A stretch of 63,623 bases of DNA, the filler included. It is 4 parts of 4 records of this genome, joined end to end, with 100 filler letters (N's around TTAATTAATTAA, not from the genome) between each part and the next. Parts side by side here need not be neighbours in the genome. Positions count along the whole stretch, not along the records: positions 49,930 to 63,623 come from SRR22947725_3719; 3 more parts are not named here. One strand, written 5' to 3'. Positions 1 to 63,623 of the stretch are shown in pieces. The notes beneath the pieces are model-generated. The model was not told the DNA's origin. It searched no databases and was given only the letters and a program-made list of their open reading frames with translations. The translations under genes were made by a program, and so were the position numbers. Each line of letters begins with the position of its first letter. The first letter of the stretch is position 1.

Positions 1-824
1 GGCTCAAGATGGATGGCATGACCATAAAGGCCGCGTGCGCCCAGCAGGCCGAATTGCGCATAGGTCTCGAGATAGTCGCGCGCCTCTGGAAACAGGCTGC
101 GCACCCAGGCGATTTCTTCAGTTTGCTCGGACAGGTGAGTTTGCATCAAGCAGTCTGGACGTTCTTGCCACAGCCCGCCCAAGGCGGCGAGCTGCTCTGG
201 GGTTGATGTCGGTGAAAACCGGGGGGTGATGGCATAGCTCAAGCGGCCGCGCCCATGCCATGTATCGATCAAATCTTTGCTGTCATCATAAGCCGATTGC
301 GCCGTGTCGATCAGGCCGTCTGGCGCATTGCGATCCATACAGGTCTTGCCGCCCACCACGCGCATTCCGCGCGCCTGGGCTGCCTCAAAATAGGCGGTGA
401 CAGAAGCAGGGGCGGAGGTGCAATAGCTGGCCATGGTCGTCGTACCATGACTGAGGGCAATGTCGAGATAGCGCCCAGCAATCTTGGCGGCGTAATCGGG
501 ATCTGCCAGACGCATTTCCTCGGGAAATGTATAGCTGTTCAGCCAGTCGATGAGCCGCTTGCCCCAGCTGGCGATGATGGCGGTTTGCGGATAGTGCACA
601 TGCGCATCGACAAAGCCTGGAACGATTAAATCCGCGCCATAATCGACAATTTTGGCCCCAGGATGGGCTTGGCAGAGCGCTGCACGCGCGCCCACCTCAG
701 CAATTTGTCCACCCCGCAGCAATACAGCACCATCTCGCCTATGCGTGGTGACCTCCTGCCAGGGCGCCTGGAAGGGATCACCGCTGAAACAAAGGGTTTG
801 TCCGAGGAGAAGTGTGTCGGTCAT
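1..824 (-). CDS. guaD: Guanine deaminase, 3' end truncated by window start
   Basis: Absent from the ORF track (no stop in window). Manual translation from ATG 824 gives MTDTLLLGQTL...PGFVDAHVHYPQTAIIASWGKRLIDWLNSYTFPEE, with the amidohydrolase HxH motif and guanine deaminase signature. Confidence 0.9.
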   Translation of the reverse strand, partial: MTDTLLLGQTLCFSGDPFQAPWQEVTTHRRDGAVLLRGGQIAEVGARAALCQAHPGAKIVDYGADLIVPGFVDAHVHYPQTAIIASWGKRLIDWLNSYTFPEEMRLADPDYAAKIAGRYLDIALSHGTTTMASYCTSAPASVTAYFEAAQARGMRVVGGKTCMDRNAPDGLIDTAQSAYDDSKDLIDTWHGRGRLSYAITPRFSPTSTPEQLAALGGLWQERPDCLMQTHLSEQTEEIAWVRSLFPEARDYLETYAQFGLLGARGLYGHAIHLE

Positions 825-895
825 GAAAAGCAGTCCAAAAATTCTTTTATCTGGCTATATCTTGTCATATGAAATGAGACTTCGTAAAGGCAGGT

Positions 896-2269
896 ATGAC
901 AGATCTTTATGAAACCTCCGTCGAGCCAAGCGATGTTTTGGATGCCCAAAGGGTCTCTGATGTGCGTGGGGCGGTGGAGCATGAAGATGCGCAGCGGCTC
1001 CACACGCTGCTCGAACCTTTGCATCCGGCTGATATTGCTGACCTTTTAGAGCAGGTGAGCGACTCCGTGCGAGCGGGAATCTTGCGCCTGTGGAAAGACG
1101 GCATTGATGGCGATGTTTTGTCGGAGCTGGACGATAGCATCCGCGAAGATATCATCGATGGGCTGGACGCGGCCGAGTTGGCCGTTGCGGTGCGCGATTT
1201 GGACTCCGACGATGTGGTGGATCTGCTCGAAGATCTCGACGAGCCGCAACAAGAGGCCATACTCGGCGCATTGGATGATGCGGAACGGGTTGTTGTCGAG
1301 CAATCCCTGTCTTTCCCAGAGGAATCGGCCGGCCGTTTGATGCAACGCGAAGTGGTCATGGCGCCAGAGCATTGGAACGTGGGCCGAGCGATTGATTACC
1401 TGCGCCGGCAAGAAGATTTGCCCGAACAGTTTTACCATATGATCCTTATCGACCCGCGTCTGCGTCCCACGGGCTATGTCACACTTGGCAAGCTTTTGGG
1501 CACCAAGCGCGCCACGCCGATGCTTGAGATTGCCGAAGACAGTTTTCGCACCATTCCGGTCGATCAGCCGGAAAAAGATGTGGCCTATGCCTTCAATCAA
1601 TATCATCTCATCTCTGCCCCGGTTGTGGACGCCGATGATCGACTTGTCGGCGTGATCACCATTGATGACGCGATGATCGTGCTCGATGAGGAATATGAAG
1701 AGGATATGATGCGTCTGGCGGGGGTCGGGGAAGGCTCGCTGTCGGACAGTGTCTTGGACACCACACGCGGTCGTTTGCCCTGGTTGGCGGTGAACTTGGC
1801 AACGGCGATTATCGCGTCTTTGGTCATTTCTATGTTCGAAGCCACGATTGCGCAATTTGTGGCGCTGGCGGTTTTGATGCCGATTGTCGCATCGATGGGT
1901 GGCAATGCCGGCACGCAGTCGCTCACCGTGGCCGTGCGGGCCATTGCGACTAAGGATTTGACGACCTCCAATGTCTGGCGGGTTATCCGCCGGGAAGTCC
2001 TGGTGGGGCTTCTCAATGGCATGATCTTTGCGCTGGTTTTGGGTTTCGTCGGATATTTCTGGTTTGGCTCTTCGATCATCGGGTGGGTCTTGGCGCTGGC
2101 CATGGTGCTCAATATGGTCGTGGCAGGGCTGGCCGGCACGGTGATCCCGGTGGCGCTCGAGAAAATTGGCATCGACCCGGCTTTGGCTTCGGGTGCCTTT
2201 GTGACCACTGTGACCGATGTGGTCGGCTTTTTTGCCTTTCTGGGGCTTGCGGCCTGGATGTTGTTGTGA
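896..2269 (+). CDS. mgtE: Magnesium transporter MgtE
   Basis: Acidic N-domain (LHPADIADLLE), CBS pair, TM domain with PIVASMGGNAGTQ and DPALASGAFVTTVTDVVGF. Confidence 0.95.
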   Translation: MTDLYETSVEPSDVLDAQRVSDVRGAVEHEDAQRLHTLLEPLHPADIADLLEQVSDSVRAGILRLWKDGIDGDVLSELDDSIREDIIDGLDAAELAVAVRDLDSDDVVDLLEDLDEPQQEAILGALDDAERVVVEQSLSFPEESAGRLMQREVVMAPEHWNVGRAIDYLRRQEDLPEQFYHMILIDPRLRPTGYVTLGKLLGTKRATPMLEIAEDSFRTIPVDQPEKDVAYAFNQYHLISAPVVDADDRLVGVITIDDAMIVLDEEYEEDMMRLAGVGEGSLSDSVLDTTRGRLPWLAVNLATAIIASLVISMFEATIAQFVALAVLMPIVASMGGNAGTQSLTVAVRAIATKDLTTSNVWRVIRREVLVGLLNGMIFALVLGFVGYFWFGSSIIGWVLALAMVLNMVVAGLAGTVIPVALEKIGIDPALASGAFVTTVTDVVGFFAFLGLAAWMLL

Positions 2270-2826
2270 GTCTAGAGGCGCAAAAGACGGAGGCACGGCG
2301 CGCGGCTTTTGCCCGTCGCAAACAGGCCCATGCGGCGCAAAGCGGGGCAAGCGCTGGTGTATTGTCGGATGTTTTGGCCGGTTATCGCGGCGCGCCCGTG
2401 GCAGGCTTCATGCCCATCGGTACGGAAATTGACCCGTCCCCGGCTTTGGCAGAGGCCTCAGCCCATGGACCGGTCGGCCTGCCGGTGATTCAAGCGGCTG
2501 GGGCGCCTTTGCGTTTTGCGCTCTATACACCCGGCATGCAAATGGTGGAGGGGGCGTTTAAGGCGCTGATTCCGGTTGAACTCACATGGATGGTGCCAGA
2601 AATTGTGATCGTGCCGCTTGTGGCTTGGGATGCGCAGGGTGGGCGTCTGGGCTATGGTGGCGGGTTTTATGACCGCACGCTGGAGGGGCTGCGGGCCCGT
2701 GGGCCGGTATTGGCCATTGGCTTTGCGTTCAACGCGCAACAGGCGGAGGCGTTGCCCTTAGAGCCCACAGATCAACCGCTTGACATGATTGTGACGGAAG
2801 ACCGGATCGTGCAATTTTCCATCTAA
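2266..2826 (+). CDS. 5-formyltetrahydrofolate cyclo-ligase
   Basis: VPLVAWDAQGGRLGYGGGFYDRTL and EPTDQPLD motifs; GTG start overlaps the mgtE stop (GTGA). Confidence 0.92.
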   Translation: MSLEAQKTEARRAAFARRKQAHAAQSGASAGVLSDVLAGYRGAPVAGFMPIGTEIDPSPALAEASAHGPVGLPVIQAAGAPLRFALYTPGMQMVEGAFKALIPVELTWMVPEIVIVPLVAWDAQGGRLGYGGGFYDRTLEGLRARGPVLAIGFAFNAQQAEALPLEPTDQPLDMIVTEDRIVQFSI

Positions 2827-2843
2827 TCCAAGGCTTTGATCGG

Positions 2844-2878
2844 GTTTTGGCTCGGCGGCTGAGTTTTGCAGAAGTCTT
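2844..2878 (+). repeat. Left arm of imperfect 35-bp inverted repeat flanking the box cluster
   Basis: GTTTTGGCTCGGCGGCTGAGTTTTGCAGAAGTCTT matches the reverse complement of 13866-13900 at 28/35 positions (16 of the first 17). Confidence 0.7.
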
Positions 2879-3057
2879 CAGGGAAAAATGCTGTTTTTTG
2901 GCGTGGGTGACCTGCTGGGTTGCGGGCGGCGCCAAATTTCATATGCTCCTAAAAAACGGAGGGTCTTGGCAAGAGCTGACCCAAGCCCGGCGACAGATCG
3001 GGCTGGACAGCATTTGCAGCCCCTCTGATGCAAGGTTCTTTGGGAGGAGATCTGATC

Positions 3058-4593
3058 ATGACGGGCAACGCGGCGCATTGGTTTGTGGATCGGCACATCG
3101 CAGAGGGGCGCGGCGCGAAAACCGCATTTGAGGAAGCCTGGGAGGGCGGGCGGCAGCTGACCTATGGGGCGCTGGCCGAGGGCGCGGGCCAAGTCGCCGA
3201 TGCCTTAACGCGCTCCGGCATTTCACGAGAAGCGCGCGCGGCGATGTTTGTGCTTGATCAAATCGAGTTTCCGCAGATTTTCTGGGGTGCTCTGAAGGCG
3301 GGTGTTGTGCCCGTTGCACTCAACACATTATTGTCCACGGACGTCTATGGCGCCATTCTGCGAGACAGCCGGGCTGCGATTGCCTTTGTCTCGCAAGAGC
3401 TTTGGGATGTGGTTGCGCCTGCGGTGCAAGCCTCACCGCACCTGCGCCACATTGTTGTGATCGGCCCCGAGGCCCCGGAGGGAACCCAGTCTTGGGAGGC
3501 GTTTGTGGCCGGAACCACGCCCGCAGAGACGCTGGAGTGCTCGGCAGATGAAATCGCATTTTGGCTCTATTCGTCCGGTTCAACGGGTGCGCCGAAGGGC
3601 GTGCGGCATGTGCATTCCGCATTGCGCCAAACCTGTGACACATTCGCCCGGCAGGTTTTGGATATTCAGGAGACTGACAAGGTGTTTTCGGCTGCCAAAT
3701 TGTTTTTTGCCTATGGGCTGGGCAATGGCATGTCATTTCCCATGTCGGTTGGGGCCACCAGCGTGTTGTTTAATGGCCGGCCGACACCAGACACTGTGAG
3801 CCATATTTTGGAGGCTCATCATCCCACAGTTTACTACGGTGTGCCGACGCTCTTTGCCGCGCTGCTGCACAAGTGGGAGACGGATGGGGCGGCGCCTCAG
3901 GTGCCGCTGCGTTGCTGCACCTCAGCCGGAGAGGCGTTGCCGGCGGAAATTGGCCGCAAGTGGCGTGATCTTATGGGCATCGATATTATCGACGGGGTCG
4001 GATCAACGGAAATGCTGCATATTTTCCTCTCCAACCGGCCCGGTGACGTGCAGTATGGCACATCGGGCACGGCGGTTCCGGGCTATGAGGTTCGGCTGGT
4101 CGATGAGGATGGCGCCGAGGTTGGCACTGGCGTTGTGGGGGAGCTTTTGGTACGCGGCGGATCTGCCGCCGCCGATTATTGGAACCAACGCGATAAAACC
4201 CGCCGAACCTTCGAAGGAGAATGGACCCGCACGGGTGATAAATATGAACGCACTGCGGCGGGCCGCTTTATCTACTGTGGGCGCACAGATGATATGTTCA
4301 AGGTCTCTGGCATCTGGGTCAGCCCATTTGAGATTGAGCAGGCCCTGGTCGCGTTTCCAGCCGTATTGGAGGCCGCTGTTGTGGCCCATCGCGATGAGGA
4401 TGATTTGGAAAAACCCAAAGCCTTTGTGGTGCTGAAGCCCGGGCATGGACCGGAGGCGGTGGCGGGCATTCGCGCGTTTATCAAAGACAAAATCGGCAAG
4501 TGGAAATATCCCAGATGGATCGAGATCATTGACGACTTGCCGAAAACCTCTACCGGCAAAATCCAACGCTTCAAACTGCGCGGCCGGTCGTGA
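3058..4593 (+). CDS. Benzoate-CoA ligase
   Basis: AFWLYSSGSTGAPKG AMP-binding motif, AKLFFAYGLGN, GVGSTEMLHIF, KIQRFKLR; GGAGG RBS before ATG 3058; box context. Confidence 0.92.
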   Translation: MTGNAAHWFVDRHIAEGRGAKTAFEEAWEGGRQLTYGALAEGAGQVADALTRSGISREARAAMFVLDQIEFPQIFWGALKAGVVPVALNTLLSTDVYGAILRDSRAAIAFVSQELWDVVAPAVQASPHLRHIVVIGPEAPEGTQSWEAFVAGTTPAETLECSADEIAFWLYSSGSTGAPKGVRHVHSALRQTCDTFARQVLDIQETDKVFSAAKLFFAYGLGNGMSFPMSVGATSVLFNGRPTPDTVSHILEAHHPTVYYGVPTLFAALLHKWETDGAAPQVPLRCCTSAGEALPAEIGRKWRDLMGIDIIDGVGSTEMLHIFLSNRPGDVQYGTSGTAVPGYEVRLVDEDGAEVGTGVVGELLVRGGSAAADYWNQRDKTRRTFEGEWTRTGDKYERTAAGRFIYCGRTDDMFKVSGIWVSPFEIEQALVAFPAVLEAAVVAHRDEDDLEKPKAFVVLKPGHGPEAVAGIRAFIKDKIGKWKYPRWIEIIDDLPKTSTGKIQRFKLRGRS

Positions 4594-5408
4594 GCGCCCG
4601 ATGGGCAGATGTGGGATCGTTGAAGGCGGGGGGGAAGTGGCTGGAATATGGCCGCCTGGGGCCAGCGCCAGCTGAGGCGCCAACTGTGGTCTTGCTGCAT
4701 GAGGGGTTAGGGTCTCGCGATCTTTGGCGCGATTTTCCAGAGCGGCTGAGTGCCGCGACAGGCTGGGGGGTCTGCGCCTATTCGCGGGCGGGCTATGGCG
4801 GCTCTGACCCGGCCGCTCTGCCGCGCCCGCTCGATTACATGACCCGTGAGGCGCGCCTGGTTCTGCCCGAGGTTCTGAATGCCATCGGGTTTGAACGCGG
4901 CCTTTTGATGGGCCATAGTGATGGGGCTACGATTGCGGCGATCTATGCGGGAACGGTGCCAGATCCGCGGCTGTGCGGCCTTGTCACCATTGCGCCACAT
5001 TTTTTCACCGAGGCGATTGGTCTGCGCGAAATCGCGCGGGCGAAACAGGCGTTTGACAGTGGAGATTTGCGGGCGCGATTGGCGCGGCACCACCATGATC
5101 CCGACAATTGCTTTCGTGGCTGGAATGACGCCTGGCTGCATCCTGGGTTTAAAGATTGGACTGTTTCAGATGCGCTTGACGGTATCGGCGTGCCGGTCTT
5201 GGCCATTCAAGGCGCAGAGGACCAATATGGCACATTGGCGCAAATCGATGAGGTTGAGCGCCGTTGCCCGACGCCGGTGGAGCGGGTTGTTCTGCCCGGT
5301 TGCGGCCATGATCCCTGCTATGAGCGATCAGAGTGGGTTTTGCGCGCGCTCTCGCGCTTTTGCGCAGATTTGGACCACGCGCCGGCCAGGCCCGGTGTCG
5401 CATCTTGA
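4590..5408 (+). CDS. Alpha/beta hydrolase of box cluster (putative lactonase)
   Basis: LHEGLGS and GHSDG nucleophile motif; start overlaps the ligase stop. Confidence 0.8.
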   Translation: MSARWADVGSLKAGGKWLEYGRLGPAPAEAPTVVLLHEGLGSRDLWRDFPERLSAATGWGVCAYSRAGYGGSDPAALPRPLDYMTREARLVLPEVLNAIGFERGLLMGHSDGATIAAIYAGTVPDPRLCGLVTIAPHFFTEAIGLREIARAKQAFDSGDLRARLARHHHDPDNCFRGWNDAWLHPGFKDWTVSDALDGIGVPVLAIQGAEDQYGTLAQIDEVERRCPTPVERVVLPGCGHDPCYERSEWVLRALSRFCADLDHAPARPGVAS

Positions 5409-5848
5409 CGGGCGCGGCGCGAGACGTTCCGGAACATGCCTATGTTCCAGGACAGACCGCACGCCATGCGGAGGGGCGGTTTGCGCCCATATGCGCCACA
5501 GCACAGCTGGGCATGAGCACCGCGCAATTGGCGCAAAGTGAGGCCTTTTGCACGGGATTGTATTATCTGCAGCGCGGATATTTTTGGGAGGCTCATGAGC
5601 TGTTTGAGCCTGTCTGGATGGCTCTCGAGGAGGGCAGTGAGGAACGCCGTCTTCTACAGGCCTTGATCCAGCTCGCCAATGCGCAGCTCAAGCTCAGGAT
5701 GCAGCGTCCCAAGGCGGCGAGTCGTCTGTGCATTATGGTGCGCGGATTGTTGGAGAAGCTGACCGGGGCGCGGGTTATGGGGCAAGACATCTCTCAGATT
5801 ATGGCGCGCCTGGAGGCGGTGGAGGCCCGTGCCTATGGTGAATTATAG
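5405..5848 (+). CDS. DUF309-family protein
   Basis: GYFWEAHELFEPVW...LQALIQLA signature; TTG start overlapping the upstream stop is inferred. Confidence 0.75.
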   Translation: MTGAARDVPEHAYVPGQTARHAEGRFAPICATAQLGMSTAQLAQSEAFCTGLYYLQRGYFWEAHELFEPVWMALEEGSEERRLLQALIQLANAQLKLRMQRPKAASRLCIMVRGLLEKLTGARVMGQDISQIMARLEAVEARAYGEL

Positions 5849-5927
5849 TGCATAAAATGCCAGTAATTTGGTTTTATAATTCCAAATAATTGAAAAATAG
5901 TAAGTAAATTTATGTTCTATTATGCAC
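5838..5927. promoter_or_regulatory. Two candidate BoxR operators upstream of boxC
   Basis: GTGAATTATAGTGCAT (5838-5853) and ATGTTCTATTATGCAC (5912-5927) both resemble the palindrome ATGCACTATAGTGCAT, in an AT-rich gap. BzdR/BoxR regulators are known to bind TGCA-containing sites. Confidence 0.55.
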
Positions 5928-5991
5928 GAAATTGTTTACCTCCTCCGATCTCTTCTCTAGCCTGATGCCAAACCACAAAAGGGCTTCCTGC

Positions 5992-7647
5992 ATGACCCAA
6001 GTCATAGATTTTCGGACCGATCCGGCTAAATATCGCCATTGGCGTGTCACCTATCATGGGGATGTGGCCAATTTGATTATGGATGTAGATGAGACCGCCG
6101 GATTGTTTGAAGGCTATGAGCTGAAATTGAATTCCTATGATCTCGGGGTGGATATTGAGCTGAACGATATCGTCCAGCGAATGCGGTTTGAACATCCCGA
6201 GGTTAAGGTTGTGGTCATGCAATCGGGCAAGGAGAAAGTCTTTTGCGCCGGGGCAAATATCCGCATGCTGGGCGGCGCGGCCCATAGCCACAAGGTGAAT
6301 TTTTGCAAGTTCACCAATGAAACCCGCAACACCTATGAGGCGGCGGAGGCCGATAGTGGCCAAAAATATATTGCGGCCATCAAAGGGGCCTGCGCCGGCG
6401 GGGGCTATGAGCTGGCCTTGGCGTGCAACTATATTATGCTGACGGATGACAGCAGCTCGGCCGTGGGATTGCCCGAAGTGCCACTTCTGGCGGTTTTGCC
6501 CGGCACGGGCGGTCTAACCCGCATCACCGATAAGCGCAAAATGCGCCGCGATTTGGCTGATATCTTTTGCTCAATCGAAGAGGGTGTGAAGGGCAAACGG
6601 GCCAAAGACTGGCGCTTGGTCGATGAGGTCATTGCCAATTCCAAATTTGATCAAACCGTTCAGGACCGCGCTTTAGAATTTGCAGCCGCCTCGGACAAAG
6701 CCGTTGCCTCTCCGGGAATTTTGCTTGGCCCGCTTGAGCGGCAGATGACTGACTCTGGCATGGTTTACGAGCATATTGATGTGACTTTGGACCCTGCACA
6801 CCGCCGGGCAGAAATTACACTCAAAGGTCCGACCGCCCCAGCTCCGGCCGATATCGCAGAGCTGCAAGCGCAGGGTGATCAAGCCTATATGCTGAAGCTT
6901 TGCCGAGAGCTTGAAGATGCGATTTTGCATCTGCGGTTTAACGAAATGGATCTTGGGCTTTGGGTGTTTAAATCCCAAGGGGATGGCGCGGCCTTTTTGG
7001 CCCATGAGGCTGTGATTGCCACGAGCGATCACTGGCTGGCGGCCGAAATCCGTCATTACTGGAAACGCACGCTCAAGCGGATCGATGTGACCTCGCGCTC
7101 TTTGGCGGCTTTTGTGGAAAACGGTTCTTGTTTTGCCGGGCTATTGTCGGAAATACTCTTTGCGGTGGATCGGACCTATATGATGGAGGGGGAGTTCGAA
7201 GGTGATGAACGACCCGAGGCTGAAATTTGCCTGTCGGCTGCGAATTTCGGTCCAGTCCCCATGGGCAATGATTTGACCCGACTGCAAACGCGGTTTCTGG
7301 GCGAGCCTGAGCGTGTCGAACAGGCGCAGGACATGATCGGCGTGCCACTCGCGGCAGAGCAGGCCGATGCCTTGGGCCTGGTGACAATGATCCTTGATGA
7401 TATTGATTGGGATGATGAGCTGCGCATTTTCATGGAAGAACGCGCCAGCTTTTCCCCCGATGCGATGACGGGGATGGAGGCCAATTTGCGGTTTGCCGGT
7501 CCAGAGACGATGGAAACGCGTATCTTTGGTCGTCTGACCGCTTGGCAAAATTGGATTTTCAACCGTCCAAATGCGGTGGGCCAAGAGGGTGCTTTGCAGC
7601 GCTATGGCACGGGCCTGCGCGGAAATTTCGATATGGAACGGGTGTAG
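5992..7647 (+). CDS. boxC: 2,3-epoxybenzoyl-CoA dihydrolase
   Basis: YELKLNSYDLGVDIEL, crotonase motifs (FCAGANI, GGGYELALAC, PEVPLLAVLPGTGG), RIFGRLTAWQNWIF. Confidence 0.95.
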   Translation: MTQVIDFRTDPAKYRHWRVTYHGDVANLIMDVDETAGLFEGYELKLNSYDLGVDIELNDIVQRMRFEHPEVKVVVMQSGKEKVFCAGANIRMLGGAAHSHKVNFCKFTNETRNTYEAAEADSGQKYIAAIKGACAGGGYELALACNYIMLTDDSSSAVGLPEVPLLAVLPGTGGLTRITDKRKMRRDLADIFCSIEEGVKGKRAKDWRLVDEVIANSKFDQTVQDRALEFAAASDKAVASPGILLGPLERQMTDSGMVYEHIDVTLDPAHRRAEITLKGPTAPAPADIAELQAQGDQAYMLKLCRELEDAILHLRFNEMDLGLWVFKSQGDGAAFLAHEAVIATSDHWLAAEIRHYWKRTLKRIDVTSRSLAAFVENGSCFAGLLSEILFAVDRTYMMEGEFEGDERPEAEICLSAANFGPVPMGNDLTRLQTRFLGEPERVEQAQDMIGVPLAAEQADALGLVTMILDDIDWDDELRIFMEERASFSPDAMTGMEANLRFAGPETMETRIFGRLTAWQNWIFNRPNAVGQEGALQRYGTGLRGNFDMERV

Positions 7648-7711
7648 ACGCCCATGGATGCTCACCAACGGGCCATGTGCCACTGCTGGGTTTGATCAAC
7701 AGGAGATGGAA

Positions 7712-9163
7712 ATGCTGGATCTAATTAACGTCAATTATGACACGATGATTCCCAATAACGTGGGCCTATCGGAGGACCGTAAGGTTCTCAAAGCGCTGGA
7801 GAAATGGCATCCGGGATATATCAATTGGTGGAATGATCTGATCCCGCAGAATTTTCAAGACAGCATGGTGTATCTGCGCACAGCGGTCAGCGTGGATCCA
7901 AAGGGTTGGGCCAAGTTTGATTATGTAAAAATGCCAGAATACCGCTGGGGTGTCCTCTTGGCGCCGCAAGTGGAAGACCGCGTGATCCCGATGGGGGAGC
8001 ATGCCGGGCAGCCTGCCTGGCAAGAGGTGCCCGGTGAGTATCGCAATATGCTCAAGCGCTTGATCGTAATCCAAGGAGATACAGAGCCGGGATCTGTGGA
8101 ACAACAGCGATTTCTCGGCCTCACGGCGCCATCGCTTTATGACATGCGCAACCTGTTTCAGGTGAATGTGGAGGAGGGGCGTCACCTCTGGGCGATGGTC
8201 TATCTGTTGCAAAAATATTTTGGCAAAGACGGGCGGGAAGAGGCGGATGACTTGCTACGCCGTTCGTCAGGTTCGGAGGAAGCGCCGCGCATGCTGGGGG
8301 CCTTCAATGAGGAGACACCAGATTGGCTGTCGTTTTTCATGTTCACCTATTTCACCGACCGCGATGGCAAGATGCAGCTGGAAAGCCTGGCGCAATCAGG
8401 TTTTGATCCGCTCAGCCGCACCTGCCGATTTATGCTCACCGAGGAAGCCCATCACATGTTCGTTGGCGAGACCGGCGTGGGCCGTGTGGTGCAGGCCACC
8501 TGCGAGGCGATGAATAAAGCCGGGATCACAGATCCCTATGACATCGGTAAGGTGCGGGATTTGGGCGTGATTGATCTGCCGACCATCCAGAAAAAGCTCA
8601 ATCTGCATTATTCCTTGTCGCTGGATCTGTTTGGTCAAGAAGTCTCGACCAATGCGGCCAATGCCTTCAATTCCGGCATCAAAGGCCGCTATATGGAGCA
8701 GCGTATTCAAGACGACCACCAGCTCAAACATGACAGCTACACCGTGCGTAGCGTCGTCGATGGCCAGATTGTTGCCCAAGAGGTTCCGGCGCTGACCGCT
8801 ATAAATATGCGCCTGCGGGATGATTATATCCGCGATGCCTCGGGCGGAATTGGTCGGTGGAACAAGCTCATCGCCAAAACCGGAATTGAGTTTGAACTGG
8901 CTTTGCCGCATGAGGCCTTCCATCGTCAAATAGGCGTCTTTGCTGCGATCAAAGCCAACCCGGCGGGGGATGTGATTTCCCAAGCAGAGTGGGAGGCGCA
9001 GGCGGGAAAATGGCTGCCGACCAAGGAGGACGGCGCCTATATTCAATCGCTGATGGTGCCTTGTTTTGAGCCTGGCAAATTCGCACCTTGGATCGCGGCG
9101 CCCAAGGTGGGCATCGACAACAAGCCCGGTGACTTTGAATATGTCAAATTGCACATGGCCTAA
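7712..9163 (+). CDS. boxB: Benzoyl-CoA 2,3-epoxidase subunit B (di-iron)
   Basis: Di-iron motifs VEEGRH and EEAHH; QGDTEPGSVEQQR; AGGAG RBS. Confidence 0.95.
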   Translation: MLDLINVNYDTMIPNNVGLSEDRKVLKALEKWHPGYINWWNDLIPQNFQDSMVYLRTAVSVDPKGWAKFDYVKMPEYRWGVLLAPQVEDRVIPMGEHAGQPAWQEVPGEYRNMLKRLIVIQGDTEPGSVEQQRFLGLTAPSLYDMRNLFQVNVEEGRHLWAMVYLLQKYFGKDGREEADDLLRRSSGSEEAPRMLGAFNEETPDWLSFFMFTYFTDRDGKMQLESLAQSGFDPLSRTCRFMLTEEAHHMFVGETGVGRVVQATCEAMNKAGITDPYDIGKVRDLGVIDLPTIQKKLNLHYSLSLDLFGQEVSTNAANAFNSGIKGRYMEQRIQDDHQLKHDSYTVRSVVDGQIVAQEVPALTAINMRLRDDYIRDASGGIGRWNKLIAKTGIEFELALPHEAFHRQIGVFAAIKANPAGDVISQAEWEAQAGKWLPTKEDGAYIQSLMVPCFEPGKFAPWIAAPKVGIDNKPGDFEYVKLHMA

Positions 9164-9196
9164 GACCTGGTTGCGACCGGCACGGAAGGAACCGAT

Positions 9197-10387
9197 ATGA
9201 ACACGCCGCTCAAACAACATCTGATCGATCCAGAGATCTGCATCCGCTGTTACACCTGCGAGATGACCTGCCCGCTTGGGGCGATTGAACATGATGACAA
9301 CAATGTGGTGGTCAATGCGGATCTGTGTAATTTTTGCATGGATTGCATTCCCGTTTGCCCCACAGGCTCCATTGACGAATGGCGGGTGGTTGAAACGCCC
9401 TACACGCTTGAGGCGCAATATGACTGGGAGGAGCTGCCTGACCAGGAAGAGCTGGCCGCCCCAGTGGATCCTGCGGACGGAGCGGAGGGAGAGCAAGACC
9501 CGATCGCCGCGCTTCTGGCCGAGGCGCAAAAAGGCGCGGGTGGTCGGGCGGTGGCGCCCGTCTCTGCGGCAAAACCAACCGTGAATCTTTACAATCTTAG
9601 CCATCCCGTTGAGGCGGTGGTGCAGGGCAATTATCCGTTGACCCAAGATCCAGAGCACGATGTCCGCCATATCATCCTAGATTTCCAAGGCCGGCCCTTT
9701 CCGGTGCTTGAGGGCCAATCTTTGGGCATTCTTGCCCCTGGCGAGGATTGCGAAGGCAAGGCGCATTTGCCCCGGCTCTATTCTGTGTCAAGCCCGCAGG
9801 ACGGCGAGCGGCCAGGGTATCACAATGTGTCTTTGACCGTGAAGCGCGAGGCACAGGGCGTGTGCTCCAACTACATCTGTGATTTGCAGCCCGGTGACCG
9901 GGTGAATGTCACCGGGCCTTTTGGCGCCACCTTCTTGATGCCTGCAGATCAAGAGGCGCGCTTGTTGATGATTTGCACAGGCACGGGTTCGGCGCCGATG
10001 CGGGCTTTCACAATGGCCCGGCAACGCCGCGTGGGCCCGAAAGATGGGGGTATGGTCATGTTCTTTGGCGCGCGGACGCCCGAAAGCCTGCCCTATTTCG
10101 GCCCGCTCAACAAATTGCCCGAGTCTCTTTTGCAAAAGCACCTCAGCTATAGCCGCGTTGCGGGTGGACCGCGGGAATATGTGCAAGATTGTATGCGACA
10201 GGCGCGGGATCTGGTGGCCGGGATGCTGCAAGATGGCCAGACCCATATTTACATTTGTGGCTTGAAGGAAATGGAAGCGGGCGTGGAGGCGGCCTTTGAG
10301 GAGATTGCCCAAAGCTTCGGAGGCAACTGGCCTGATCTGCGCGACACCCTGCGTGAAGCTGGACGCTATCATGTCGAAACCTACTGA
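9197..10387 (+). CDS. boxA: Benzoyl-CoA 2,3-epoxidase reductase subunit A
   Basis: KQHLIDPEICIRCYTC and CNFCMDCIPVCPTG 2x[4Fe-4S] domain plus FNR domain (RLYSVSS, ICTGTGSAP, YICG, HVETY). Confidence 0.95.
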   Translation: MNTPLKQHLIDPEICIRCYTCEMTCPLGAIEHDDNNVVVNADLCNFCMDCIPVCPTGSIDEWRVVETPYTLEAQYDWEELPDQEELAAPVDPADGAEGEQDPIAALLAEAQKGAGGRAVAPVSAAKPTVNLYNLSHPVEAVVQGNYPLTQDPEHDVRHIILDFQGRPFPVLEGQSLGILAPGEDCEGKAHLPRLYSVSSPQDGERPGYHNVSLTVKREAQGVCSNYICDLQPGDRVNVTGPFGATFLMPADQEARLLMICTGTGSAPMRAFTMARQRRVGPKDGGMVMFFGARTPESLPYFGPLNKLPESLLQKHLSYSRVAGGPREYVQDCMRQARDLVAGMLQDGQTHIYICGLKEMEAGVEAAFEEIAQSFGGNWPDLRDTLREAGRYHVETY

Positions 10388-10388
10388 G

Positions 10389-10829
10389 ATGGACCCGCGC
10401 CACCTTGGCGCATTTTGTCATAAAATCAATGTGACATGGGGCGATTGTGATCCTGCGCGCATCGTCTATACGGGCCGTCTGCCATGGTTTGCATTGGACG
10501 CAATTAATGGCTGGTGGGAAGCGCAGCTGGGCGGTGATGGCTGGTTCCAGTTGGAAGTTGACCGCAATTTGGGAACGCCTTTTGTGCGGCTGGAAATGGA
10601 TTTTGCCCGCCCGGTCACGCCCCGTCATCCCCTATTGTGCTATGTTTGGCCCGAGCATTTGGGCGAGACATCCATCACCTTCCGCGTCGATGGTGAGCAA
10701 GAGGGGCAGCGGTGTTTTTCCAGCCGGTCGGTCAATGTTTTTGTCACCGCGAATGCGTTTAAGAAATGCCCCCCACCGGTGGATCTGCGGGAGATTGTCC
10801 TAAGCGCCATGGCGGAGTCGGCCCGATGA
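10389..10829 (+). CDS. 4HBT-family acyl-CoA thioesterase
   Basis: VTWGDCDPARIVY hotdog-fold motif; box context. Confidence 0.85.
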   Translation: MDPRHLGAFCHKINVTWGDCDPARIVYTGRLPWFALDAINGWWEAQLGGDGWFQLEVDRNLGTPFVRLEMDFARPVTPRHPLLCYVWPEHLGETSITFRVDGEQEGQRCFSSRSVNVFVTANAFKKCPPPVDLREIVLSAMAESAR

Positions 10830-11746
10830 GTTTTGAGCGCAACGATCACTTGAATGTTCAAAAGAGCGCGGCTCTTGACCCGCCAAGCGCTGCGCTTTTG
10901 CGCAGTTTGGGCACGCGCCTACGGCAGATGCGAAAATCCCAAGGGTTAAGCCGTCGCAGCCTGTCAGAGCGCTCGGGCGTCTCACCGCGATATTTGGCCA
11001 AAGTTGAGGCTGGAGATGGCAATATCTCCATTGGCCTCTTGATCAAACTCGCTGCGGCCTTGGAGCAGCCTTTGGAGCATTTCTTGATGGCGGATGCTAT
11101 GTTTCATTCGGACCTACCACATATCGCACAGCTTTATGCGCGCGCCGATGCCGCTGTGCGCGCGCGGGTCTTGCAGGTGCTAGATCCCGAGCGCATGGGG
11201 CGGCAAAAAGCACAGCGCCTGTGTTTGGTGGGGCTGCGGGGGGCCGGGAAATCAACCCTGGGCGCACGGGTGGCGAAGGTGTTTGACGCCCCATTTATTG
11301 AGCTGAACCGCGAGATTGAAAAAAATGCAGGCATGGCGCTTGGCGAGATCATCGCGCTTTACGGGCAAGAGGGCTATCGCCAGCTTGAAGCCGATACTTT
11401 GACGGGCATTATTGAGGGGCACAGCCGCGCTGTTGTCGCCGTGGCAGGCGGAATCGTGTCGGAGGAGGGCAGCTTTTACCATGTGTTGTCGCGCTTCCAC
11501 ACGGTGTGGCTAAAAGCCTCTGCTTCGGAGCATATGGAACGCGTGCGCGCGCAAGGCGACGTGCGACCGATGCAGGACAATCCGCAGGCGATGATCCAAT
11601 TGCGCCAAATTTTGAGATCGCGCGAGGCTCTCTACACGCAGTCTGATCATGTTTTGGACACCAGTGGCAAATCGGTGGACCAAAGCCAGATCGAATTGTC
11701 CCAGCTCATTGAGAGCTGTCAAATTCTAGATGCGCGGGCGGTGTAA
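10826..11746 (+). CDS. boxR: BoxR/BzdR-type regulator (XRE HTH plus shikimate-kinase-like domain)
   Basis: N-terminal HTH (SGVSPRYLAKVEAGDGNISI) fused to GLRGAGKSTLG P-loop and EHMERVRAQGDVRPM. Confidence 0.9.
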   Translation: MSFERNDHLNVQKSAALDPPSAALLRSLGTRLRQMRKSQGLSRRSLSERSGVSPRYLAKVEAGDGNISIGLLIKLAAALEQPLEHFLMADAMFHSDLPHIAQLYARADAAVRARVLQVLDPERMGRQKAQRLCLVGLRGAGKSTLGARVAKVFDAPFIELNREIEKNAGMALGEIIALYGQEGYRQLEADTLTGIIEGHSRAVVAVAGGIVSEEGSFYHVLSRFHTVWLKASASEHMERVRAQGDVRPMQDNPQAMIQLRQILRSREALYTQSDHVLDTSGKSVDQSQIELSQLIESCQILDARAV

Positions 11747-11785
11747 CATCCGCGCCGCTGTGTCATATTTTTGAGGAGGGGTCCG

Positions 11786-13852
11786 ATGCAGGTGACCATG
11801 CGCAGTGAAAATCATGTTGGCTATGTAACTTTGAGCAATCCACCGGTGAACGCCATTGGCCAAGCCCTGCGCCAGGGTCTGCTTGAGGCGGTGCGCTGGG
11901 CCGAGCGGGACAGGTTGGACCGGGTCATTGTCTTTGGTGCCGGGGGTGTTTTCGCAGCGGGCGCAGACGCAAAGGAATTTGACAGCCCACCGCAAGCGCC
12001 GCATCTGCCGGAGGTTTTGAATGCGATTGATGAAAGCTTCGTGCCGTGGATTGCCGCAATTGAGGGCGTGGCCTTGGGGGGCGGCGCTGAAATTGCCATG
12101 GCCTGCCGCATGCGCATTATGGCGCCTGATGCGCGCATTGGCCTGCCGGAGGTGACGTTGGGGGTTATTCCTGGTGCCGGTGGCACCGCGCGCCTGCCGC
12201 GTCTGGTCGGGCTGCAAAAAGCCGTTGAGATGATCACCATGGGCAAGCCCATTGGGGCGCAAGAGGCCCGCTCGGCGGGATTGGTCCATGCGGTGGAGGG
12301 CGATCCTATCGAGGCTGCCTTCATGGTCAACAGCGAAGAGCTGGGCTGCATTGTGCCCACATGGGAATTTCATGCCCCCGCGCATGACCCGGATCTGTTC
12401 CACATGGCGCGTGAAAATCTAAAAGCAAAAATGGCTGGGCAAGAGGCGCCTTTGCGGGCGCTTGAGGTGATCGAGGCAGGGCTGTCTTTGCTATTTCACC
12501 AGGCTTTGACGCAGGAACGCCAGGTGTTTTTGGAGCTGAAGACCGGGCCACAAGCCAAGGCGTTGAGACATATTTTCTTTGCGCAGCGCGCCGCGAAAGC
12601 ACCAGCGCATTTAAGAGGCGTGGCGTTGGAGGTGCGGCACGCGGTGGTGGTTGGTGGCGGCACGATGGGCGCCGGGATTGCCTATGCGCTTTTGGCAGCG
12701 GGCCTGCAGGTCACGGTATTGGAGGCAGATGCCGCCGGGCTGCAACGGGCTGAAGACACGATCGGCAAACTTACCGAGGCCAGCTTAAGACGGGGTATCA
12801 TAGATGCCGCTCAGGCCGCCGATCAGCGCCGCCGGATGACGCTGAGCACGCAATATAGCGAAGCGGCCTCTGCGCAATTGGCTATTGAGGCGGTGTTTGA
12901 AGATATGGCTGTGAAACACGAAATTTTAGCCAAATTGGAAGCTGTGATGCCAGCCGAGGCCGTGCTGGCCACCAATACGTCTTATCTGGATGTGAATGAG
13001 ATGGCCGCGCGGCTTATGGATCCCACGCGTGTCATCGGCCTGCATTTCTTCGCACCGGCCCATATCATGAAATTGTTGGAAATCGTTCAAGGGGCACAGA
13101 GCAGCGATCGTGCGATTTCCACGGGCTACGCTTTGGCAAAACGCCTGGGCAAGGTCCCCGTGCTGGCCGGGGTCTGTGATGGGTTTATCGGCAATCGCAT
13201 TTTAGCGCGCTATCGTGAGTCGGCCGATACGGTGTTCATGGATGGTTCAACCCCTTGGGACGTGGATGAGGCCATGGTAGATTTTGGCTATGCCATGGGA
13301 CCCTATGAAGCCCAGGATCTCTCGGGCTTGGATATCGCCCATGCCAATCGGCAACGTCAGGCGCCGACTCGCGATCCAAACAGGCGCTATATCCCCATTG
13401 CCGATCGCATGATTGAGCTGGGGAAATTGGGCCGCAAGACAGGTGCAGGTTGGTATCGCTACCCCGGGGGTGGGGGCAAGGTGGAGGATCCAATCGTGGC
13501 GGATCTGGCCATAGAGGAGGCGCATTTTGCCGGAATGTCTCGCACGGATTATTCTGGGCCAGAGATCTGCCGAAGGCTTTTACTGGCCATGATCAATGAG
13601 GCAGCTGATATTTTGGACGCGGGCATTGCGCAATCGGCCAGTGACATCGATCTGGTAACGGTTTTTGGCTACGGCTTCCCGCGCTGGCGCGGCGGGCTGA
13701 TGCATTATGCAGACAGTCTTGGGGTGAAGGCAATCGTGGCGCAGCTTGAGATTTTGGCGCGGGAGGATCCTGTGGCTTGGAAGGTCTCACCGCTGCTCCG
13801 CCGCTGCGCAGAGGCCGGGCAATCCTTGGCAGAAGCCCGGCCGAAGCTATGA
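11786..13852 (+). CDS. Bifunctional enoyl-CoA hydratase / 3-hydroxyacyl-CoA dehydrogenase
   Basis: NPPVNA, GLPEVTLGVIPGAGGT, GGGTMG, ATNTSYL, GLHFF, GFIGNRI. Confidence 0.9.
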   Translation: MQVTMRSENHVGYVTLSNPPVNAIGQALRQGLLEAVRWAERDRLDRVIVFGAGGVFAAGADAKEFDSPPQAPHLPEVLNAIDESFVPWIAAIEGVALGGGAEIAMACRMRIMAPDARIGLPEVTLGVIPGAGGTARLPRLVGLQKAVEMITMGKPIGAQEARSAGLVHAVEGDPIEAAFMVNSEELGCIVPTWEFHAPAHDPDLFHMARENLKAKMAGQEAPLRALEVIEAGLSLLFHQALTQERQVFLELKTGPQAKALRHIFFAQRAAKAPAHLRGVALEVRHAVVVGGGTMGAGIAYALLAAGLQVTVLEADAAGLQRAEDTIGKLTEASLRRGIIDAAQAADQRRRMTLSTQYSEAASAQLAIEAVFEDMAVKHEILAKLEAVMPAEAVLATNTSYLDVNEMAARLMDPTRVIGLHFFAPAHIMKLLEIVQGAQSSDRAISTGYALAKRLGKVPVLAGVCDGFIGNRILARYRESADTVFMDGSTPWDVDEAMVDFGYAMGPYEAQDLSGLDIAHANRQRQAPTRDPNRRYIPIADRMIELGKLGRKTGAGWYRYPGGGGKVEDPIVADLAIEEAHFAGMSRTDYSGPEICRRLLLAMINEAADILDAGIAQSASDIDLVTVFGYGFPRWRGGLMHYADSLGVKAIVAQLEILAREDPVAWKVSPLLRRCAEAGQSLAEARPKL

Positions 13853-13865
13853 GCGGTGGTTATGA

Positions 13866-13900
13866 AAGACCTCCGAATAACCGAGCCGCCAAGCCAAAAC
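13866..13900 (-). repeat. Right arm of imperfect inverted repeat flanking the box cluster
   Basis: Reverse complement reads GTTTTGGCTTGGCGGCTCGGTTATTCGGAGGTCTT, 28/35 identical to 2844-2878. Confidence 0.7.
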
Positions 13901-13910
13901 ACTTTGCCCG

Positions 13911-14010
13911 NNNNNNNNNNNNNNNNNNNNNNNNNNNNNNNNNNNNNNNNNNNNTTAATTAATTAANNNNNNNNNNNNNNNNNNNNNNNNNNNNNNNNNN
14001 NNNNNNNNNN
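13911..14010. other. Artificial contig spacer (N run plus TTAATTAATTAA)
   Basis: Six-frame-stop linker at 13955-13966 inside N run; base composition changes across it. Confidence 0.98.
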
Positions 14011-14339
14011 TCCCATGCTTCGGCGATGACCCGATCTGACCGTTTTTCGGCTGGCAGATCATGCGCAAAGGCAACCAATGTATAGCTTCGCTCAGGGCCA
14101 ATGGCCTCATAGGTGGCAACGCCAACACCGTTGGCATCAATCAACCAACGACTTTGTTTGAATTGCCAATTCTCGGCTTTGAGGCGGCGCAACAAAACGC
14201 GCATGAAGCTAAGACGGCTTTGATGAAATGACCCCATCCGTGCCAAGGTCATGACCTGACTAGCAGGACGAAGCGCAACAGACGGCACTGGCGGCGGTGA
14301 TGCGGCCGGATTATCTTGTTTCATCTCTGGTGTTTCCAT
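14011..14339 (-). CDS. Conserved hypothetical protein (N-terminal part, truncated by contig end)
   Basis: LRPASQVMTLARMGSFHQSRLSFMR...RSDRVIAEAW; co-directional and downstream of the dipeptidase. Confidence 0.7.
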
Positions 14340-14377
14340 TAACCAAACCATTTTGCTTGTTGCGCCAAGAAACCTAA

Positions 14378-15358
14378 TCAGGCCGTTTCAGCGCCAAAAT
14401 TTTCATCATAAAACCGAAGCCAGTTTTCACCCATAATTGCATGTGTGTCTTTTTCGGAAAATCCCTGCTGTCTTAACCCATCTGCAATCGCGCCGAAATG
14501 GCGATTATCCATAAACCAGTTTGGCATTGGAGGAAAGCCTGCATGACTGGCTGATCCTTCGCCATAATCAATTTCTTTTGTCCATCTGCCAACGCGCATC
14601 CACTCAACCACACTGTCAGGTTGGTCCTGACAAAGGTCGGATCCGATGCCGATATTGTCGATTCCCATCAAATCAGCAGTGTCGGCAATCATCTGGCAAA
14701 AGCTTGTCAGGCTGCACTCTGATTTGTCCTTTAAATGATGCGGGTAAAGCGAGAAACCCAGCATGCCACCCGATTGGCCAAGCGCGCGAAGCACGTCATC
14801 CGATTTATTGCGTTTGGCCGGATGCCAGAAATAGGGGTTGGCATGGGTAATGGCAATTGGGCGTTGCGAAATTTCAATGGCCTCCAAGGTTGATCGTTCG
14901 GCCGAATGGCTCATATCAACAACCATGCCAACACGGTTCATTTCTTTGATGACTTGGCGACCCATGCGTGTAATGCCGGTATCTTCATCTTCATAACAAC
15001 CCGTGGCAAGAAGCGACTGGTTATTATAGGTAAGCTGCATAAAGCGAACGCCGAGGCTGTGACAAATTTCAACAAGCCCAATATCATCTTCAATTGGTGA
15101 CGGGTTTTGAAATCCAAAAAAGATCGCGGTTCGGCCTTCGCGTTTGGCACGCCGCACATCATCGCCGCTGGTGCCATGAAAAATCAGATCGGGATAGCGT
15201 TCAAACCAGCGATTCCATTGTTCGATATTGGTAACGGTTTCGCGAAACATTTCGTGATAGGCAATCGTCACATGAACCGCGTCAACGCAGCCTTCGCGCA
15301 TTTGCCGAAAGATTTTTTCTGACCAATTTGCATATTGAAGATTGTCGATGAGATGCAT
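14378..15358 (-). CDS. Membrane dipeptidase (peptidase M19 family)
   Basis: IDNLQY, MQLTYNNQ, VDMSHS, THANP, GIGSDL motifs. Confidence 0.88.
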   Translation of the reverse strand: MHLIDNLQYANWSEKIFRQMREGCVDAVHVTIAYHEMFRETVTNIEQWNRWFERYPDLIFHGTSGDDVRRAKREGRTAIFFGFQNPSPIEDDIGLVEICHSLGVRFMQLTYNNQSLLATGCYEDEDTGITRMGRQVIKEMNRVGMVVDMSHSAERSTLEAIEISQRPIAITHANPYFWHPAKRNKSDDVLRALGQSGGMLGFSLYPHHLKDKSECSLTSFCQMIADTADLMGIDNIGIGSDLCQDQPDSVVEWMRVGRWTKEIDYGEGSASHAGFPPMPNWFMDNRHFGAIADGLRQQGFSEKDTHAIMGENWLRFYDENFGAETA

Positions 15359-15362
15359 CAGA

Positions 15363-16814
15363 TTATTCCGGCTTGCCAGCGGCAATATAGCTGGTTTTCA
15401 CGATTGTATAGAATTCGGCGGCATAGCTTCCTTGTTCGCGCGGGCCGTATGAGCTGTTGCCGCGTCCGCCGAATGGCACATGATAATCTGTGCCTGCGGT
15501 TGGCAGGTTGATCGTAACAACACCTGTTTGGGCATTGCGGCGGAAATGCGTTGCTCGCGCCAGCGAACGGGTGATGATCCCCGATGTTAGGCCAAAATCA
15601 GTGTCATTCACGACATCAAGCGCCTCATCATATGAGCCGACCTTGATGATACAGGCGATTGGAGCAAACATTTCTTCGCGATTGATGCGCCAGTCATTTT
15701 TCGTGCCACCAATAACCGCAGGCGTCATGTAATAGCCATCATGATCGCGGCTAACCGTCTCGCCGCCACACAGTGCCTCGCCGCCTTCCTGTTTGGCTGT
15801 TTCCATCCATTGCAGGTTTTCGGCCAATTGTCCGGCGCTTACTACGGGGCCGATTTGCGTTCCATCAGCCAAGGCATGCCCAACCTTCATTGCCGATGCT
15901 GCGGCAACAAGCCGATCGGCGAATTCGTCATGGATGGCCTCATGCACAACAAGCCGTGACGAGGCGGTGCATTTTTGACCCGTCCCGCCAAAGGCGCCGC
16001 CAAGCGCGGTTGCCACGGCAAGATCAAGATCGCCATCATCCATAATGGCAAGCGCGTTCTTTGACCCCATTTCCATTTGAACTTTGGTGAGATTGGCAAT
16101 GGCGGCGGTGGCAATTTGTTTGCCAACATCCAGCGAGCCGGTAAAGCTAATCGCGTTTATCGCCGGAGATTCGACAAGTTTTTGGCCAATGCTGCCGCCC
16201 GGGCCCATCACCAGATTAAACAGCCCATGCGGAATATCCTGACGCGAAATGATTTCGCTTAAGGCAACAGCCGAAGCCGGCACCAGATTTGCCGGTTTCC
16301 AGATAACCGCATTGCCAAAAGCCAGCGCTGGCGCAATTTTCCAGACTGCTGTTGCGGTTGGAAAATTCCAAGGGCTGATAATCGCAACAACCCCAACCGG
16401 TTCGCGCCGAACATCAATTTCGATGCCGTCACGCACACTATCGGCCGTGTCACCGATCTGGCGAAGCACTTCGGCAGCATAATAGGTAAAGAACTGGCCG
16501 GCTCGGTAGATTTCACCAACGCCTTCGGCCAATGGTTTGCCTTCTTCGCGGCTAAGAAGGGTGCCGAGCTCGATGCGGCGTTCCATCAATTCATTGCCGA
16601 TATTCATTAAGATGGTTTGACGCGCCTCAAGACCGGTGGCGGCCCATTTTTTCTGGGCGGTTTGGGCGGCATCTAGGGCGCGATCAAGCTGGGCGCTATT
16701 TGCCTGCGCGTAATGGCCGATCTGATCGCTAAGGTCGGATGGGTTGATATTGGTAATTGTGCTTTGCCCATCGCACCACGCGCCTGCAATAAAATTCTGT
16801 CCGGTTTCTGACAT
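15363..16814 (-). CDS. Aldehyde dehydrogenase (alpha-ketoglutaric semialdehyde dehydrogenase-like)
   Basis: PWNFP, FTGS, EMGSKN, GQKCTASSR, EEMFAP, YHVPFGG. Confidence 0.85.
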   Translation of the reverse strand: MSETGQNFIAGAWCDGQSTITNINPSDLSDQIGHYAQANSAQLDRALDAAQTAQKKWAATGLEARQTILMNIGNELMERRIELGTLLSREEGKPLAEGVGEIYRAGQFFTYYAAEVLRQIGDTADSVRDGIEIDVRREPVGVVAIISPWNFPTATAVWKIAPALAFGNAVIWKPANLVPASAVALSEIISRQDIPHGLFNLVMGPGGSIGQKLVESPAINAISFTGSLDVGKQIATAAIANLTKVQMEMGSKNALAIMDDGDLDLAVATALGGAFGGTGQKCTASSRLVVHEAIHDEFADRLVAAASAMKVGHALADGTQIGPVVSAGQLAENLQWMETAKQEGGEALCGGETVSRDHDGYYMTPAVIGGTKNDWRINREEMFAPIACIIKVGSYDEALDVVNDTDFGLTSGIITRSLARATHFRRNAQTGVVTINLPTAGTDYHVPFGGRGNSSYGPREQGSYAAEFYTIVKTSYIAAGKPE

Positions 16815-17047
16815 GGTCTCTTGCGCCTTTCATATTGCCAATATCTGCAAGAATTCATTTGATTGGCATGGGTCAGACTGACCGAAAGAGGATTTGAACA
16901 CAACCCCTTTACTTGATCTGGTTATATCAGTTTTTTGGCAATCATTTGCATGACTTGTCATTTCCTGATAAGCGGGATTTAAGTGATGCGGATATCATGT
17001 CCTATCGGCCTGATAGTTTCGCAATGTCATGCAAAGGACGGCAGCGA

Positions 17048-18085
17048 ATGAAAATGATCACTGATCGTATGTCGATGCCCTATTTCGCCCTTGGCGTTCT
17101 GGCTTTGGCAATGGGAATTATTCCCCTTAATGACGCATTGATTAAATTGATGAGTGGTGATGTTTCGCTTGGCCAATTGGTCGCTTTGCGGGCAGGAATG
17201 ACGCTGATCATGCTTGGCATTTTCAGCCGCAGTATTCAGGCAATGTTTGCGCTGCCAGCAAAAGTTTTCTGGCTGTTTTTTGCCCGTAGCATGTGTCTTG
17301 TGCTGGCGATGGTGCTGTTTTTCGTTTCGCTAGGGACGTTGCCGCTGGCAAATGTGATCGCCATTTTCTTTGTATCACCATTGATCATCACAATTCTATC
17401 AGTGCCATTTCTTGGTGAGAAAATTGGCCTTCACCGTTTGGCCGCAGTATCAGCTGGCATGGCTGGGGTTTTGTTTATCATTCGGCCCGGCGGGGTTCAG
17501 TTTCAGGTGGAAACCTTGTTTGTTGTGATGTCGGCCTTCAGCTATGCCGCCTTTCAGATATGGACAAGACGCCTAAAATCGGTTGGCAATCTATCGGGCA
17601 TGGTTGCGGTTCAGCATATTTGCTATTTGACGATTGGCGCGCTGTTCATGCTTGTGAACATGATCTGGCCAGTTGATCAATCGGGTAATCCGACAATTGA
17701 TTTTCTGCTTCGCGCGCCATCACTGATGTCTCTGACCAACCTTGGTTATCTGGTGATTTGCAGCTTTTCAGTTCTGCTATTGTCCTACGCATCCTCCAAC
17801 GCCTATCGTTCGGTCGAGGCATCGGTCATTGCGCCATTTGAATATGTCGCGATTCCGTTTGGTGTTTTCTGGGGTGTCGTGATCTGGGATGAATGGCCGG
17901 ATCAGATGGTTATGATTGGGATAACGCTTATTCTGGCGGGCGGGCTTTACACGCTTTATCGTGAAAATGTCCAATCGATTGACGTGATTACGTCAAGCCC
18001 GATGCCGGCAACCGCCGCGATTGTAGAACCTGCCGATGCGGCACCGCAAGATATGGATGTGAAAGCGCCAAACCAAAAAGAATAA
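17048..18085 (+). CDS. DMT/EamA family transporter
   Basis: About 10 TM helices, LGEKIGLHR, IAPFEY; start uncertain. Confidence 0.85.
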   Translation: MKMITDRMSMPYFALGVLALAMGIIPLNDALIKLMSGDVSLGQLVALRAGMTLIMLGIFSRSIQAMFALPAKVFWLFFARSMCLVLAMVLFFVSLGTLPLANVIAIFFVSPLIITILSVPFLGEKIGLHRLAAVSAGMAGVLFIIRPGGVQFQVETLFVVMSAFSYAAFQIWTRRLKSVGNLSGMVAVQHICYLTIGALFMLVNMIWPVDQSGNPTIDFLLRAPSLMSLTNLGYLVICSFSVLLLSYASSNAYRSVEASVIAPFEYVAIPFGVFWGVVIWDEWPDQMVMIGITLILAGGLYTLYRENVQSIDVITSSPMPATAAIVEPADAAPQDMDVKAPNQKE

Positions 18086-18141
18086 GGCAAAAAGATTAGG
18101 CCCAAAAGGATTAAGCCCATAAAAAGTGATAACAGCGCCGT

Positions 18142-18579
18142 CTAGTCGGCTTTGCCACCCTTCCAGACGCCTGTATCCTTTAGCTTTTCAGCAACTTCGG
18201 CAGGCATGTAATTTTCATCATGCTTGGCCAAAACATTGGTTGCGATAAATTCACCATTGGCAAGTGACCCTTCGGCAACGACGCCTTGGCCTTCGCGAAA
18301 CAGGCTTGGCAACGCATTGTCATAGCGGACGCTGATTTCATTTGAACCATCGGTGACCGTGAAAACAGATTGCAATCCGTCGATCTTGACGCTGCCATCT
18401 TTGACCAGCCCGCCAAGCCGCAATGCCTGCCCCGCCTTTGTTCCTGAGGTGGTAATTTCGGTTGGCGTATAGAAAAAAACGATATTGTCGCGAAGCGCGC
18501 CAAGCACAAGCATGGCGGCAACGCCAACCAATGCTGCGATCATCGCGATGATTGATAACCGTTTGGCCTTTGGTGACAT
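18142..18579 (-). CDS. ccmE: Cytochrome c maturation heme chaperone
   Basis: LPSLFREGQGVVAEG and VLAKHDENYMP heme-binding motif. Confidence 0.93.
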   Translation of the reverse strand: MSPKAKRLSIIAMIAALVGVAAMLVLGALRDNIVFFYTPTEITTSGTKAGQALRLGGLVKDGSVKIDGLQSVFTVTDGSNEISVRYDNALPSLFREGQGVVAEGSLANGEFIATNVLAKHDENYMPAEVAEKLKDTGVWKGGKAD

Positions 18580-18756
18580 GGATGCCTCGTTGATGCGTAT
18601 CATCAGGGATTTGATAACGCTGCTTACCAGAAGATTAGAAACATACAATAGTTTGCCGGAAATTTAGGGTCGCGGCAAGACAGCGCAGGTTATTGTGTAG
18701 CGTCGTCAAACGCTGTAAACAAGTGTTACTAATTTATGGAACGTAGTGAGGAATTT

Positions 18757-19125
18757 ATGAAAAATTATGTTTTTATCGCCGCAGCAGCGGCAGGACTTCT
18801 TATGGCAGCTCCGGCACAGGCTGGCGATGCAGCTGCAGGTGCAAAAGTATTCAAGAAATGTAAGGCCTGTCATTACGTTGATCGGGAAAAAAACAAATCT
18901 GGCCCGCATTTGGTGAATATCATTGGCCGTGCAGCTGGTGCGGTTGACGGGTTCAAATATTCCAAAGCGATGGCTGGATCGGGTCTGGTTTGGGATGAGG
19001 CAACTTTGGCCGGTTTCCTTGCTAAGCCAAAGAAATACCTAAAAGGCACCAAAATGTCGTTTGCTGGCCTGAAAAAAGAATCCGACATTGCCAATGTGAT
19101 TGCCTATTTAAAATCACCAAAATAG
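18757..19125 (+). CDS. Cytochrome c2-like class I cytochrome c
   Basis: Signal peptide, CKACH, GPHL, GTKMSFAGLK. Confidence 0.93.
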   Translation: MKNYVFIAAAAAGLLMAAPAQAGDAAAGAKVFKKCKACHYVDREKNKSGPHLVNIIGRAAGAVDGFKYSKAMAGSGLVWDEATLAGFLAKPKKYLKGTKMSFAGLKKESDIANVIAYLKSPK

Positions 19126-19126
19126 C

Positions 19127-19158
19127 CTGATGCCCTCGCAGGAGAGGGCGTCAGTTTT
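19127..19158 (+). terminator. Probable intrinsic terminator
   Basis: CTGATGCCCTC-GCAGGA-GAGGGCGTCAG followed by TTTT, right after the cytochrome c stop. Confidence 0.6.
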
Positions 19159-19211
19159 GGTTTGTTGCGGGCTATGGCCCTTCTTGGAAGCTTTTTTACG
19201 GCGAATAAATC

Positions 19212-20363
19212 ATGGATTTGATGAACAAATATCCGCGCTTGTCGGATCTGAAAAAGCCTGCGTCGAGACGCATTCCAAAATTTGTGTTTGCCTATCTTGA
19301 CTCAGGAACAGGCCATGATCGCGCCAAAGACGAAAACAGGGCTTTTCTCGACTCGATCGAGCTAACACCGCAATTCATGCGAGGGCGGGTCGATCCCGAT
19401 CTAACAACCAAGCTTGGCAAAAAAACATTCAAGGCGCCGTTTGGTGCGGCGCCTATTGGTCTGTCATCATTGATCTGGCCCGGGGCGGAATCGATTATTG
19501 GTCGCGCTGCCAAAAGACACGGCTTTCCCTATACGCTGAGCACGGTGGCTGGTGAATCAATCGAAATGATCGCCGAATCTGCGGGCGAAATGGGCTGGTT
19601 TCAGCTTTATGCCCCTCGTGACCGTGATCTGATGCGTGATTTGCTGCGGCGCGCCAAGGGCTGCGGCTACACAACGTTGGTTGTGACCGCTGATGTGCCA
19701 TCACCAAGCCGCCGCGAGCGCATGCGGATTGCGGGCGCGCCACTTGGCAGCCGAGGTAATTCGGCCTTTTCACCGCGCGTCATCTGGCAAAGCATGCTTC
19801 GTCCGGAATGGGCAGTGCGGACCTTGCTGAATGGCGGGGCACGCTTTCGCAATATGGAACCCTATGCCAAGAATAATGGGACGATGGGCATCACCAAATT
19901 CATCGGCGATCAGCTAAACGGCTCGCTTGATTGGGATTATCTAGCTGAAATTCGCGCCGAATGGGATGGCGAAATCTATCTCAAAGGGGTTCTTCATGGA
20001 CAAGATGCAGCGCGGGCGATCAAGCTTGGCGTTGATGGCATTGTTGTCTCAAATCATGGTGGCCGTCAATTAGATGCAGCACCACCACCTTTGGCACAGC
20101 TGTCAGCCATTCGCGCTGCGGTTGGCAAGGATGTGCCGCTGATTGTCGACAGTGGTATCATGTCGGGGCTTGATATTGTGCGGGTATTGTCGGCAGGCGC
20201 TGATTTTGCGCTTGTTGGCCGCGGTTTCATGTATGCCGTTGCCGCCCTTGGCAACAAAGGCGGGGAGCATGCGGCCTCAATCCTTTTGGAAGAAGTTTGC
20301 GATGTAATGGCGCAGCTTGGCCTGTCGTCGATTGATGAGGTCAAGCGGCTTGGAAATGGCTAG
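19212..20363 (+). CDS. FMN-dependent alpha-hydroxy acid oxidase/dehydrogenase (LldD family)
   Basis: WFQLY, LKGVL, VSNHGGRQLD, DSGI, GRGF. Confidence 0.9.
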   Translation: MDLMNKYPRLSDLKKPASRRIPKFVFAYLDSGTGHDRAKDENRAFLDSIELTPQFMRGRVDPDLTTKLGKKTFKAPFGAAPIGLSSLIWPGAESIIGRAAKRHGFPYTLSTVAGESIEMIAESAGEMGWFQLYAPRDRDLMRDLLRRAKGCGYTTLVVTADVPSPSRRERMRIAGAPLGSRGNSAFSPRVIWQSMLRPEWAVRTLLNGGARFRNMEPYAKNNGTMGITKFIGDQLNGSLDWDYLAEIRAEWDGEIYLKGVLHGQDAARAIKLGVDGIVVSNHGGRQLDAAPPPLAQLSAIRAAVGKDVPLIVDSGIMSGLDIVRVLSAGADFALVGRGFMYAVAALGNKGGEHAASILLEEVCDVMAQLGLSSIDEVKRLGNG

Positions 20364-20399
20364 CCCTGGCTAGGTTGTTTTCAGCGCAAGAATGGTGAT

Positions 20400-20924
20400 G
20401 TGATGCTGTCTTTGATTTTGCAACGGATATTTGCTGCTGTTTTAATGGGTCTGATGATGCTGTCACCGGCGATGGCGTCTGACCTGATGTATGGGACGCT
20501 GCAATTTCGCGCAACGATCGGATCAATGCCAAGCAGCGCTGCCTATTTGTCGATCACAAATCATGGTGCCATGGCCGACCGGTTGCTGGCCGCTGAAAGC
20601 AGCCTTTCCCGCAAAACTGAACTTCACACAATGGAGATCACAAATGGCGTTATGAAAATGCGGCAGATTGACGGCGGCATTGCTATTCCGGCTGGCAAGA
20701 CAATCCAGCTGGCACCTGGTGGGTTTCATGTGATGCTGATCGGGTTGAAAGCGCCATTGAATGCTGACGAACGTTACCAAGTGACGTTCGTGTTTGAAAA
20801 AGCCGGAAAGGTCAAACTAACCGGTCTTGCCAAACGCCCTGCCGATTTGAAAATGCCGTCTTCGCATTCATCTGATACGCATTCACCCGACGCGCACTCA
20901 ATGAATATGCCGAAAAGCAACTAG
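20400..20924 (+). CDS. Copper chaperone PCu(A)C
   Basis: ELHTM...VMKMR...PGGFHVML motif; signal peptide; His-containing tail. Confidence 0.88.
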   Translation: MMLSLILQRIFAAVLMGLMMLSPAMASDLMYGTLQFRATIGSMPSSAAYLSITNHGAMADRLLAAESSLSRKTELHTMEITNGVMKMRQIDGGIAIPAGKTIQLAPGGFHVMLIGLKAPLNADERYQVTFVFEKAGKVKLTGLAKRPADLKMPSSHSSDTHSPDAHSMNMPKSN

Positions 20925-20952
20925 CAAAGCCATCATGCGCACGGCCACCAGC

Positions 20953-21426
20953 CTAGAAGATGCCGGCATCTAACCCAGCTGCCACGCCAAGACATAGATC
21001 GCCAACCTGCTCGCAAAATCCATCATTCCAATCGCCATGCAGAATTAAAGGCTCGGCCACCAGTCGCCATTTCAGGCCGCCACAAATGCTTGTCAGTGCG
21101 CGCTTGGTTGCGGTGCCGTCCAATCCGGCGCGGATATAGATCGCAACCGGCTTGGCATCGCTGTGATCCAGCCAGTCATTATAACAACGATCAAACATAT
21201 CCTTGGTTGCGCCAGCCATATATCCAATATTTTCGGTTGTGCCGATGATGACTGCATCGGCGGCCAATAGATCGGGGCTGGTCACATCAAATGGCGAGAC
21301 ACAGCGTATTTTGACCGCACCCTGATCATAGCCATTATAACCAAGGCAGGCATCAAGCCCCGCCTTGGCAAGTGCGGCGGTATTTGGCGATGGCGTATGG
21401 GCAATGATTAACAGGGTTTTTGACAT
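20953..21426 (-). CDS. Flavodoxin-like protein
   Basis: GTTENIGYMAGATKDMFDRCY, RAGLDGT. Confidence 0.75.
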   Translation of the reverse strand: MSKTLLIIAHTPSPNTAALAKAGLDACLGYNGYDQGAVKIRCVSPFDVTSPDLLAADAVIIGTTENIGYMAGATKDMFDRCYNDWLDHSDAKPVAIYIRAGLDGTATKRALTSICGGLKWRLVAEPLILHGDWNDGFCEQVGDLCLGVAAGLDAGIF

Positions 21427-21557
21427 GGGTGAAATTTTAGGCTGTTTTGGCTATATTGCAATGATAGCTGGCTCATTGGCACAATTTGCGGCATGCAGCT
21501 TGCGATGCAAGACACACCAAAGCCAATGCCGGTTCTGGCAGGAAAGGGCAAATTGAT

Positions 21558-21875
21558 ATGAATAAACCCCTCGATCGGGCCGCGATTATCGCCAGTCTTG
21601 AAGATAGGCAAGGCTGGCAATTGACGCCCGAAGATGCGTCTTTGCAAATCATTGAAAAAACTTATTTCTTTAAGAATTTTAACGCTGCTTTCGGGTTTAT
21701 GGGACGGGTTGCCCTGATGGCCGAACGCGCCAATCACCATCCCGAATTTCACAATCAATATCGTCAGGTGACGATTCGCTGGGCAACGCATTCATGCGGT
21801 GGCATTACCGCGCTTGATCTGGAAATGGCAAAGATTTGTGATCAGCTTGCCGTCGATAGCGGGTTGAAGGCCTAG
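21558..21875 (+). CDS. Pterin-4-alpha-carbinolamine dehydratase
   Basis: FKNFNAAFGFM, NHHPE, THSCGGITALD. Confidence 0.9.
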   Translation: MNKPLDRAAIIASLEDRQGWQLTPEDASLQIIEKTYFFKNFNAAFGFMGRVALMAERANHHPEFHNQYRQVTIRWATHSCGGITALDLEMAKICDQLAVDSGLKA

Positions 21876-21909
21876 ATCGATCCGGCTTGCAGCGGCACGC
21901 GGCTGTCCA

Positions 21910-22224
21910 TCACATCGCCCATTGAAGCACCCATAGCGCGACAATACCAACCGCAATTGTGGTGATCATCTGCCGCGTCACCAATGCCGCAATGATCGCC
22001 AGCGCGGCGGCAAATAAACGCGGATTATCCCAAAGGGCAATTGTCTGGTCTGCCGGATCAATCAATATGGCAGGGACAATAATCGCTGTTAGAACCGCAA
22101 TTGGCACAAACCCCAAAGCATCAACAAGCCATTGCGGCGGCCGATTGCTAATGCCATTGCTAAGCATGATAAAACGCGTTGCAAAGGTAAACAGGCCTGC
22201 CGCAATCATGATGAACCAGATCAT
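21910..22224 (-). CDS. azlD: AzlD-family membrane protein
   Basis: FVPIAVLTAIIVP; coupled to the AzlC gene. Confidence 0.8.
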   Translation of the reverse strand: MIWFIMIAAGLFTFATRFIMLSNGISNRPPQWLVDALGFVPIAVLTAIIVPAILIDPADQTIALWDNPRLFAAALAIIAALVTRQMITTIAVGIVALWVLQWAM

Positions 22225-22961
22225 GATGTGGCTCCGGCTTGATGGTTAAGACGGCTGACAAGCCATCCCGCCAGAATGCCGCCAATGGCAGCGGTGATAA
22301 GCCATAAATTCCACGGCAGTGGTTGGCCTAATATGGCAATGGTTCCGGCAGTGACCGCCGCGGCAAGATCGGCGCGGGTTTTTAGAATTGGCGCAACAAT
22401 AGCGATAAAGGTAAGCGGGATGGCGAATGACAATGACCATGAATCGGGGATTGTGCCGCCGACTAGAACACCAAAAATTGTCGAAAATTGCCAGCTTGTC
22501 CACAGCAGCATACCGCTTCCAAGTAGGTGAAAATGCTGATTAGGGCCAGGTGGTTCATGTTTAAATCGCCTGATCGAGATGGCATAGGCCTCATCGGTTA
22601 GCAAATAGCCAAGTAAAATACGCCATCGCAGCGGCAGGTGACGCAAATAGGCCGCGATGGATGCGCTATAGAGAACATGGCGCATATTGATCACGCAAAC
22701 CGACCCGCCAACAATCAAGGCTGGCACACCAGCCGCCCATAGTTGAGCAAACACAATTTGGCTGGCACCACCAAACAGGATGCTTGACATCAAAATTGTT
22801 TGCCATGGGGTTAGGCCGCTTTCGAGGCCAAGAACGCCGAACACAAGGCCAAAGGGTGCAACGCCAAAAATAAGGGGCATTTCCTCGCAAACGCCAGCCC
22901 AGAACTCGCTTCCTGCCGACAGGTTTTGGCTGGCCTTTGGGCTGTTTTGGACTTTTGGCAT
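22221..22961 (-). CDS. azlC: AzlC-family permease
   Basis: FGGASQ, INMRHVLYS, LTDEAYA. Confidence 0.88.
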   Translation of the reverse strand: MPKVQNSPKASQNLSAGSEFWAGVCEEMPLIFGVAPFGLVFGVLGLESGLTPWQTILMSSILFGGASQIVFAQLWAAGVPALIVGGSVCVINMRHVLYSASIAAYLRHLPLRWRILLGYLLTDEAYAISIRRFKHEPPGPNQHFHLLGSGMLLWTSWQFSTIFGVLVGGTIPDSWSLSFAIPLTFIAIVAPILKTRADLAAAVTAGTIAILGQPLPWNLWLITAAIGGILAGWLVSRLNHQAGATS

Positions 22962-23182
22962 GGCAAAATGTCTCTTTATTTAAGAGGGGTTGTCTCGATC
23001 AGCGGCATGATAGCGCAGGGCAAGGAATTAGCAAGCTATCGCCGAATTTTTGGTTGTATGGGCGTGAAATTTGATTACTGGTAAATGCATGGTTAGCAAT
23101 CTTGCAATTCACGTCCGTTTTGGGTACTTCCTAAGGCCGAACCAAACCGAATAATCGACTATTTTGCCAGAGGCCAGCGACC

Positions 23183-24382
23183 ATGACAGCTAATTTCCAA
23201 TTTGCCGACCAGTTAGATGTCGCTGGCAAAACTGTGCTTCTTCGACTTGATGTTAATGTTCCGCTTGCTGACGGGGTGGTTAGCGACGATACCCGCATCC
23301 GGCGTGTTATGCCGGGGGTTCAATCCCTTCTGGTACGCGGTGCAAAAGTTGTTGTGCTAACGCATTTTGGCCGGCCGAAAGGCGCCTTTGTGCCAGCCCT
23401 GACGGTGCGCCCCGTGGCGCAATCAATGGCCGGAATTCTTGGCCAGCCAGTGCCAGTGGAAAGTGATGTTATTGGCCGAGGTGGGAAAAAGGCCGTGGCA
23501 TCTCTGGCAGGTGGCGACATTCTAATGATGGAAAATCTGCGGTTTTATCCTGAAGAAGAAGCCAATGATCTGGCCTTTGCTAAAAGCCTTGCGGCGCTTG
23601 GTGACCTTTATGTTGGTGATGCTTTTTCCTGTGCGCATCGGGCGCATGCGTCGGTTGATGCCTTGCCGCGTTTGATGCCATCGGCGGCTGGACGGTCTTT
23701 TGCGGCCGAACTTGCGGCATTGGATGCGGCGCTATCATCGCCTGTGCGCCCACTTGGGGCGGTTGTTGGCGGTGCAAAAGTATCATCAAAGCTGGCCTTG
23801 CTGGAAAATCTTGTTACCCAGGTCGATGGGCTGGTGCTTGGCGGGGGGATGGCCAATACATTTTTGCTGGCGAAAGGTAAGCCAATTGGCGCCTCGCTTG
23901 CCGAACCTGACATGGTCGATACGGCGCGCCGGATTATGGATGGTGCTGCTGCGCATAATTGCCAGATTCTGCTTCCCCAAGATGTGGTTGTCGCGGGTGA
24001 ATTTAAACTTGGTGCCGCGCATCGCCTTGTCAGCAGTGACGATGTTGCCGATGGCGAAATGATTTTAGATGCTGGTGCCGAATCGGTGGCGGCGGCAATG
24101 GCCTTTCTTGATCGCTGTTCGACAATTGTCTGGAACGGGCCAATGGGCGCGTTTGAGATTCCGCCTTTTGACGCGGCAACCACGGCATTGGCGCGCGCTG
24201 TTGCAGCAAAAACGCAAAATGATGGTCTGATGAGTGTTGCCGGTGGTGGTGATACGATGGCGGCACTTGCAAATGCCGGGGTGAATGACCAATTCTCCTA
24301 TGTATCAACCGCAGGCGGCGCGTTTCTTGAATGGCTTGAGGGCAAACGCTTGCCCGGGGTCGAGGCGTTGCGTATCGACTAG
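23183..24382 (+). CDS. pgk: Phosphoglycerate kinase
   Basis: RLDVNVP, HFGRPKG, HRAHAS, GGAKVSSK, WNGPMG, STAGGAFLEWLEG. Confidence 0.97.
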   Translation: MTANFQFADQLDVAGKTVLLRLDVNVPLADGVVSDDTRIRRVMPGVQSLLVRGAKVVVLTHFGRPKGAFVPALTVRPVAQSMAGILGQPVPVESDVIGRGGKKAVASLAGGDILMMENLRFYPEEEANDLAFAKSLAALGDLYVGDAFSCAHRAHASVDALPRLMPSAAGRSFAAELAALDAALSSPVRPLGAVVGGAKVSSKLALLENLVTQVDGLVLGGGMANTFLLAKGKPIGASLAEPDMVDTARRIMDGAAAHNCQILLPQDVVVAGEFKLGAAHRLVSSDDVADGEMILDAGAESVAAAMAFLDRCSTIVWNGPMGAFEIPPFDAATTALARAVAAKTQNDGLMSVAGGGDTMAALANAGVNDQFSYVSTAGGAFLEWLEGKRLPGVEALRID

Positions 24383-24475
24383 CCATTACGCCCAAAAAAC
24401 GTTTGGTTACAGAACGGTTAGTCATAAGATTTTTGGTTATGGGGCAGGGCTGGATTGCCATAAAGGACAAGCATC

Positions 24476-25135
24476 ATGTTTTTCGATAATCCGTTTAAAT
24501 CGCGTTTGCCAAATGTCGATGAAGCATTGGCCGGTCGCGGCACGGCAGTTTTTGCTGGCGGCAATCATGCGGTGCTTGGCACGGCCCTTACCGGTTCTGT
24601 GCCGAAGGGGATGAAGCAGATTGTCCTTGGTCTTGGCTGTTTTTGGGGTGCCGAACGGCTGTTTTGGAAGCTGCCCGGTGTTCATGTCACGGCGGTTGGC
24701 TATGCTGGCGGGGTGACGCCAAACCCTACTTACGAGGAAACTTGCAGCGGACTGACCGGTCATACTGAGGTTGTGCTGGTGGTTTATGATCCCGCCAAGC
24801 TGACGCTTGACCGTATTTTAACAACATTCTGGCAGGCGCATGACCCCACCCAAGGGTTTCGGCAGGGAAATGATCGCGGCACGCAATATCGGTCGGCGAT
24901 CTTTGTGATGGATGATGATGATCTAGCCATCGTCACCGCAAGCGCCGAACAATATCAAAAGGCGCTGGCAAAAGCCGGATTCGGCCAGATCACAACTGAG
25001 ATCGCGGTTAATGACCAATTTTACTTTGCCGAGGATTATCATCAGCAATATTTGCATAAGGTACCAAATGGCTATTGTGGCCTTCAGGGAACGGGTGTTT
25101 CGGCAGGCCAGGCTGGCGACAATAAAAAGATCTAA
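24476..25135 (+). CDS. msrA: Peptide-methionine (S)-S-oxide reductase
   Basis: [24 protein letters not shown]. Confidence 0.96.
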
Positions 25136-25249
25136 AAAGGCGTGGGAAAAGCGCGATGCAAGGATTGACCTCGGGTCGTGGCAATGTTAGGTTCCGGCCT
25201 CGTTATTAAGCATTTAGGCCTACGGCCGCCGATTTGGGAGCCCCAAATT

Positions 25250-25375
25250 ATGAAAGTTGTTAGTTCACTCAAGACGTTGAAATCGCGCGACCGTCATTGT
25301 CAAGTGGTGCGTCGTCGCGGCAGATTATATGTAATCAACAAGAAGAACCCGCGCCTCAAGGCTCGTCAGGGTTAA
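25250..25375 (+). CDS. rpmJ: 50S ribosomal protein L36 (zinc-independent type)
   Basis: [41 protein letters not shown]. Confidence 0.95.
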
Positions 25376-25588
25376 GGCTTTGCGTGGCGCATTGTGCCAC
25401 CAGCCTGTCCAAAGCTTTTAGAATATCCAAGGTACGGTCGGGTTTTCCGGCCGTTTCTTTTGCCCGAATTTCCGATTGCGTCACCTCGGGCTGTTCTGCA
25501 TCATGGCAGGGGGCTGCCTTACGGGGCGGAATGAATAAGTAAGGTGCTATCAGTTTTTTTCGCGGATATATCTACTCAGGAGCCTATC

Positions 25589-27076
25589 ATGCAGATGCCA
25601 GAACCAGATCAGGCCGTTATTGATCGCCGCGAGACCATTTGTCGTGACCTTCGCGAATTGGTCGCCGCCGATTGTGTGATTGATTCGGTTGAAGGGCGCC
25701 GCGCCTATGATGCTGATGGTCTGTCTGCGTATCGTCAGCTTCCGCTCGCCGTGGTTCTGCCAGAAACCGTCCAGCAAATTGCCGCCGTTATGAAATATTG
25801 TCATGGCGAAGGCATCAAAGTAGTGCCGCGCGGGTCAGGCACATCGCTATCTGGCGGCGCTTTACCTTTGGCTGATGCGGTTCTTGTCGGGCTTGGGAAA
25901 TTTAACCGGATTCTTGATGTTGATTATACAAATCGTTGTGTCGTTGCCCAGCCGGGTGTGACCAATCTTGCCATTACCCATGCGGTTCAGGCGGATGGGT
26001 TTTATTATGCGCCCGATCCGTCAAGCCAGATTGCCTGTTCTGTTGGTGGTAATGTTGCCGAAAATTCAGGTGGTGTTCATTGTCTGAAATATGGTCTGAC
26101 AACAAACAATCTTCTTGGGATTGAGCTTGTCACCATTGATGGTGAAATCCTGCGGCTTGGCGGCAAGCATCTTGATGCTGGTGATTATGATTTGATGGGC
26201 GTGATGACCGGGTCTGAAGGTTTGCTTGGCATTGTTAGCGAAGTGACGTTGCGGATTTTGCAAAAGCCAGCAACCCAGCGTGCGCTTCTTGTCGGGTTTG
26301 ATAATACCGGATCAGCGGCAAAGGCTGTTGGCGATGTGATTGGAGCGGGTATTATTCCGGCTGGTATGGAAATGATGGATGGGCTGGCAATTAATGCGGC
26401 TGAAGATTTTGCCAATGCTGGTTATCCACGCGGGGCTGCCGCGCTGCTGATTATAGAACTTGATGGCCCGGAAGTTGAGGTCAATACATTAATTGATCGC
26501 GTTGCCAAAATTATGGATAGCGCCGGTGCGTCATCACTTAAAGTCAGCAATTCCGAAGAAGAGCGCAACCTATTCTGGGCTGGCCGGAAATCAGCTTTTC
26601 CCGCTGTTGGGCGCATTTCGCCCGATTATTTATGTATGGATGGCACAATCCCGCGCCGTCGCCTGCCAGATATGATGGTGCGAATGGCGTCGCTTAGCCA
26701 AAAATATGGATTGCGCGTTGCCAATGTCTTTCATGCTGGTGATGGCAATCTTCACCCGCTGATTCTGTTTGATGCCAACCAACCCGGTGAATTGCAACGA
26801 GCCGAAGATTTTGGTGCTGATATTTTGCGGGCATGTGTTGAAATGGGCGGCGTTTTAACTGGCGAGCATGGTGTTGGCGTTGAAAAACGTGATCTGATGG
26901 GAATTCAATTCACTGAAGAGGACATGAAACAGCAACAACGGCTGAAATGCGCCTTTGATGCTGATCATCTGCTGAATCCGGGAAAGATGTTCCCGCATTT
27001 GCATCGTTGTGCCGAATTGGGGCGGCTTCATGTCCATAAGGGCAAAATGCCATTTCCTGATCTGCCGCGCTTTTAA
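25589..27076 (+). CDS. glcD: Glycolate oxidase subunit GlcD
   Basis: PRGSGTSLSGG, APDPSSQIAC, HAGDGNLHP, GEHGVG; followed by glcE and glcF. Confidence 0.93.
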   Translation: MQMPEPDQAVIDRRETICRDLRELVAADCVIDSVEGRRAYDADGLSAYRQLPLAVVLPETVQQIAAVMKYCHGEGIKVVPRGSGTSLSGGALPLADAVLVGLGKFNRILDVDYTNRCVVAQPGVTNLAITHAVQADGFYYAPDPSSQIACSVGGNVAENSGGVHCLKYGLTTNNLLGIELVTIDGEILRLGGKHLDAGDYDLMGVMTGSEGLLGIVSEVTLRILQKPATQRALLVGFDNTGSAAKAVGDVIGAGIIPAGMEMMDGLAINAAEDFANAGYPRGAAALLIIELDGPEVEVNTLIDRVAKIMDSAGASSLKVSNSEEERNLFWAGRKSAFPAVGRISPDYLCMDGTIPRRRLPDMMVRMASLSQKYGLRVANVFHAGDGNLHPLILFDANQPGELQRAEDFGADILRACVEMGGVLTGEHGVGVEKRDLMGIQFTEEDMKQQQRLKCAFDADHLLNPGKMFPHLHRCAELGRLHVHKGKMPFPDLPRF

Positions 27077-27126
27077 GGTTTTTGGCCACTGCCGGTTTTG
27101 CCGCAGTGATAAGGGTAAGTTTCGAG

Positions 27127-28317
27127 ATGATAAACGTAACCGGGCTTGATGACGCTGCTGCGGTCATCGCCGATGCGATGGAACAGCAACAGCATTTCGG
27201 CGTGCAAGCGATGGCAACAAAGGCCGCGCTTGGCCGCGATGCCGACTATGATGACGTGATAAATGTTTCGGCTTTTTCCGGCATTATCGACTATCAGCCT
27301 GATGAATTGATCCTGACCTTGCGCGCTGGCACGCCAATGCACGAAGTTGAATCGACATTGGCCAGCGCAAACCAGATGTTGGCATTTGAAGTGCCTGACT
27401 TGCATAAGATTCTGGCCAGCCAGTCGGCGGGAACCATTGGCGGCGTTCTGGCAACCAATGCCAGCGGCCCTCGCCGCCTGACCGCCGGTGCCGCGCGTGA
27501 TTATTTGCTTGGGTTTGATGCGATTTCGGGGCGTGGCGAGCGGTTCAAATCGGGCGGCAAGGTGATGAAAAATGTCACTGGTTATGATTTGTCAAAATTG
27601 ATTTGCGGGTCTTATGGCACATTGGCCATCTTTGATGAGGTGACGCTGAAAACGCTGCCAAAGCCGGAAACCAATATCAGCCTTTTATTTCCTTGTGATG
27701 ATCTTAGCGCGGCTGTTGCCCGCATTGCCGGTATTTTTGCCAGTCCACATGAACCCAATGCGGCCGCCATTCTGCCACAAGCCATTGCGGCAAAAGCGGG
27801 TATTGATGTTGCCGGTGCGATGCTGGCCATCATCCGGCTTGAGGGGATTGATGTTTCGGTTGCTGATCGCGCCGCGCATTTGCTGGCAGCGCATAAAGAG
27901 GGTGTAAAGCTTGATAGCGATGCCAGCACCGCACTATGGCAGCAAATCCGGGATGTTGATTTGCTGGCAGATGCCGATGGCGATATCTGGAAATTATCCT
28001 GCGCACCGGCTTCGGCACCGGCAATCACTGCCACACTTTTTGACCATTTTGATTTGCAGTTTTTTGCTGATTGGGCGGGCGGGCTATTATGGCTTGCAGG
28101 ACCGTCAGGGGCGGAATTTGGCACGGCAATGCGATCGGCATTGGCGGCAAATGGCAATGGGCACGCACAATTGATCCGCGATAAAGGTAATAGCAAAGAC
28201 CTCATCGCACCTTTGCAGCCCCTGTCATCAGCACATTATGCGCTTCACAAGCGGGTAAAGGCAGCGTTTGACCCGCGGTCGGTTCTTAATTTTGGCCGTA
28301 TGCACGACGGCATCTAG
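27127..28317 (+). CDS. glcE: Glycolate oxidase subunit GlcE
   Basis: GGKVMKNVTGYDLSKL, DWAGGL, FDP. Confidence 0.92.
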   Translation: MINVTGLDDAAAVIADAMEQQQHFGVQAMATKAALGRDADYDDVINVSAFSGIIDYQPDELILTLRAGTPMHEVESTLASANQMLAFEVPDLHKILASQSAGTIGGVLATNASGPRRLTAGAARDYLLGFDAISGRGERFKSGGKVMKNVTGYDLSKLICGSYGTLAIFDEVTLKTLPKPETNISLLFPCDDLSAAVARIAGIFASPHEPNAAAILPQAIAAKAGIDVAGAMLAIIRLEGIDVSVADRAAHLLAAHKEGVKLDSDASTALWQQIRDVDLLADADGDIWKLSCAPASAPAITATLFDHFDLQFFADWAGGLLWLAGPSGAEFGTAMRSALAANGNGHAQLIRDKGNSKDLIAPLQPLSSAHYALHKRVKAAFDPRSVLNFGRMHDGI

Positions 28318-28329
28318 GGAGCAAGGTTT

Positions 28330-29619
28330 ATGCAAACTCATTTCACCGCTGACCAGCTTGCCGACCCGCAAATCGCCGAAGCTGATGCCATTCTTCGTAA
28401 ATGTGTTCATTGCGGTTTCTGCACGGCCACCTGTCCGACCTTTGTGATTACGGGCGATGAGCGCGACAGCCCGCGTGGCCGCATCTGGATGTTGCGTGAA
28501 GTGCTGGAAAGCCCTGAAACCGTATCAGCTAACACCGGCTATCATATTGACCGTTGCCTTGGCTGTCTGTCTTGTACAACCACCTGTCCATCGGGTGTGG
28601 ATTACCCGCATCTTCTCGATATTGGTCGCGAAAAGCTGGACAAGCTGGTGCCGCGGCCATTTGCCGACAAGATGATGCGCCGCATGCTTGGCATGATCAT
28701 TCCTTATGCTGGCCGGTTTCGGATGATGATTGCGCTGGCGCGGATCGGGTGGTTGTTTCGCTGGGCGATGCCGGCGGCCATGCGCGCGGCTCTGGCCAAG
28801 ATTCCGGCCGAGTTAAAGCCATTTGATCGGGTTGGTGGCCAGAATGCGGTATTTTCGCCCGATCAAAAACCGGTCAAGCGCGTTGCCTTGCTGGCCGGCT
28901 GTGCGCAGCGCGCGCTTGATCCCGAGATCAATGCAAGCACGATCCGCGTTCTCAATCGGCTTGGTGTCGAGGTTGTTGTGCGGTCCGAGGCGCATTGTTG
29001 CGGTGCGTTGGCGCATCATATTGGCGAAACTGATCGGGCGCATCACACGGTTCGGGCGGCGGTTCTGGCATGGTATGATGAAATGAAATCGGGCGGTCTT
29101 GATGCGATTGTTGTGAATGCGTCTGGCTGTGGAACAATGGTCAAGGATTACGGCCATATGATGAAAGATGACGCCGAGCTTGCTAGTATCGCCAAGGCGG
29201 TTTCGGATAAATGCGTTGATGTTTCTGAATTGCTTGATAATCTTGATATCGAGTCGATTTTGCAGCCAGCGCCTGCCGAGGGGCGCGGAAAGATTGCCTA
29301 TCATTCGGCTTGCTCGCTTCAACATGGGCAAAAAATCCATGATTTGCCGTTGCGTTTGCTTCGTCAGGCCGGATTTGATGTGGTGCAACCTCTGAATGGC
29401 CATCTTTGCTGTGGCTCGGCAGGGGTCTATAATATCCTTCAACCCGAGATGGCTGATGAATTAAAAGCGCGTAAATTGGACAGCCTTGATAAAACCGGCG
29501 CGCAATTTGTCGCCGCTGGCAATATTGGCTGTATCACGCAGTTAAACCGGAAAGATTTGCCGGTACGCCATACGGTTCAATTTATTGATTGGGCAACAGG
29601 TGGGCCTAACCCCCGCTAA
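28330..29619 (+). CDS. glcF: Glycolate oxidase Fe-S subunit GlcF
   Basis: CVHCGFCTATCPT, CLGCLSCTTTCPSGV, two CCG domains. Confidence 0.94.
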   Translation: MQTHFTADQLADPQIAEADAILRKCVHCGFCTATCPTFVITGDERDSPRGRIWMLREVLESPETVSANTGYHIDRCLGCLSCTTTCPSGVDYPHLLDIGREKLDKLVPRPFADKMMRRMLGMIIPYAGRFRMMIALARIGWLFRWAMPAAMRAALAKIPAELKPFDRVGGQNAVFSPDQKPVKRVALLAGCAQRALDPEINASTIRVLNRLGVEVVVRSEAHCCGALAHHIGETDRAHHTVRAAVLAWYDEMKSGGLDAIVVNASGCGTMVKDYGHMMKDDAELASIAKAVSDKCVDVSELLDNLDIESILQPAPAEGRGKIAYHSACSLQHGQKIHDLPLRLLRQAGFDVVQPLNGHLCCGSAGVYNILQPEMADELKARKLDSLDKTGAQFVAAGNIGCITQLNRKDLPVRHTVQFIDWATGGPNPR

Positions 29620-29766
29620 TCCAAAGATCATCTTGCTGCATTCGGGTTGAAATTAGTGGTAAATGAACCACATCTTGCTTGGGATAGGTTTAGATGTGTT
29701 TTGTTCCTGATGATCGACGTAACAGACAGGCGACAGCCGACATAAATCTTGAAGTTTGAGATCAAA

Positions 29767-30753
29767 ATGACTGATCAGAAAAAATTGAATATTCCTGAAT
29801 TGAGCGATGTCAAAAAAGCGCATGAGCGGATTTCGCCGCATATTCACTGCACACCAATTGTGACAAGTCAGTTTCTTGATGCGAAAACGGGTGCCGAGCT
29901 TTTTTTCAAATGCGAGAATTTTCAAAAGGCAGGCGCGTTTAAGGTGCGCGGGGCGTCAAACGCTGTTTTTGGCCTCGATGATGCAACTGCGGCGAAAGGG
30001 GTCGCCACGCATTCATCGGGCAATCATGCGCTGTCGCTAAGCTATGCGGCGGGACGGCGCGGGATTCCTTGCACAGTTGTTATGCCAAAAACCGCACCAC
30101 AGGCGAAAAAAGATGCGGTGATCGGCTATGGCGGCACAATTGTCGAATGTGAGCCGTCAACCACAAGCCGCGAGGCGGTATTTGCCGAAGTTGTTGCCAA
30201 GACGGGTGCCGATTTCGTGCATCCCTATAATGATCCACGGGTGATTGCCGGGCAGGCAACCTGTTCATTGGAATTGATTGATCAAGTAAAAGACCTTGAT
30301 TGTGTTGTTGCGCCCATTGGCGGCGGCGGCATGATTTCGGGCACTTGCCTGACCCTAAGCCATCTTGCGCCATCAATAGAAATTTTCGCTGCCGAGCCTG
30401 AACAGGCGGATGATGCCTATCGCAGTTTCAAGGCAGGGCATATTATTGCCGATGATGCGCCGGTAACGGTTGCAGATGGGCTGAAAGTGCCGCTTAAAGA
30501 TTTAACATGGCATTTCGTATCAAACCATGTGACTGACATTCTAACCGCCAGTGAACAGGAAATCATTGATGCGATGAAACTGACATGGCAGCGTATGAAA
30601 ATGATGATTGAGCCAAGCTGCGCCGTGCCATTGGCGGTTATTTTAAAAAATCCCGATCTATTTCGCGGCAAAAAGGTTGGTGTGATTATTACGGGCGGAA
30701 ATGTTGATTTGGATAAATTACCCTGGATCACAGCTACAGGAGACAAACAGTGA
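29767..30753 (+). CDS. bhcB: Beta-hydroxyaspartate dehydratase
   Basis: PLP type II motifs FKCENFQKAGAFKVRGA and SSGNHA; directly upstream of bhcC/D-like genes. Confidence 0.88.
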   Translation: MTDQKKLNIPELSDVKKAHERISPHIHCTPIVTSQFLDAKTGAELFFKCENFQKAGAFKVRGASNAVFGLDDATAAKGVATHSSGNHALSLSYAAGRRGIPCTVVMPKTAPQAKKDAVIGYGGTIVECEPSTTSREAVFAEVVAKTGADFVHPYNDPRVIAGQATCSLELIDQVKDLDCVVAPIGGGGMISGTCLTLSHLAPSIEIFAAEPEQADDAYRSFKAGHIIADDAPVTVADGLKVPLKDLTWHFVSNHVTDILTASEQEIIDAMKLTWQRMKMMIEPSCAVPLAVILKNPDLFRGKKVGVIITGGNVDLDKLPWITATGDKQ

Positions 30754-31913
30754 ATATGCAGGTAAAATCCGAAGAATTAGAAGTTGGCTATAATATTCCC
30801 GCCATGGTTGGCATGGATGAGGCCGATATCCAGACACCCTGTCTTGTTCTTGATCTTGATGCGCTGGAGCGCAATATCATCAAGATGGGTCAATTCACCA
30901 AAGATAATAATATGCGTCACCGCGTTCATGGCAAGATGCATAAATCGGTTGATGTGGCGCTGCTCCAAGAAAAGCTTGGCGGCAGTTGCGGTGTTTGCTG
31001 CCAGAAGGTCAGTGAAGCTGAGGCGTTTGTGCGCGGCGGTATCAAGGATGTTCTGGTGTCTAATCAGGTTCGTGATCCGGCCAAAATTGACCGGTTGGCA
31101 CGTCTGCCAAAGCTTGGTGCGCGGGCAATTTGCTGTGTTGATGATCTGGCGAATATCGCTGATTTGTCGGCGGCCGCGGTAAAGCATGGAACCCAAATTG
31201 AATGTCTTGTTGAAATTGATTGTGGTGCAGGGCGATGCGGCGTTCAATCGACCGAAGATGTGGTGGTGATTGCGACGGCGATTGACGCGGCTGAGGGGTT
31301 GAAATTTGCCGGACTTCAGGCCTATCAGGGCGCAATGCAGCATCTTGACGATTATCAGGAACGCAAAGCCAAAATTGAGATTGCGGTTGCGATGGTGGCC
31401 GAGGCTGTTGCGGCGCTGAAATCAGTTGGGCTGGAATGTGATATTGTTGGCGGTGGCGGCACCGGATCATATTATTTTGAGGGTGAATCGGGCGTCTATA
31501 ACGAATTGCAATGTGGTTCCTACGCCTTCATGGATGCTGATTATGGCCGTATTCTGGACCGTGACGGCAAACGGATTGATCAGGGCGAATGGCAAAATGC
31601 GCTTTTCCTTCTAACCTCGGTGATGAGCCATGCCAAGGCCGATAAAGCGATTTGTGACGCTGGCCTGAAAGCCCAATCGGTCGATAGTGGCTTGCCGGTT
31701 ATTTTTGGCCGAACCGATGTCGAATATATCAAATGTTCAGATGAACATGGTGTGATTGCCGATCCTGACGGCGTGCTGAAAGTTGGCGACAAATTAAAGC
31801 TGGTGCCAGGTCATTGTGACCCGACCTGCAATGTCCATGATTGGTATGTTGGTGTCCGCAATGGCAAGGTCGAAGCTCTTTGGCCAATTACTGCACGCGG
31901 CAAGGCATTCTAG
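30750..31913 (+). CDS. bhcC: Beta-hydroxyaspartate aldolase
   Basis: EVGYNIPA...IQTPCLVLDLDALERNI, HGKMHKS, ELQCGSYAFMD, PGHCDPTCN. Confidence 0.9.
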   Translation: MNMQVKSEELEVGYNIPAMVGMDEADIQTPCLVLDLDALERNIIKMGQFTKDNNMRHRVHGKMHKSVDVALLQEKLGGSCGVCCQKVSEAEAFVRGGIKDVLVSNQVRDPAKIDRLARLPKLGARAICCVDDLANIADLSAAAVKHGTQIECLVEIDCGAGRCGVQSTEDVVVIATAIDAAEGLKFAGLQAYQGAMQHLDDYQERKAKIEIAVAMVAEAVAALKSVGLECDIVGGGGTGSYYFEGESGVYNELQCGSYAFMDADYGRILDRDGKRIDQGEWQNALFLLTSVMSHAKADKAICDAGLKAQSVDSGLPVIFGRTDVEYIKCSDEHGVIADPDGVLKVGDKLKLVPGHCDPTCNVHDWYVGVRNGKVEALWPITARGKAF

Positions 31914-31952
31914 GCTTGGAAATAACGGCCAAAGGCACCGCAAAAAAGGAAA

Positions 31953-32948
31953 ATGGATATCATGATTAAAACCAGCGACGGCGTTGTCATCGTTCGTGAA
32001 GATGTGTGCCATGATGTTGTGAGTGACAGGGATGCCTTTGTCGCGGTTGAAGGTGTTTTTGCGGCGATGGCGGCGGGCGATGCGGTGAATTTTCCGGTTG
32101 TGCGCGAGGCGATTGGCCATGCTGATGCGCTTTATGGCTTTAAATCGGGCTTTGACCGGGCTGGCATGGCGCTTGGCGTGAAATCAGGTGGATACTGGCC
32201 GCAGAATATGGCCAATGCGGGCATTAGCAACCACCAATCAAGCGTTTTTCTGTTTGATCCCGATACTGGACGGTTGCAAGCTATTATCGGTGGCAATTAT
32301 TTAACCGCAGTTCGCACGGCCGCCGCCGCAGCGGTTTCGATAAGTCATCTTGCCCGCCTCGATGCTTCGGTTCTAGGCATGATGGGGGCTGGCCATCAAT
32401 CAGTTTTCCAATTACGCGCCGCGATGCAACAGCGTCAATTCAGCAAGATTTTAGGCTGGAACCGGTCAGCCGATGGCTTATCGCGTCTTGCCAAGCTAGC
32501 CGATGAACATGCAATTCCGTTTGAGGCGGTGACGCCGGATGCAATGGCACAAGCCGATGTGATCATCACCATCACCTCGTCGCATCAACCCTTTTTGATG
32601 GCCGAGCACGTCAGCCCGGGAACGCATCTTGTCTGTATGGGAACCGATACCAAGGGCAAACAGGAAATCGACCCGGCATTATTTTCGGTTGGCACCTGTT
32701 TTACCGATGAAGTGGCGCAATCAGTGACGATTGGCGAGGCGCAGCATGCCATTGCCGCAAATCTTGTTGCCGAAGGGGCAATTGTGCCAATCGGCAGCGT
32801 TATCAATAAAGATCATGGTGGCCGGACACGCGATGATGAAATCACTATTTTTGACGGCACCGGCGTTGGTTTGCAGGATCTGGCGCTGGCGTCAGTGGCC
32901 ATGCGCCGCGCAATCGAGGCAGGATCGGCAACAACCGTTTCATTCTGA
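31953..32948 (+). CDS. bhcD: Iminosuccinate reductase (ornithine cyclodeaminase/mu-crystallin family)
   Basis: NFPVVREAIGHADALYGFKSGFD, LTAVRTAA, MGTDTKGKQE, FDGTGVGLQD. Confidence 0.88.
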   Translation: MDIMIKTSDGVVIVREDVCHDVVSDRDAFVAVEGVFAAMAAGDAVNFPVVREAIGHADALYGFKSGFDRAGMALGVKSGGYWPQNMANAGISNHQSSVFLFDPDTGRLQAIIGGNYLTAVRTAAAAAVSISHLARLDASVLGMMGAGHQSVFQLRAAMQQRQFSKILGWNRSADGLSRLAKLADEHAIPFEAVTPDAMAQADVIITITSSHQPFLMAEHVSPGTHLVCMGTDTKGKQEIDPALFSVGTCFTDEVAQSVTIGEAQHAIAANLVAEGAIVPIGSVINKDHGGRTRDDEITIFDGTGVGLQDLALASVAMRRAIEAGSATTVSF

Positions 32949-33100
32949 TCGACAGCCGCAAAAAACGGCTGGCAAAAGATTGGCGTCATGTCTGTGCCAA
33001 AATCAAAAACAGCCTTTGCATTTGCTGGATGCAGCATGTCTCAATGACGTTGGCCTCAATGTTTCTGGCCGGTATTATAACGCACTGTTAGGTTACGCGG

Positions 33101-34708
33101 CTAGCCAAGATCAAAGAAATCATTGCCCTTATCATCCATCACGATGAAGGCTGGAAAATTTTCAACTTCGATTTTCCAGACGGCTTCCATGCCAAGCTCT
33201 GGATATTCCAAAACTTCGATTTTCTTGATTGATTCAAGTGCCAGTTTGGCGGCAACTCCGCCAATTGAGCCAAGATAAAAACCACCATGTTCTTTGCAGG
33301 AATCGCGAACAATGCGTGACCGGTTGCCCTTGGCAAGCATCACCATTGACCCGCCATTGGCCTGAAAGGTTGGAACATAGGAATCCATGCGGCCAGCCGT
33401 GGTTGGGCCAAATGACCCCGATGCCATGCCTTTTGGGGTCTTTGCTGGCCCCGCATAATAAACTGGATGGTTTTTGAAATAATCGGGCAATTGGCCATCT
33501 TGATCCAGCCGTTCCAGCAATTTGGCATGGGCAATGTCGCGCGCCACGATCAACGGGCCAGTGAGCGCAAGCCGCGTTTCAACCGGATGGGCGCTAAGGC
33601 TTGCCAGGATCTCGCTCATCGGCTTGTTCAGATCGATGGCAACAACATCATCTTCGGGCTGATCGGATAGGTCGGGCAGGAATTTTGCCGGATCGCGCTC
33701 TAAGGTTTCGATAAACAGCCCTTCGGGAGTGATTTTGGCAAAAGCTTGCCGGTCCGCCGAGCAGGACACGCCAATGCCAATCGGGCAAGAGGCACCGTGA
33801 CGCGGCAAGCGAATGACGCGTACATCATGGCAATAATATTTACCGCCAAATTGCGCGCCAATGCCAAGGTCACGGGTGATTTGCAGGATTTCTGCTTCCC
33901 AATCGAGATCGCGCCATGCATGACCAAGCGCATTGCCTTCGGTTGGCAGGTTATCAAGCGCCTTGATTGATGCCATTTTGACCGTCTTCATCGTCAGTTC
34001 GGCTGATGTGCCACCAATCACAATCGCAAGGTGATAGGGCGGACAGGCAGAGGTGCCAAGCTCTATAATGGCGGTGCGGACAAACTCGCGGAGCGACTCA
34101 GGATTGAGAACGGCTTTGGTTTTCTGATGCAAAAAGGCTTTGTTTGCTGATCCACCACCCTTTTGAATAAAGGCGAATTTATATTCAAGGCCTTTGCCGG
34201 CGTTGATTTCGATCTGCGCCGGAAGGTTGGTGGCAGTATTGCTTTCTTCAAACATGCTATGCGCTGCAAGCTGTGAAAAGCGCAAATTGCAATTTTGATA
34301 AGTGTTGTAAATGCCGCGCGATAGCGCCTCGCCATCATCACCATTGACCAAAACATGATCACCACGATAACCAGTTACCAGTGCCGTGCCAGTATCTTGG
34401 CACATTGGCAACAGGCCTTCGGCGGAAATAACGGCGTTTTTCAGCATTTCCAATGCGACAAACCGGTCATTCTTGGTGGCTTCGGGATCTTTGAGAATAT
34501 CGGCAAGCTGGCCAAGATGGCTGCTTCGAAGCAGATGTGAAATATCGGTGAAGGCACGTTCGGCGAGAAGGGTTAGGCCTTCCGGATCAACCCGAAGGAA
34601 GGTTTCGCCCGCCATTTCGACAAGCCGGACATGATCGCTGGACACTAGCTCATATTCGGTTGTGTCGGCGGTTGTTGGAAACATCGGGCTATAGGCAAAA
34701 TCGGCCAT
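33101..34708 (-). CDS. Fumarate hydratase class I (Fe-S)
   Basis: [36 protein letters not shown]. Confidence 0.93.
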
Positions 34709-34795
34709 GGCTAAATCCTGTAAATATCAAATGGCAAATGAACAGATATTTGGCATGGCATGCACGTAGCGGCCTGCCAGCCGATCATTGGATTT

Positions 34796-35308
34796 TTATT
34801 TTGTCGGTCTTTTTCGGAAGGTGTCAAGCGACACAACATCGGCACTATTGCCAGAGGCATCATCATTGCTTTGCGCTGGCTGATCATCTGATGGCGGGAT
34901 GTCGTCATCATGATCATCTTCATCGCTGTCATCATCGTCGGCAGTGCCGAATTGTAACCCAAAGCCAACCGACGGGTCGTTAAAGCTGGTCACGGCCTCA
35001 AAGGGAATGATCATCGGGCTTGGCTTGCCGCCAAAGAATAAAGTGACCGAAAATTCATCTTCCCCAACAATCAAATCGGCAAATTGATGCTGGAGAACGA
35101 TTGTCATAGTTTCTGGATGTTTGGCGCGAAGATGATCATCGATTTCAACACCTTTATAGGTTGTTGAAAAGCCAATATAGAAATGCGTTTCACCGGGCAG
35201 CCCAACCTTTTGCACAATGCTAAGCGACGATCGAACCACCGACCGAAGCGCATCTTCTACCAAAAGTTCATAATTCAAGCCGGTTTGCAGCATGTCGTTA
35301 TCGGTCAT
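34796..35308 (-). CDS. sspB: Alphaproteobacterial ClpXP adaptor SspB
   Basis: GLPGETHFYIGF, MTIVLQHQF, FNDPSVGFGLQF, C-terminal VVSLDTFRK; directly downstream of ssrA. Confidence 0.9.
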   Translation of the reverse strand: MTDNDMLQTGLNYELLVEDALRSVVRSSLSIVQKVGLPGETHFYIGFSTTYKGVEIDDHLRAKHPETMTIVLQHQFADLIVGEDEFSVTLFFGGKPSPMIIPFEAVTSFNDPSVGFGLQFGTADDDDSDEDDHDDDIPPSDDQPAQSNDDASGNSADVVSLDTFRKRPTK

Positions 35309-35396
35309 GAGGTTTTGGTCTTTCTGTGGCATCGGGCAGGGTGATGGAAAATCGATAGATGAACATGCACCTTTGTTATTGATTGGCCAAGGCAAA

Positions 35397-35694
35397 GCGG
35401 AACGCTTCTGTTGCCAGGTGCGCCCCAAACCCCGCCAGACCGAGCTCAATCGATCTGGACTTAAGATCGGTTACTCCCGCTGCCTTTAGGCTGCGATTGC
35501 TACCGGAGCAGTGTTGTCATTTGCAACTACTACATGGCCCGATAACGGCGGGTACCATACCGAGCAAAAATACTGCCTTTACCACATGCGTCGATCCTAT
35601 TTCGCCCCCAATCTTTTAGCCCAAATTCTGCTGCTGGCCGTGATGGCCATCGTTTCGGGCTAAAATGGTGGAGGCGCCGGGTACCGCCCCCGGG
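35397..35694 (-). ncRNA. ssrA: Permuted two-piece tmRNA (5' end of acceptor piece cut by contig end)
   Basis: Acceptor piece ...GGGGGCGGTACCCGGCGCCTCCACCA ends at 35666; intervening segment 35665-35610; coding piece starts GGGGGCGAAATAGGATCGAC at 35609; tag frame 35524-35486 reads ANDNTAPVAIAA*. Confidence 0.95.
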
Positions 35695-35794
35695 NNNNNN
35701 NNNNNNNNNNNNNNNNNNNNNNNNNNNNNNNNNNNNNNTTAATTAATTAANNNNNNNNNNNNNNNNNNNNNNNNNNNNNNNNNNNNNNNNNNNN
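35695..35794. other. Artificial contig spacer
   Basis: N run with TTAATTAATTAA at 35739-35750. Confidence 0.98.
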
Positions 35795-36953
35795 CAGAAA
35801 GGCGGATTTTTAAGTTTGACCCAATTGGGATCTCTCTTTCTTTTGTCATTACTTTATCATCAAGTGAGACGATAGAGTAACCTCTTTCAAGAATTCTTTG
35901 TGGATTGAGTAGATCCAGTTTTGTTTTGAGAGTCTTTAGCTTATAATTGTGGCTTTCCATACTCCTTTCAAGAGCGGTGATGAGTCTGTTGCTTTGTTCA
36001 TCGATAAACATTTTCTTTTCTTGGTAGGGCCGCATGGGGTCCCGTAAAACGTAGGAATTCGCTAGGCGGTCTAGCCTCTGAGAAAGTCGGCTAACCTTGA
36101 GCTGTAGAGCAGAGTTTAGACGCCTTTTTAGATTGTCGATTTTATTCCTGAAGTCGTCTTTTTGAGCAATGACGATCTCTGCAGCTGCAGATGGAGTGGG
36201 TACGCGTAGGTCGGCGACAAAATCGGCAATTGTGAAATCAACTTCATGGCCAATGGCGCTGATGACGGGAATGTTACTTTCGGCGATGGCTCTAGCGACG
36301 GATTCGAGGTTGAATTGCCAGAGGTCTTCGAGGCTTCCTCCTCCGCGTGTGACAATGATGACATCTGCCAGATCTAGTTTATTGCACAGGCGTACTGCTG
36401 CGGCAATTTTAGGGGCAGCCCCTTCACCTTGAACGGGGACGGGAATAATTTTGATATTAATATTCGAGAATCGCCGATCAATGACATTTAGAAAGTCTCG
36501 TAAGGCAGCGCCATCAGTTGAGGTAATGACGGCAATAGTGGAAGGGAAAGAGGGAATCGCCTTTTTTCGTTCAGGCTCAAAAAGCCCTTCTGCGGCTAAT
36601 TTATTTTTTAGCTCTTCAAAATCGGCCATCAGTTGACCGATGCCTTTGGGGCGAATTTTATTGACGTTGATTTGGTAATTGCCACGAGCTTCATAGACCG
36701 TCAATCTTCCAAAGAGTTCAATTTCGGCACCTTCGCGAATTTTATGTCGATTGAATTCTTGAGAGCCCGAGAAGTAAACAGCACTTATTTGAGAGCGACT
36801 GTCTTTGAGAGTGAAATAGACATGGCCAGAGCGATGTATGGTTAGATTACCGACTTCACCACTTATCCAAAGGGGGAAAAAGCCATCTTCAATAAGCTCG
36901 CGTAGACAGTGTGAGAGTTCACTGACGGACCATATTTTAGCGGTACTATCCAT
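35795..36953 (-). CDS. xseA: Exodeoxyribonuclease VII large subunit (3' truncated)
   Basis: SGHVYFTLKD, RGGGSLEDLW, SAIGHEVD, PTPSAAAE, LERGYS. Confidence 0.95.
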
Positions 36954-36955
36954 AT

Positions 36956-37435
36956 TTACTTTCGCAGAGCTTTGTGATTCAGTTTTAATCTTTGGCGATT
37001 GACTTCTTGCCATAGAGTATCACTCTTGCTAATTATTTTCACGAGCTTATTTGTCGAAATACCGTAGATGTTGGCAACTGTGGACATCTGCCAATCATTA
37101 TCATGAAAATGATCGAAAAGAACAGCGCAAAAATGGGGGTAGAGTTTATTTGAGGGGTTCATGTCTAATTGGCCTTTCCAGGGGATAGCTGTTAGGCGAA
37201 TCTCAAAAGCGACTTGAAGTTTTAGGCGGCGTACGGCTTTACTGCGGTTAATAGATTGTTTGCGGTCTTCAGACGCAGTGGCGGCGATAGGAGACTCTTT
37301 TAAGGTAAGTCTGACGGCAGATTCAGTCTTGTTTTTTTTCTGGCCGCCAGGTCCGCGAGCTTTGTAAAAATCACAAAGACAGTGTTTTAAAAACTCTTGT
37401 TCTTCTAGAAGAAGTAAATTATTTCTATCGGTCAA
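36956..37435 (-). CDS. Peptide chain release factor-like protein (stand-alone GGQ domain)
   Basis: ARGPGGQKKNKTESAVRL and SEDRKQSINR; too short to contain codon-recognition domains; TTG start overlaps the nagB stop. Confidence 0.8.
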   Translation of the reverse strand: MTDRNNLLLLEEQEFLKHCLCDFYKARGPGGQKKNKTESAVRLTLKESPIAATASEDRKQSINRSKAVRRLKLQVAFEIRLTAIPWKGQLDMNPSNKLYPHFCAVLFDHFHDNDWQMSTVANIYGISTNKLVKIISKSDTLWQEVNRQRLKLNHKALRK

Positions 37436-38217
37436 TAGTGCCTCTGCCAGTCCGGTTTGTTTTCATACGCCCACTTATAGTAGTCGTAGTTTTTTAAATT
37501 GGCAGCAGCTTCTTCGTCAACAACGACGATAGTTGATGGGTGCATTTGGAGAGCGGAAGCAGTTACCCATGATGTTATAGGGCCTTCAGCGGCATCTGCG
37601 ATAATCTGGGCTTTCGCACTTCCCGTAGCAAGTAATATGACTTTGTGGGCGGCCATAATTGTCGCAACGCCCATGGTGAGGGCATGTCTTGGGACTTGCT
37701 CTTGTGAGCCGAAAATGGGGCCATTTTGCTCAATTGTTTCTTGAGTGAGGGTTTTAATTCTTGTTCTGGAGGCAAGAGATGAACCTGGTTCATTGAAGCC
37801 AATATGACCATCTGTACCGATTCCCAAGAGTTGTAAGTCGATACCACCTTGTTCATTGATGTAGTTTTCGTAATTTTCGCACTCGAGAGGAATGTCTTGT
37901 GCTGTTCCATCAGGAAGCTGAGTATTTTCAGCTTTGATATTTATATGATTAAAAAGTTTGTCATTCATATAATAGCGGTAAGACTGCGGGTGATCAGCTT
38001 CTAGACCGACGTATTCATCAAGATTGACAGATTTAATGTGGCTGAAGTCCAATGAGTCTTTTTGGTGAAAGTGGATGAGTTCTTGATAGACACTTTCCAT
38101 GGTTCTTCCTGTTGCCAGTCCAAGTAAGGAGTTCTTTTTATTATGGATTTGTGAAGCAATGATTTTGGCGACGGTAGATTCGGCGTCTTTTTTATTTTTG
38201 GTAATGATGATTTCCAT
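37432..38217 (-). CDS. nagB: Glucosamine-6-phosphate deaminase
   Basis: LGLATG, NLDEYVGL, LGIGTDGHIGFNEPG, ALTMGV. Confidence 0.95.
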   Translation of the reverse strand: MEIIITKNKKDAESTVAKIIASQIHNKKNSLLGLATGRTMESVYQELIHFHQKDSLDFSHIKSVNLDEYVGLEADHPQSYRYYMNDKLFNHINIKAENTQLPDGTAQDIPLECENYENYINEQGGIDLQLLGIGTDGHIGFNEPGSSLASRTRIKTLTQETIEQNGPIFGSQEQVPRHALTMGVATIMAAHKVILLATGSAKAQIIADAAEGPITSWVTASALQMHPSTIVVVDEEAAANLKNYDYYKWAYENKPDWQRHY

Positions 38218-38361
38218 TAATGGGGCCTGTAGATATTTAGTATTTAACACATACGATAATTATGTATCTCTTTTAAATCAAGAATCAATTGAAAATTTGT
38301 CGGTAAAAAAGCTATAATTAAGAAGGAAGGAATGATGGGTTAAGTGGTTGAATAAAAGAGA

Positions 38362-39432
38362 ATGAAGAAGTTTTTTTCAAATATTTTTGGCGCTAAAAAG
38401 AAGTCGATCGAGAAGCCCGAGCAGGGGCTCGGAGATTTGATGGACTTTTTGGAAACGAAGGTTTTTCCTTGTAGTGAATGCGGCCATTTTTACCAATTAG
38501 ATCAACCCGAGCCTTTGAGTGTTGCTGAGTGCTCTCAGTGTGGAGCCGGTAATTTTGTTCCTCGTAAAGTGGGGCCGTTTTGGCTTTATTGCTTTTGTGC
38601 TCATGGAGGCATGGGTCGGGTTTATAAGGCGACTTGTAGTTTAACTCCCGGCATTGAATATGCTGTTAAAATACTGCCAACGGAAATGCGGGATAATGAA
38701 GAGGTTGAGGGCTTGTTGCGCAGAGAGGCAGAACTGACTTTACTTTTTAGTGAGCACCCCAATTCAGTGACGGTAGTTGAGTGTGACAAAGATGAAGATA
38801 TTGTTTATATGGCGACTGAATTCATCGAGGGTTTGACTCTCGATGCTTATATTGAAGAAAAGGGCAAGCTTTCAGAGGAAGTCGCTTTGGGCTTGTGCTT
38901 TCAATTAATTCAAATTTTAAGTCACATTCATGCGAAGGGGTATCTGTACCGGGATTTGAAGCCACAGAATATCATAATTGATAGCGATGATCAGTTAACC
39001 CTCATGGATTACGGTATTTGTCTGCCGAAAGGCCTTGTGGCTCGTTCAGATAGTGCGGAGGATGCAGATGGCTCACCTCATTACTTACCGCCAGAGCGTA
39101 TAACAGACGAAGGTGAAGATTTCCGCAGTGAAATTTATAGTCTTGGAATGTTGATGTATTATATGTTGACTGGCCGAACCTACTTTGCTGCGGAATCAAG
39201 ACAGGCGATTGCAGAGAAGCATGTGGATCCTTCACGGAAAGAGAATTTAGCGCAAGAGATGCCGCTCGTCAGTAGTGATTTAGTCGACCTCTTGACTCGT
39301 ATGGTAAAACGAGAAAAACGCAAAAGAGTTCAGACTTTACAGGAAGTGCAGTCTGTTGTTATCTACGCGGGTAAAAAGAAAAAGATCTTTGAAGAAACAT
39401 TTACAGCTGAAAGCCAAGCAGCGACTTTATAG
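38362..39432 (+). CDS. Ser/Thr protein kinase with N-terminal zinc ribbon
   Basis: CSECG...CSQCG, GGMGRVYKA, AVK, YRDLKPQN, DYG, YLPPE. Confidence 0.88.
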   Translation: MKKFFSNIFGAKKKSIEKPEQGLGDLMDFLETKVFPCSECGHFYQLDQPEPLSVAECSQCGAGNFVPRKVGPFWLYCFCAHGGMGRVYKATCSLTPGIEYAVKILPTEMRDNEEVEGLLRREAELTLLFSEHPNSVTVVECDKDEDIVYMATEFIEGLTLDAYIEEKGKLSEEVALGLCFQLIQILSHIHAKGYLYRDLKPQNIIIDSDDQLTLMDYGICLPKGLVARSDSAEDADGSPHYLPPERITDEGEDFRSEIYSLGMLMYYMLTGRTYFAAESRQAIAEKHVDPSRKENLAQEMPLVSSDLVDLLTRMVKREKRKRVQTLQEVQSVVIYAGKKKKIFEETFTAESQAATL

Positions 39433-39870
39433 CTTCTTGTTTGTGAGTCGGTTGAGCTTTTGAGTGACTTCACGCTTTTTGATACTTTCGCGTTTATCGG
39501 CTTTGTCTTTACCTTTACAGAGGCCAATAGCAACTTTGACCTTGCCCTTTTTAAGATAAAGCTTTAGAGGGATTAAAGTCATGCCTTTCGTGTCTACTGC
39601 ACGGGAAATTTTGACAATCTCTCTTTTGTGAAGTAGAAGGCGCCTTTTGCGTAAGGGGACGTGGTTGTTGCGATTCCCCTGTTCATAATGAGCTATGTGA
39701 ACATTTAAAAGCCATGCTTCAAGTTTTTCAATCTCGATGAAGCCTTCCTGTAGAGAGATCTGTCTATTTCGGCAGGATTTGACTTCAGTACCTTGGAGCT
39801 CAATACCGGCTTCGTAAGTTTCAAGGATGTGGTAATCGTGGCGTGCTTTTCTATTTTCGGCTAGAGTCAT
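39427..39870 (-). CDS. smpB: SsrA-binding protein
   Basis: NRKARHDY, EAGIELQGTEVKS, RKRRLLLHKREI, KGK..DKRE. Confidence 0.97.
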   Translation of the reverse strand: MTLAENRKARHDYHILETYEAGIELQGTEVKSCRNRQISLQEGFIEIEKLEAWLLNVHIAHYEQGNRNNHVPLRKRRLLLHKREIVKISRAVDTKGMTLIPLKLYLKKGKVKVAIGLCKGKDKADKRESIKKREVTQKLNRLTNKKL

Positions 39871-40058
39871 GTTTGTCTATTCTTGGTAATTTATCTTGAG
39901 TAGATTATTCTTTATTCATTATCTTACAAATAGAATCACAGAATTTACTCTAAACTGTTGGATTGTCCCTAGAAAAATCCTGCATTTTTTTATATGATAA
40001 GAGCACATTGTGTCTATTGCGCAATATTTTATTAAATGGATTATTTAGGCTGGATATA

Positions 40059-41204
40059 ATGAGTGTTCCCGAGGATGTGAGTAAGACGGTAGTCTATGAA
40101 AGGCCGAGCTTTCAACCTGTCTCTCAAGAAAGTAACTTTGTTATTGAGGGAAACCTTGGCAAAGGCGGCATGGGAACCATTTATGATGCTTTTGATCGAA
40201 ATGTCCGCCGTAAAGTTGCCATCAAGAGTATTAACTCTGAAATCGCCGAAAAAGAAATTAGCCGTAAATATTTCACTAAAGAAGCGCAGATCACGGGTCA
40301 GTTAGAACACCCCAATATTATACCAGTTTATGAAATGGGGGTGAATCCACAAGGTCGCTTATACTATGTGATGAAGCGCGTTCAAGGCGTGACTTTAGCC
40401 GATGTTTTAGATGGCATAAAGGATGGTCAGAGGCGTATGATTCGTCAGTATTCTTTACCTGTGTTACTCTCGATTTTTCAAAAGGTACTCGATGCTATTT
40501 CTTTCGCTCATGCCCGAGGAGTTGTTCATCTCGATCTGAAGCCGGAAAATATAATGGTAGGGGAATTTGGTGAAGTATTAGTGTTAGATTGGGGTATTGC
40601 TCGTTTGCGTCGCCGTAGTCAAAATGTAGATGAGAGTTTGTTCGTGACTTTAGATGATTCAGTAAATATTGGCGATGATTTTGAAAATGAACAAGTAATC
40701 GGAACACCGGCTTTTATGGCACCTGAACAAGCTTCAGGACGATCAGAGAAGATTGGGACCCGCACAGATATTTATGCTTTGGGAGCAATACTGTATAATA
40801 TTTTAACTTTAAGAGCACCTGCATCAGGAAGAACGACTACAGTGGTTTTAAAGAAAATAGTTACAGGTCGTGTGATAGACCCTTTATCCTACAATGAGCC
40901 CAATAATAAACGTGATGAAGATGTTGTTTCTCTACGTCACTTACCCGACGAAAAAGTTCCTGAACCTTTAGCTAAGATCTGTATGAAGTCAATGAGTGAA
41001 CATCTAAATGATCGTTATCAAAAGGTGCGGGGCCTTCAAGAAGATTTGTATGCTTATTTTTCAGGTTACGCAACAATCGCCGAAGATGCAGGATTTAGTC
41101 GTCGGTTGTTTCTCTATGTAAGCCGCAATAAATACTTAATAATTACAGTTATTCTACTGATGATTATCAACCTTATTGTTTTACTCATAGCGATTGTCAA
41201 ATAA
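40059..41204 (+). CDS. Ser/Thr protein kinase with C-terminal membrane anchor
   Basis: GKGGMG, VAIK, QLEHPNI, HLDLKPEN, DWG, GTPAFMAPEQ, C-terminal hydrophobic helix. Confidence 0.9.
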   Translation: MSVPEDVSKTVVYERPSFQPVSQESNFVIEGNLGKGGMGTIYDAFDRNVRRKVAIKSINSEIAEKEISRKYFTKEAQITGQLEHPNIIPVYEMGVNPQGRLYYVMKRVQGVTLADVLDGIKDGQRRMIRQYSLPVLLSIFQKVLDAISFAHARGVVHLDLKPENIMVGEFGEVLVLDWGIARLRRRSQNVDESLFVTLDDSVNIGDDFENEQVIGTPAFMAPEQASGRSEKIGTRTDIYALGAILYNILTLRAPASGRTTTVVLKKIVTGRVIDPLSYNEPNNKRDEDVVSLRHLPDEKVPEPLAKICMKSMSEHLNDRYQKVRGLQEDLYAYFSGYATIAEDAGFSRRLFLYVSRNKYLIITVILLMIINLIVLLIAIVK

Positions 41205-41266
41205 TTCTCCTATTGACTTTTGGCTGAGAAGTATATCTTTAGTGCCAAAAGAATTAATGGTGCGCT

Positions 41267-42835
41267 ATGAGTAAAAATGATTTCGAAGAATTTCAGAAGC
41301 AGTTACAAAAAATGTTTGGCAATAATGCCAAAGTTCAAAACCCTTTTAATGGTTTTCAATCTGCCCCTCAAGAGCCAGAAGTAGAGCCTCAAGAGCCAGA
41401 GCCAGTAGTTGATGTTTTTGAAAAAATAAGAAACTTTAATCTAAAGCCTAAGCATGTACGCGACGAATTAGATAAATTTGTGGTTAAGCAGTCAGAGGCC
41501 AAAAAGGTTCTATCTGTAGCAGTATGTGATCATTATAATCACGTTCGCCGTTGCCTTGAGGAAGAAGATACTTTAGGCGATGAATATGCTAAGCAAAATA
41601 TCATTGTTCTGGGTCCTACTGGTGTAGGTAAGACTTACCTTTTGAAGTGTATCGCCCGCATTATTGGTGTGCCTTTTGTGAAAGCAGATGCAACAAAATT
41701 CTCAGAGACCGGTTATATCGGTCGCGATGTGGAAGATATGGTTCGTGACTTGGTTAAGGCAGCTGATGATAATGTCGAGCTTGCCGAGTTTGGTATAGTT
41801 TATATAGATGAAATTGATAAGCTAGCGACAGCCAGTGACCGTGGCGGTAAGGATGTAAGTGGCCGTGGTGTGCAAATTAATCTATTAAAGATGATGGAAG
41901 AAGCTGAAGTTAGCCTTAAGAGTCAAAACGACATGATGGGGCAAATGGAGTTCATGATGAATATGGCGGGCAACAAGTCCGGCAAGAAAAAGAACACCAT
42001 AAATACACGGCACATCCTATTTATTGTAAGTGGGGCCTTTTCAAATTTAGCAGAGCGCATTGAACGTCGATTGGCCGGGCCTCAAATAGGTTTTACTTCT
42101 AACAGAGCGAATGAGGTTGAGCTTAACTCCTATTTATCTCAGGTTGAGACCGCGGATTTTGTTGATTATGGCTTTGAGCCTGAGTTTATTGGTCGCTTGC
42201 CAGTTCGCGTTGCTTGTGAATCTTTGGAAGCTAAAGATCTTGAGGCCATACTGAATAACTCTCAAGGTAGTATTCTTAAACAGTACGGAGAAGACTTTTC
42301 GGGTTACGATATTTCATTTGATATCACTAAAGCTGCCCTTAAAGAAATAGCAGATAGAGCTTATGAAGAGAAAACGGGTGCTCGTGGTCTTATGACTGTT
42401 TTAGAGAAAGTCTTCCGTAACTTTAAGTTTGAATTACCTTCGACCTGCATCAAGAAATTTAAGGTTACCGAGAAAACAGTGGAAGATCCAGAATCTGTTT
42501 TGAAAGAGCTGTTGGCTTCAAATCAGGATTTGCAACGATTGGAGTTACTGAAAGAAGTCGGCGAATTTGCCGCAGGTTTTAAAAAGTCCCAAGGATTAAC
42601 TCTTGAATTTGATGAAGATGCAACCGAGTTAATTGTCGATTTAAGTCTGAAGCTTGATCGTACAGTTAAGGCTATTTGTGAAGACAAATTTAAAGATTAC
42701 CCGTATGGACTGAAATTAATTTCAGAAAAGGGCAATATTCAGGAGTTTAAAATCACTAAACAGGCAGTGATTGATCCAGATAAAGAATTATCAAAATGGG
42801 TTGTTGAAGGTTTTCAAAAGAATCCTGAAGACTAA
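41267..42835 (+). CDS. ClpX-like AAA+ ATPase lacking the N-terminal zinc domain
   Basis: GPTGVGKT, ADATKFSETGYIGRDVE, IDEIDK, DVSGRGVQ, QIGF, PEFIGRLP, TGARGL; extra C-terminal segment. Confidence 0.85.
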   Translation: MSKNDFEEFQKQLQKMFGNNAKVQNPFNGFQSAPQEPEVEPQEPEPVVDVFEKIRNFNLKPKHVRDELDKFVVKQSEAKKVLSVAVCDHYNHVRRCLEEEDTLGDEYAKQNIIVLGPTGVGKTYLLKCIARIIGVPFVKADATKFSETGYIGRDVEDMVRDLVKAADDNVELAEFGIVYIDEIDKLATASDRGGKDVSGRGVQINLLKMMEEAEVSLKSQNDMMGQMEFMMNMAGNKSGKKKNTINTRHILFIVSGAFSNLAERIERRLAGPQIGFTSNRANEVELNSYLSQVETADFVDYGFEPEFIGRLPVRVACESLEAKDLEAILNNSQGSILKQYGEDFSGYDISFDITKAALKEIADRAYEEKTGARGLMTVLEKVFRNFKFELPSTCIKKFKVTEKTVEDPESVLKELLASNQDLQRLELLKEVGEFAAGFKKSQGLTLEFDEDATELIVDLSLKLDRTVKAICEDKFKDYPYGLKLISEKGNIQEFKITKQAVIDPDKELSKWVVEGFQKNPED

Positions 42836-42893
42836 TTTTGCTACGTAACAGGCTCATGGGGAGTACTTAGAAAATAAAAGTATAAAAAATTCC

Positions 42894-42920
42894 TAAAGAA
42901 TTAATTAAGACTGCCGATAG
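42894..42920 (+). promoter_or_regulatory. Sigma-28 (FliA) promoter of the flagellin gene
   Basis: TAAA-N15-GCCGATAG, near-perfect consensus and spacing. Confidence 0.85.
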
Positions 42921-42937
42921 AAATATTTCGATGCATA

Positions 42938-43036
42938 GAATTCGAGGAGGATTCGCCGCATTCTGTCAAGAAATTTTTTCTCGGCAGCTCATTCCGGCAG
43001 GAGGCCGGTGTGTTTATATTAATTCATGGAGGAATT
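42938..43036 (+). promoter_or_regulatory. Three GGA-loop hairpins in the flagellin leader (candidate CsrA sites)
   Basis: GAATTC-GAGGA-GGATTC (42938-42954), CCGGC-AGGAG-GCCGG (42994-43008), AATTC-ATGGAG-GAATT (43021-43036, contains the RBS). Confidence 0.6.
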
Positions 43037-43039
43037 GTT

Positions 43040-43981
43040 ATGTCGTTCGCAGTAAATAACAATACAACTGCATTTGGCGTTTGGTCTAATTTTACCGAAA
43101 ATGCCAGTAATGTTAAAAAAGCAATGGGGCACCTTTCAACTGGTGTCAAAACAGTCTCAGACAATCCGTCTGGAGTAGGTATCAGTGAAAGAATGAGAAG
43201 TCAGGCTCGAAATGTGTCTGCAGCTCGTTCAAACGTTGAGAACTCTCTGTCTTTATTACAGACAGCAGACTCTTGGATGCAGAAAATTAATGACATGCTA
43301 GGTCGTATGTCTGAACTGGGTATTGAAGCTGGTGACGGTACGAAAACGTCCGGTGACAAAGAGAATATCCAGACTGAATTCAAGGAATTGCAGACTGAAA
43401 TTGAACGTATTACGTCTAAGAGTACTGCAGCAGCGAAGTTTAACGGCGTATACCTCTTCCGAGGTGGTAATGGTGTCGCTGTAACAACAGGAGATTCTGT
43501 TGAGACTGGTAATGTTAATGTTCAGATTGGTCCAGACATCAGTCAGACTGTTGACTTATCATTGAAGAACCTAGAAGTAACAAATAGTGAGACAATTGGT
43601 ACAACTGTTTCTTATGGTTATAATTCTAGTAATGTCACTACTGGTTCAACTCATACTGAAGTTACTTGGTCTGAGGTGATCGACAATACACAAACGAGTG
43701 TACAGTCATCAGATATCGTTGGTAAGCTTGCAAAGGCTATTGACTTTATCTCAAATGCTCGAGCTACTAATGGTGCTCAGCAGAACAGACTTGAAGAAAC
43801 TCGTAGTGGTCTCCTATCCTATGAAGACAACTTAAGAGCTGCTGAAAGTAAGATCCGTGATGTGGATATGGCGCGTGAGTCTACCGACTTCGCTAAGTTC
43901 CAGATCTTGAATCAGGTATCTAATGCAATGTTGGCTCAGGCTAACCAGATGCCAGGACAAGTTCTACAGTTAGTCGGATAA
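43040..43981 (+). CDS. fliC: Flagellin
   Basis: N-terminal LSTG...SERMRSQ, LQTAD, RMSEL; C-terminal GAQQNRLE, AAESKIRDVDMA, AMLAQANQMPGQVLQL. Confidence 0.93.
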   Translation: MSFAVNNNTTAFGVWSNFTENASNVKKAMGHLSTGVKTVSDNPSGVGISERMRSQARNVSAARSNVENSLSLLQTADSWMQKINDMLGRMSELGIEAGDGTKTSGDKENIQTEFKELQTEIERITSKSTAAAKFNGVYLFRGGNGVAVTTGDSVETGNVNVQIGPDISQTVDLSLKNLEVTNSETIGTTVSYGYNSSNVTTGSTHTEVTWSEVIDNTQTSVQSSDIVGKLAKAIDFISNARATNGAQQNRLEETRSGLLSYEDNLRAAESKIRDVDMARESTDFAKFQILNQVSNAMLAQANQMPGQVLQLVG

Positions 43982-44003
43982 TATATCTGAATTAACAGAT
44001 TGA

Positions 44004-44032
44004 AAAAGGCGGCTGCTCCTCAGCCGCCTTTT
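44004..44032. terminator. Bidirectional intrinsic terminator
   Basis: AAAAGGCGGCTG-CTCCT-CAGCCGCCTTTT between convergent genes. Confidence 0.85.
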
Positions 44033-44054
44033 GTGTATCAGGATAAATGAATTT

Positions 44055-44678
44055 TTAATAAGCAACGGGGACCTTATTAGAAATTGAATATTCATTAATG
44101 GCAGCAATATCTTTAGATGTTAAGATGTGCCCTTTTTTCATAAGTAGTACTCCATTGTCAGTTCTCAAATCACCTTTTAGTGTCATGCCAGCGGTAAGGC
44201 TGTCACACATAAGAAAGTCATTGTGTATTTCAGAATGAGTTATAGAAAAATACTGAATAATATCGATAATTTCTTTTTGGCCTTCACTAACTTCACCGAT
44301 TAGTTTTTGTTGTTTGTGTGTTTTTATAGCTTTGCTAATGATAGCTCTGAGATCTTGGCCGTTAAAGGGCTTTTGAATGAACATATAAACCTGAGCCTGA
44401 TTAATTGAGGCAATTGTATTTTTATAATCACATTCACCAGTAAGAAGAATTCGAATGGAGTAAGGAGATATTCTTTTAACTTGAGTGAGTAGATCAACGC
44501 CATTGGTTCCGGGCATTTTGTGATCGGAAACAATGACCGCTATATCTTCCTGTTCGAGGATGTCCAATGCATCTTTGGCTCCATTGGCAAAAAAGAGTTT
44601 GTAGTCTTCTTTAAAGAGCGCCAATTTTAGAGAATGTAATACTCTAGGTTCATCATCTATAAAAAGTACTTTATCCAT
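44055..44678 (-). CDS. Response regulator (REC domain plus non-HTH C-terminal region)
   Basis: FIDDE, SDHKMPG, LLTG, QKPF; tail LTAGMTLKGDLRTDNGVLLMKKG. Confidence 0.85.
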   Translation of the reverse strand: MDKVLFIDDEPRVLHSLKLALFKEDYKLFFANGAKDALDILEQEDIAVIVSDHKMPGTNGVDLLTQVKRISPYSIRILLTGECDYKNTIASINQAQVYMFIQKPFNGQDLRAIISKAIKTHKQQKLIGEVSEGQKEIIDIIQYFSITHSEIHNDFLMCDSLTAGMTLKGDLRTDNGVLLMKKGHILTSKDIAAINEYSISNKVPVAY

Positions 44679-44699
44679 AAGGTTCCCTTATTCTAGTAT

Positions 44700-45059
44700 T
44701 TATCTTCGGCGTTTGTTATCGCGGTTATAATCATCTGAATTGAAACCAAAATCAATGATTCCTAAGTTCGAAATAGCGTTAAAAATGGTACCTGATTGTA
44801 GCGTTTGTGTGACGGCTAAGTTTGAAGTTTGCAAGTCTTGCTTTGTTAAGCTAGGGGTTTTCCGTAGTCCAAATTTATTTTTTCGACTGATGAGGGCGAT
44901 ATAAATATCTTTGATGTAAGCTTGGACGCTGTAAAACCTTGACTTAATTATGTGACCTTGAATAGATGGTTCAGTTTGGTTGATTGAATGTATTTTCTGT
45001 GCGGTTAAGAATATTAAATAGAGACTGGCTGCTGATGTTATAATTAAGAAAGTCATCAT
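44700..45059 (-). CDS. Hypothetical protein with N-terminal TM helix
   Basis: 119-aa ORF with purine-rich RBS (AAAGGGGA); no recognised motif. Confidence 0.5.
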   Translation of the reverse strand: MMTFLIITSAASLYLIFLTAQKIHSINQTEPSIQGHIIKSRFYSVQAYIKDIYIALISRKNKFGLRKTPSLTKQDLQTSNLAVTQTLQSGTIFNAISNLGIIDFGFNSDDYNRDNKRRR

Positions 45060-45266
45060 TCAATATTCCCCTTTATTTAAAAGTAGATAAAGCACAAGAT
45101 GTTCTTAGCGTCATTAGTGATTTTTAAGTTGTTTATTTGTAGTGTTTTATGATTGTATTTATTTTGTTCAGTCTGGTTTGGTGTGCGAATTTAGTAACAA
45201 ATAAAGGGGCGATTTTGATGACATCGGGAAGAGGGGAGTTAGACTTTCTTTTTCATTAGAGTTGCT

Positions 45267-47186
45267 TCAGCTTGCTTTAGCAATTAGGTCTTCAATTGGA
45301 AGATTAATAATAAACTCTGTTCCTTCACCAACAATTGACCTTACATCTATTTTTCCATGGTGTTTTTTAATTATGAAGTCATAGGCTATTGCTAAGCCCT
45401 GTCCAGTGCCGACTCCGACTTCTTTAGTAGTGAAGAAAGGATCAAAGATTTTGTTTCGAATATCATCTGGTATACCATTGCCAGAGTCACTTACAGTAAC
45501 AATCACCTCACCATTCATTTCCATTGTGGAAATATTAATTGACCCTTTTTCCGTTTTATCTAAATTTTTGTTTTTTTCTTGGATAGCTTGAGCTGCATTA
45601 ATTATCAGGTTTAAGAATACTTGATTTAAACGAACAGGAAAACATTTTAAATTTGGTAAATGCTCATCAAGGGCGAGGTTAATTTCTGCACAGTACTTCC
45701 ATTCATTTCGTGTAACATTAACGGTATCTTTAATTATCTGATTTATGTTGAAGTATGTTTTGTCGCATTGATTCGGATGAGTGAAGCCTTTTACGGATTT
45801 GACTATGCGGCTAATTTGCTCAAGTCCATACAAACTTCCATTTATTGCATTTGGAATTTCTTCTTCATAAAACTCAAGGCTCATTTTTTCTGCGATATCC
45901 TCAAGTTCCTTAATATTGTGCTTATGAACGGTTTTAAGAAATTTACTAATGCTTTCAAAACCATCTTTGATGAATCTGTTGTAGTCCATTATGTATTGCG
46001 CTGGGGTATTAATTTCATGAGCTATACCCGCTGCCAATAAACCAATAGATTCTAGCTTTTGAGCCTGTAGTAGTTTTTCTGTTAATTCTGCTCTATCGCT
46101 TATGTCTCTTATTATTATCGTAAAAAGTCTTTTGCCATTTGAATTAAATGAACTAGTTGAAACTTCAACAGGAATAGCGTTGTTATTAAAGTCATAGAGT
46201 GTGGCTTCAACTATACTAATTAATTTGCAGCTGTTATGATCTTCAAGAAGATTAAGCTCAAAGCAAGGTATATAGTCATTTAGATTAAATGAAGCATCGT
46301 TATCTTGGTGGATATCTATAATAGATCTAAATGACTCATTCATTTCTAGAATTTGGCCTTCTTTATCAGTACAAACTATTGCATCACCAGCAGTTTCCAT
46401 AATGTTTTTAAATCTTAGTGTAGCATATTTGCTTTTAACACTTTCTTTTAAAGCTACTTCTTTTGCTTTCAATAAGGCTAGTATATAATCACCCATCTGT
46501 TTAGATAACTGAGTTATTTCTTTAGGGCCAGTAAGGTTGAAATCACTAGAGTTTATATCAACTTTTTGAGTTAGAAATGTTAGCTTCTGTATAGGCCCAA
46601 CGATATTCATAGAAGACCAGCGAAGCATAAAAAATGTAAACAGGGGGATAATAGCTAAAAGGGAATATGTTGATTTTTTTTGAAGCTCTTTTTGTATTAA
46701 TATTTTTTCACTTAGTTCATCTAAATCCTTATTGATGTTTTCTTTTAATACTGTTATCGGCTGATCAATATTTAATGTTATGTTATCAGTTTGTTGGATG
46801 GCTTTTTGCCATATTGCGTCATTATTCACATCAGCAGTTAATTGGAGCTTATGGCATATAGCAATTGTTTCTTTGATTTTTTCGTAAATGGCGAGACTTT
46901 CAGGAGCTTTGAGGAATGAGTTAATTCTATTTATAGTCGAGGCCTCTTGCCGAACTCCTTCATACAAATAAGTTTGACGGTTTACTAAGAAAAGATCAAG
47001 AGTCGTAAGCCACTGAGTGATTAAGGTTTCAAGGTTTTTAACTTCATTATTTTTTAAAGTAAGCTCATAAAGTTTACTTTGATTGTCGTCAATGTATTTG
47101 CCTTGATAGTAGACTATACCAGAGGTGAACAGACCCATTAGCATACAAGTAATGATCATTATAGTTGTGTATTGTGCAATTCTCAT
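45267..47186 (-). CDS. Membrane sensor histidine kinase (periplasmic domain, HAMP-like, PAS)
   Basis: Two TM helices, PAS region, [51 protein letters not shown]. Confidence 0.92.
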
Positions 47187-47187
47187 T

Positions 47188-47997
47188 TTATTGCCAAGAT
47201 GTTGATGTTAGAATTTCTTTTATAGTTTTAATTTTGGTAAGGTTTAATTTTGCTGATAATGGGGAATAGAAAGATACTAATTTATCATTCTTGAATTCTG
47301 CGGTAAATTTAAGTGAAGTAGCATTTAACGCATGCCCTTCTATGTATGTAATCTCAGATTTTTTTAAGTAACTTAAAGCATAATTTTTTACTTGAGATTT
47401 TTTAGCATTTTCCATAAAGTTTTGGGGACTGCGATAAGAATGTAACTTGGAGTTCCAGGCAATATCAGTAAGTGCGACCGTCTTTAAGGCCGATTTGTGC
47501 ATGAGTTTAAGTAGTATTTTAGCATTTTCTGTTTTAAGTGATGCTTTAGAAAAATTAGTACTTTCGAGAAGTTCATAAAAGTTTTTACCTATGAAGAGCT
47601 TTTTTATGGCAGGTTTTAAGATTTCATATTTTTCACTAGTGCGACATCTTTGAAAAGCATAGTCTTTTATAGTTAAATCAAGATTTAAAGACCATACTAT
47701 TTCAATTAACCCCCATTTACTTTGTTCTGATCTGGCATGGATAAGTCCATTTATAGAACCTTTATCTGTAATAATGTACAGATTGTGTCTTCCTATTTCA
47801 TAATAATGTAGGGGGAATGGTAAAAGTGAATTTAGGTCTTTTCTAGTTTCTTCATTTATAGAGCTGATAATAGTTTTATAATTATTGCAATTTGGGTATA
47901 AAGCTTTGATTTTTGCTTGAGGGTTTCTGAGTGAGCAATAACCCTGACCTTGTAAAGAACTACAAAGAAAGAGAAGTGTTATAACAATGAGTTTCAT
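47188..47997 (-). CDS. Exported hypothetical protein
   Basis: Signal peptide, YCSLRNP and FQRCR cysteine motifs; stop lies 1 nt before the kinase start. Confidence 0.7.
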   Translation of the reverse strand: MKLIVITLLFLCSSLQGQGYCSLRNPQAKIKALYPNCNNYKTIISSINEETRKDLNSLLPFPLHYYEIGRHNLYIITDKGSINGLIHARSEQSKWGLIEIVWSLNLDLTIKDYAFQRCRTSEKYEILKPAIKKLFIGKNFYELLESTNFSKASLKTENAKILLKLMHKSALKTVALTDIAWNSKLHSYRSPQNFMENAKKSQVKNYALSYLKKSEITYIEGHALNATSLKFTAEFKNDKLVSFYSPLSAKLNLTKIKTIKEILTSTSWQ

Positions 47998-48006
47998 GTT
48001 GATCTC

Positions 48007-48987
48007 CTAAAAAATGTATCGTAGTTGGAATTCAATTAAGCTTGAGCGGCTATTTTCTGGATTTCGATCTATTTCGAAAGTGACCTGTGTGCTTAGTGTT
48101 ACGTATGGAGAGAATTGATACTTTGCCCCGACTAGTAATGCGGAAGAATTTTGCTGAGTTTGAATGTCTTGATACTGATATTGAAGATATAGCTCATTTT
48201 GTTCATCTTGACTTAACCAGTTGACTTCAAAAAGACCACCGAACATATCGTCATCTTCATGTTTACCTCCGTGAACTTCAGTAATTAGGCTTAGAATTCC
48301 GAAATGGTATTCAAAGTCCCATGCAAGTAAATTTCGTTGATAAGTTTCTTTATCTTTCAAAAGGTCACCTGAAAATATTGAAAGGCCTGTAGACCATTGA
48401 CAGTCATTTAGAGTTGAGATACGGCCAGCATAAGCCGAGGGGTTTTGTCTATCTTTGTATTTAAGTCCAGAACCACGTGTAACAGAAAATTCGTATTGCC
48501 ATTGGTTCAATTGTTGACCAATTGCTAAGCCCCAGTCCATCTTTAAACCAAGCTTTTTGGTCTGACCATATTGATGAAGGTTTCCAAAAGTATTTTTGGT
48601 GTACTCTATGCCAAAAGGTACTTCAAAGTGTCCTATTTTGACCCAAGGGTAATTGTTGCCAAAGCCGGTATAGGTAAAAGTGACAGTTCTCCATATAAAC
48701 TCGGTATCGTGATTATCATCGTAATAGCCGGGTGTTCTAACTCCGTTGTCTATGCGGTGGAGAAAAGGTTGAATTAGCAATTGTCCAATATCTTGATTCC
48801 CAGTTTGAAAAATCTTGAAGATTTCTAGTCCTATGAAGTGTTGGAATGAGGTTTCCTCGGCACGTTCAAGGTAACTAATTCTGCTAGTTAAATCATAATT
48901 TAAACGGCTATTTTCCCAAAAGGGTATCTCTGTATCAGCGTAGAGTATAGACTGTAAGATGATGATTATTATTAATATTTTTTTCAT
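48007..48987 (-). CDS. Putative outer-membrane beta-barrel protein
   Basis: Signal peptide, alternating amphipathic strands, KIGHFEVPFGIE, C-terminal QLRYIF; AGGAGA RBS. Confidence 0.72.
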   Translation of the reverse strand: MKKILIIIIILQSILYADTEIPFWENSRLNYDLTSRISYLERAEETSFQHFIGLEIFKIFQTGNQDIGQLLIQPFLHRIDNGVRTPGYYDDNHDTEFIWRTVTFTYTGFGNNYPWVKIGHFEVPFGIEYTKNTFGNLHQYGQTKKLGLKMDWGLAIGQQLNQWQYEFSVTRGSGLKYKDRQNPSAYAGRISTLNDCQWSTGLSIFSGDLLKDKETYQRNLLAWDFEYHFGILSLITEVHGGKHEDDDMFGGLFEVNWLSQDEQNELYLQYQYQDIQTQQNSSALLVGAKYQFSPYVTLSTQVTFEIDRNPENSRSSLIEFQLRYIF

Positions 48988-49010
48988 ATTATCTCCTATC
49001 ACATAGCCTA

Positions 49011-49027
49011 TTGCAACTTATGCGCCT
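49011..49027 (-). promoter_or_regulatory. Candidate sigma-54 promoter
   Basis: Minus strand AGGCGCATAAGTTGCAA gives GG-N10-GC about 25 nt upstream of ATG 48987. Confidence 0.45.
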
Positions 49028-49152
49028 TGCCGCCATAAGTTTATGTAAAATAAACACTATTAAGTCTTTATGTAATTTTATAAGGTGTCAACAATACTTA
49101 AATGTGCGGATTGCCGAATATCTGATCGTTTGTGAGAGGAATGTTTGTGCGG

Positions 49153-49187
49153 AATTAGGGAATTATAATTCTAGAAATTCCCTAATT
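49153..49187. repeat. Perfect 12-bp inverted repeat (terminator or operator)
   Basis: AATTAGGGAATT-N11-AATTCCCTAATT. Confidence 0.6.
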
Positions 49188-49256
49188 TAATATAATGTAT
49201 TTATAATAAGATATTTATAGTATTTTATTTTGTCCGGTAAATGTAAAATTCTTTAC

Positions 49257-49829
49257 TTAGCTTAATCTTTGATTATATGTGTTGAAAGTTTCTTTATATT
49301 TCAGCCCAATGAGCAATAATAACCCTGTAATAATTAAGAAAATCTCAGCAGGCTCAGGTACGAGTGCAATAGTTTCAATGAGACTTTGTACGTTTGTTTC
49401 ACCAATATCTACTGCAAATAGAAGGTCATTAAAGTCCATGTCACCACCATTCAGTAAATCCTCAAATCCTATTAAAAGGTATGATGAGTCTTCTATTGCA
49501 AAGCTTACAACATGCGGAATACCATCAGGATTAACACTTTCATCAGTAGAGTAGACGTATTGTCCTCCATATGCGCCATTTCCAATTAAGAAAAAGTCTA
49601 AGTGTGTCCCTGCTGTTAAGGTGCCAAGATCAACAAAGTCACCCTGAGCCAACGGGGTACTGTTGGTTCTATATGTTGGATTATTTGGATTTAAATAGTC
49701 ACTACTTGTGCTCGAATCAGGGAAGATTAGTTGTGGATCTCCGGATGTTACTCCTCCACCATCAGTATTAAAGCCCAAAGTGTTATGATAACCAGCACCT
49801 TCACCGACAAAATAAACTCTAACATCTGA
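49257..49829 (-). CDS. DUF4114-like PEP-CTERM surface protein (5' truncated)
   Basis: RVYFVGEGAGYHNTLG, IGFEDLLNGGDMDFNDLLFAVDIG, then VPEP, a TM helix and basic residues. Confidence 0.8.
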   Translation of the reverse strand, partial: SDVRVYFVGEGAGYHNTLGFNTDGGGVTSGDPQLIFPDSSTSSDYLNPNNPTYRTNSTPLAQGDFVDLGTLTAGTHLDFFLIGNGAYGGQYVYSTDESVNPDGIPHVVSFAIEDSSYLLIGFEDLLNGGDMDFNDLLFAVDIGETNVQSLIETIALVPEPAEIFLIITGLLLLIGLKYKETFNTYNQRLS

Positions 49830-49929
49830 NNNNNNNNNNNNNNNNNNNNNNNNNNNNNNNNNNNNNNNNNNNNTTAATTAATTAANNNNNNNNNNNNNNN
49901 NNNNNNNNNNNNNNNNNNNNNNNNNNNNN
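49830..49929. other. Artificial contig spacer
   Basis: N run with TTAATTAATTAA at 49874-49885. Confidence 0.98.
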
Positions 49930-50056
49930 TGTATCTATTGAAAATATTGAGCCTGAGTTTAATGCCTCAACTGATGAATTAGAAGAAGAATTTAATCAAG
50001 AAACTGAAGAAGAGCTTTTAGATATTCCTACTTTTTTGAGAAGGCAGGCTAATTAA
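49930..50056 (+). CDS. ftsZ: FtsZ C-terminal fragment
   Basis: Manual translation ...EEELLDIPTFLRRQAN*, the conserved FtsZ tail, upstream of lpxC. Confidence 0.9.
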
Positions 50057-50150
50057 GGTTATAATCTGACTGTAATATTTTGTAATATTCAGTTAGTTGC
50101 GGATTCTCCTAAAAAATATAAAAAAAGTGCTGTATTCAGCACTTTTTATT

Positions 50151-51026
50151 ATGATTGATATTAATCCTAACAAACAAAACCAACAAACCATTAGAGAAAC
50201 TATTTCAATATCTGGAATAGGTTTGCATTCAGGTAAGCAAGTTGAGATGAAACTTGTACCTGCTGAAGTTGACCAAGGTGTGAAATTTATCAGATCTGAT
50301 AAAAAAAATAATAATGTAATTGATGCAATATGGTCAAATGTTTCTGAGACTGTTTTGAGCACAACTATTTCTAATAGTAGTAAATTAAAAATTTCTACTA
50401 TTGAGCATTTAATGAGTGCTTTGTCTGGTCTTCATATTGACAACCTAACTATTTACATTGATGCTTCTGAAGTTCCAATTATGGATGGTAGCTCAAAACC
50501 TTTTGTTGATTTAATTGAGAATGTTGGCATTGAAGTACAAAATAAAAAACGCAAAGTACTTAACGTAAAAAAAATTATTGAAGTTAAAAGCAATCAAAGC
50601 TCTGCAAAAATCATTCCTAATAATCAGTTTTCTATTGATTTTGAAATTGATTTTCCAAGTCAGTTAGTCTCAAAGCAATCATGTCAATTACAATTAATAA
50701 ATGGTAATTATAAAAGTGATATAGCAGCTGCAAGAACTTTTGGTTTTGAAAAAGACGTAGAGTATTTAAGAGCTAATGGATTAGCTTTAGGTGGTTCACT
50801 AGATAACGCAGTTGTAGTTGGTAAGAATAAAATTTTAAATAAAGATGGTCTTAGATACACTGATGAATTTGTTAGACATAAAATTCTTGATTCAATAGGT
50901 GATCTATACTTAGCTGGATCACCAATTATTGGTTATTTTTATGGTAATAAATCAGGACATCATCTAAATAATGAACTTTTGAGAAAACTATTTTCTGATA
51001 AATCAAACTATGAATATATAGTTTAG
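50151..51026 (+). CDS. lpxC: UDP-3-O-acyl-GlcNAc deacetylase
   Basis: GIGLHSG, TIEHLMSAL, EVPIMDGS, ARTFGF, RHKILDSIGDL. Confidence 0.97.
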   Translation: MIDINPNKQNQQTIRETISISGIGLHSGKQVEMKLVPAEVDQGVKFIRSDKKNNNVIDAIWSNVSETVLSTTISNSSKLKISTIEHLMSALSGLHIDNLTIYIDASEVPIMDGSSKPFVDLIENVGIEVQNKKRKVLNVKKIIEVKSNQSSAKIIPNNQFSIDFEIDFPSQLVSKQSCQLQLINGNYKSDIAAARTFGFEKDVEYLRANGLALGGSLDNAVVVGKNKILNKDGLRYTDEFVRHKILDSIGDLYLAGSPIIGYFYGNKSGHHLNNELLRKLFSDKSNYEYIV

Positions 51027-52408
51027 ATCATTTTTTTTGGATCAACAATTTTATCAAACTCTTTAACTGTAACTAGTTTTAATTTTAATGCTGCTTCCCT
51101 TAATGTAATATTATCATTAAACGCTTTTTTAGCAATTTTGGCAGAATTATCATAACCAATATGTTTATTAAGCGCTGTTACAAGCATTAGTGAATTTTGA
51201 ACATGTTTATTAATGTTATCCTTATTTAATGTTATTCCTTCTAAACAATTGCTACTAAAACTTTGTATACCATCGCTAAGAAGGTTGATTGAATTTATTA
51301 CATTAAAAATAATTACTGGTTTAAAGGCATTTAATTCAAAATGACCTTGAGATCCTGCAAGAGATACTGCTAAATTATTTCCCATAACTTGGGTACAAAT
51401 CATACTCAAAGCTTCAATCTGTGTAGGGTTTACTTTACCTGGCATTATTGATGAACCTGGTTCGTTAGCTGGAATATTGATTTCTCCTAGACCTGATCTT
51501 GGGCCTGAAGATAAAAACCGTAAATCGTTAAGAATCTTTAATAATGATACTGCTAATGTATTTAGTGAGTTTGAAAAGTTAACTAATGAGTCATGGCTGG
51601 CAATAGCTTCAAATTTATTTTTTGCAGGTTTGTAGTTATTTATTGTAAATTTATTTAAAAATTTACAAAAAACTTTATCAAAGTTTTTTGGAGCATTAAT
51701 ACCTGAGCCTACAGCCGTGCCTCCTTGTGCTAAATAATTTAATTCTTTTTTTGATAACTTTATTCTTTCAAAATTATTTTCAATTTGATGTAAATAACCA
51801 GAAAATTCATCACCCATTGTTAATGGGGTTGCATCTTGAGTATGAGTTCTTCCAATCTTAACAATTTTTGAATATGACTTAGTTTTCTTTTTCAATTCGC
51901 TAATTAATTTTTTAAGAGAAGGGATTAGTTTACTATCTGTTAGTTCATTTGCTGATATGTGCATAATAGTAGGAAAAGTATCATTTGATGATTGTGATAA
52001 ATTAACATGATCATTTGGATGAATTGGCATTTTTGATCCTACTTTACCATTTAAAATTTTTATTGCATAATTGCTGATAACTTCATTAGCATTCATGTTA
52101 CTTTGTGTACCTGAACCAGTTTGCCAAACTGAAAGTGGAAATTCATCAATAAGACTAAGGTTAATAATTTGATCGCAAGCTTTCGTAATTGCTTTAGTAA
52201 GTTTGGAGTTAATTAAACCTAGACTATGATTTGCTAAAACACTTGCTTTTTTTTGATGTCCTAAAGCTACAATAATTTCCTCAGGAATTTTATTATTTCC
52301 AATTTTAAAGTTTTCTAAAGAACGTTGAGTTTGGGCACCCCAAAGTCTTTTTGAGTCAATTTTTTTGACTCCTAAACTATCAGATTCTGTTCTTTTCTTA
52401 TTTGGCAT
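51023..52408 (-). CDS. fumC: Fumarate hydratase class II
   Basis: WQTGSGTQSNMN, GRTHTQDATP, GSSIMPGKVNPTQ. Confidence 0.97.
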   Translation of the reverse strand: MPNKKRTESDSLGVKKIDSKRLWGAQTQRSLENFKIGNNKIPEEIIVALGHQKKASVLANHSLGLINSKLTKAITKACDQIINLSLIDEFPLSVWQTGSGTQSNMNANEVISNYAIKILNGKVGSKMPIHPNDHVNLSQSSNDTFPTIMHISANELTDSKLIPSLKKLISELKKKTKSYSKIVKIGRTHTQDATPLTMGDEFSGYLHQIENNFERIKLSKKELNYLAQGGTAVGSGINAPKNFDKVFCKFLNKFTINNYKPAKNKFEAIASHDSLVNFSNSLNTLAVSLLKILNDLRFLSSGPRSGLGEINIPANEPGSSIMPGKVNPTQIEALSMICTQVMGNNLAVSLAGSQGHFELNAFKPVIIFNVINSINLLSDGIQSFSSNCLEGITLNKDNINKHVQNSLMLVTALNKHIGYDNSAKIAKKAFNDNITLREAALKLKLVTVKEFDKIVDPKKMI

Positions 52409-52465
52409 TGTTTGTTAATAGACTTTTATTCTATAACATAAATAAAATACCAAATTAAATATATT

Positions 52466-53095
52466 ATGAACAAACTTATATTACTAAGACATGGTCAAAG
52501 TCAGTGGAATTTAGAAAATAGATTTACTGGTTGGAAAAACGTACCGTTGACTGAAAAAGGTGAAGCAGAAGCAAAAAAAACAGGAGAATTGATAAGAAAA
52601 CACAACATAAGTATTGATAGAGTGTTTAGTAGTGTTCTCGAAAGAGCAAATAGAACAGCTGAAATCGCAATAAAAAAGGCTGAATTAAATAATTTATTAG
52701 AAAATAATAAGATAATTATGACTTGTAGTGAGAAACTTAATGAAAGAGATTATGGTGATTTGGTTGGTTTAAATAAACAAGAAACTGCTGATAAATTTGG
52801 AAAAGACCAAGTACATATTTGGAGACGCTCCTATGATACCCCTCCACCAAATGGTGAGAGCTTAAAAGATGTTGTGGAGAGAGTAGCGCCGTATTTTAAA
52901 GAAAATATCAAACCACTTCTTGATAAAGGTGAAAATATTTTAATTGCAGCTCATGGAAACTCTTTGAGAGCAATGATGATTGAGCTAGGTATGTATAAAT
53001 CTGAGGAAATTTCCAATATAGAACTTCCAACAGGTTCACCTCTTTGTATCAATTTAGATCAAGGAAGATTAGTTGATTTTAAATATCTTGATTAA
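52466..53095 (+). CDS. gpmA: 2,3-BPG-dependent phosphoglycerate mutase
   Basis: LRHGQSQWNLENRFTGW, LNERDYG, WRRSY, AHGNSLRA. Confidence 0.95.
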   Translation: MNKLILLRHGQSQWNLENRFTGWKNVPLTEKGEAEAKKTGELIRKHNISIDRVFSSVLERANRTAEIAIKKAELNNLLENNKIIMTCSEKLNERDYGDLVGLNKQETADKFGKDQVHIWRRSYDTPPPNGESLKDVVERVAPYFKENIKPLLDKGENILIAAHGNSLRAMMIELGMYKSEEISNIELPTGSPLCINLDQGRLVDFKYLD

Positions 53096-53541
53096 TTTTT
53101 CTTATAATTAGAAAAATTTATTACATTTGAAGATTTTTTCTTTTTCACAGACTTTTTTTTCTCAACTAAAGTTTTTTTATAATCTTCAACTTTAGTTTTA
53201 TTGAATTGATAGTTAAGTCCAAAATTAGATGAAGGATCTGCAAATGAAATAATTGAATCAAAAGGAATTATTAGATCACATTTTCTATTATTAAACGAAA
53301 GACCAATATTAAAATTCTTTTTGTTTACTGAAAGATGATAATACTCATATTGGATTACAATCGTCATCTCACTAGGATACTTTTGTAACAACCAATCAGG
53401 AACTGATGTTTTAGGTTTGTTTGTTGCGAAAGTCACATATAAATGATTTTTACTATCTAAACCTTTTTTTTCAATTTCTTTTAATATTTCAATAAAAACA
53501 TTTAATAAATTTTTATTTAAAATTTTTTGATACTGAATCAT
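53092..53541 (-). CDS. sspB: Alphaproteobacterial ClpXP adaptor SspB
   Basis: NHLYVTFAT, YPSEMTIVIQ, FADPSSNFGL, C-terminal NVINFSNYKK. Confidence 0.85.
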   Translation of the reverse strand: MIQYQKILNKNLLNVFIEILKEIEKKGLDSKNHLYVTFATNKPKTSVPDWLLQKYPSEMTIVIQYEYYHLSVNKKNFNIGLSFNNRKCDLIIPFDSIISFADPSSNFGLNYQFNKTKVEDYKKTLVEKKKSVKKKKSSNVINFSNYKKN

Positions 53542-53660
53542 TTTTTATTCGATTATAGGGTTTCAAATTGTTTACTACTAAATCTTATTTTAAATGTTTG
53601 TTTAATATAATGAAATGAATTAAATGAATTTTATATATAATATTTTATTCTAAAACAAAT

Positions 53661-56111
53661 ATGGAAATTGAAAATAAAATCCCAAAATCGTGCAAGGTTG
53701 TAGTTATTGGTGGTGGTGTAGCTGGTTGCTCAACTGCCTACCACTTGGCTAAATATGGTTGGAAAGATACAGTTCTTCTTGAAAGAGATGTTCTCACTTC
53801 AGGGACTACTTGGCATGCCGCTGGCTTAATAGGGCAATTAGGCTCCAGCGCAACAATAACTAAGCTTAGAAATTATTCTTTAAATTTATATAAAAGATTA
53901 GAAAAAGAAACGGGACTTTCTACAGGCTTAAAACAAAATGGGTCACTTACTGTAGCGACTACTTTGGATAGATTAGAGGAACTTAAGAGGCAACTTACGT
54001 TTGCCCAACGCTTTGATATTGAAGCAAGACAAGTTAGCAATGAAGAAATAAAAGAAATTTACCCGCTAATTAATACTGAAGATTTAGTTGGTGGAGTTTT
54101 TATCAAAAAAGATGGGCAGGCTGATCCGGTTGGAGTGGCAAACGTTATGGCAAAAGCAGCAAGACAAAATGGTGCTACAATTATTGAAAAATGCCCTGTA
54201 AAAAAGATATTAACAAAAAATAATAAAATTGTTGGAGTTGAAACTAACTATGGAAAAATAGAATGCGAATATGTTGTCTTGGCAACAGGTATGTGGTCCA
54301 GGCAAATCGCAAAAGAAATTGATGTCAGTATACCTTTGTATCCAGATGAGCATTTTTATGTATTAAGTGAGCCCATAGCAGATATAGATAGATCATTGCC
54401 TGTTTTAAGAGATTATAATAATTGTCTATATCTTAAGGAAGATGCTGGTAAATTATTGGTAGGAGTTTTTGAGCCAAATGCTAAACCTGCTTTTACAAAC
54501 AATTATAAAGTGCCTGATGATTTTTCTTTTGGAGAATTGCCTGAAGATTTTGATCATTTTGAACCATATTTGATTAACGCAATGAATCGGGTACCTAGTT
54601 TAGAGCAATCAGGAATAAGAAAATTTTTTAATGGACCAGAGTCTTTTACGCCGGACACTAACTATCTATTAGGTGAAACTCCAGAGGTAAAAAAATTATT
54701 CATGTGTGGAGGTTTTAATAGTATCGGAATTGTCAGTTCAGGTGGAGCAGGTAAGGTTACAGCTGAGTGGATGATGAGCGGTGAAATGCAGGATGATATT
54801 TTTTCACTTGATATTTCAAGGTTTGAAAAATTTCACTCAGAATTAGATTTTATAACTGAGAGGGTTACAGAGACACTGGGTAATTTATATGCAATGCATT
54901 GGCCCTTTAAACAGCATACTACTTCAAGAAACCAAAAACTTATGCCTTATCATGATCATTTGATAAAAAGAGGAGCTTGTTTTGGTCAAGCGGCAGCATA
55001 TGAAAGACCAATGTGGTATGCAATTAATGGCAATGAACCAAAATACAAATACAGTTATGGGTACCAAAATTGGTATGAGTCTGCTGAATACGAAACTGTT
55101 AATGCCAGGAAAAATTTAGCATTATTTGAGTTATCACCTTTTGCTAAATTTGAATTGATAGGACCTAGCTGTCATTCCTCTCTACAATACTTGTGTGCAA
55201 ACGATATTAAAAATCAAGTTGGAGCTATAACATACACACAAATGCTTAATTCTAAAGGTGGAATAGAATCAGATTTAACTGTTACATGTATTGAAGAAAA
55301 TAGATTTAGAGTTGTTACAGGATCAGGTGTTCGAACGCATGATAAAAAACATATTTTAAAATACTTAGATTCATCAGTAAGTTTTACAGATATAACGGAT
55401 GATTATGCTTGTTTTGGTATTTTTGGACCAAAGAGTAGGGATTTATTAACAGAACTATTCGGTGATTATTATTCAAACTCAGATTTTAAATTTGGTACAG
55501 GTAAGAAAATCATTAAAGATAATATTACATTGTGGTTTCAGCGAATATCTTATGTTGGTGAGCTTGGTTGGGAAATATATATACCAACTGAAAAATCAAA
55601 AGAAATATACGAATTAATAATTACTTTAGAAAAAAAATTTGGATTAGTTCATGCTGGTGCACATGCGATGGACATCATGAGAATGGAAAAAGGTTATTTA
55701 CACTGGGGACATGATATATCGTCTGCTGAAAATCCTTATGAAGCTGGGTTAGCTTTTGCCTTAAAATTAAACAAGAAAGAAGATTTTATTGGTAAAGAAT
55801 TTTTAATAAATAATAAAAATATTCGCAAAAAGAAATTGTTAATGTTTGTATTAAATGACACTACTCCTGGTAACCCGCTATTACTCCATGATGAACCAAT
55901 TTATTATAAAGGAAAAATAGTTGGAGAAACAACATCAGGTAATTACTCTTTTATATATAATAAAAATTTAGCTTATGGTTATATTGATGCTAAACTAGTT
56001 TTTGATGTATCTAATTCTGTTTTTGAAATTGAGGTTGCAAAGAAAAAATATAAAGCTTCAGTATTGAATAAAGCTCTTCACGATCCTGATAATAATTTTA
56101 TTAGAAATTAA
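53661..56111 (+). CDS. GcvT-family FAD-dependent (dimethylglycine/sarcosine-type) dehydrogenase
   Basis: GGGVAG, SGTTWHAAG, NGPESFTPD, SYVGELGWE, RMEKGY. Confidence 0.9.
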   Translation: MEIENKIPKSCKVVVIGGGVAGCSTAYHLAKYGWKDTVLLERDVLTSGTTWHAAGLIGQLGSSATITKLRNYSLNLYKRLEKETGLSTGLKQNGSLTVATTLDRLEELKRQLTFAQRFDIEARQVSNEEIKEIYPLINTEDLVGGVFIKKDGQADPVGVANVMAKAARQNGATIIEKCPVKKILTKNNKIVGVETNYGKIECEYVVLATGMWSRQIAKEIDVSIPLYPDEHFYVLSEPIADIDRSLPVLRDYNNCLYLKEDAGKLLVGVFEPNAKPAFTNNYKVPDDFSFGELPEDFDHFEPYLINAMNRVPSLEQSGIRKFFNGPESFTPDTNYLLGETPEVKKLFMCGGFNSIGIVSSGGAGKVTAEWMMSGEMQDDIFSLDISRFEKFHSELDFITERVTETLGNLYAMHWPFKQHTTSRNQKLMPYHDHLIKRGACFGQAAAYERPMWYAINGNEPKYKYSYGYQNWYESAEYETVNARKNLALFELSPFAKFELIGPSCHSSLQYLCANDIKNQVGAITYTQMLNSKGGIESDLTVTCIEENRFRVVTGSGVRTHDKKHILKYLDSSVSFTDITDDYACFGIFGPKSRDLLTELFGDYYSNSDFKFGTGKKIIKDNITLWFQRISYVGELGWEIYIPTEKSKEIYELIITLEKKFGLVHAGAHAMDIMRMEKGYLHWGHDISSAENPYEAGLAFALKLNKKEDFIGKEFLINNKNIRKKKLLMFVLNDTTPGNPLLLHDEPIYYKGKIVGETTSGNYSFIYNKNLAYGYIDAKLVFDVSNSVFEIEVAKKKYKASVLNKALHDPDNNFIRN

Positions 56112-56123
56112 ATTAATTAAAAA

Positions 56124-56145
56124 GGGGCGTTCTGTTGCCCAGTGC
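56124..56145 (-). repeat. Displaced copy of the tmRNA 3' end (att-like direct repeat)
   Basis: GGGGCGTTCTGTTGCCCAGTGC is 21/22 identical to 63423-63444 in the same orientation. Confidence 0.85.
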
Positions 56146-56582
56146 AAGAAACGGGGCTACCGTTGGATCGTACACTTTTCACGCAAAAAACCAACTAATT
56201 TGTAGTTAATTTATTCATTCTTTATTAAAATCTTATTACCACTTTTCTATAATAAATGGCACTTCTAATCCCACATGGATCGCACATTTTTTTATTGCTT
56301 TGTGGTCCTATTCGCTAGGATAAACCTTCGTATTTAAAAATTGAATCATCTTAAAAATCAAACCATTCAATGCTCAACTCAACCCGTTAAAAGATTCTGA
56401 GCGTTAAAAAATTATGCCTAAAAAATTCATTTTAGAAAGGTACTGGGGAAGGATCGCTTCACTCACCTTTCTTTCTTATTAGTTATTTGAGAGCAAAGTG
56501 ATACATAGTGATCCACAGATGCTATAGAATGATGTTGTTGGAAAAATTTTTGTAGGATTAATTAGAAATAATTAGAAAAATA

Positions 56583-56635
56583 GTACAAAGTTCAAAGGTT
56601 TAGCAAATCTGTAGTTTGAGCCACTCACCAATCTA
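56583..56635 (-). pseudogene. Possible decayed tRNA-Ser(GCT) fragment
   Basis: Minus strand GGTGAGTGGCTCAAACTA-CAGAT-TTGCTAA-ACCTT resembles a D arm plus GCT anticodon loop; anticodon stem is broken and there is no T arm. Confidence 0.35.
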
Positions 56636-56767
56636 TAGTTTTTAAATTTTAAATACATATTATTTTATTTAACTATCAACAAATATTTACTTAAAACTCA
56701 TTAATATTAAATTTATTTTATTAATTTATATTAAAATATGGCTAAATTGTATTATGAAATATAAAAA

Positions 56768-58015
56768 ATGATTTATTCTATATTTAATTTTCAAAAAATT
56801 TTATTAATCTTTATATCAATTTATATTTTTCTAATTAACTTTTATCATTGGGATTATAATAGAATAAGAGCATCAGAATTTTTTTTTATTTTGATAATTT
56901 TTTATTCAATTTGTGGAATTTATTTTAAAAAAATAAGTTTTAATATAATAAATAGTGATCTTATAATTTTCCTACTACTATTATCTAGTCTATTAATTTA
57001 TACTATGAATGGCTTTGATAGAAGTTTTCTTTTTGGTGTTTTTTTTTACTTTTATATATTTATAATTTATATTTTTTTTCGAAATATATTAGAAATTTTC
57101 AATTATAAAATTATTTTAAAAATAATTCTTGTCTCCTCATTGGTTGTTTCAACAATGGGTATTATAGGTTGGATACTTTATCAATTTAACATTGAAAATA
57201 TTTTAGCTCAGGAAAGAGATTACCCTTTTAAAATTGGAAAAAGTATAAGAGCCAATAGTTTATTTAGTACCCCTAATATGTTTGCAATTAATTCGATTTC
57301 ATCAATAATTATTTTGTCATTCTTTAATTCTAAAAATCTGAAATATTATTATTTTTATCTTTTTGTATTTTTAACAGGACTTCTAATTACTTTTTCCAAA
57401 TCTATAATACTTTTATTCGGTTTGTTATTTCTATATTTATATTTAAAATCTAATAAAAAAAATTTTTTGAAAGTTTACTTATTTTTATTTATATTTTTTT
57501 TAATCATTCAAACTCTTTTTACTAATTTTATTATTATAAATGATAATAAAACAAACTCTTGGCTTAATCATAGTTTTGTAAAAGATAATTCTTTACCAAT
57601 CTTTGAAGTTGAAGGTTATAAAATTTACAAAACCATCTACTTTGATTTAAAAAATAAAAGCCTTTTAATTATAAAAGAATATTTTCCAGATGGAGTTGGC
57701 TTTAGAAATTTTAGTAAAATAAATATTAATGAATTTGATTATTTAAAAGATATTAATGCGCATTCAATTTACTTTGGAAGTTTAAGTGAAATTGGAATAT
57801 TTGCTATTTCAATTATCTTTTTTTTATTTTTTATGATTAATAATTCAATAAAACTCTATTTAAAAAATAAAGAATTTTTATTTTTAATATTATTTTTTAC
57901 TTATTTTATTGCTGAGGGTATTAACACGGACTTAATGAGCTATAAAATTACTTGGATAATTGTCGCAATATCTTTATATTTAAATAAAATAACAAAAGAT
58001 AAAAATGATTATTAA
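56768..58015 (+). CDS. O-antigen ligase/Wzy-like membrane protein
   Basis: Many TM helices, RANSLFSTPN, TFSKS, GVGF, NAHSIY...SEIG. Confidence 0.72.
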   Translation: MIYSIFNFQKILLIFISIYIFLINFYHWDYNRIRASEFFFILIIFYSICGIYFKKISFNIINSDLIIFLLLLSSLLIYTMNGFDRSFLFGVFFYFYIFIIYIFFRNILEIFNYKIILKIILVSSLVVSTMGIIGWILYQFNIENILAQERDYPFKIGKSIRANSLFSTPNMFAINSISSIIILSFFNSKNLKYYYFYLFVFLTGLLITFSKSIILLFGLLFLYLYLKSNKKNFLKVYLFLFIFFLIIQTLFTNFIIINDNKTNSWLNHSFVKDNSLPIFEVEGYKIYKTIYFDLKNKSLLIIKEYFPDGVGFRNFSKININEFDYLKDINAHSIYFGSLSEIGIFAISIIFFLFFMINNSIKLYLKNKEFLFLILFFTYFIAEGINTDLMSYKITWIIVAISLYLNKITKDKNDY

Positions 58016-58742
58016 TAAAAAAATTATCGTTGTTTTGCCTTCATACAATGCAGAAAAGACACTAAAAAAAACTGTAGAAGAAATAGATCGTTCAATTGTT
58101 GATGAAATTATTTTAATTGATGATTTTAGTACAGATAAAACACTAGAGGTGGCTAAAAAATTAAATTTAAAAACAATAAAACACAAAAAAAATCTTGGTT
58201 ACGGAGGTAATCAAAAAACCTGTTATAATGAAGCTTTGAAACAAAATGCTGATATTGTAATTATGCTTCATCCTGATTACCAGTATACTCCTAAACTTAT
58301 TCCTGCAATGGCTGGTATGATAGCTTCAGAAAAATATGATTTTGTATTAGGTTCAAGAATTATTGGAGGAGGAGCACTTAAGGGTGGTATGCCATTATAT
58401 AAATATATATTTAATAGAGTTTTAACATTAATTGAGAATTTACTAACAGGTCTAAAGTTATCAGAATTTCATACAGGATTTAGAGCATATTCAAGTGAAC
58501 TTTTAAAAAAAGTAGATTTTAATAATAATAGCAATGATTTTATTTTTGATAATCAAATGATAATTAAATCTCATTATTTAAAATTTTGCATTGGAGAAAT
58601 TTCCTGTCCAACAAGATATGATAAAAATTCATCTTCAATTAATTTTTATAGAAGTCTTATATACGGATTTGGATGTATTAAATATGGTTTATTATTTTTT
58701 TTAATAAAAAATAAAATATTTAAAAGTAGATTTTTTAAATAA
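58005..58742 (+). CDS. Glycosyltransferase family 2 (DPM1-like)
   Basis: VLPSYNAE, DDFSTD, NLGYGGNQK, HPDYQY, VLGSR, HTGFRAY. Confidence 0.92.
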   Translation: MIINKKIIVVLPSYNAEKTLKKTVEEIDRSIVDEIILIDDFSTDKTLEVAKKLNLKTIKHKKNLGYGGNQKTCYNEALKQNADIVIMLHPDYQYTPKLIPAMAGMIASEKYDFVLGSRIIGGGALKGGMPLYKYIFNRVLTLIENLLTGLKLSEFHTGFRAYSSELLKKVDFNNNSNDFIFDNQMIIKSHYLKFCIGEISCPTRYDKNSSSINFYRSLIYGFGCIKYGLLFFLIKNKIFKSRFFK

Positions 58743-58744
58743 AT

Positions 58745-59326
58745 TTATTTATCGTGAATAATTACCGAGTCTATTTTAGAAATTCCACTTATTAAGATTG
58801 GATCAGAAGATATTGGACCGCCGGAACTAAAAAAGTAGGTCCCTTTAGTATATTTTTTTTTGTAAAGTTGTGAATGGACGCAGGATGATCCTATAATTAA
58901 TAATTCAAAATTATCTAATTCCCAATTTTTATATTTAGAATTATTATTTAATTTACAAATTGGCCTATATATTGTTACATCTTCTAAAAAAGTAATTTTT
59001 AAATTTTTATTTCTATGTCTTTCTAATTGAATTATGTAATAATCTCTTAGTTTTTCTTCATTTTTTTGATTATAAAATATTCTGTCAATCCAAATATTTT
59101 GTTTTAATAAATACTTGCTAAAAAATATTTCTTTATGATTCCATTCTGGATATTCATCTTGATATTTTTTAAAGGTATCATCAAAAAAAAAGTTAATATA
59201 AATTTCATTTTTTATATCCTTAAGAATATAATAAGGAAAAATTTTTAGTTGCATTGTAATTATACCAAATAAATAAAAAAAAATAATAATTAAAATTAAA
59301 AATAATTTTCTTTTTATGCTTTTCAT
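58745..59326 (-). CDS. Hypothetical membrane-anchored protein
   Basis: N-terminal TM helix; start overlaps the VTC gene stop. Confidence 0.7.
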   Translation of the reverse strand: MKSIKRKLFLILIIIFFYLFGIITMQLKIFPYYILKDIKNEIYINFFFDDTFKKYQDEYPEWNHKEIFFSKYLLKQNIWIDRIFYNQKNEEKLRDYYIIQLERHRNKNLKITFLEDVTIYRPICKLNNNSKYKNWELDNFELLIIGSSCVHSQLYKKKYTKGTYFFSSGGPISSDPILISGISKIDSVIIHDK

Positions 59327-60000
59327 ATGTATGAAATTCCATTTGTTTTTGACAATCCTAATAAATATTTTGAACTTCTATTAAAATTTACATTTGTATT
59401 ACCTATTTTCTTTTGAAAAATATCTCTTAAATCTTCATTAAATTTAAATTCTATAATATTTTTATAATATTTATAATTATCATTTCTAAATATTTTGAAA
59501 TTACTTTCAGTTTTATAAAAATTAATATTTCTATCTACTGTGACTCTTATATTATTAGTGGTTTCATAATATTCACGAATATAATTCACCTTAAGAGTAG
59601 GATGTAAATTAGGATAAAAATTTATTTTAATAAGAATATCAAAATTATTATATAATAATTTTGTTAAGTCATTATATTTAATATTTTGATTAAATATTAT
59701 TTTATTTTTTATACTTATATTTACTTTTTCTCCTAATCTACCTATTTTATTTTTAATTTCAAGCACGGGACTATGAAAATCATTATTTGACCTACCATAC
59801 CACCTTATTCTAATTTTTTTTCTCTTTGATAAACCAATGATATTTTCTTTAGCAAACTTATATTTTGGCGTATCAAAATATATTGAGTTTACAAATCTAT
59901 TATTATATTTTTTTTTAATAGATGAATTTTTAAATAACCAATTTAAAATATTAATTGTATTTCTTTCATCAGTAATCAATTTTAGTTCATATCTATACAT
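59323..60000 (-). CDS. VTC (polyphosphate polymerase, CYTH-fold) domain protein
   Basis: RYELK, NSIYFDT, KIRIRWYG, LEIKNK, YIREYY, RVTVD, IIEFKF, SKY. Confidence 0.85.
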   Translation of the reverse strand: MYRYELKLITDERNTINILNWLFKNSSIKKKYNNRFVNSIYFDTPKYKFAKENIIGLSKRKKIRIRWYGRSNNDFHSPVLEIKNKIGRLGEKVNISIKNKIIFNQNIKYNDLTKLLYNNFDILIKINFYPNLHPTLKVNYIREYYETTNNIRVTVDRNINFYKTESNFKIFRNDNYKYYKNIIEFKFNEDLRDIFQKKIGNTNVNFNRSSKYLLGLSKTNGISYI

Positions 60001-60002
60001 AT

Positions 60003-62507
60003 TTAATAAATAGTATTAATATCAAATTTTTTTTCATCCATTAAAAGATTATCAATTAATAATTTACTTCCTGTCTGTCTTAAATATTTAATTTTATTAT
60101 TACTATTTTTGATGATACTCATAAAAGGATAATCATAAAATGATTTTTTTTGATAAGTCATAATGTCAAATATTTCATTATTATTAAAATTTGTTTCAGT
60201 TATGTAAACTTTACTTCCATCTTTAGAAACTATACCTATTTTTGAATTATTAATCTGAGAACTAACTATATCAACATTACTTTTTTCTCCTACAGAAATA
60301 CCTTTATCTTTTGTATATTCAATCAAAACATTTTTTAAAGAAGAATTACTTCCTGAATAATCAATAGCATCTCCTCCAATATTTTTAAAATGTGTATCTA
60401 AAATTTTACCTTTTGAAAAATCACTATCAACAGCATCAGAGTATATATTATTAAAATATGAATCCGTTATTTCAAAAGTTGATTCTATAAAATTAATAAA
60501 ATCTTCTTCAAAATTATTTGAGAAATTACAGTTTCTAATTTTGACGTTTGATTTATAAAAATTAATACCACCAGTTAAATTCAAAGGACCTGTATTTATG
60601 GATGATATATTTTCTATATTTACATAACTAAAATTTGATGATTTATCAGATAGATAAACGTATACCCCTCTCCAAATATCATTTAAGCTTGTTAAAAATA
60701 TTTGATCTTTTGAAGTTCCTAATGCTGTAATGGTACCATTTACTATAAGATAACTATTTTCATCAAATAATAACTTAGTACCCTTTTCAATTATTAAATC
60801 TCCATCAATTATAATAGGCTCAGTAACCTCCCAAGTACCTTTTTTTATTACCCAATTATTATTATTTTTTATTAAATAATCTGGCTTATCAAATTTTTGA
60901 AGGAGTGGATTTTTATGGATATTATAAATACTATAATTATTATCGTGAATTAAACTTTTTCCATTAAATGTAGCAAAAACTTTAAATTTTTTATCCTGTA
61001 TACCTAGATAATCTGTTTTTATTATTTTTTCTTTTATTTCTGAACTATTAGAACTATTGATAATTAAAGGTTCAAAAGCAATTTCCTTATTATTATATAA
61101 AATTTTGTCTATCTTAATTGGAAAAGGCAATAAATTTATTATTTTTAATCGACCGTCAGTATAATGTTTTAAGATTATATATTTTGGAATATTAAAATAT
61201 TCATTTATATCTAATGTTTTAGTATTATCTTTATTATTAAATGAGTTTTTAAAAGAATTTAAATCCAAATCTTTAATGTATTTGAGATTAGGTTTTAGAG
61301 AATCATAATTAAAATCTAATTTATCGTTGGGGAAATAATCTAAAGTTTTAAATAAGTATGAGTCGAAATTTTTAAATGTTTCAATAGATTTTTTTTTATT
61401 TTTTGAAAAGCTTGAAGTATTATTTTCTTTTAATATTTTTTGATAAATGTATGGAACCTTTTGAGGAAAAAGTAATTTAGGATCATTAACATCATTACTT
61501 ATTTGTTCTAATTTAAGCGTGAAAGGATTAAAATAATATCTTGCATTAAAAAAATTTAATCCATGCAAATTACCCCATATCATATGCATAAGATAAAATT
61601 GTGTGATGTTATCTAAATCAAAAATGTTGGTGTAATTACTACGTTCAAAATTATTAATGATGTAACTATATACTTTTCTAAAATATTCAGATTTTAAATA
61701 TTTCTTTTCTTGAAAAATATGATGGTATAACTTCGGTTCAGATAAAAGATAATTATCAAGAACATTTGAGTTTTTTACTTCATAAATCCACTTGTAATCA
61801 TTACCAAATTTAAAAACTAAAGATTCTTTTCTTTTTTGTTTTTCTAATAATTCCTTGCTGATATGCTCCTCAAGATTCATTACACCCCAATAAATACCAT
61901 TTACGTAGATATGGGAAAATGCACTTCCCTGACCCAAATAATTATTATTTATTAACATTGTTTGAAAAGCTTGATCAAATGGATAAAATCTAGAACTAGG
62001 TTTATGTAATGAGAATTGGTTAAACCCAAATATTGATTCTCCATTTTTTAATCTAATTCTAAAACTCATTCTTTTTTTACTAGCCCAATGATCATTAAGG
62101 TCGCCCTTTAATCTAATATCTGCTTTATATTTTTTTTTATCAAAAATGATTGTTCCATTTACAAATTCAGGATTTTCTAAAATTCTATCTTTTAAAGCAT
62201 TTTTTCTATCTTCTAAAATTTTAAGAAAATTATTATTATTAATATTAATTTTTATTTCTCCAATAAAATTTTTATCTTCGATACCATTAAAAGAAATTAA
62301 TAGATTTTTAATATTTGTAAATATGTGCTCTTTATTTAAAAATGCTTTAGTGCTGGAAAAACCTGTATTAAATGACTCAATATTTTGATTAATTTCTCTA
62401 ATTTCACTTTTAAAAAGCCAAAGATCAAATTTTAAAACAGAAATAAATAATACTAAAAAAATAATTAAAAAATAAAATTTTTTAATTATTTTTCGTTTGT
62501 AATACAC
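60003..62507 (-). CDS. CotH-family kinase with C-terminal parallel beta-helix repeats
   Basis: N-terminal TM, IRLKGD, SFRIRL, VNGIYWGVMNLEEH, NARYYFNP; repeats DAVDSDFS, DAIDYSGS, DKGISVGEKS. Confidence 0.8.
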   Translation of the reverse strand: MYYKRKIIKKFYFLIIFLVLFISVLKFDLWLFKSEIREINQNIESFNTGFSSTKAFLNKEHIFTNIKNLLISFNGIEDKNFIGEIKININNNNFLKILEDRKNALKDRILENPEFVNGTIIFDKKKYKADIRLKGDLNDHWASKKRMSFRIRLKNGESIFGFNQFSLHKPSSRFYPFDQAFQTMLINNNYLGQGSAFSHIYVNGIYWGVMNLEEHISKELLEKQKRKESLVFKFGNDYKWIYEVKNSNVLDNYLLSEPKLYHHIFQEKKYLKSEYFRKVYSYIINNFERSNYTNIFDLDNITQFYLMHMIWGNLHGLNFFNARYYFNPFTLKLEQISNDVNDPKLLFPQKVPYIYQKILKENNTSSFSKNKKKSIETFKNFDSYLFKTLDYFPNDKLDFNYDSLKPNLKYIKDLDLNSFKNSFNNKDNTKTLDINEYFNIPKYIILKHYTDGRLKIINLLPFPIKIDKILYNNKEIAFEPLIINSSNSSEIKEKIIKTDYLGIQDKKFKVFATFNGKSLIHDNNYSIYNIHKNPLLQKFDKPDYLIKNNNNWVIKKGTWEVTEPIIIDGDLIIEKGTKLLFDENSYLIVNGTITALGTSKDQIFLTSLNDIWRGVYVYLSDKSSNFSYVNIENISSINTGPLNLTGGINFYKSNVKIRNCNFSNNFEEDFINFIESTFEITDSYFNNIYSDAVDSDFSKGKILDTHFKNIGGDAIDYSGSNSSLKNVLIEYTKDKGISVGEKSNVDIVSSQINNSKIGIVSKDGSKVYITETNFNNNEIFDIMTYQKKSFYDYPFMSIIKNSNNKIKYLRQTGSKLLIDNLLMDEKKFDINTIY

Positions 62508-62513
62508 TGTATA

Positions 62514-63212
62514 CTACCAATTAATATTCGACTCCGTAAAAGTACATTCAATTTCATTATTGTATTCTTTTAAGTCAATCAATATTTGATCCAAAGTAAT
62601 ATTATTATTAGGTTCAACAATCAGCATAGCAGAATAACTTTCATTACTATAATCAACTCTAATAATCTTTATTGAAGTTAATTTATCTCTAATTTTTGAT
62701 ATTAAATCATCTATTAATATATTTTTATCTTTCCATGATAATAATAAATTAAACTCTAAATTATAAGAAGAATTTTTTCCTTTAAAAGAATACCATGTAT
62801 TAATAATTAAAATCATCGTAACTGAAATTATCGTAGTTATAACTGGCTGGTTAGCCCCAAAACCTAGCCCAATTGCAATTGCAAAAAAAAGATAAACTAA
62901 CTCTTCAGGCTCTTTAATTGGAGTTCTAAATCTTACTATAGATAATGCCCCTACTAAACCTAATGATAGAGCTAAAGATGACTTAACTATAACAATAACT
63001 AAAAAAATAATTCCTGTTAAAAGTGGCAAAATAGATGCTATGTTATTTTTTCCATTAAGTGAATTAGACTTATGCAAGTAAAAATATCTAAGAACAAATC
63101 CCAATATTAAACATAGAAAAAAATTAATAAGAGTAGGCATAATACTAATTTCATAAAAATCATTGGAAAGTGAATTTTCTATTATATTTTTTATTATAGA
63201 GTTGTCGTTCAT
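62514..63212 (-). CDS. DUF4956 (MgtC-like) membrane protein
   Basis: SSLALSLGLVGALSIVRFRTPIKEPEELVYLF signature plus a soluble C-terminal domain. Confidence 0.88.
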   Translation of the reverse strand: MNDNSIIKNIIENSLSNDFYEISIMPTLINFFLCLILGFVLRYFYLHKSNSLNGKNNIASILPLLTGIIFLVIVIVKSSLALSLGLVGALSIVRFRTPIKEPEELVYLFFAIAIGLGFGANQPVITTIISVTMILIINTWYSFKGKNSSYNLEFNLLLSWKDKNILIDDLISKIRDKLTSIKIIRVDYSNESYSAMLIVEPNNNITLDQILIDLKEYNNEIECTFTESNINW

Positions 63213-63420
63213 AATTTGTTATTTTAAATTAATACTTTTGATTTTAACTTTTATAATTATTTTAATTAAATTTGAAGTAATTATTTTATTAGTATTGAAG
63301 CTCAAATGAGATAATTAATTTTACTTGATTCTTACTTACCGTATTTAATAAATCTTGTTTTTAGATTTCACTGTAACTTCACTTTAAGTTATGATGATTT
63401 ATTTAAGGTGGATAAAAGTA

Positions 63421-63623
63421 GTGGGGCGTTCTGTTGCCCGGTGCCCCAAACCGCGCTAGCCTAGAATCTAGGCAGCGATAGCTAATCTATTATCGTTAGC
63501 GTTTATAAAAATAACCCGATAACGGTGGTATAATGCCGAGCAAAGTCTTTATCTTTTAGTCAACGTCAAACCTATTTCGCCCCCATTAAATCTATGGTGG
63601 AGGCGCCGGGTACCGCCCCCGGG
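63421..63623 (-). ncRNA. ssrA: Permuted two-piece tmRNA (5' end of acceptor piece cut by window end)
   Basis: Acceptor CCA ends at 63595; 10-nt intervening segment; coding piece starts GGGGGCGAAATAGG at 63584; tag 63500-63468 reads ANDNRLAIAA*. Confidence 0.95.

Follow-up and report, generated by a model that had tools for sequence, protein, structure and literature searches.

A widespread DUF4956, CotH-like and VTC gene cassette on an acquired island of a SAR11-like bacterium, with a probable role in cell-surface phosphate chemistry

The accessory genes reported for the pel loci of Gram-positive bacteria include those for a CotH protein, a polyphosphate polymerase (PPP) and a DUF4956 protein, with or without a DUF4832 gene, and the available portion of that account offers no mechanism for them (Whitfield et al., 10.1101/768473 = PMC7112168). 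A protein-kinase role was first proposed there for the pel-linked CotH, and the pel papers suggest control by protein phosphorylation (10.1101/768473). In the corresponding set of S. intermedius (SIR_1592-1594), deletion of either the DUF4956-type or the CotH-type gene lowers Pel and aggregation, and the authors of this mBio paper saw no such synteny beyond pel loci (PMC12345266). The first-pass annotation of the DNA described here knew of no functional characterisation of the triad, which is nearly right but leaves out the pel-locus description and the S. intermedius deletion phenotypes that are in print.

The yeast VTC complex (Vtc4/Vtc3/Vtc1; PDB 3g3q, 7ytj, 8i6v) pairs a polymerase in the cytoplasm with an obligatory membrane partner, a logic that the present cassette appears to share. 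In Vtc4, residues K200, R264, R266, K281, R361, S457, K458 and E426 are essential, and K458 distinguishes active Vtc4 from inactive Vtc2 and Vtc3 (10.1101/2023.01.27.525886). TTM enzymes with near-identical tunnel centres nevertheless differ in activity: when several were compared directly, Vtc4p alone made polyphosphate (polyP; PMC4641920). In Bacillus, CotH has been proven to be a Ser kinase, and D228 and D251 of the B. subtilis protein, 23 residues apart, are both essential (PMC7821199).

Gene order and genomic setting

The window (the whole stretch of DNA analysed, 63,623 nucleotides) is made of four unrelated pieces joined by N spacers, and the cassette lies entirely on the last of these (49930-63623). 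Four minus-strand ORFs at 62514-63212, 60003-62507, 59323-60000 and 58745-59326 follow one another with gaps of 6 nt and 2 nt and then a 4-nt overlap in the ORF listing of the window, confirming the tightly packed cluster that the first-pass annotation described. They are contained in a 7.3-kb island of 20% GC that is bounded by a direct repeat of the end of a tmRNA gene. This gene, of the alphaproteobacterial (permuted) type, is truncated by the window end (63420..63623, minus strand; Rfam RF01849, 156.8 bits, E 6e-44) and carries the right repeat copy (63423-63468) in its island-facing end; the left copy (56124..56169, unstranded; repeat search, family D1) lies just past the stop of a DMGDH-like gene (56111) and marks the island boundary. 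The first 17 nt of the repeat are identical and 78% match over 46 nt, and GC content is 0.16-0.27 between the copies as against 0.28-0.35 outside. The cassette-bearing island is an acquired one, in a marine SAR11-like bacterium.

Two further genes on the island are transcribed towards the cassette. One encodes a 245-aa GT2 glycosyltransferase of the polyprenyl-phosphate sugar transferase type (58005..58742, plus strand; Pfam Glycos_transf_2, E 1.4e-24), whose best NCBIfam similarities are to PpgS, dolichyl-P hexose transferase, AglJ and ArnC types, all far under their cut-offs, and which is 37% identical (E 6e-50) to a GT2 directly upstream of DUF4956 in a Pelagibacteraceae locus (L020). The other encodes a 415-aa polytopic membrane protein (56768..58015, plus strand) with about nine hydrophobic segments by hydropathy and a weak Wzy_C/O-antigen-ligase likeness (E 7.9e-7, 29.4 bits, below the 31.7 cut-off). 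An acquired island that brings these two genes together with the cassette is in keeping with a cell surface that varies between strains, for example in its phage receptors. As in the Gram-positive pel sets, genes of the same three families are contiguous, the CotH part is predicted to be secreted and there is a link to exopolysaccharide; however, the host here is a Gram-negative, SAR11-like alphaproteobacterium, and neither a pel gene nor a DUF4832 gene is found on the 13.7-kb piece (49930-63623).

The VTC and DUF4956 proteins

The soluble VTC (triphosphate-tunnel) domain protein (59323..60000, minus strand; 225 aa) is matched by Pfam PF09359 with E 1.9e-20 and 73.9 bits (cut-off 23), and the DUF4956 protein (62514..63212, minus strand; 232 aa) by PF16316 with E 2.2e-18 and 67 bits (cut-off 30.6), so that both earlier domain calls stand. 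The VTC protein is strongly basic (43 K+R vs 19 D+E); it has no SPX domain and no TM segment by hydropathy, in agreement with the earlier description of a VTC domain without a TM part, and is predicted to be cytoplasmic. Its family profile matches yeast Vtc2 (E 1e-12) and Vtc4 (E 1e-10). Residues R3, E5, K7, R64, R66, E81, K83, E184, K186, S210 and K211 are invariant; among them R64-x-R66 aligns to the R-x-R of Vtc4, and E184-x-K186 and S210-K211 to its E-V-K and S-K, with K211 at the polymerase-specific K458 position. K7 is matched to K200 by motif only, as no alignment with the solved Vtc chains was obtained for the first tunnel strand. Of the four positions that form the 'acidic patch' in TTM hydrolases, two are basic here (R3 and K186), as in Vtc4p (motif register; PMC4641920), but the invariant E5 occupies an acidic-patch position that Vtc4p lacks, and the protein may therefore still carry out a triphosphatase or other TTM reaction. 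At the level of sequence, residues that are hallmarks of the active yeast subunit are retained, which supports an enzyme of polyphosphate-polymerase type. The bacterial protein shares with the yeast complex a homologous catalytic tunnel domain, the key basic residues and the S-K pair; it differs in having neither SPX nor a fused TM domain, in the extra invariant Glu in its first strand, and in its separate 5-TM, ACT-like partner, whose sequence is not related to that of the 3-TM membrane domain of VTC.

That partner, DUF4956, has a short N-terminal helix followed by five predicted TM helices (24-48, 55-75, 79-96, 102-119 and 123-147) and a C-terminal ACT/ferredoxin-like domain at 154-227 (AlphaFold model, pLDDT 87.5), which in structure comparison resembles ACT/PII/IlvN-type folds with Z up to 10. 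The same comparison found no solved counterpart of the TM part, and no resemblance of DUF4956 to the yeast VTC membrane domain was detected. A near-invariant stretch (residues 73-105, alignment A3) includes R94, R96, K100, E103 and E104 in the turn between TM3 and TM4, on the predicted cytoplasmic side, and we note that the yeast pore has basic rings at its cytoplasmic mouth, where the invariant R-x-R/K turn of DUF4956 is also predicted to lie. Of 310 longer DUF4956 proteins, at least 96 carry an N-terminal signal peptide and a PF06439 lectin-like domain (96/120 among the matches listed), and because these N-terminal fusions bear export signals we infer an N-out/C-in topology. One end-to-end DUF4956-VTC fusion (P0139) is known from a single sequence on one contig, and may be an assembly or frameshift artefact.

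DUF4956 resembles the MgtC family of Salmonella and Pseudomonas in its layout, with a polytopic membrane domain at the N-terminus and an ACT-like domain in the cytoplasm behind it, and the DUF4956-type protein of the pel sets is likewise described as combining an MgtC-like TM domain with an ACT domain. All 31 aligned DUF4956 relatives match PF16316 and five of them weakly match MgtC; the window protein itself has no MgtC match, and the near-invariant 30-residue motif is DUF4956's own. It could be argued that VTC is not a polymerase at all but a metalloenzyme of the tunnel type that catalyses some other reaction (tripolyphosphatase, NTPase or cyclase), that DUF4956 is an MgtC-like regulator or transporter, and that the cassette serves envelope signalling or regulation without polyP export. 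The divergent activities of TTM enzymes with near-identical centres, the E5 residue, the weak MgtC matches, and the likeness of the C-terminal domain to that of MgtC (7qa5, Z 8.5, tied with many) all favour this, as does the ACT fold itself, which is typical of ligand sensing. We regard it as improbable, since the protein scores as Pfam VTC, has the Lys at the K458 position and basic residues at two acidic-patch positions, and is strictly paired with a membrane protein in a manner that mirrors the eukaryotic polymerase-channel logic.

The CotH-like/beta-helix protein

The largest gene (60003..62507, minus strand, GTG start) encodes an 834-aa protein for which fold prediction, profiles and hydropathy give a signal anchor (7-25), a helical stalk (29-73), a CotH kinase-like fold (~83-420; 61248..62261, minus strand, for aa 83-420), a beta-sandwich (444-522) and a right-handed beta-helix (532-829; 60021..60914, minus strand). 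The only Pfam match is to Beta_helix (E 2e-5, 24.7 bits), just below the 25.9 cut-off, and the Pfam CotH model finds no match even at E<=10. The CotH label comes instead from 22/31 aligned relatives that match PF08757, from the match of the family profile to B. cereus CotH (5jd9, E 4e-4), and from an AlphaFold model (pLDDT 89.5) whose top Foldseek matches are CotH 5jda/5jd9 (E 7e-10, probability 1.00, TMt 0.57). Hydropathy shows a single TM segment at 7-25 with KRK just before it, and a natural fusion (P0082) has the order DUF4956, TM anchor, CotH, beta-helix; as this works only with CotH outside, and as the signal anchor is N-in, the CotH part is predicted to be extracytoplasmic, in keeping with the membrane-anchored, outward-facing protein proposed earlier.

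K134, E214, H315, N321 and D339 are near-invariant in the family. H315 (codon 61563-61565) occupies the position of the catalytic Asp of CotH, with G-N-L-H-G-L of the window protein lying over Q-N-F-D-G-F and D339 over the Asp 23 residues downstream, in a mapping made by profile alignment with moderate posterior probability rather than by structural superposition. His takes this position in 139/141 aligned rows and the metal Asp is kept in 138/142, and it is because of this replacement that the protein is not a canonical kinase on its sequence, and 'kinase' in its usual sense is doubtful. The first-pass call of a CotH-type kinase therefore holds for the fold, and falls short in the Pfam match and the catalytic Asp. 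Relative to Bacillus CotH, the metal-binding Asp and catalytic-loop Asn are conserved, whereas the window protein is anchored, fused to a beta-sandwich and beta-helix, and without sporulation context here.

The fold match of the beta-helix is best with the periplasmic alginate epimerase AlgG in VIA-align (Z 26.8, rmsd 2.8 A, 273 residues), followed by AlgE4/AlgE6, tailspikes, polysaccharide lyases and NosD. AlgG acts on a linear anionic polymer during export and shares the periplasmic location predicted here; identity is 11-12%, and the window helix is fused to a kinase-fold domain. Alignment columns identify invariant acidic and basic rungs at D669, D691, D694, D696, D713, D716, D734, K735, E741, K762, D763, K787 and K788. 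In contrast to the pel sets, the CotH-like protein here has this helix in place of an FN3 tail, and a His for the catalytic Asp.

ATP is not normally available outside the cytoplasm. Were the 834-aa protein simply an ATP-dependent CotH protein kinase acting on secreted or envelope proteins, with neighbours unrelated to phosphoryl supply, the predicted CotH fold would be accounted for, in line with the proven activity of Bacillus CotH (PMC7821199) and the suggestion of protein-phosphorylation control in the pel papers (10.1101/768473). The His at the catalytic position, the predicted location away from a normal ATP supply, the fusion to a glycan-enzyme-like helix and the fixed gene order with VTC and DUF4956 make this very unlikely.

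Recurrence of the cassette and a candidate mechanism

Among 77 related loci, seeded by the CotH-like protein only, 52 contain all three genes, and 45 have them in the order DUF4956, CotH-like, VTC on one strand; since this order recurs so often, the cluster is more than chance. These loci span Proteobacteria, Chloroflexota, Bacteroidota, Planctomycetota, Acidobacteriota and others, which contradicts a synteny confined to pel loci. Of 121 sampled Pelagibacteraceae genomes, 15 carry both DUF4956 and VTC and 104 carry neither, with one genome having DUF4956 alone and one VTC alone, each at a contig end (Fisher p 5e-17), and they are 2.6-4.6 kb apart where they share a contig. The recurrence in bacteria that the first-pass annotation mentioned is thereby borne out. 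For the three proteins, distance matrices built from 48 loci and the window are correlated with one another (r 0.85-0.89, Mantel p 0.001), as is expected for any genes sharing a species history. Glycan-synthesis genes lie within three ORFs in 16/45 loci, which together with the GT2 and Wzy_C-like genes of the window upholds the predicted linkage to polysaccharide loci; in 29/45 there are none among the nearest ORFs. In 4/45 the gene directly beside VTC encodes an inorganic pyrophosphatase of family I that bears a lipobox or signal peptide.

The cassette is a widespread gene set in which an outward-facing protein, kinase-like and sugar-enzyme-like, is combined with a membrane protein and an enzyme of the yeast polyP-making type, and its role is probably phosphate chemistry on the cell surface. 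We tentatively propose, with a probability of about 0.4, that the three proteins form one envelope machine for polyP export and periplasmic phosphotransfer to a surface glycan. At the cytoplasmic face the basic VTC tunnel enzyme, docked on the ACT-like domain and R-x-R/K loop of DUF4956, would use ATP to make polyP or a short phosphoanhydride chain; an oligomer of DUF4956 would carry the chain through the inner membrane, to the periplasm rather than to the vacuole as in yeast; and the anchored 834-aa protein would hold a linear surface polysaccharide, or the polyP chain, on its AlgG-like helix while the CotH-fold site, with His315 for the catalytic Asp, passes phosphate taken from the exported chain on to the glycan, possibly via a phospho-histidine intermediate. 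The likely outcome would be a phosphorylated, more anionic surface glycan. The predicted topology, the fusions and the neighbouring exported pyrophosphatases fit this scheme, in which polyP synthesis by VTC, its contact with DUF4956 and polyP as donor are presumed, and a DUF4956 pore is purely conjectural. Counting against it are the 29 loci without a nearby glycan gene, the His for Asp change, which is also expected of a pseudokinase, and eight full-length CotH-like/beta-helix genes without VTC or DUF4956 in the locus (which reaches at most 7 kb to either side, and less in some cases).

The linkage, the topology and the VTC residues would look the same if polyP were the product and not the donor. 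VTC and DUF4956 would then make a polyanion and export it to the surface or periplasm, to bind cations, form a capsule-like layer or cross-link a matrix, and the CotH-like protein would bind, anchor, trim or cap the chain on its acidic, metal-bridged helix and phosphorylate no glycan. The resemblance of that helix to enzymes of linear polyanions (AlgG, AlgE and polysaccharide lyases), its stacked invariant Asp/Lys rungs, the lost catalytic Asp, the adjoining exported pyrophosphatases and the scarcity of nearby glycan genes all suit such a role. We consider it rather unlikely, however, as the strict constraint on the kinase-fold site (K134, E214, H315, N321 and D339) argues for catalysis over mere binding, and phosphate spent on an exported polymer would presumably be costly for an oligotrophic marine cell.

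The fourth ORF (58745..59326, minus strand), which had been counted in a four-gene unit, overlaps the VTC stop by 4 nt and is outside the conserved cassette of three genes: it is a local passenger and sporadic neighbour, with a relative beside the cassette in just one of the 77 loci (L024, in divergent orientation). Its 193-aa product, of unassigned family, is N-terminally anchored by a single TM segment (8-26, hydropathy) and has no match in Pfam, NCBIfam or PDB; there are six unnamed relatives, and the residues conserved in the family are R103-H104, G146/S148/C149/H151 and G169-G170-P171.

Composition and recurrence of the cassette

Four minus-strand open reading frames lie close together in the last piece of the window, encoding a DUF4956 protein (62514–63212, 232 aa), a CotH-like protein with a beta-helix (60003–62507, 834 aa), a VTC-domain protein (59323–60000, 225 aa) and an anchored protein of 193 aa (58745–59326), and the spacings of 6, 2 and -4 nt given in the first-pass annotation are borne out by the ORF calls. 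Pfam confirms two of the domains named there: DUF4956 (PF16316, E = 2.2e-18, 67 bits against a cut-off of 30.6), which is also matched by all 31 DUF4956 relatives, and VTC (PF09359, E = 1.9e-20, 73.9 bits against a cut-off of 23, profile positions 2–232 of 235). NCBIfam assigns no family to any of the four proteins. Because promoter-like sites are not above shuffled sequence (78 versus 69.7 ± 10.4) and the same scan gave no terminator-like sites, the operon limits are drawn from gene spacing only.

We surveyed one genome per species with the CotH-like family as seed, finding 567 relatives and keeping 77 loci, in which partner genes were identified by ORF calling and iterated profiles of the window's neighbour genes. 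The DUF4956, CotH-like and VTC genes occur together in 52 of the 77 loci, and in 45 of those 52 they lie on a single strand in the order DUF4956, CotH-like, VTC; the triad does recur in bacteria, as the first-pass annotation has it. Two of the three genes are present in 11 loci, nine of them truncated by a contig end, and a full-length CotH-like gene stands without a partner in eight, within flanks of up to 7 kb, less in some loci. Six loci from Kiloniella and its relatives (L007–L010, L012 and L025) have the beta-helix protein (370 aa) alone; these stand-alone proteins of 370–385 aa match the C-terminal beta-helix only, and no VTC or DUF4956 gene lies near them. Elsewhere, a second CotH-family gene or a tandem CotH-like/beta-helix pair adjoins the cassette (loci L041:10675–12129, L066:1–1584, L021 and L033).

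Co-occurrence is also strong in the family of one Pelagibacteraceae genome, where 15 of 121 sampled genomes (about an eighth) carry both DUF4956 and VTC, one carries DUF4956 alone and one VTC alone (each at a contig end), and 104 carry neither (Fisher p = 5e-17), the absences counting as 'not found' because the genomes are incomplete. Among the control genomes, those of Bacteroides thetaiotaomicron and Corynebacterium glutamicum have both families, and by record title the surveyed CotH-like loci include Ornatilinea apprima, Aquimarina sp. and Patiriisocius sp. as candidate culturable carriers. The distance matrices of the three cassette proteins are correlated (r = 0.85–0.89, Mantel p = 0.001), which fits inheritance as a unit, although shared ancestry alone would also yield such a correlation.

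The four-gene operon proposed at first is reduced by this survey to a conserved unit of three, since the 193-aa gene has a relative in only one of the 77 loci (L024:5512–6075, minus strand), where it is divergent and upstream of the cassette. Its description as an anchored protein of no known kind holds: hydropathy gives one N-terminal anchor, Pfam has no match, the six relatives are unnamed, the best Atlas match (0.88 to 0.90) is to an unnamed cluster, and the family profile has no match in the PDB. This tiny family has conserved R-H, G-x-S-C-x-H and G-G-P motifs, and its second member likewise neighbours a cassette, though placed and oriented differently.

Host and genomic setting

The pieces of the window are separated by N-spacer blocks at 13911–14010, 35695–35794 and 49830–49929, each consisting of two 44-N runs flanking 12 bases. 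The four pieces have GC contents of about 57, 51, 40–32 and 29–20% and seem to come from different organisms. The cassette lies entirely within the piece at 49930–63623, to which the nominally nearest genome (G001) shows no match. From its start this piece carries lpxC, fumC, a histidine phosphatase gene, sspB and a DMGDH-like gene, and it terminates, 411 nt past the cassette, in an alphaproteobacterial tmRNA gene. As the DMGDH-like protein is 59–62% identical to those of three Pelagibacteraceae single-cell genomes, this and the tmRNA gene identify the host as a SAR11-like alphaproteobacterium. Two studies contribute three runs, of seawater or marine metagenomes, that contain near-identical DNA at half or more of the sampled words; matching DNA was found in 19 sequencing-run rows, 16 of which share less than 0.5, and there is no RNA run among the 19.

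Between 56.5 and 63.2 kb the GC content drops from 0.28–0.35 to 0.16–0.27. Copies of the tmRNA-gene end flank this stretch as a direct repeat (56124–56169 and 63423–63468; 17 nt exact, 78% match over 46 nt), delimiting a 7.3-kb island, about 20% GC, in which the cassette lies together with a GT2 gene and a Wzy-like gene. A direct repeat of this kind is the usual scar left by island insertion at ssrA, and the island looks like an old ssrA-targeted insertion. There is no integrase gene inside it, and Rfam at a relaxed threshold reports no tmRNA fragment at the left repeat, which is too short for the model. A 600-nt non-coding stretch (56170–56767) with a GC content above that of the island separates the left repeat from the first island gene, and gives only sub-threshold Rfam matches.

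The six island genes encode a polytopic protein weakly resembling Wzy_C, a GT2 similar in type to polyprenyl-phosphate sugar transferases, the 193-aa protein and the three cassette proteins; PADLOC assigns none of the six to any family. The GT2 is 37% identical to one whose gene immediately precedes DUF4956 in another locus, from Pelagibacteraceae. The Wzy-like protein was considered as a relative of the product of a Wzy_C gene beside a SAR86 cassette and rejected, as the two have no similarity. The closest relatives of the window's cassette proteins are in loci of other lineages rather than in the Pelagibacteraceae ones, and two large contigs of the Pelagibacteraceae family have no tmRNA gene beside the cassette, which is located elsewhere and in one of the two lies in a GC dip. 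The repeat-bracketed low-GC island, the closest relatives in other lineages and the patchy presence (15 of 121 genomes) together mark the cassette as a transferable accessory module.

The CotH-like, VTC and DUF4956 proteins

Pfam CotH (PF08757) does not match the window's 834-aa protein even at E ≤ 10; the only Pfam signal is Beta_helix, at 24.7 bits, just below the cut-off. Seventy-five relatives were found, and PF08757 matches 22 of the 31 that were aligned (best 2.6e-11); the family profile retrieves B. cereus CotH, and an AlphaFold model (pLDDT 89.5, pTM 0.89) places CotH structures 5jda and 5jd9 at Foldseek ranks 1 and 2 (E = 7e-10, probability 1.00, TMt 0.57). The CotH nature of the protein is thus well founded. 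In the model a signal anchor (residues 7–25) and a helical stalk precede the CotH fold (about 83–420), a beta-sandwich (444–522) and a right-handed beta-helix (532–829). The last of these best matches the periplasmic alginate epimerase AlgG (4nk6; Z 26.8, rmsd 2.8 Å over 273 residues), followed by AlgE epimerases, tailspikes, polysaccharide lyases and NosD, so that the predicted structure includes the right-handed parallel beta-helix fold of the AlgG-type CASH enzymes.

The first-pass view of a membrane-anchored CotH-type kinase with beta-helix repeats therefore stands for the fold, the beta-helix and the anchor, but not for the Pfam match or the catalytic aspartate. Residues D228 and D251 of B. 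subtilis CotH, 23 apart, are essential (PMC7821199). Profile alignment places the window's G-N-L-H-G-L on Q-N-F-D-G-F of CotH and D339 on the Asp that follows 23 residues later, so that the position of the catalytic D228 is H315 in the window protein and that of the metal-binding D251 is D339. All 31 aligned sequences have His at the former, as do 139 of 141 rows of a wider set with duplicates kept, the exceptions being Q and P and never Asp; the latter is Asp in 138 of 142 rows, and K134, E214, N321 and D339 are near-invariant. Judged from these alignments, the kinase site appears constrained and not decayed, with another residue at the catalytic-base position. An ordinary ATP kinase would share the fold and the metal-binding Asp; with a histidine so consistently at the catalytic position, we regard this reading of the CotH-like protein as very improbable.

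The VTC protein is soluble and has no membrane part, as first described: its sole Pfam domain is VTC, and hydropathy finds no hydrophobic segment in its 225 residues. Compared with yeast Vtc4, it has neither the SPX domain nor the fused three-helix membrane domain. The profile of the bacterial family matches Vtc2 (3g3o, E = 1e-12) and Vtc4 (3g3q, E = 1e-10), and a 32-sequence alignment contains 24 invariant columns. In yeast Vtc4, residues K200, R264, R266, K281, R361, Y359, S457, K458 and E426 are needed for polyP, and K458 is singled out as what separates active Vtc4 from the inactive Vtc2 and Vtc3 (10.1101/2023.01.27.525886). By profile, R64-x-R66, E184-x-K186 and S210-K211 of the window protein lie on the R-x-R, E-V-K and S-K of Vtc4, the S-K stretch being weakly aligned, and R64, R66, E184, S210 and K211 are invariant across the 32 sequences. 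K7, K83, R142 and Y144 are invariant too, and are matched to Vtc4 K200, K281, R361 and Y359 by motif only, because the first VTC strand failed to align with the solved chains. The Lys at the K458 position, although in the stretch weakly aligned to Vtc4, is thus invariant across the 32 sequences, within a gene set whose CotH-like partner has 5,758 cluster representatives (E ≤ 1e-30) among 1.84 billion.

It could be argued that the VTC protein is not a polymerase. Triphosphate tunnel metalloenzyme (TTM) hydrolases have four Glu where Vtc4p has basic residues, the acidic patch being given for the hydrolase AtTTM3 (Martinez et al., PMC4641920), and of the three of these four positions that could be mapped in the bacterial proteins, in a motif register, one is an invariant Glu (E5) while R3 and K186 are basic. 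The Vtc4-type residues, including the Lys, favor polymerase activity, whereas the retained E5 and the unaligned first strand weaken the case; the protein is likely, though not securely, a polyP polymerase on these sequence grounds, and a non-polymerase role seems quite unlikely.

In the model of the DUF4956 protein (pLDDT 87.5), five TM helices are followed by a beta-alpha-beta-beta-alpha-beta domain at the C-terminus, similar to ACT, PII and IlvN domains and to the C-domain of MgtC. The latter (7qa5) superposes with Z 8.5, tied with many ACT-like folds, and MgtC itself (PF02308) has no match to the window protein and weak matches to five of 31 relatives (best 4.4e-4). Residues 73–105 are almost invariant across phyla, ending in R94-F-R96-T-P-I-K100-E-P-E-E at the TM3–TM4 turn. 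No convincing solved counterpart of the TM domain was found, and since the C-terminal domain fills the result lists, this search says nothing on fold novelty; searching the PDB by phmmer with the 834-aa protein or with the DUF4956 protein gave nothing useful.

Longer DUF4956-type proteins bear on topology. Among 310 of them, 96 of the 120 listed carry PF06439, and in the two inspected a signal peptide and a lectin-like domain precede the DUF4956 module, which places the DUF4956 N-terminus outside and, with five helices, predicts a cytoplasmic location for both the ACT-like domain and the R-x-R/K turn. Many proteins of the Anaerolineae type (within P0083–P0201) have this N-terminal signal peptide and PF06439 (3-keto-disaccharide hydrolase, lectin-like), and by its domain assignment the PF06439 part would add to the membrane component a sugar-binding module outside the cytoplasm. 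Two further fusions, each a single sequence from one contig, join DUF4956 by a 17-residue linker to a complete VTC domain (P0139) and, through a TM anchor, to a CotH fold with a beta-helix (P0082); both fit with VTC inside and the CotH-like part outside.

A possible route for extracytoplasmic phosphotransfer

What follows starts from the observed linkage of the three genes (all present in 52 of 77 loci). In the predicted arrangement VTC, with residues typical of the polymerase, lies in the cytoplasm; DUF4956 crosses the membrane and presents invariant basic and acidic residues on the cytoplasmic side; and the CotH-like protein, in which a constrained site bearing a His accompanies the fold of a polysaccharide enzyme, is in the periplasm. 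VTC would then polymerise phosphate, DUF4956 oligomers would conduct the polyP chain outward, and the periplasmic CotH-like enzyme would take the chain as donor, perhaps via phospho-His315, to phosphorylate a glycan held by the beta-helix. The earlier interpretation, in which VTC and DUF4956 form a polymerase-channel feeding an extracytoplasmic kinase that modifies the surface, is in part supported. We consider it probable that polyP is made and moved outward, and give exported polyP as phosphoryl donor for glycan phosphorylation a probability of about 0.4.

We scanned the neighbours of the cassette in 45 of the 52 triad loci (seven lay outside the scan), taking on either side the three closest ORFs that reach 100 aa and omitting those touching locus ends or exceeding 1,200 aa. 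Glycan-type neighbours (glycosyltransferases, Wzy_C/EpsG, DegT, sugar-nucleotide dehydratases or epimerases, Acyl_transf_3 and FkbM) occur in 16 of the 45 and are lacking in 29; together with the GT2 and Wzy_C-like genes of the island, this upholds a linkage to polysaccharide loci. No HlyD/TolC pair is among these flanks. In four of the 45 loci a family-I inorganic pyrophosphatase with a lipobox or signal peptide lies directly beside VTC (L040:6211–6810, L054:8611–9255, L067:10081–10737 and L055:10157–10945, the last on the minus strand), a hint of phosphoanhydride or pyrophosphate turnover outside the cytoplasm. PolyP might instead be an exported end product that the beta-helix protein handles; this shares with the donor reading the synthesis and outward movement of polyP and would sit easily with the 29 loci lacking glycan-type neighbours, while the constrained His-bearing site speaks for chemistry at the CotH fold, and we hold it to be unlikely. 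The donor reading can be extended to a self-contained, ATP-independent extracytoplasmic phosphorylation, in which a Vtc4-type polymerase, a DUF4956 pore and a His-nucleophile CotH-fold enzyme would, via phospho-histidine, (poly)phosphorylate the beta-helix-held surface polysaccharide and exported pyrophosphatases would recycle the stub; in this complete form it is doubtful.

This gene set is already in print. The cotH/PPP/DUF4956 genes are described as accessory to the pel loci of Gram-positive bacteria (10.1101/768473), mutation of the DUF4956-type or the CotH-type gene in S. intermedius lowers both Pel output and aggregation, and the authors of that study report not having found the synteny outside pel loci (PMC12345266); a C. 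perfringens locus table lists the same families (PMC2879425). In the loci surveyed here the synteny is widespread outside pel loci, in Gram-negative phyla. Like the pel-linked set, the window's three genes are contiguous, with gaps of 6 and 2 nt, but its 13.7-kb piece has neither a pelDEA(DA)FG operon nor a DUF4832 gene: Pfam finds LpxC, fumarase, His_Phos_1, SspB, DMGDH-like, Wzy_C-like and GT2 families in the other ORFs and no Pel or DUF4832 family on the piece, which ends 411 nt past the cassette. The surveyed loci also differ from the pel-linked ones in carrying a distinct CotH branch, with the His variant and an AlgG-like beta-helix. The first-pass statement that the triad had no functional characterisation holds for the triad itself but overlooks the pel-locus description and the S. 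intermedius phenotypes: beyond the pel papers, the C. perfringens table and incidental mentions, full-text literature searches gave no functional study of bacterial VTC, DUF4956 or the triad. The gene set is thus known in print without a mechanism, and the window cassette is a distinct form of it. In reviews of polyP biology, VTC is presented as the polymerase of eukaryotes and PPK1/PPK2 as those of bacteria (PMC10657179, PMC7332688).

The main interest of the cassette is that it is a compact, directly testable three-gene system that may explain bacterial extracytoplasmic phosphotransfer. If the donor model is true, it would explain phosphotransfer in a compartment without ATP, and would assign a role both to two large families so far without a known function and to a kinase fold in which a His is unusual; the ATP-independent form would be a new way to energise envelope chemistry and would supply bacterial VTC, DUF4956 and the His-variant CotH branch with their first function. 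The cassette would then be a transferable module re-charging surface glycans, of relevance to cation binding, to the adsorption of phages and to biofilm matrices such as Pel, and in SAR11-type cells would add a phosphorus-costly trait to strain-variable surface islands. We note also that directly downstream of a planctomycete cassette (L073:6848–9288) lie PEP mutase/cytidylyltransferase and TPP enzyme genes of the phosphonate biosynthesis type.
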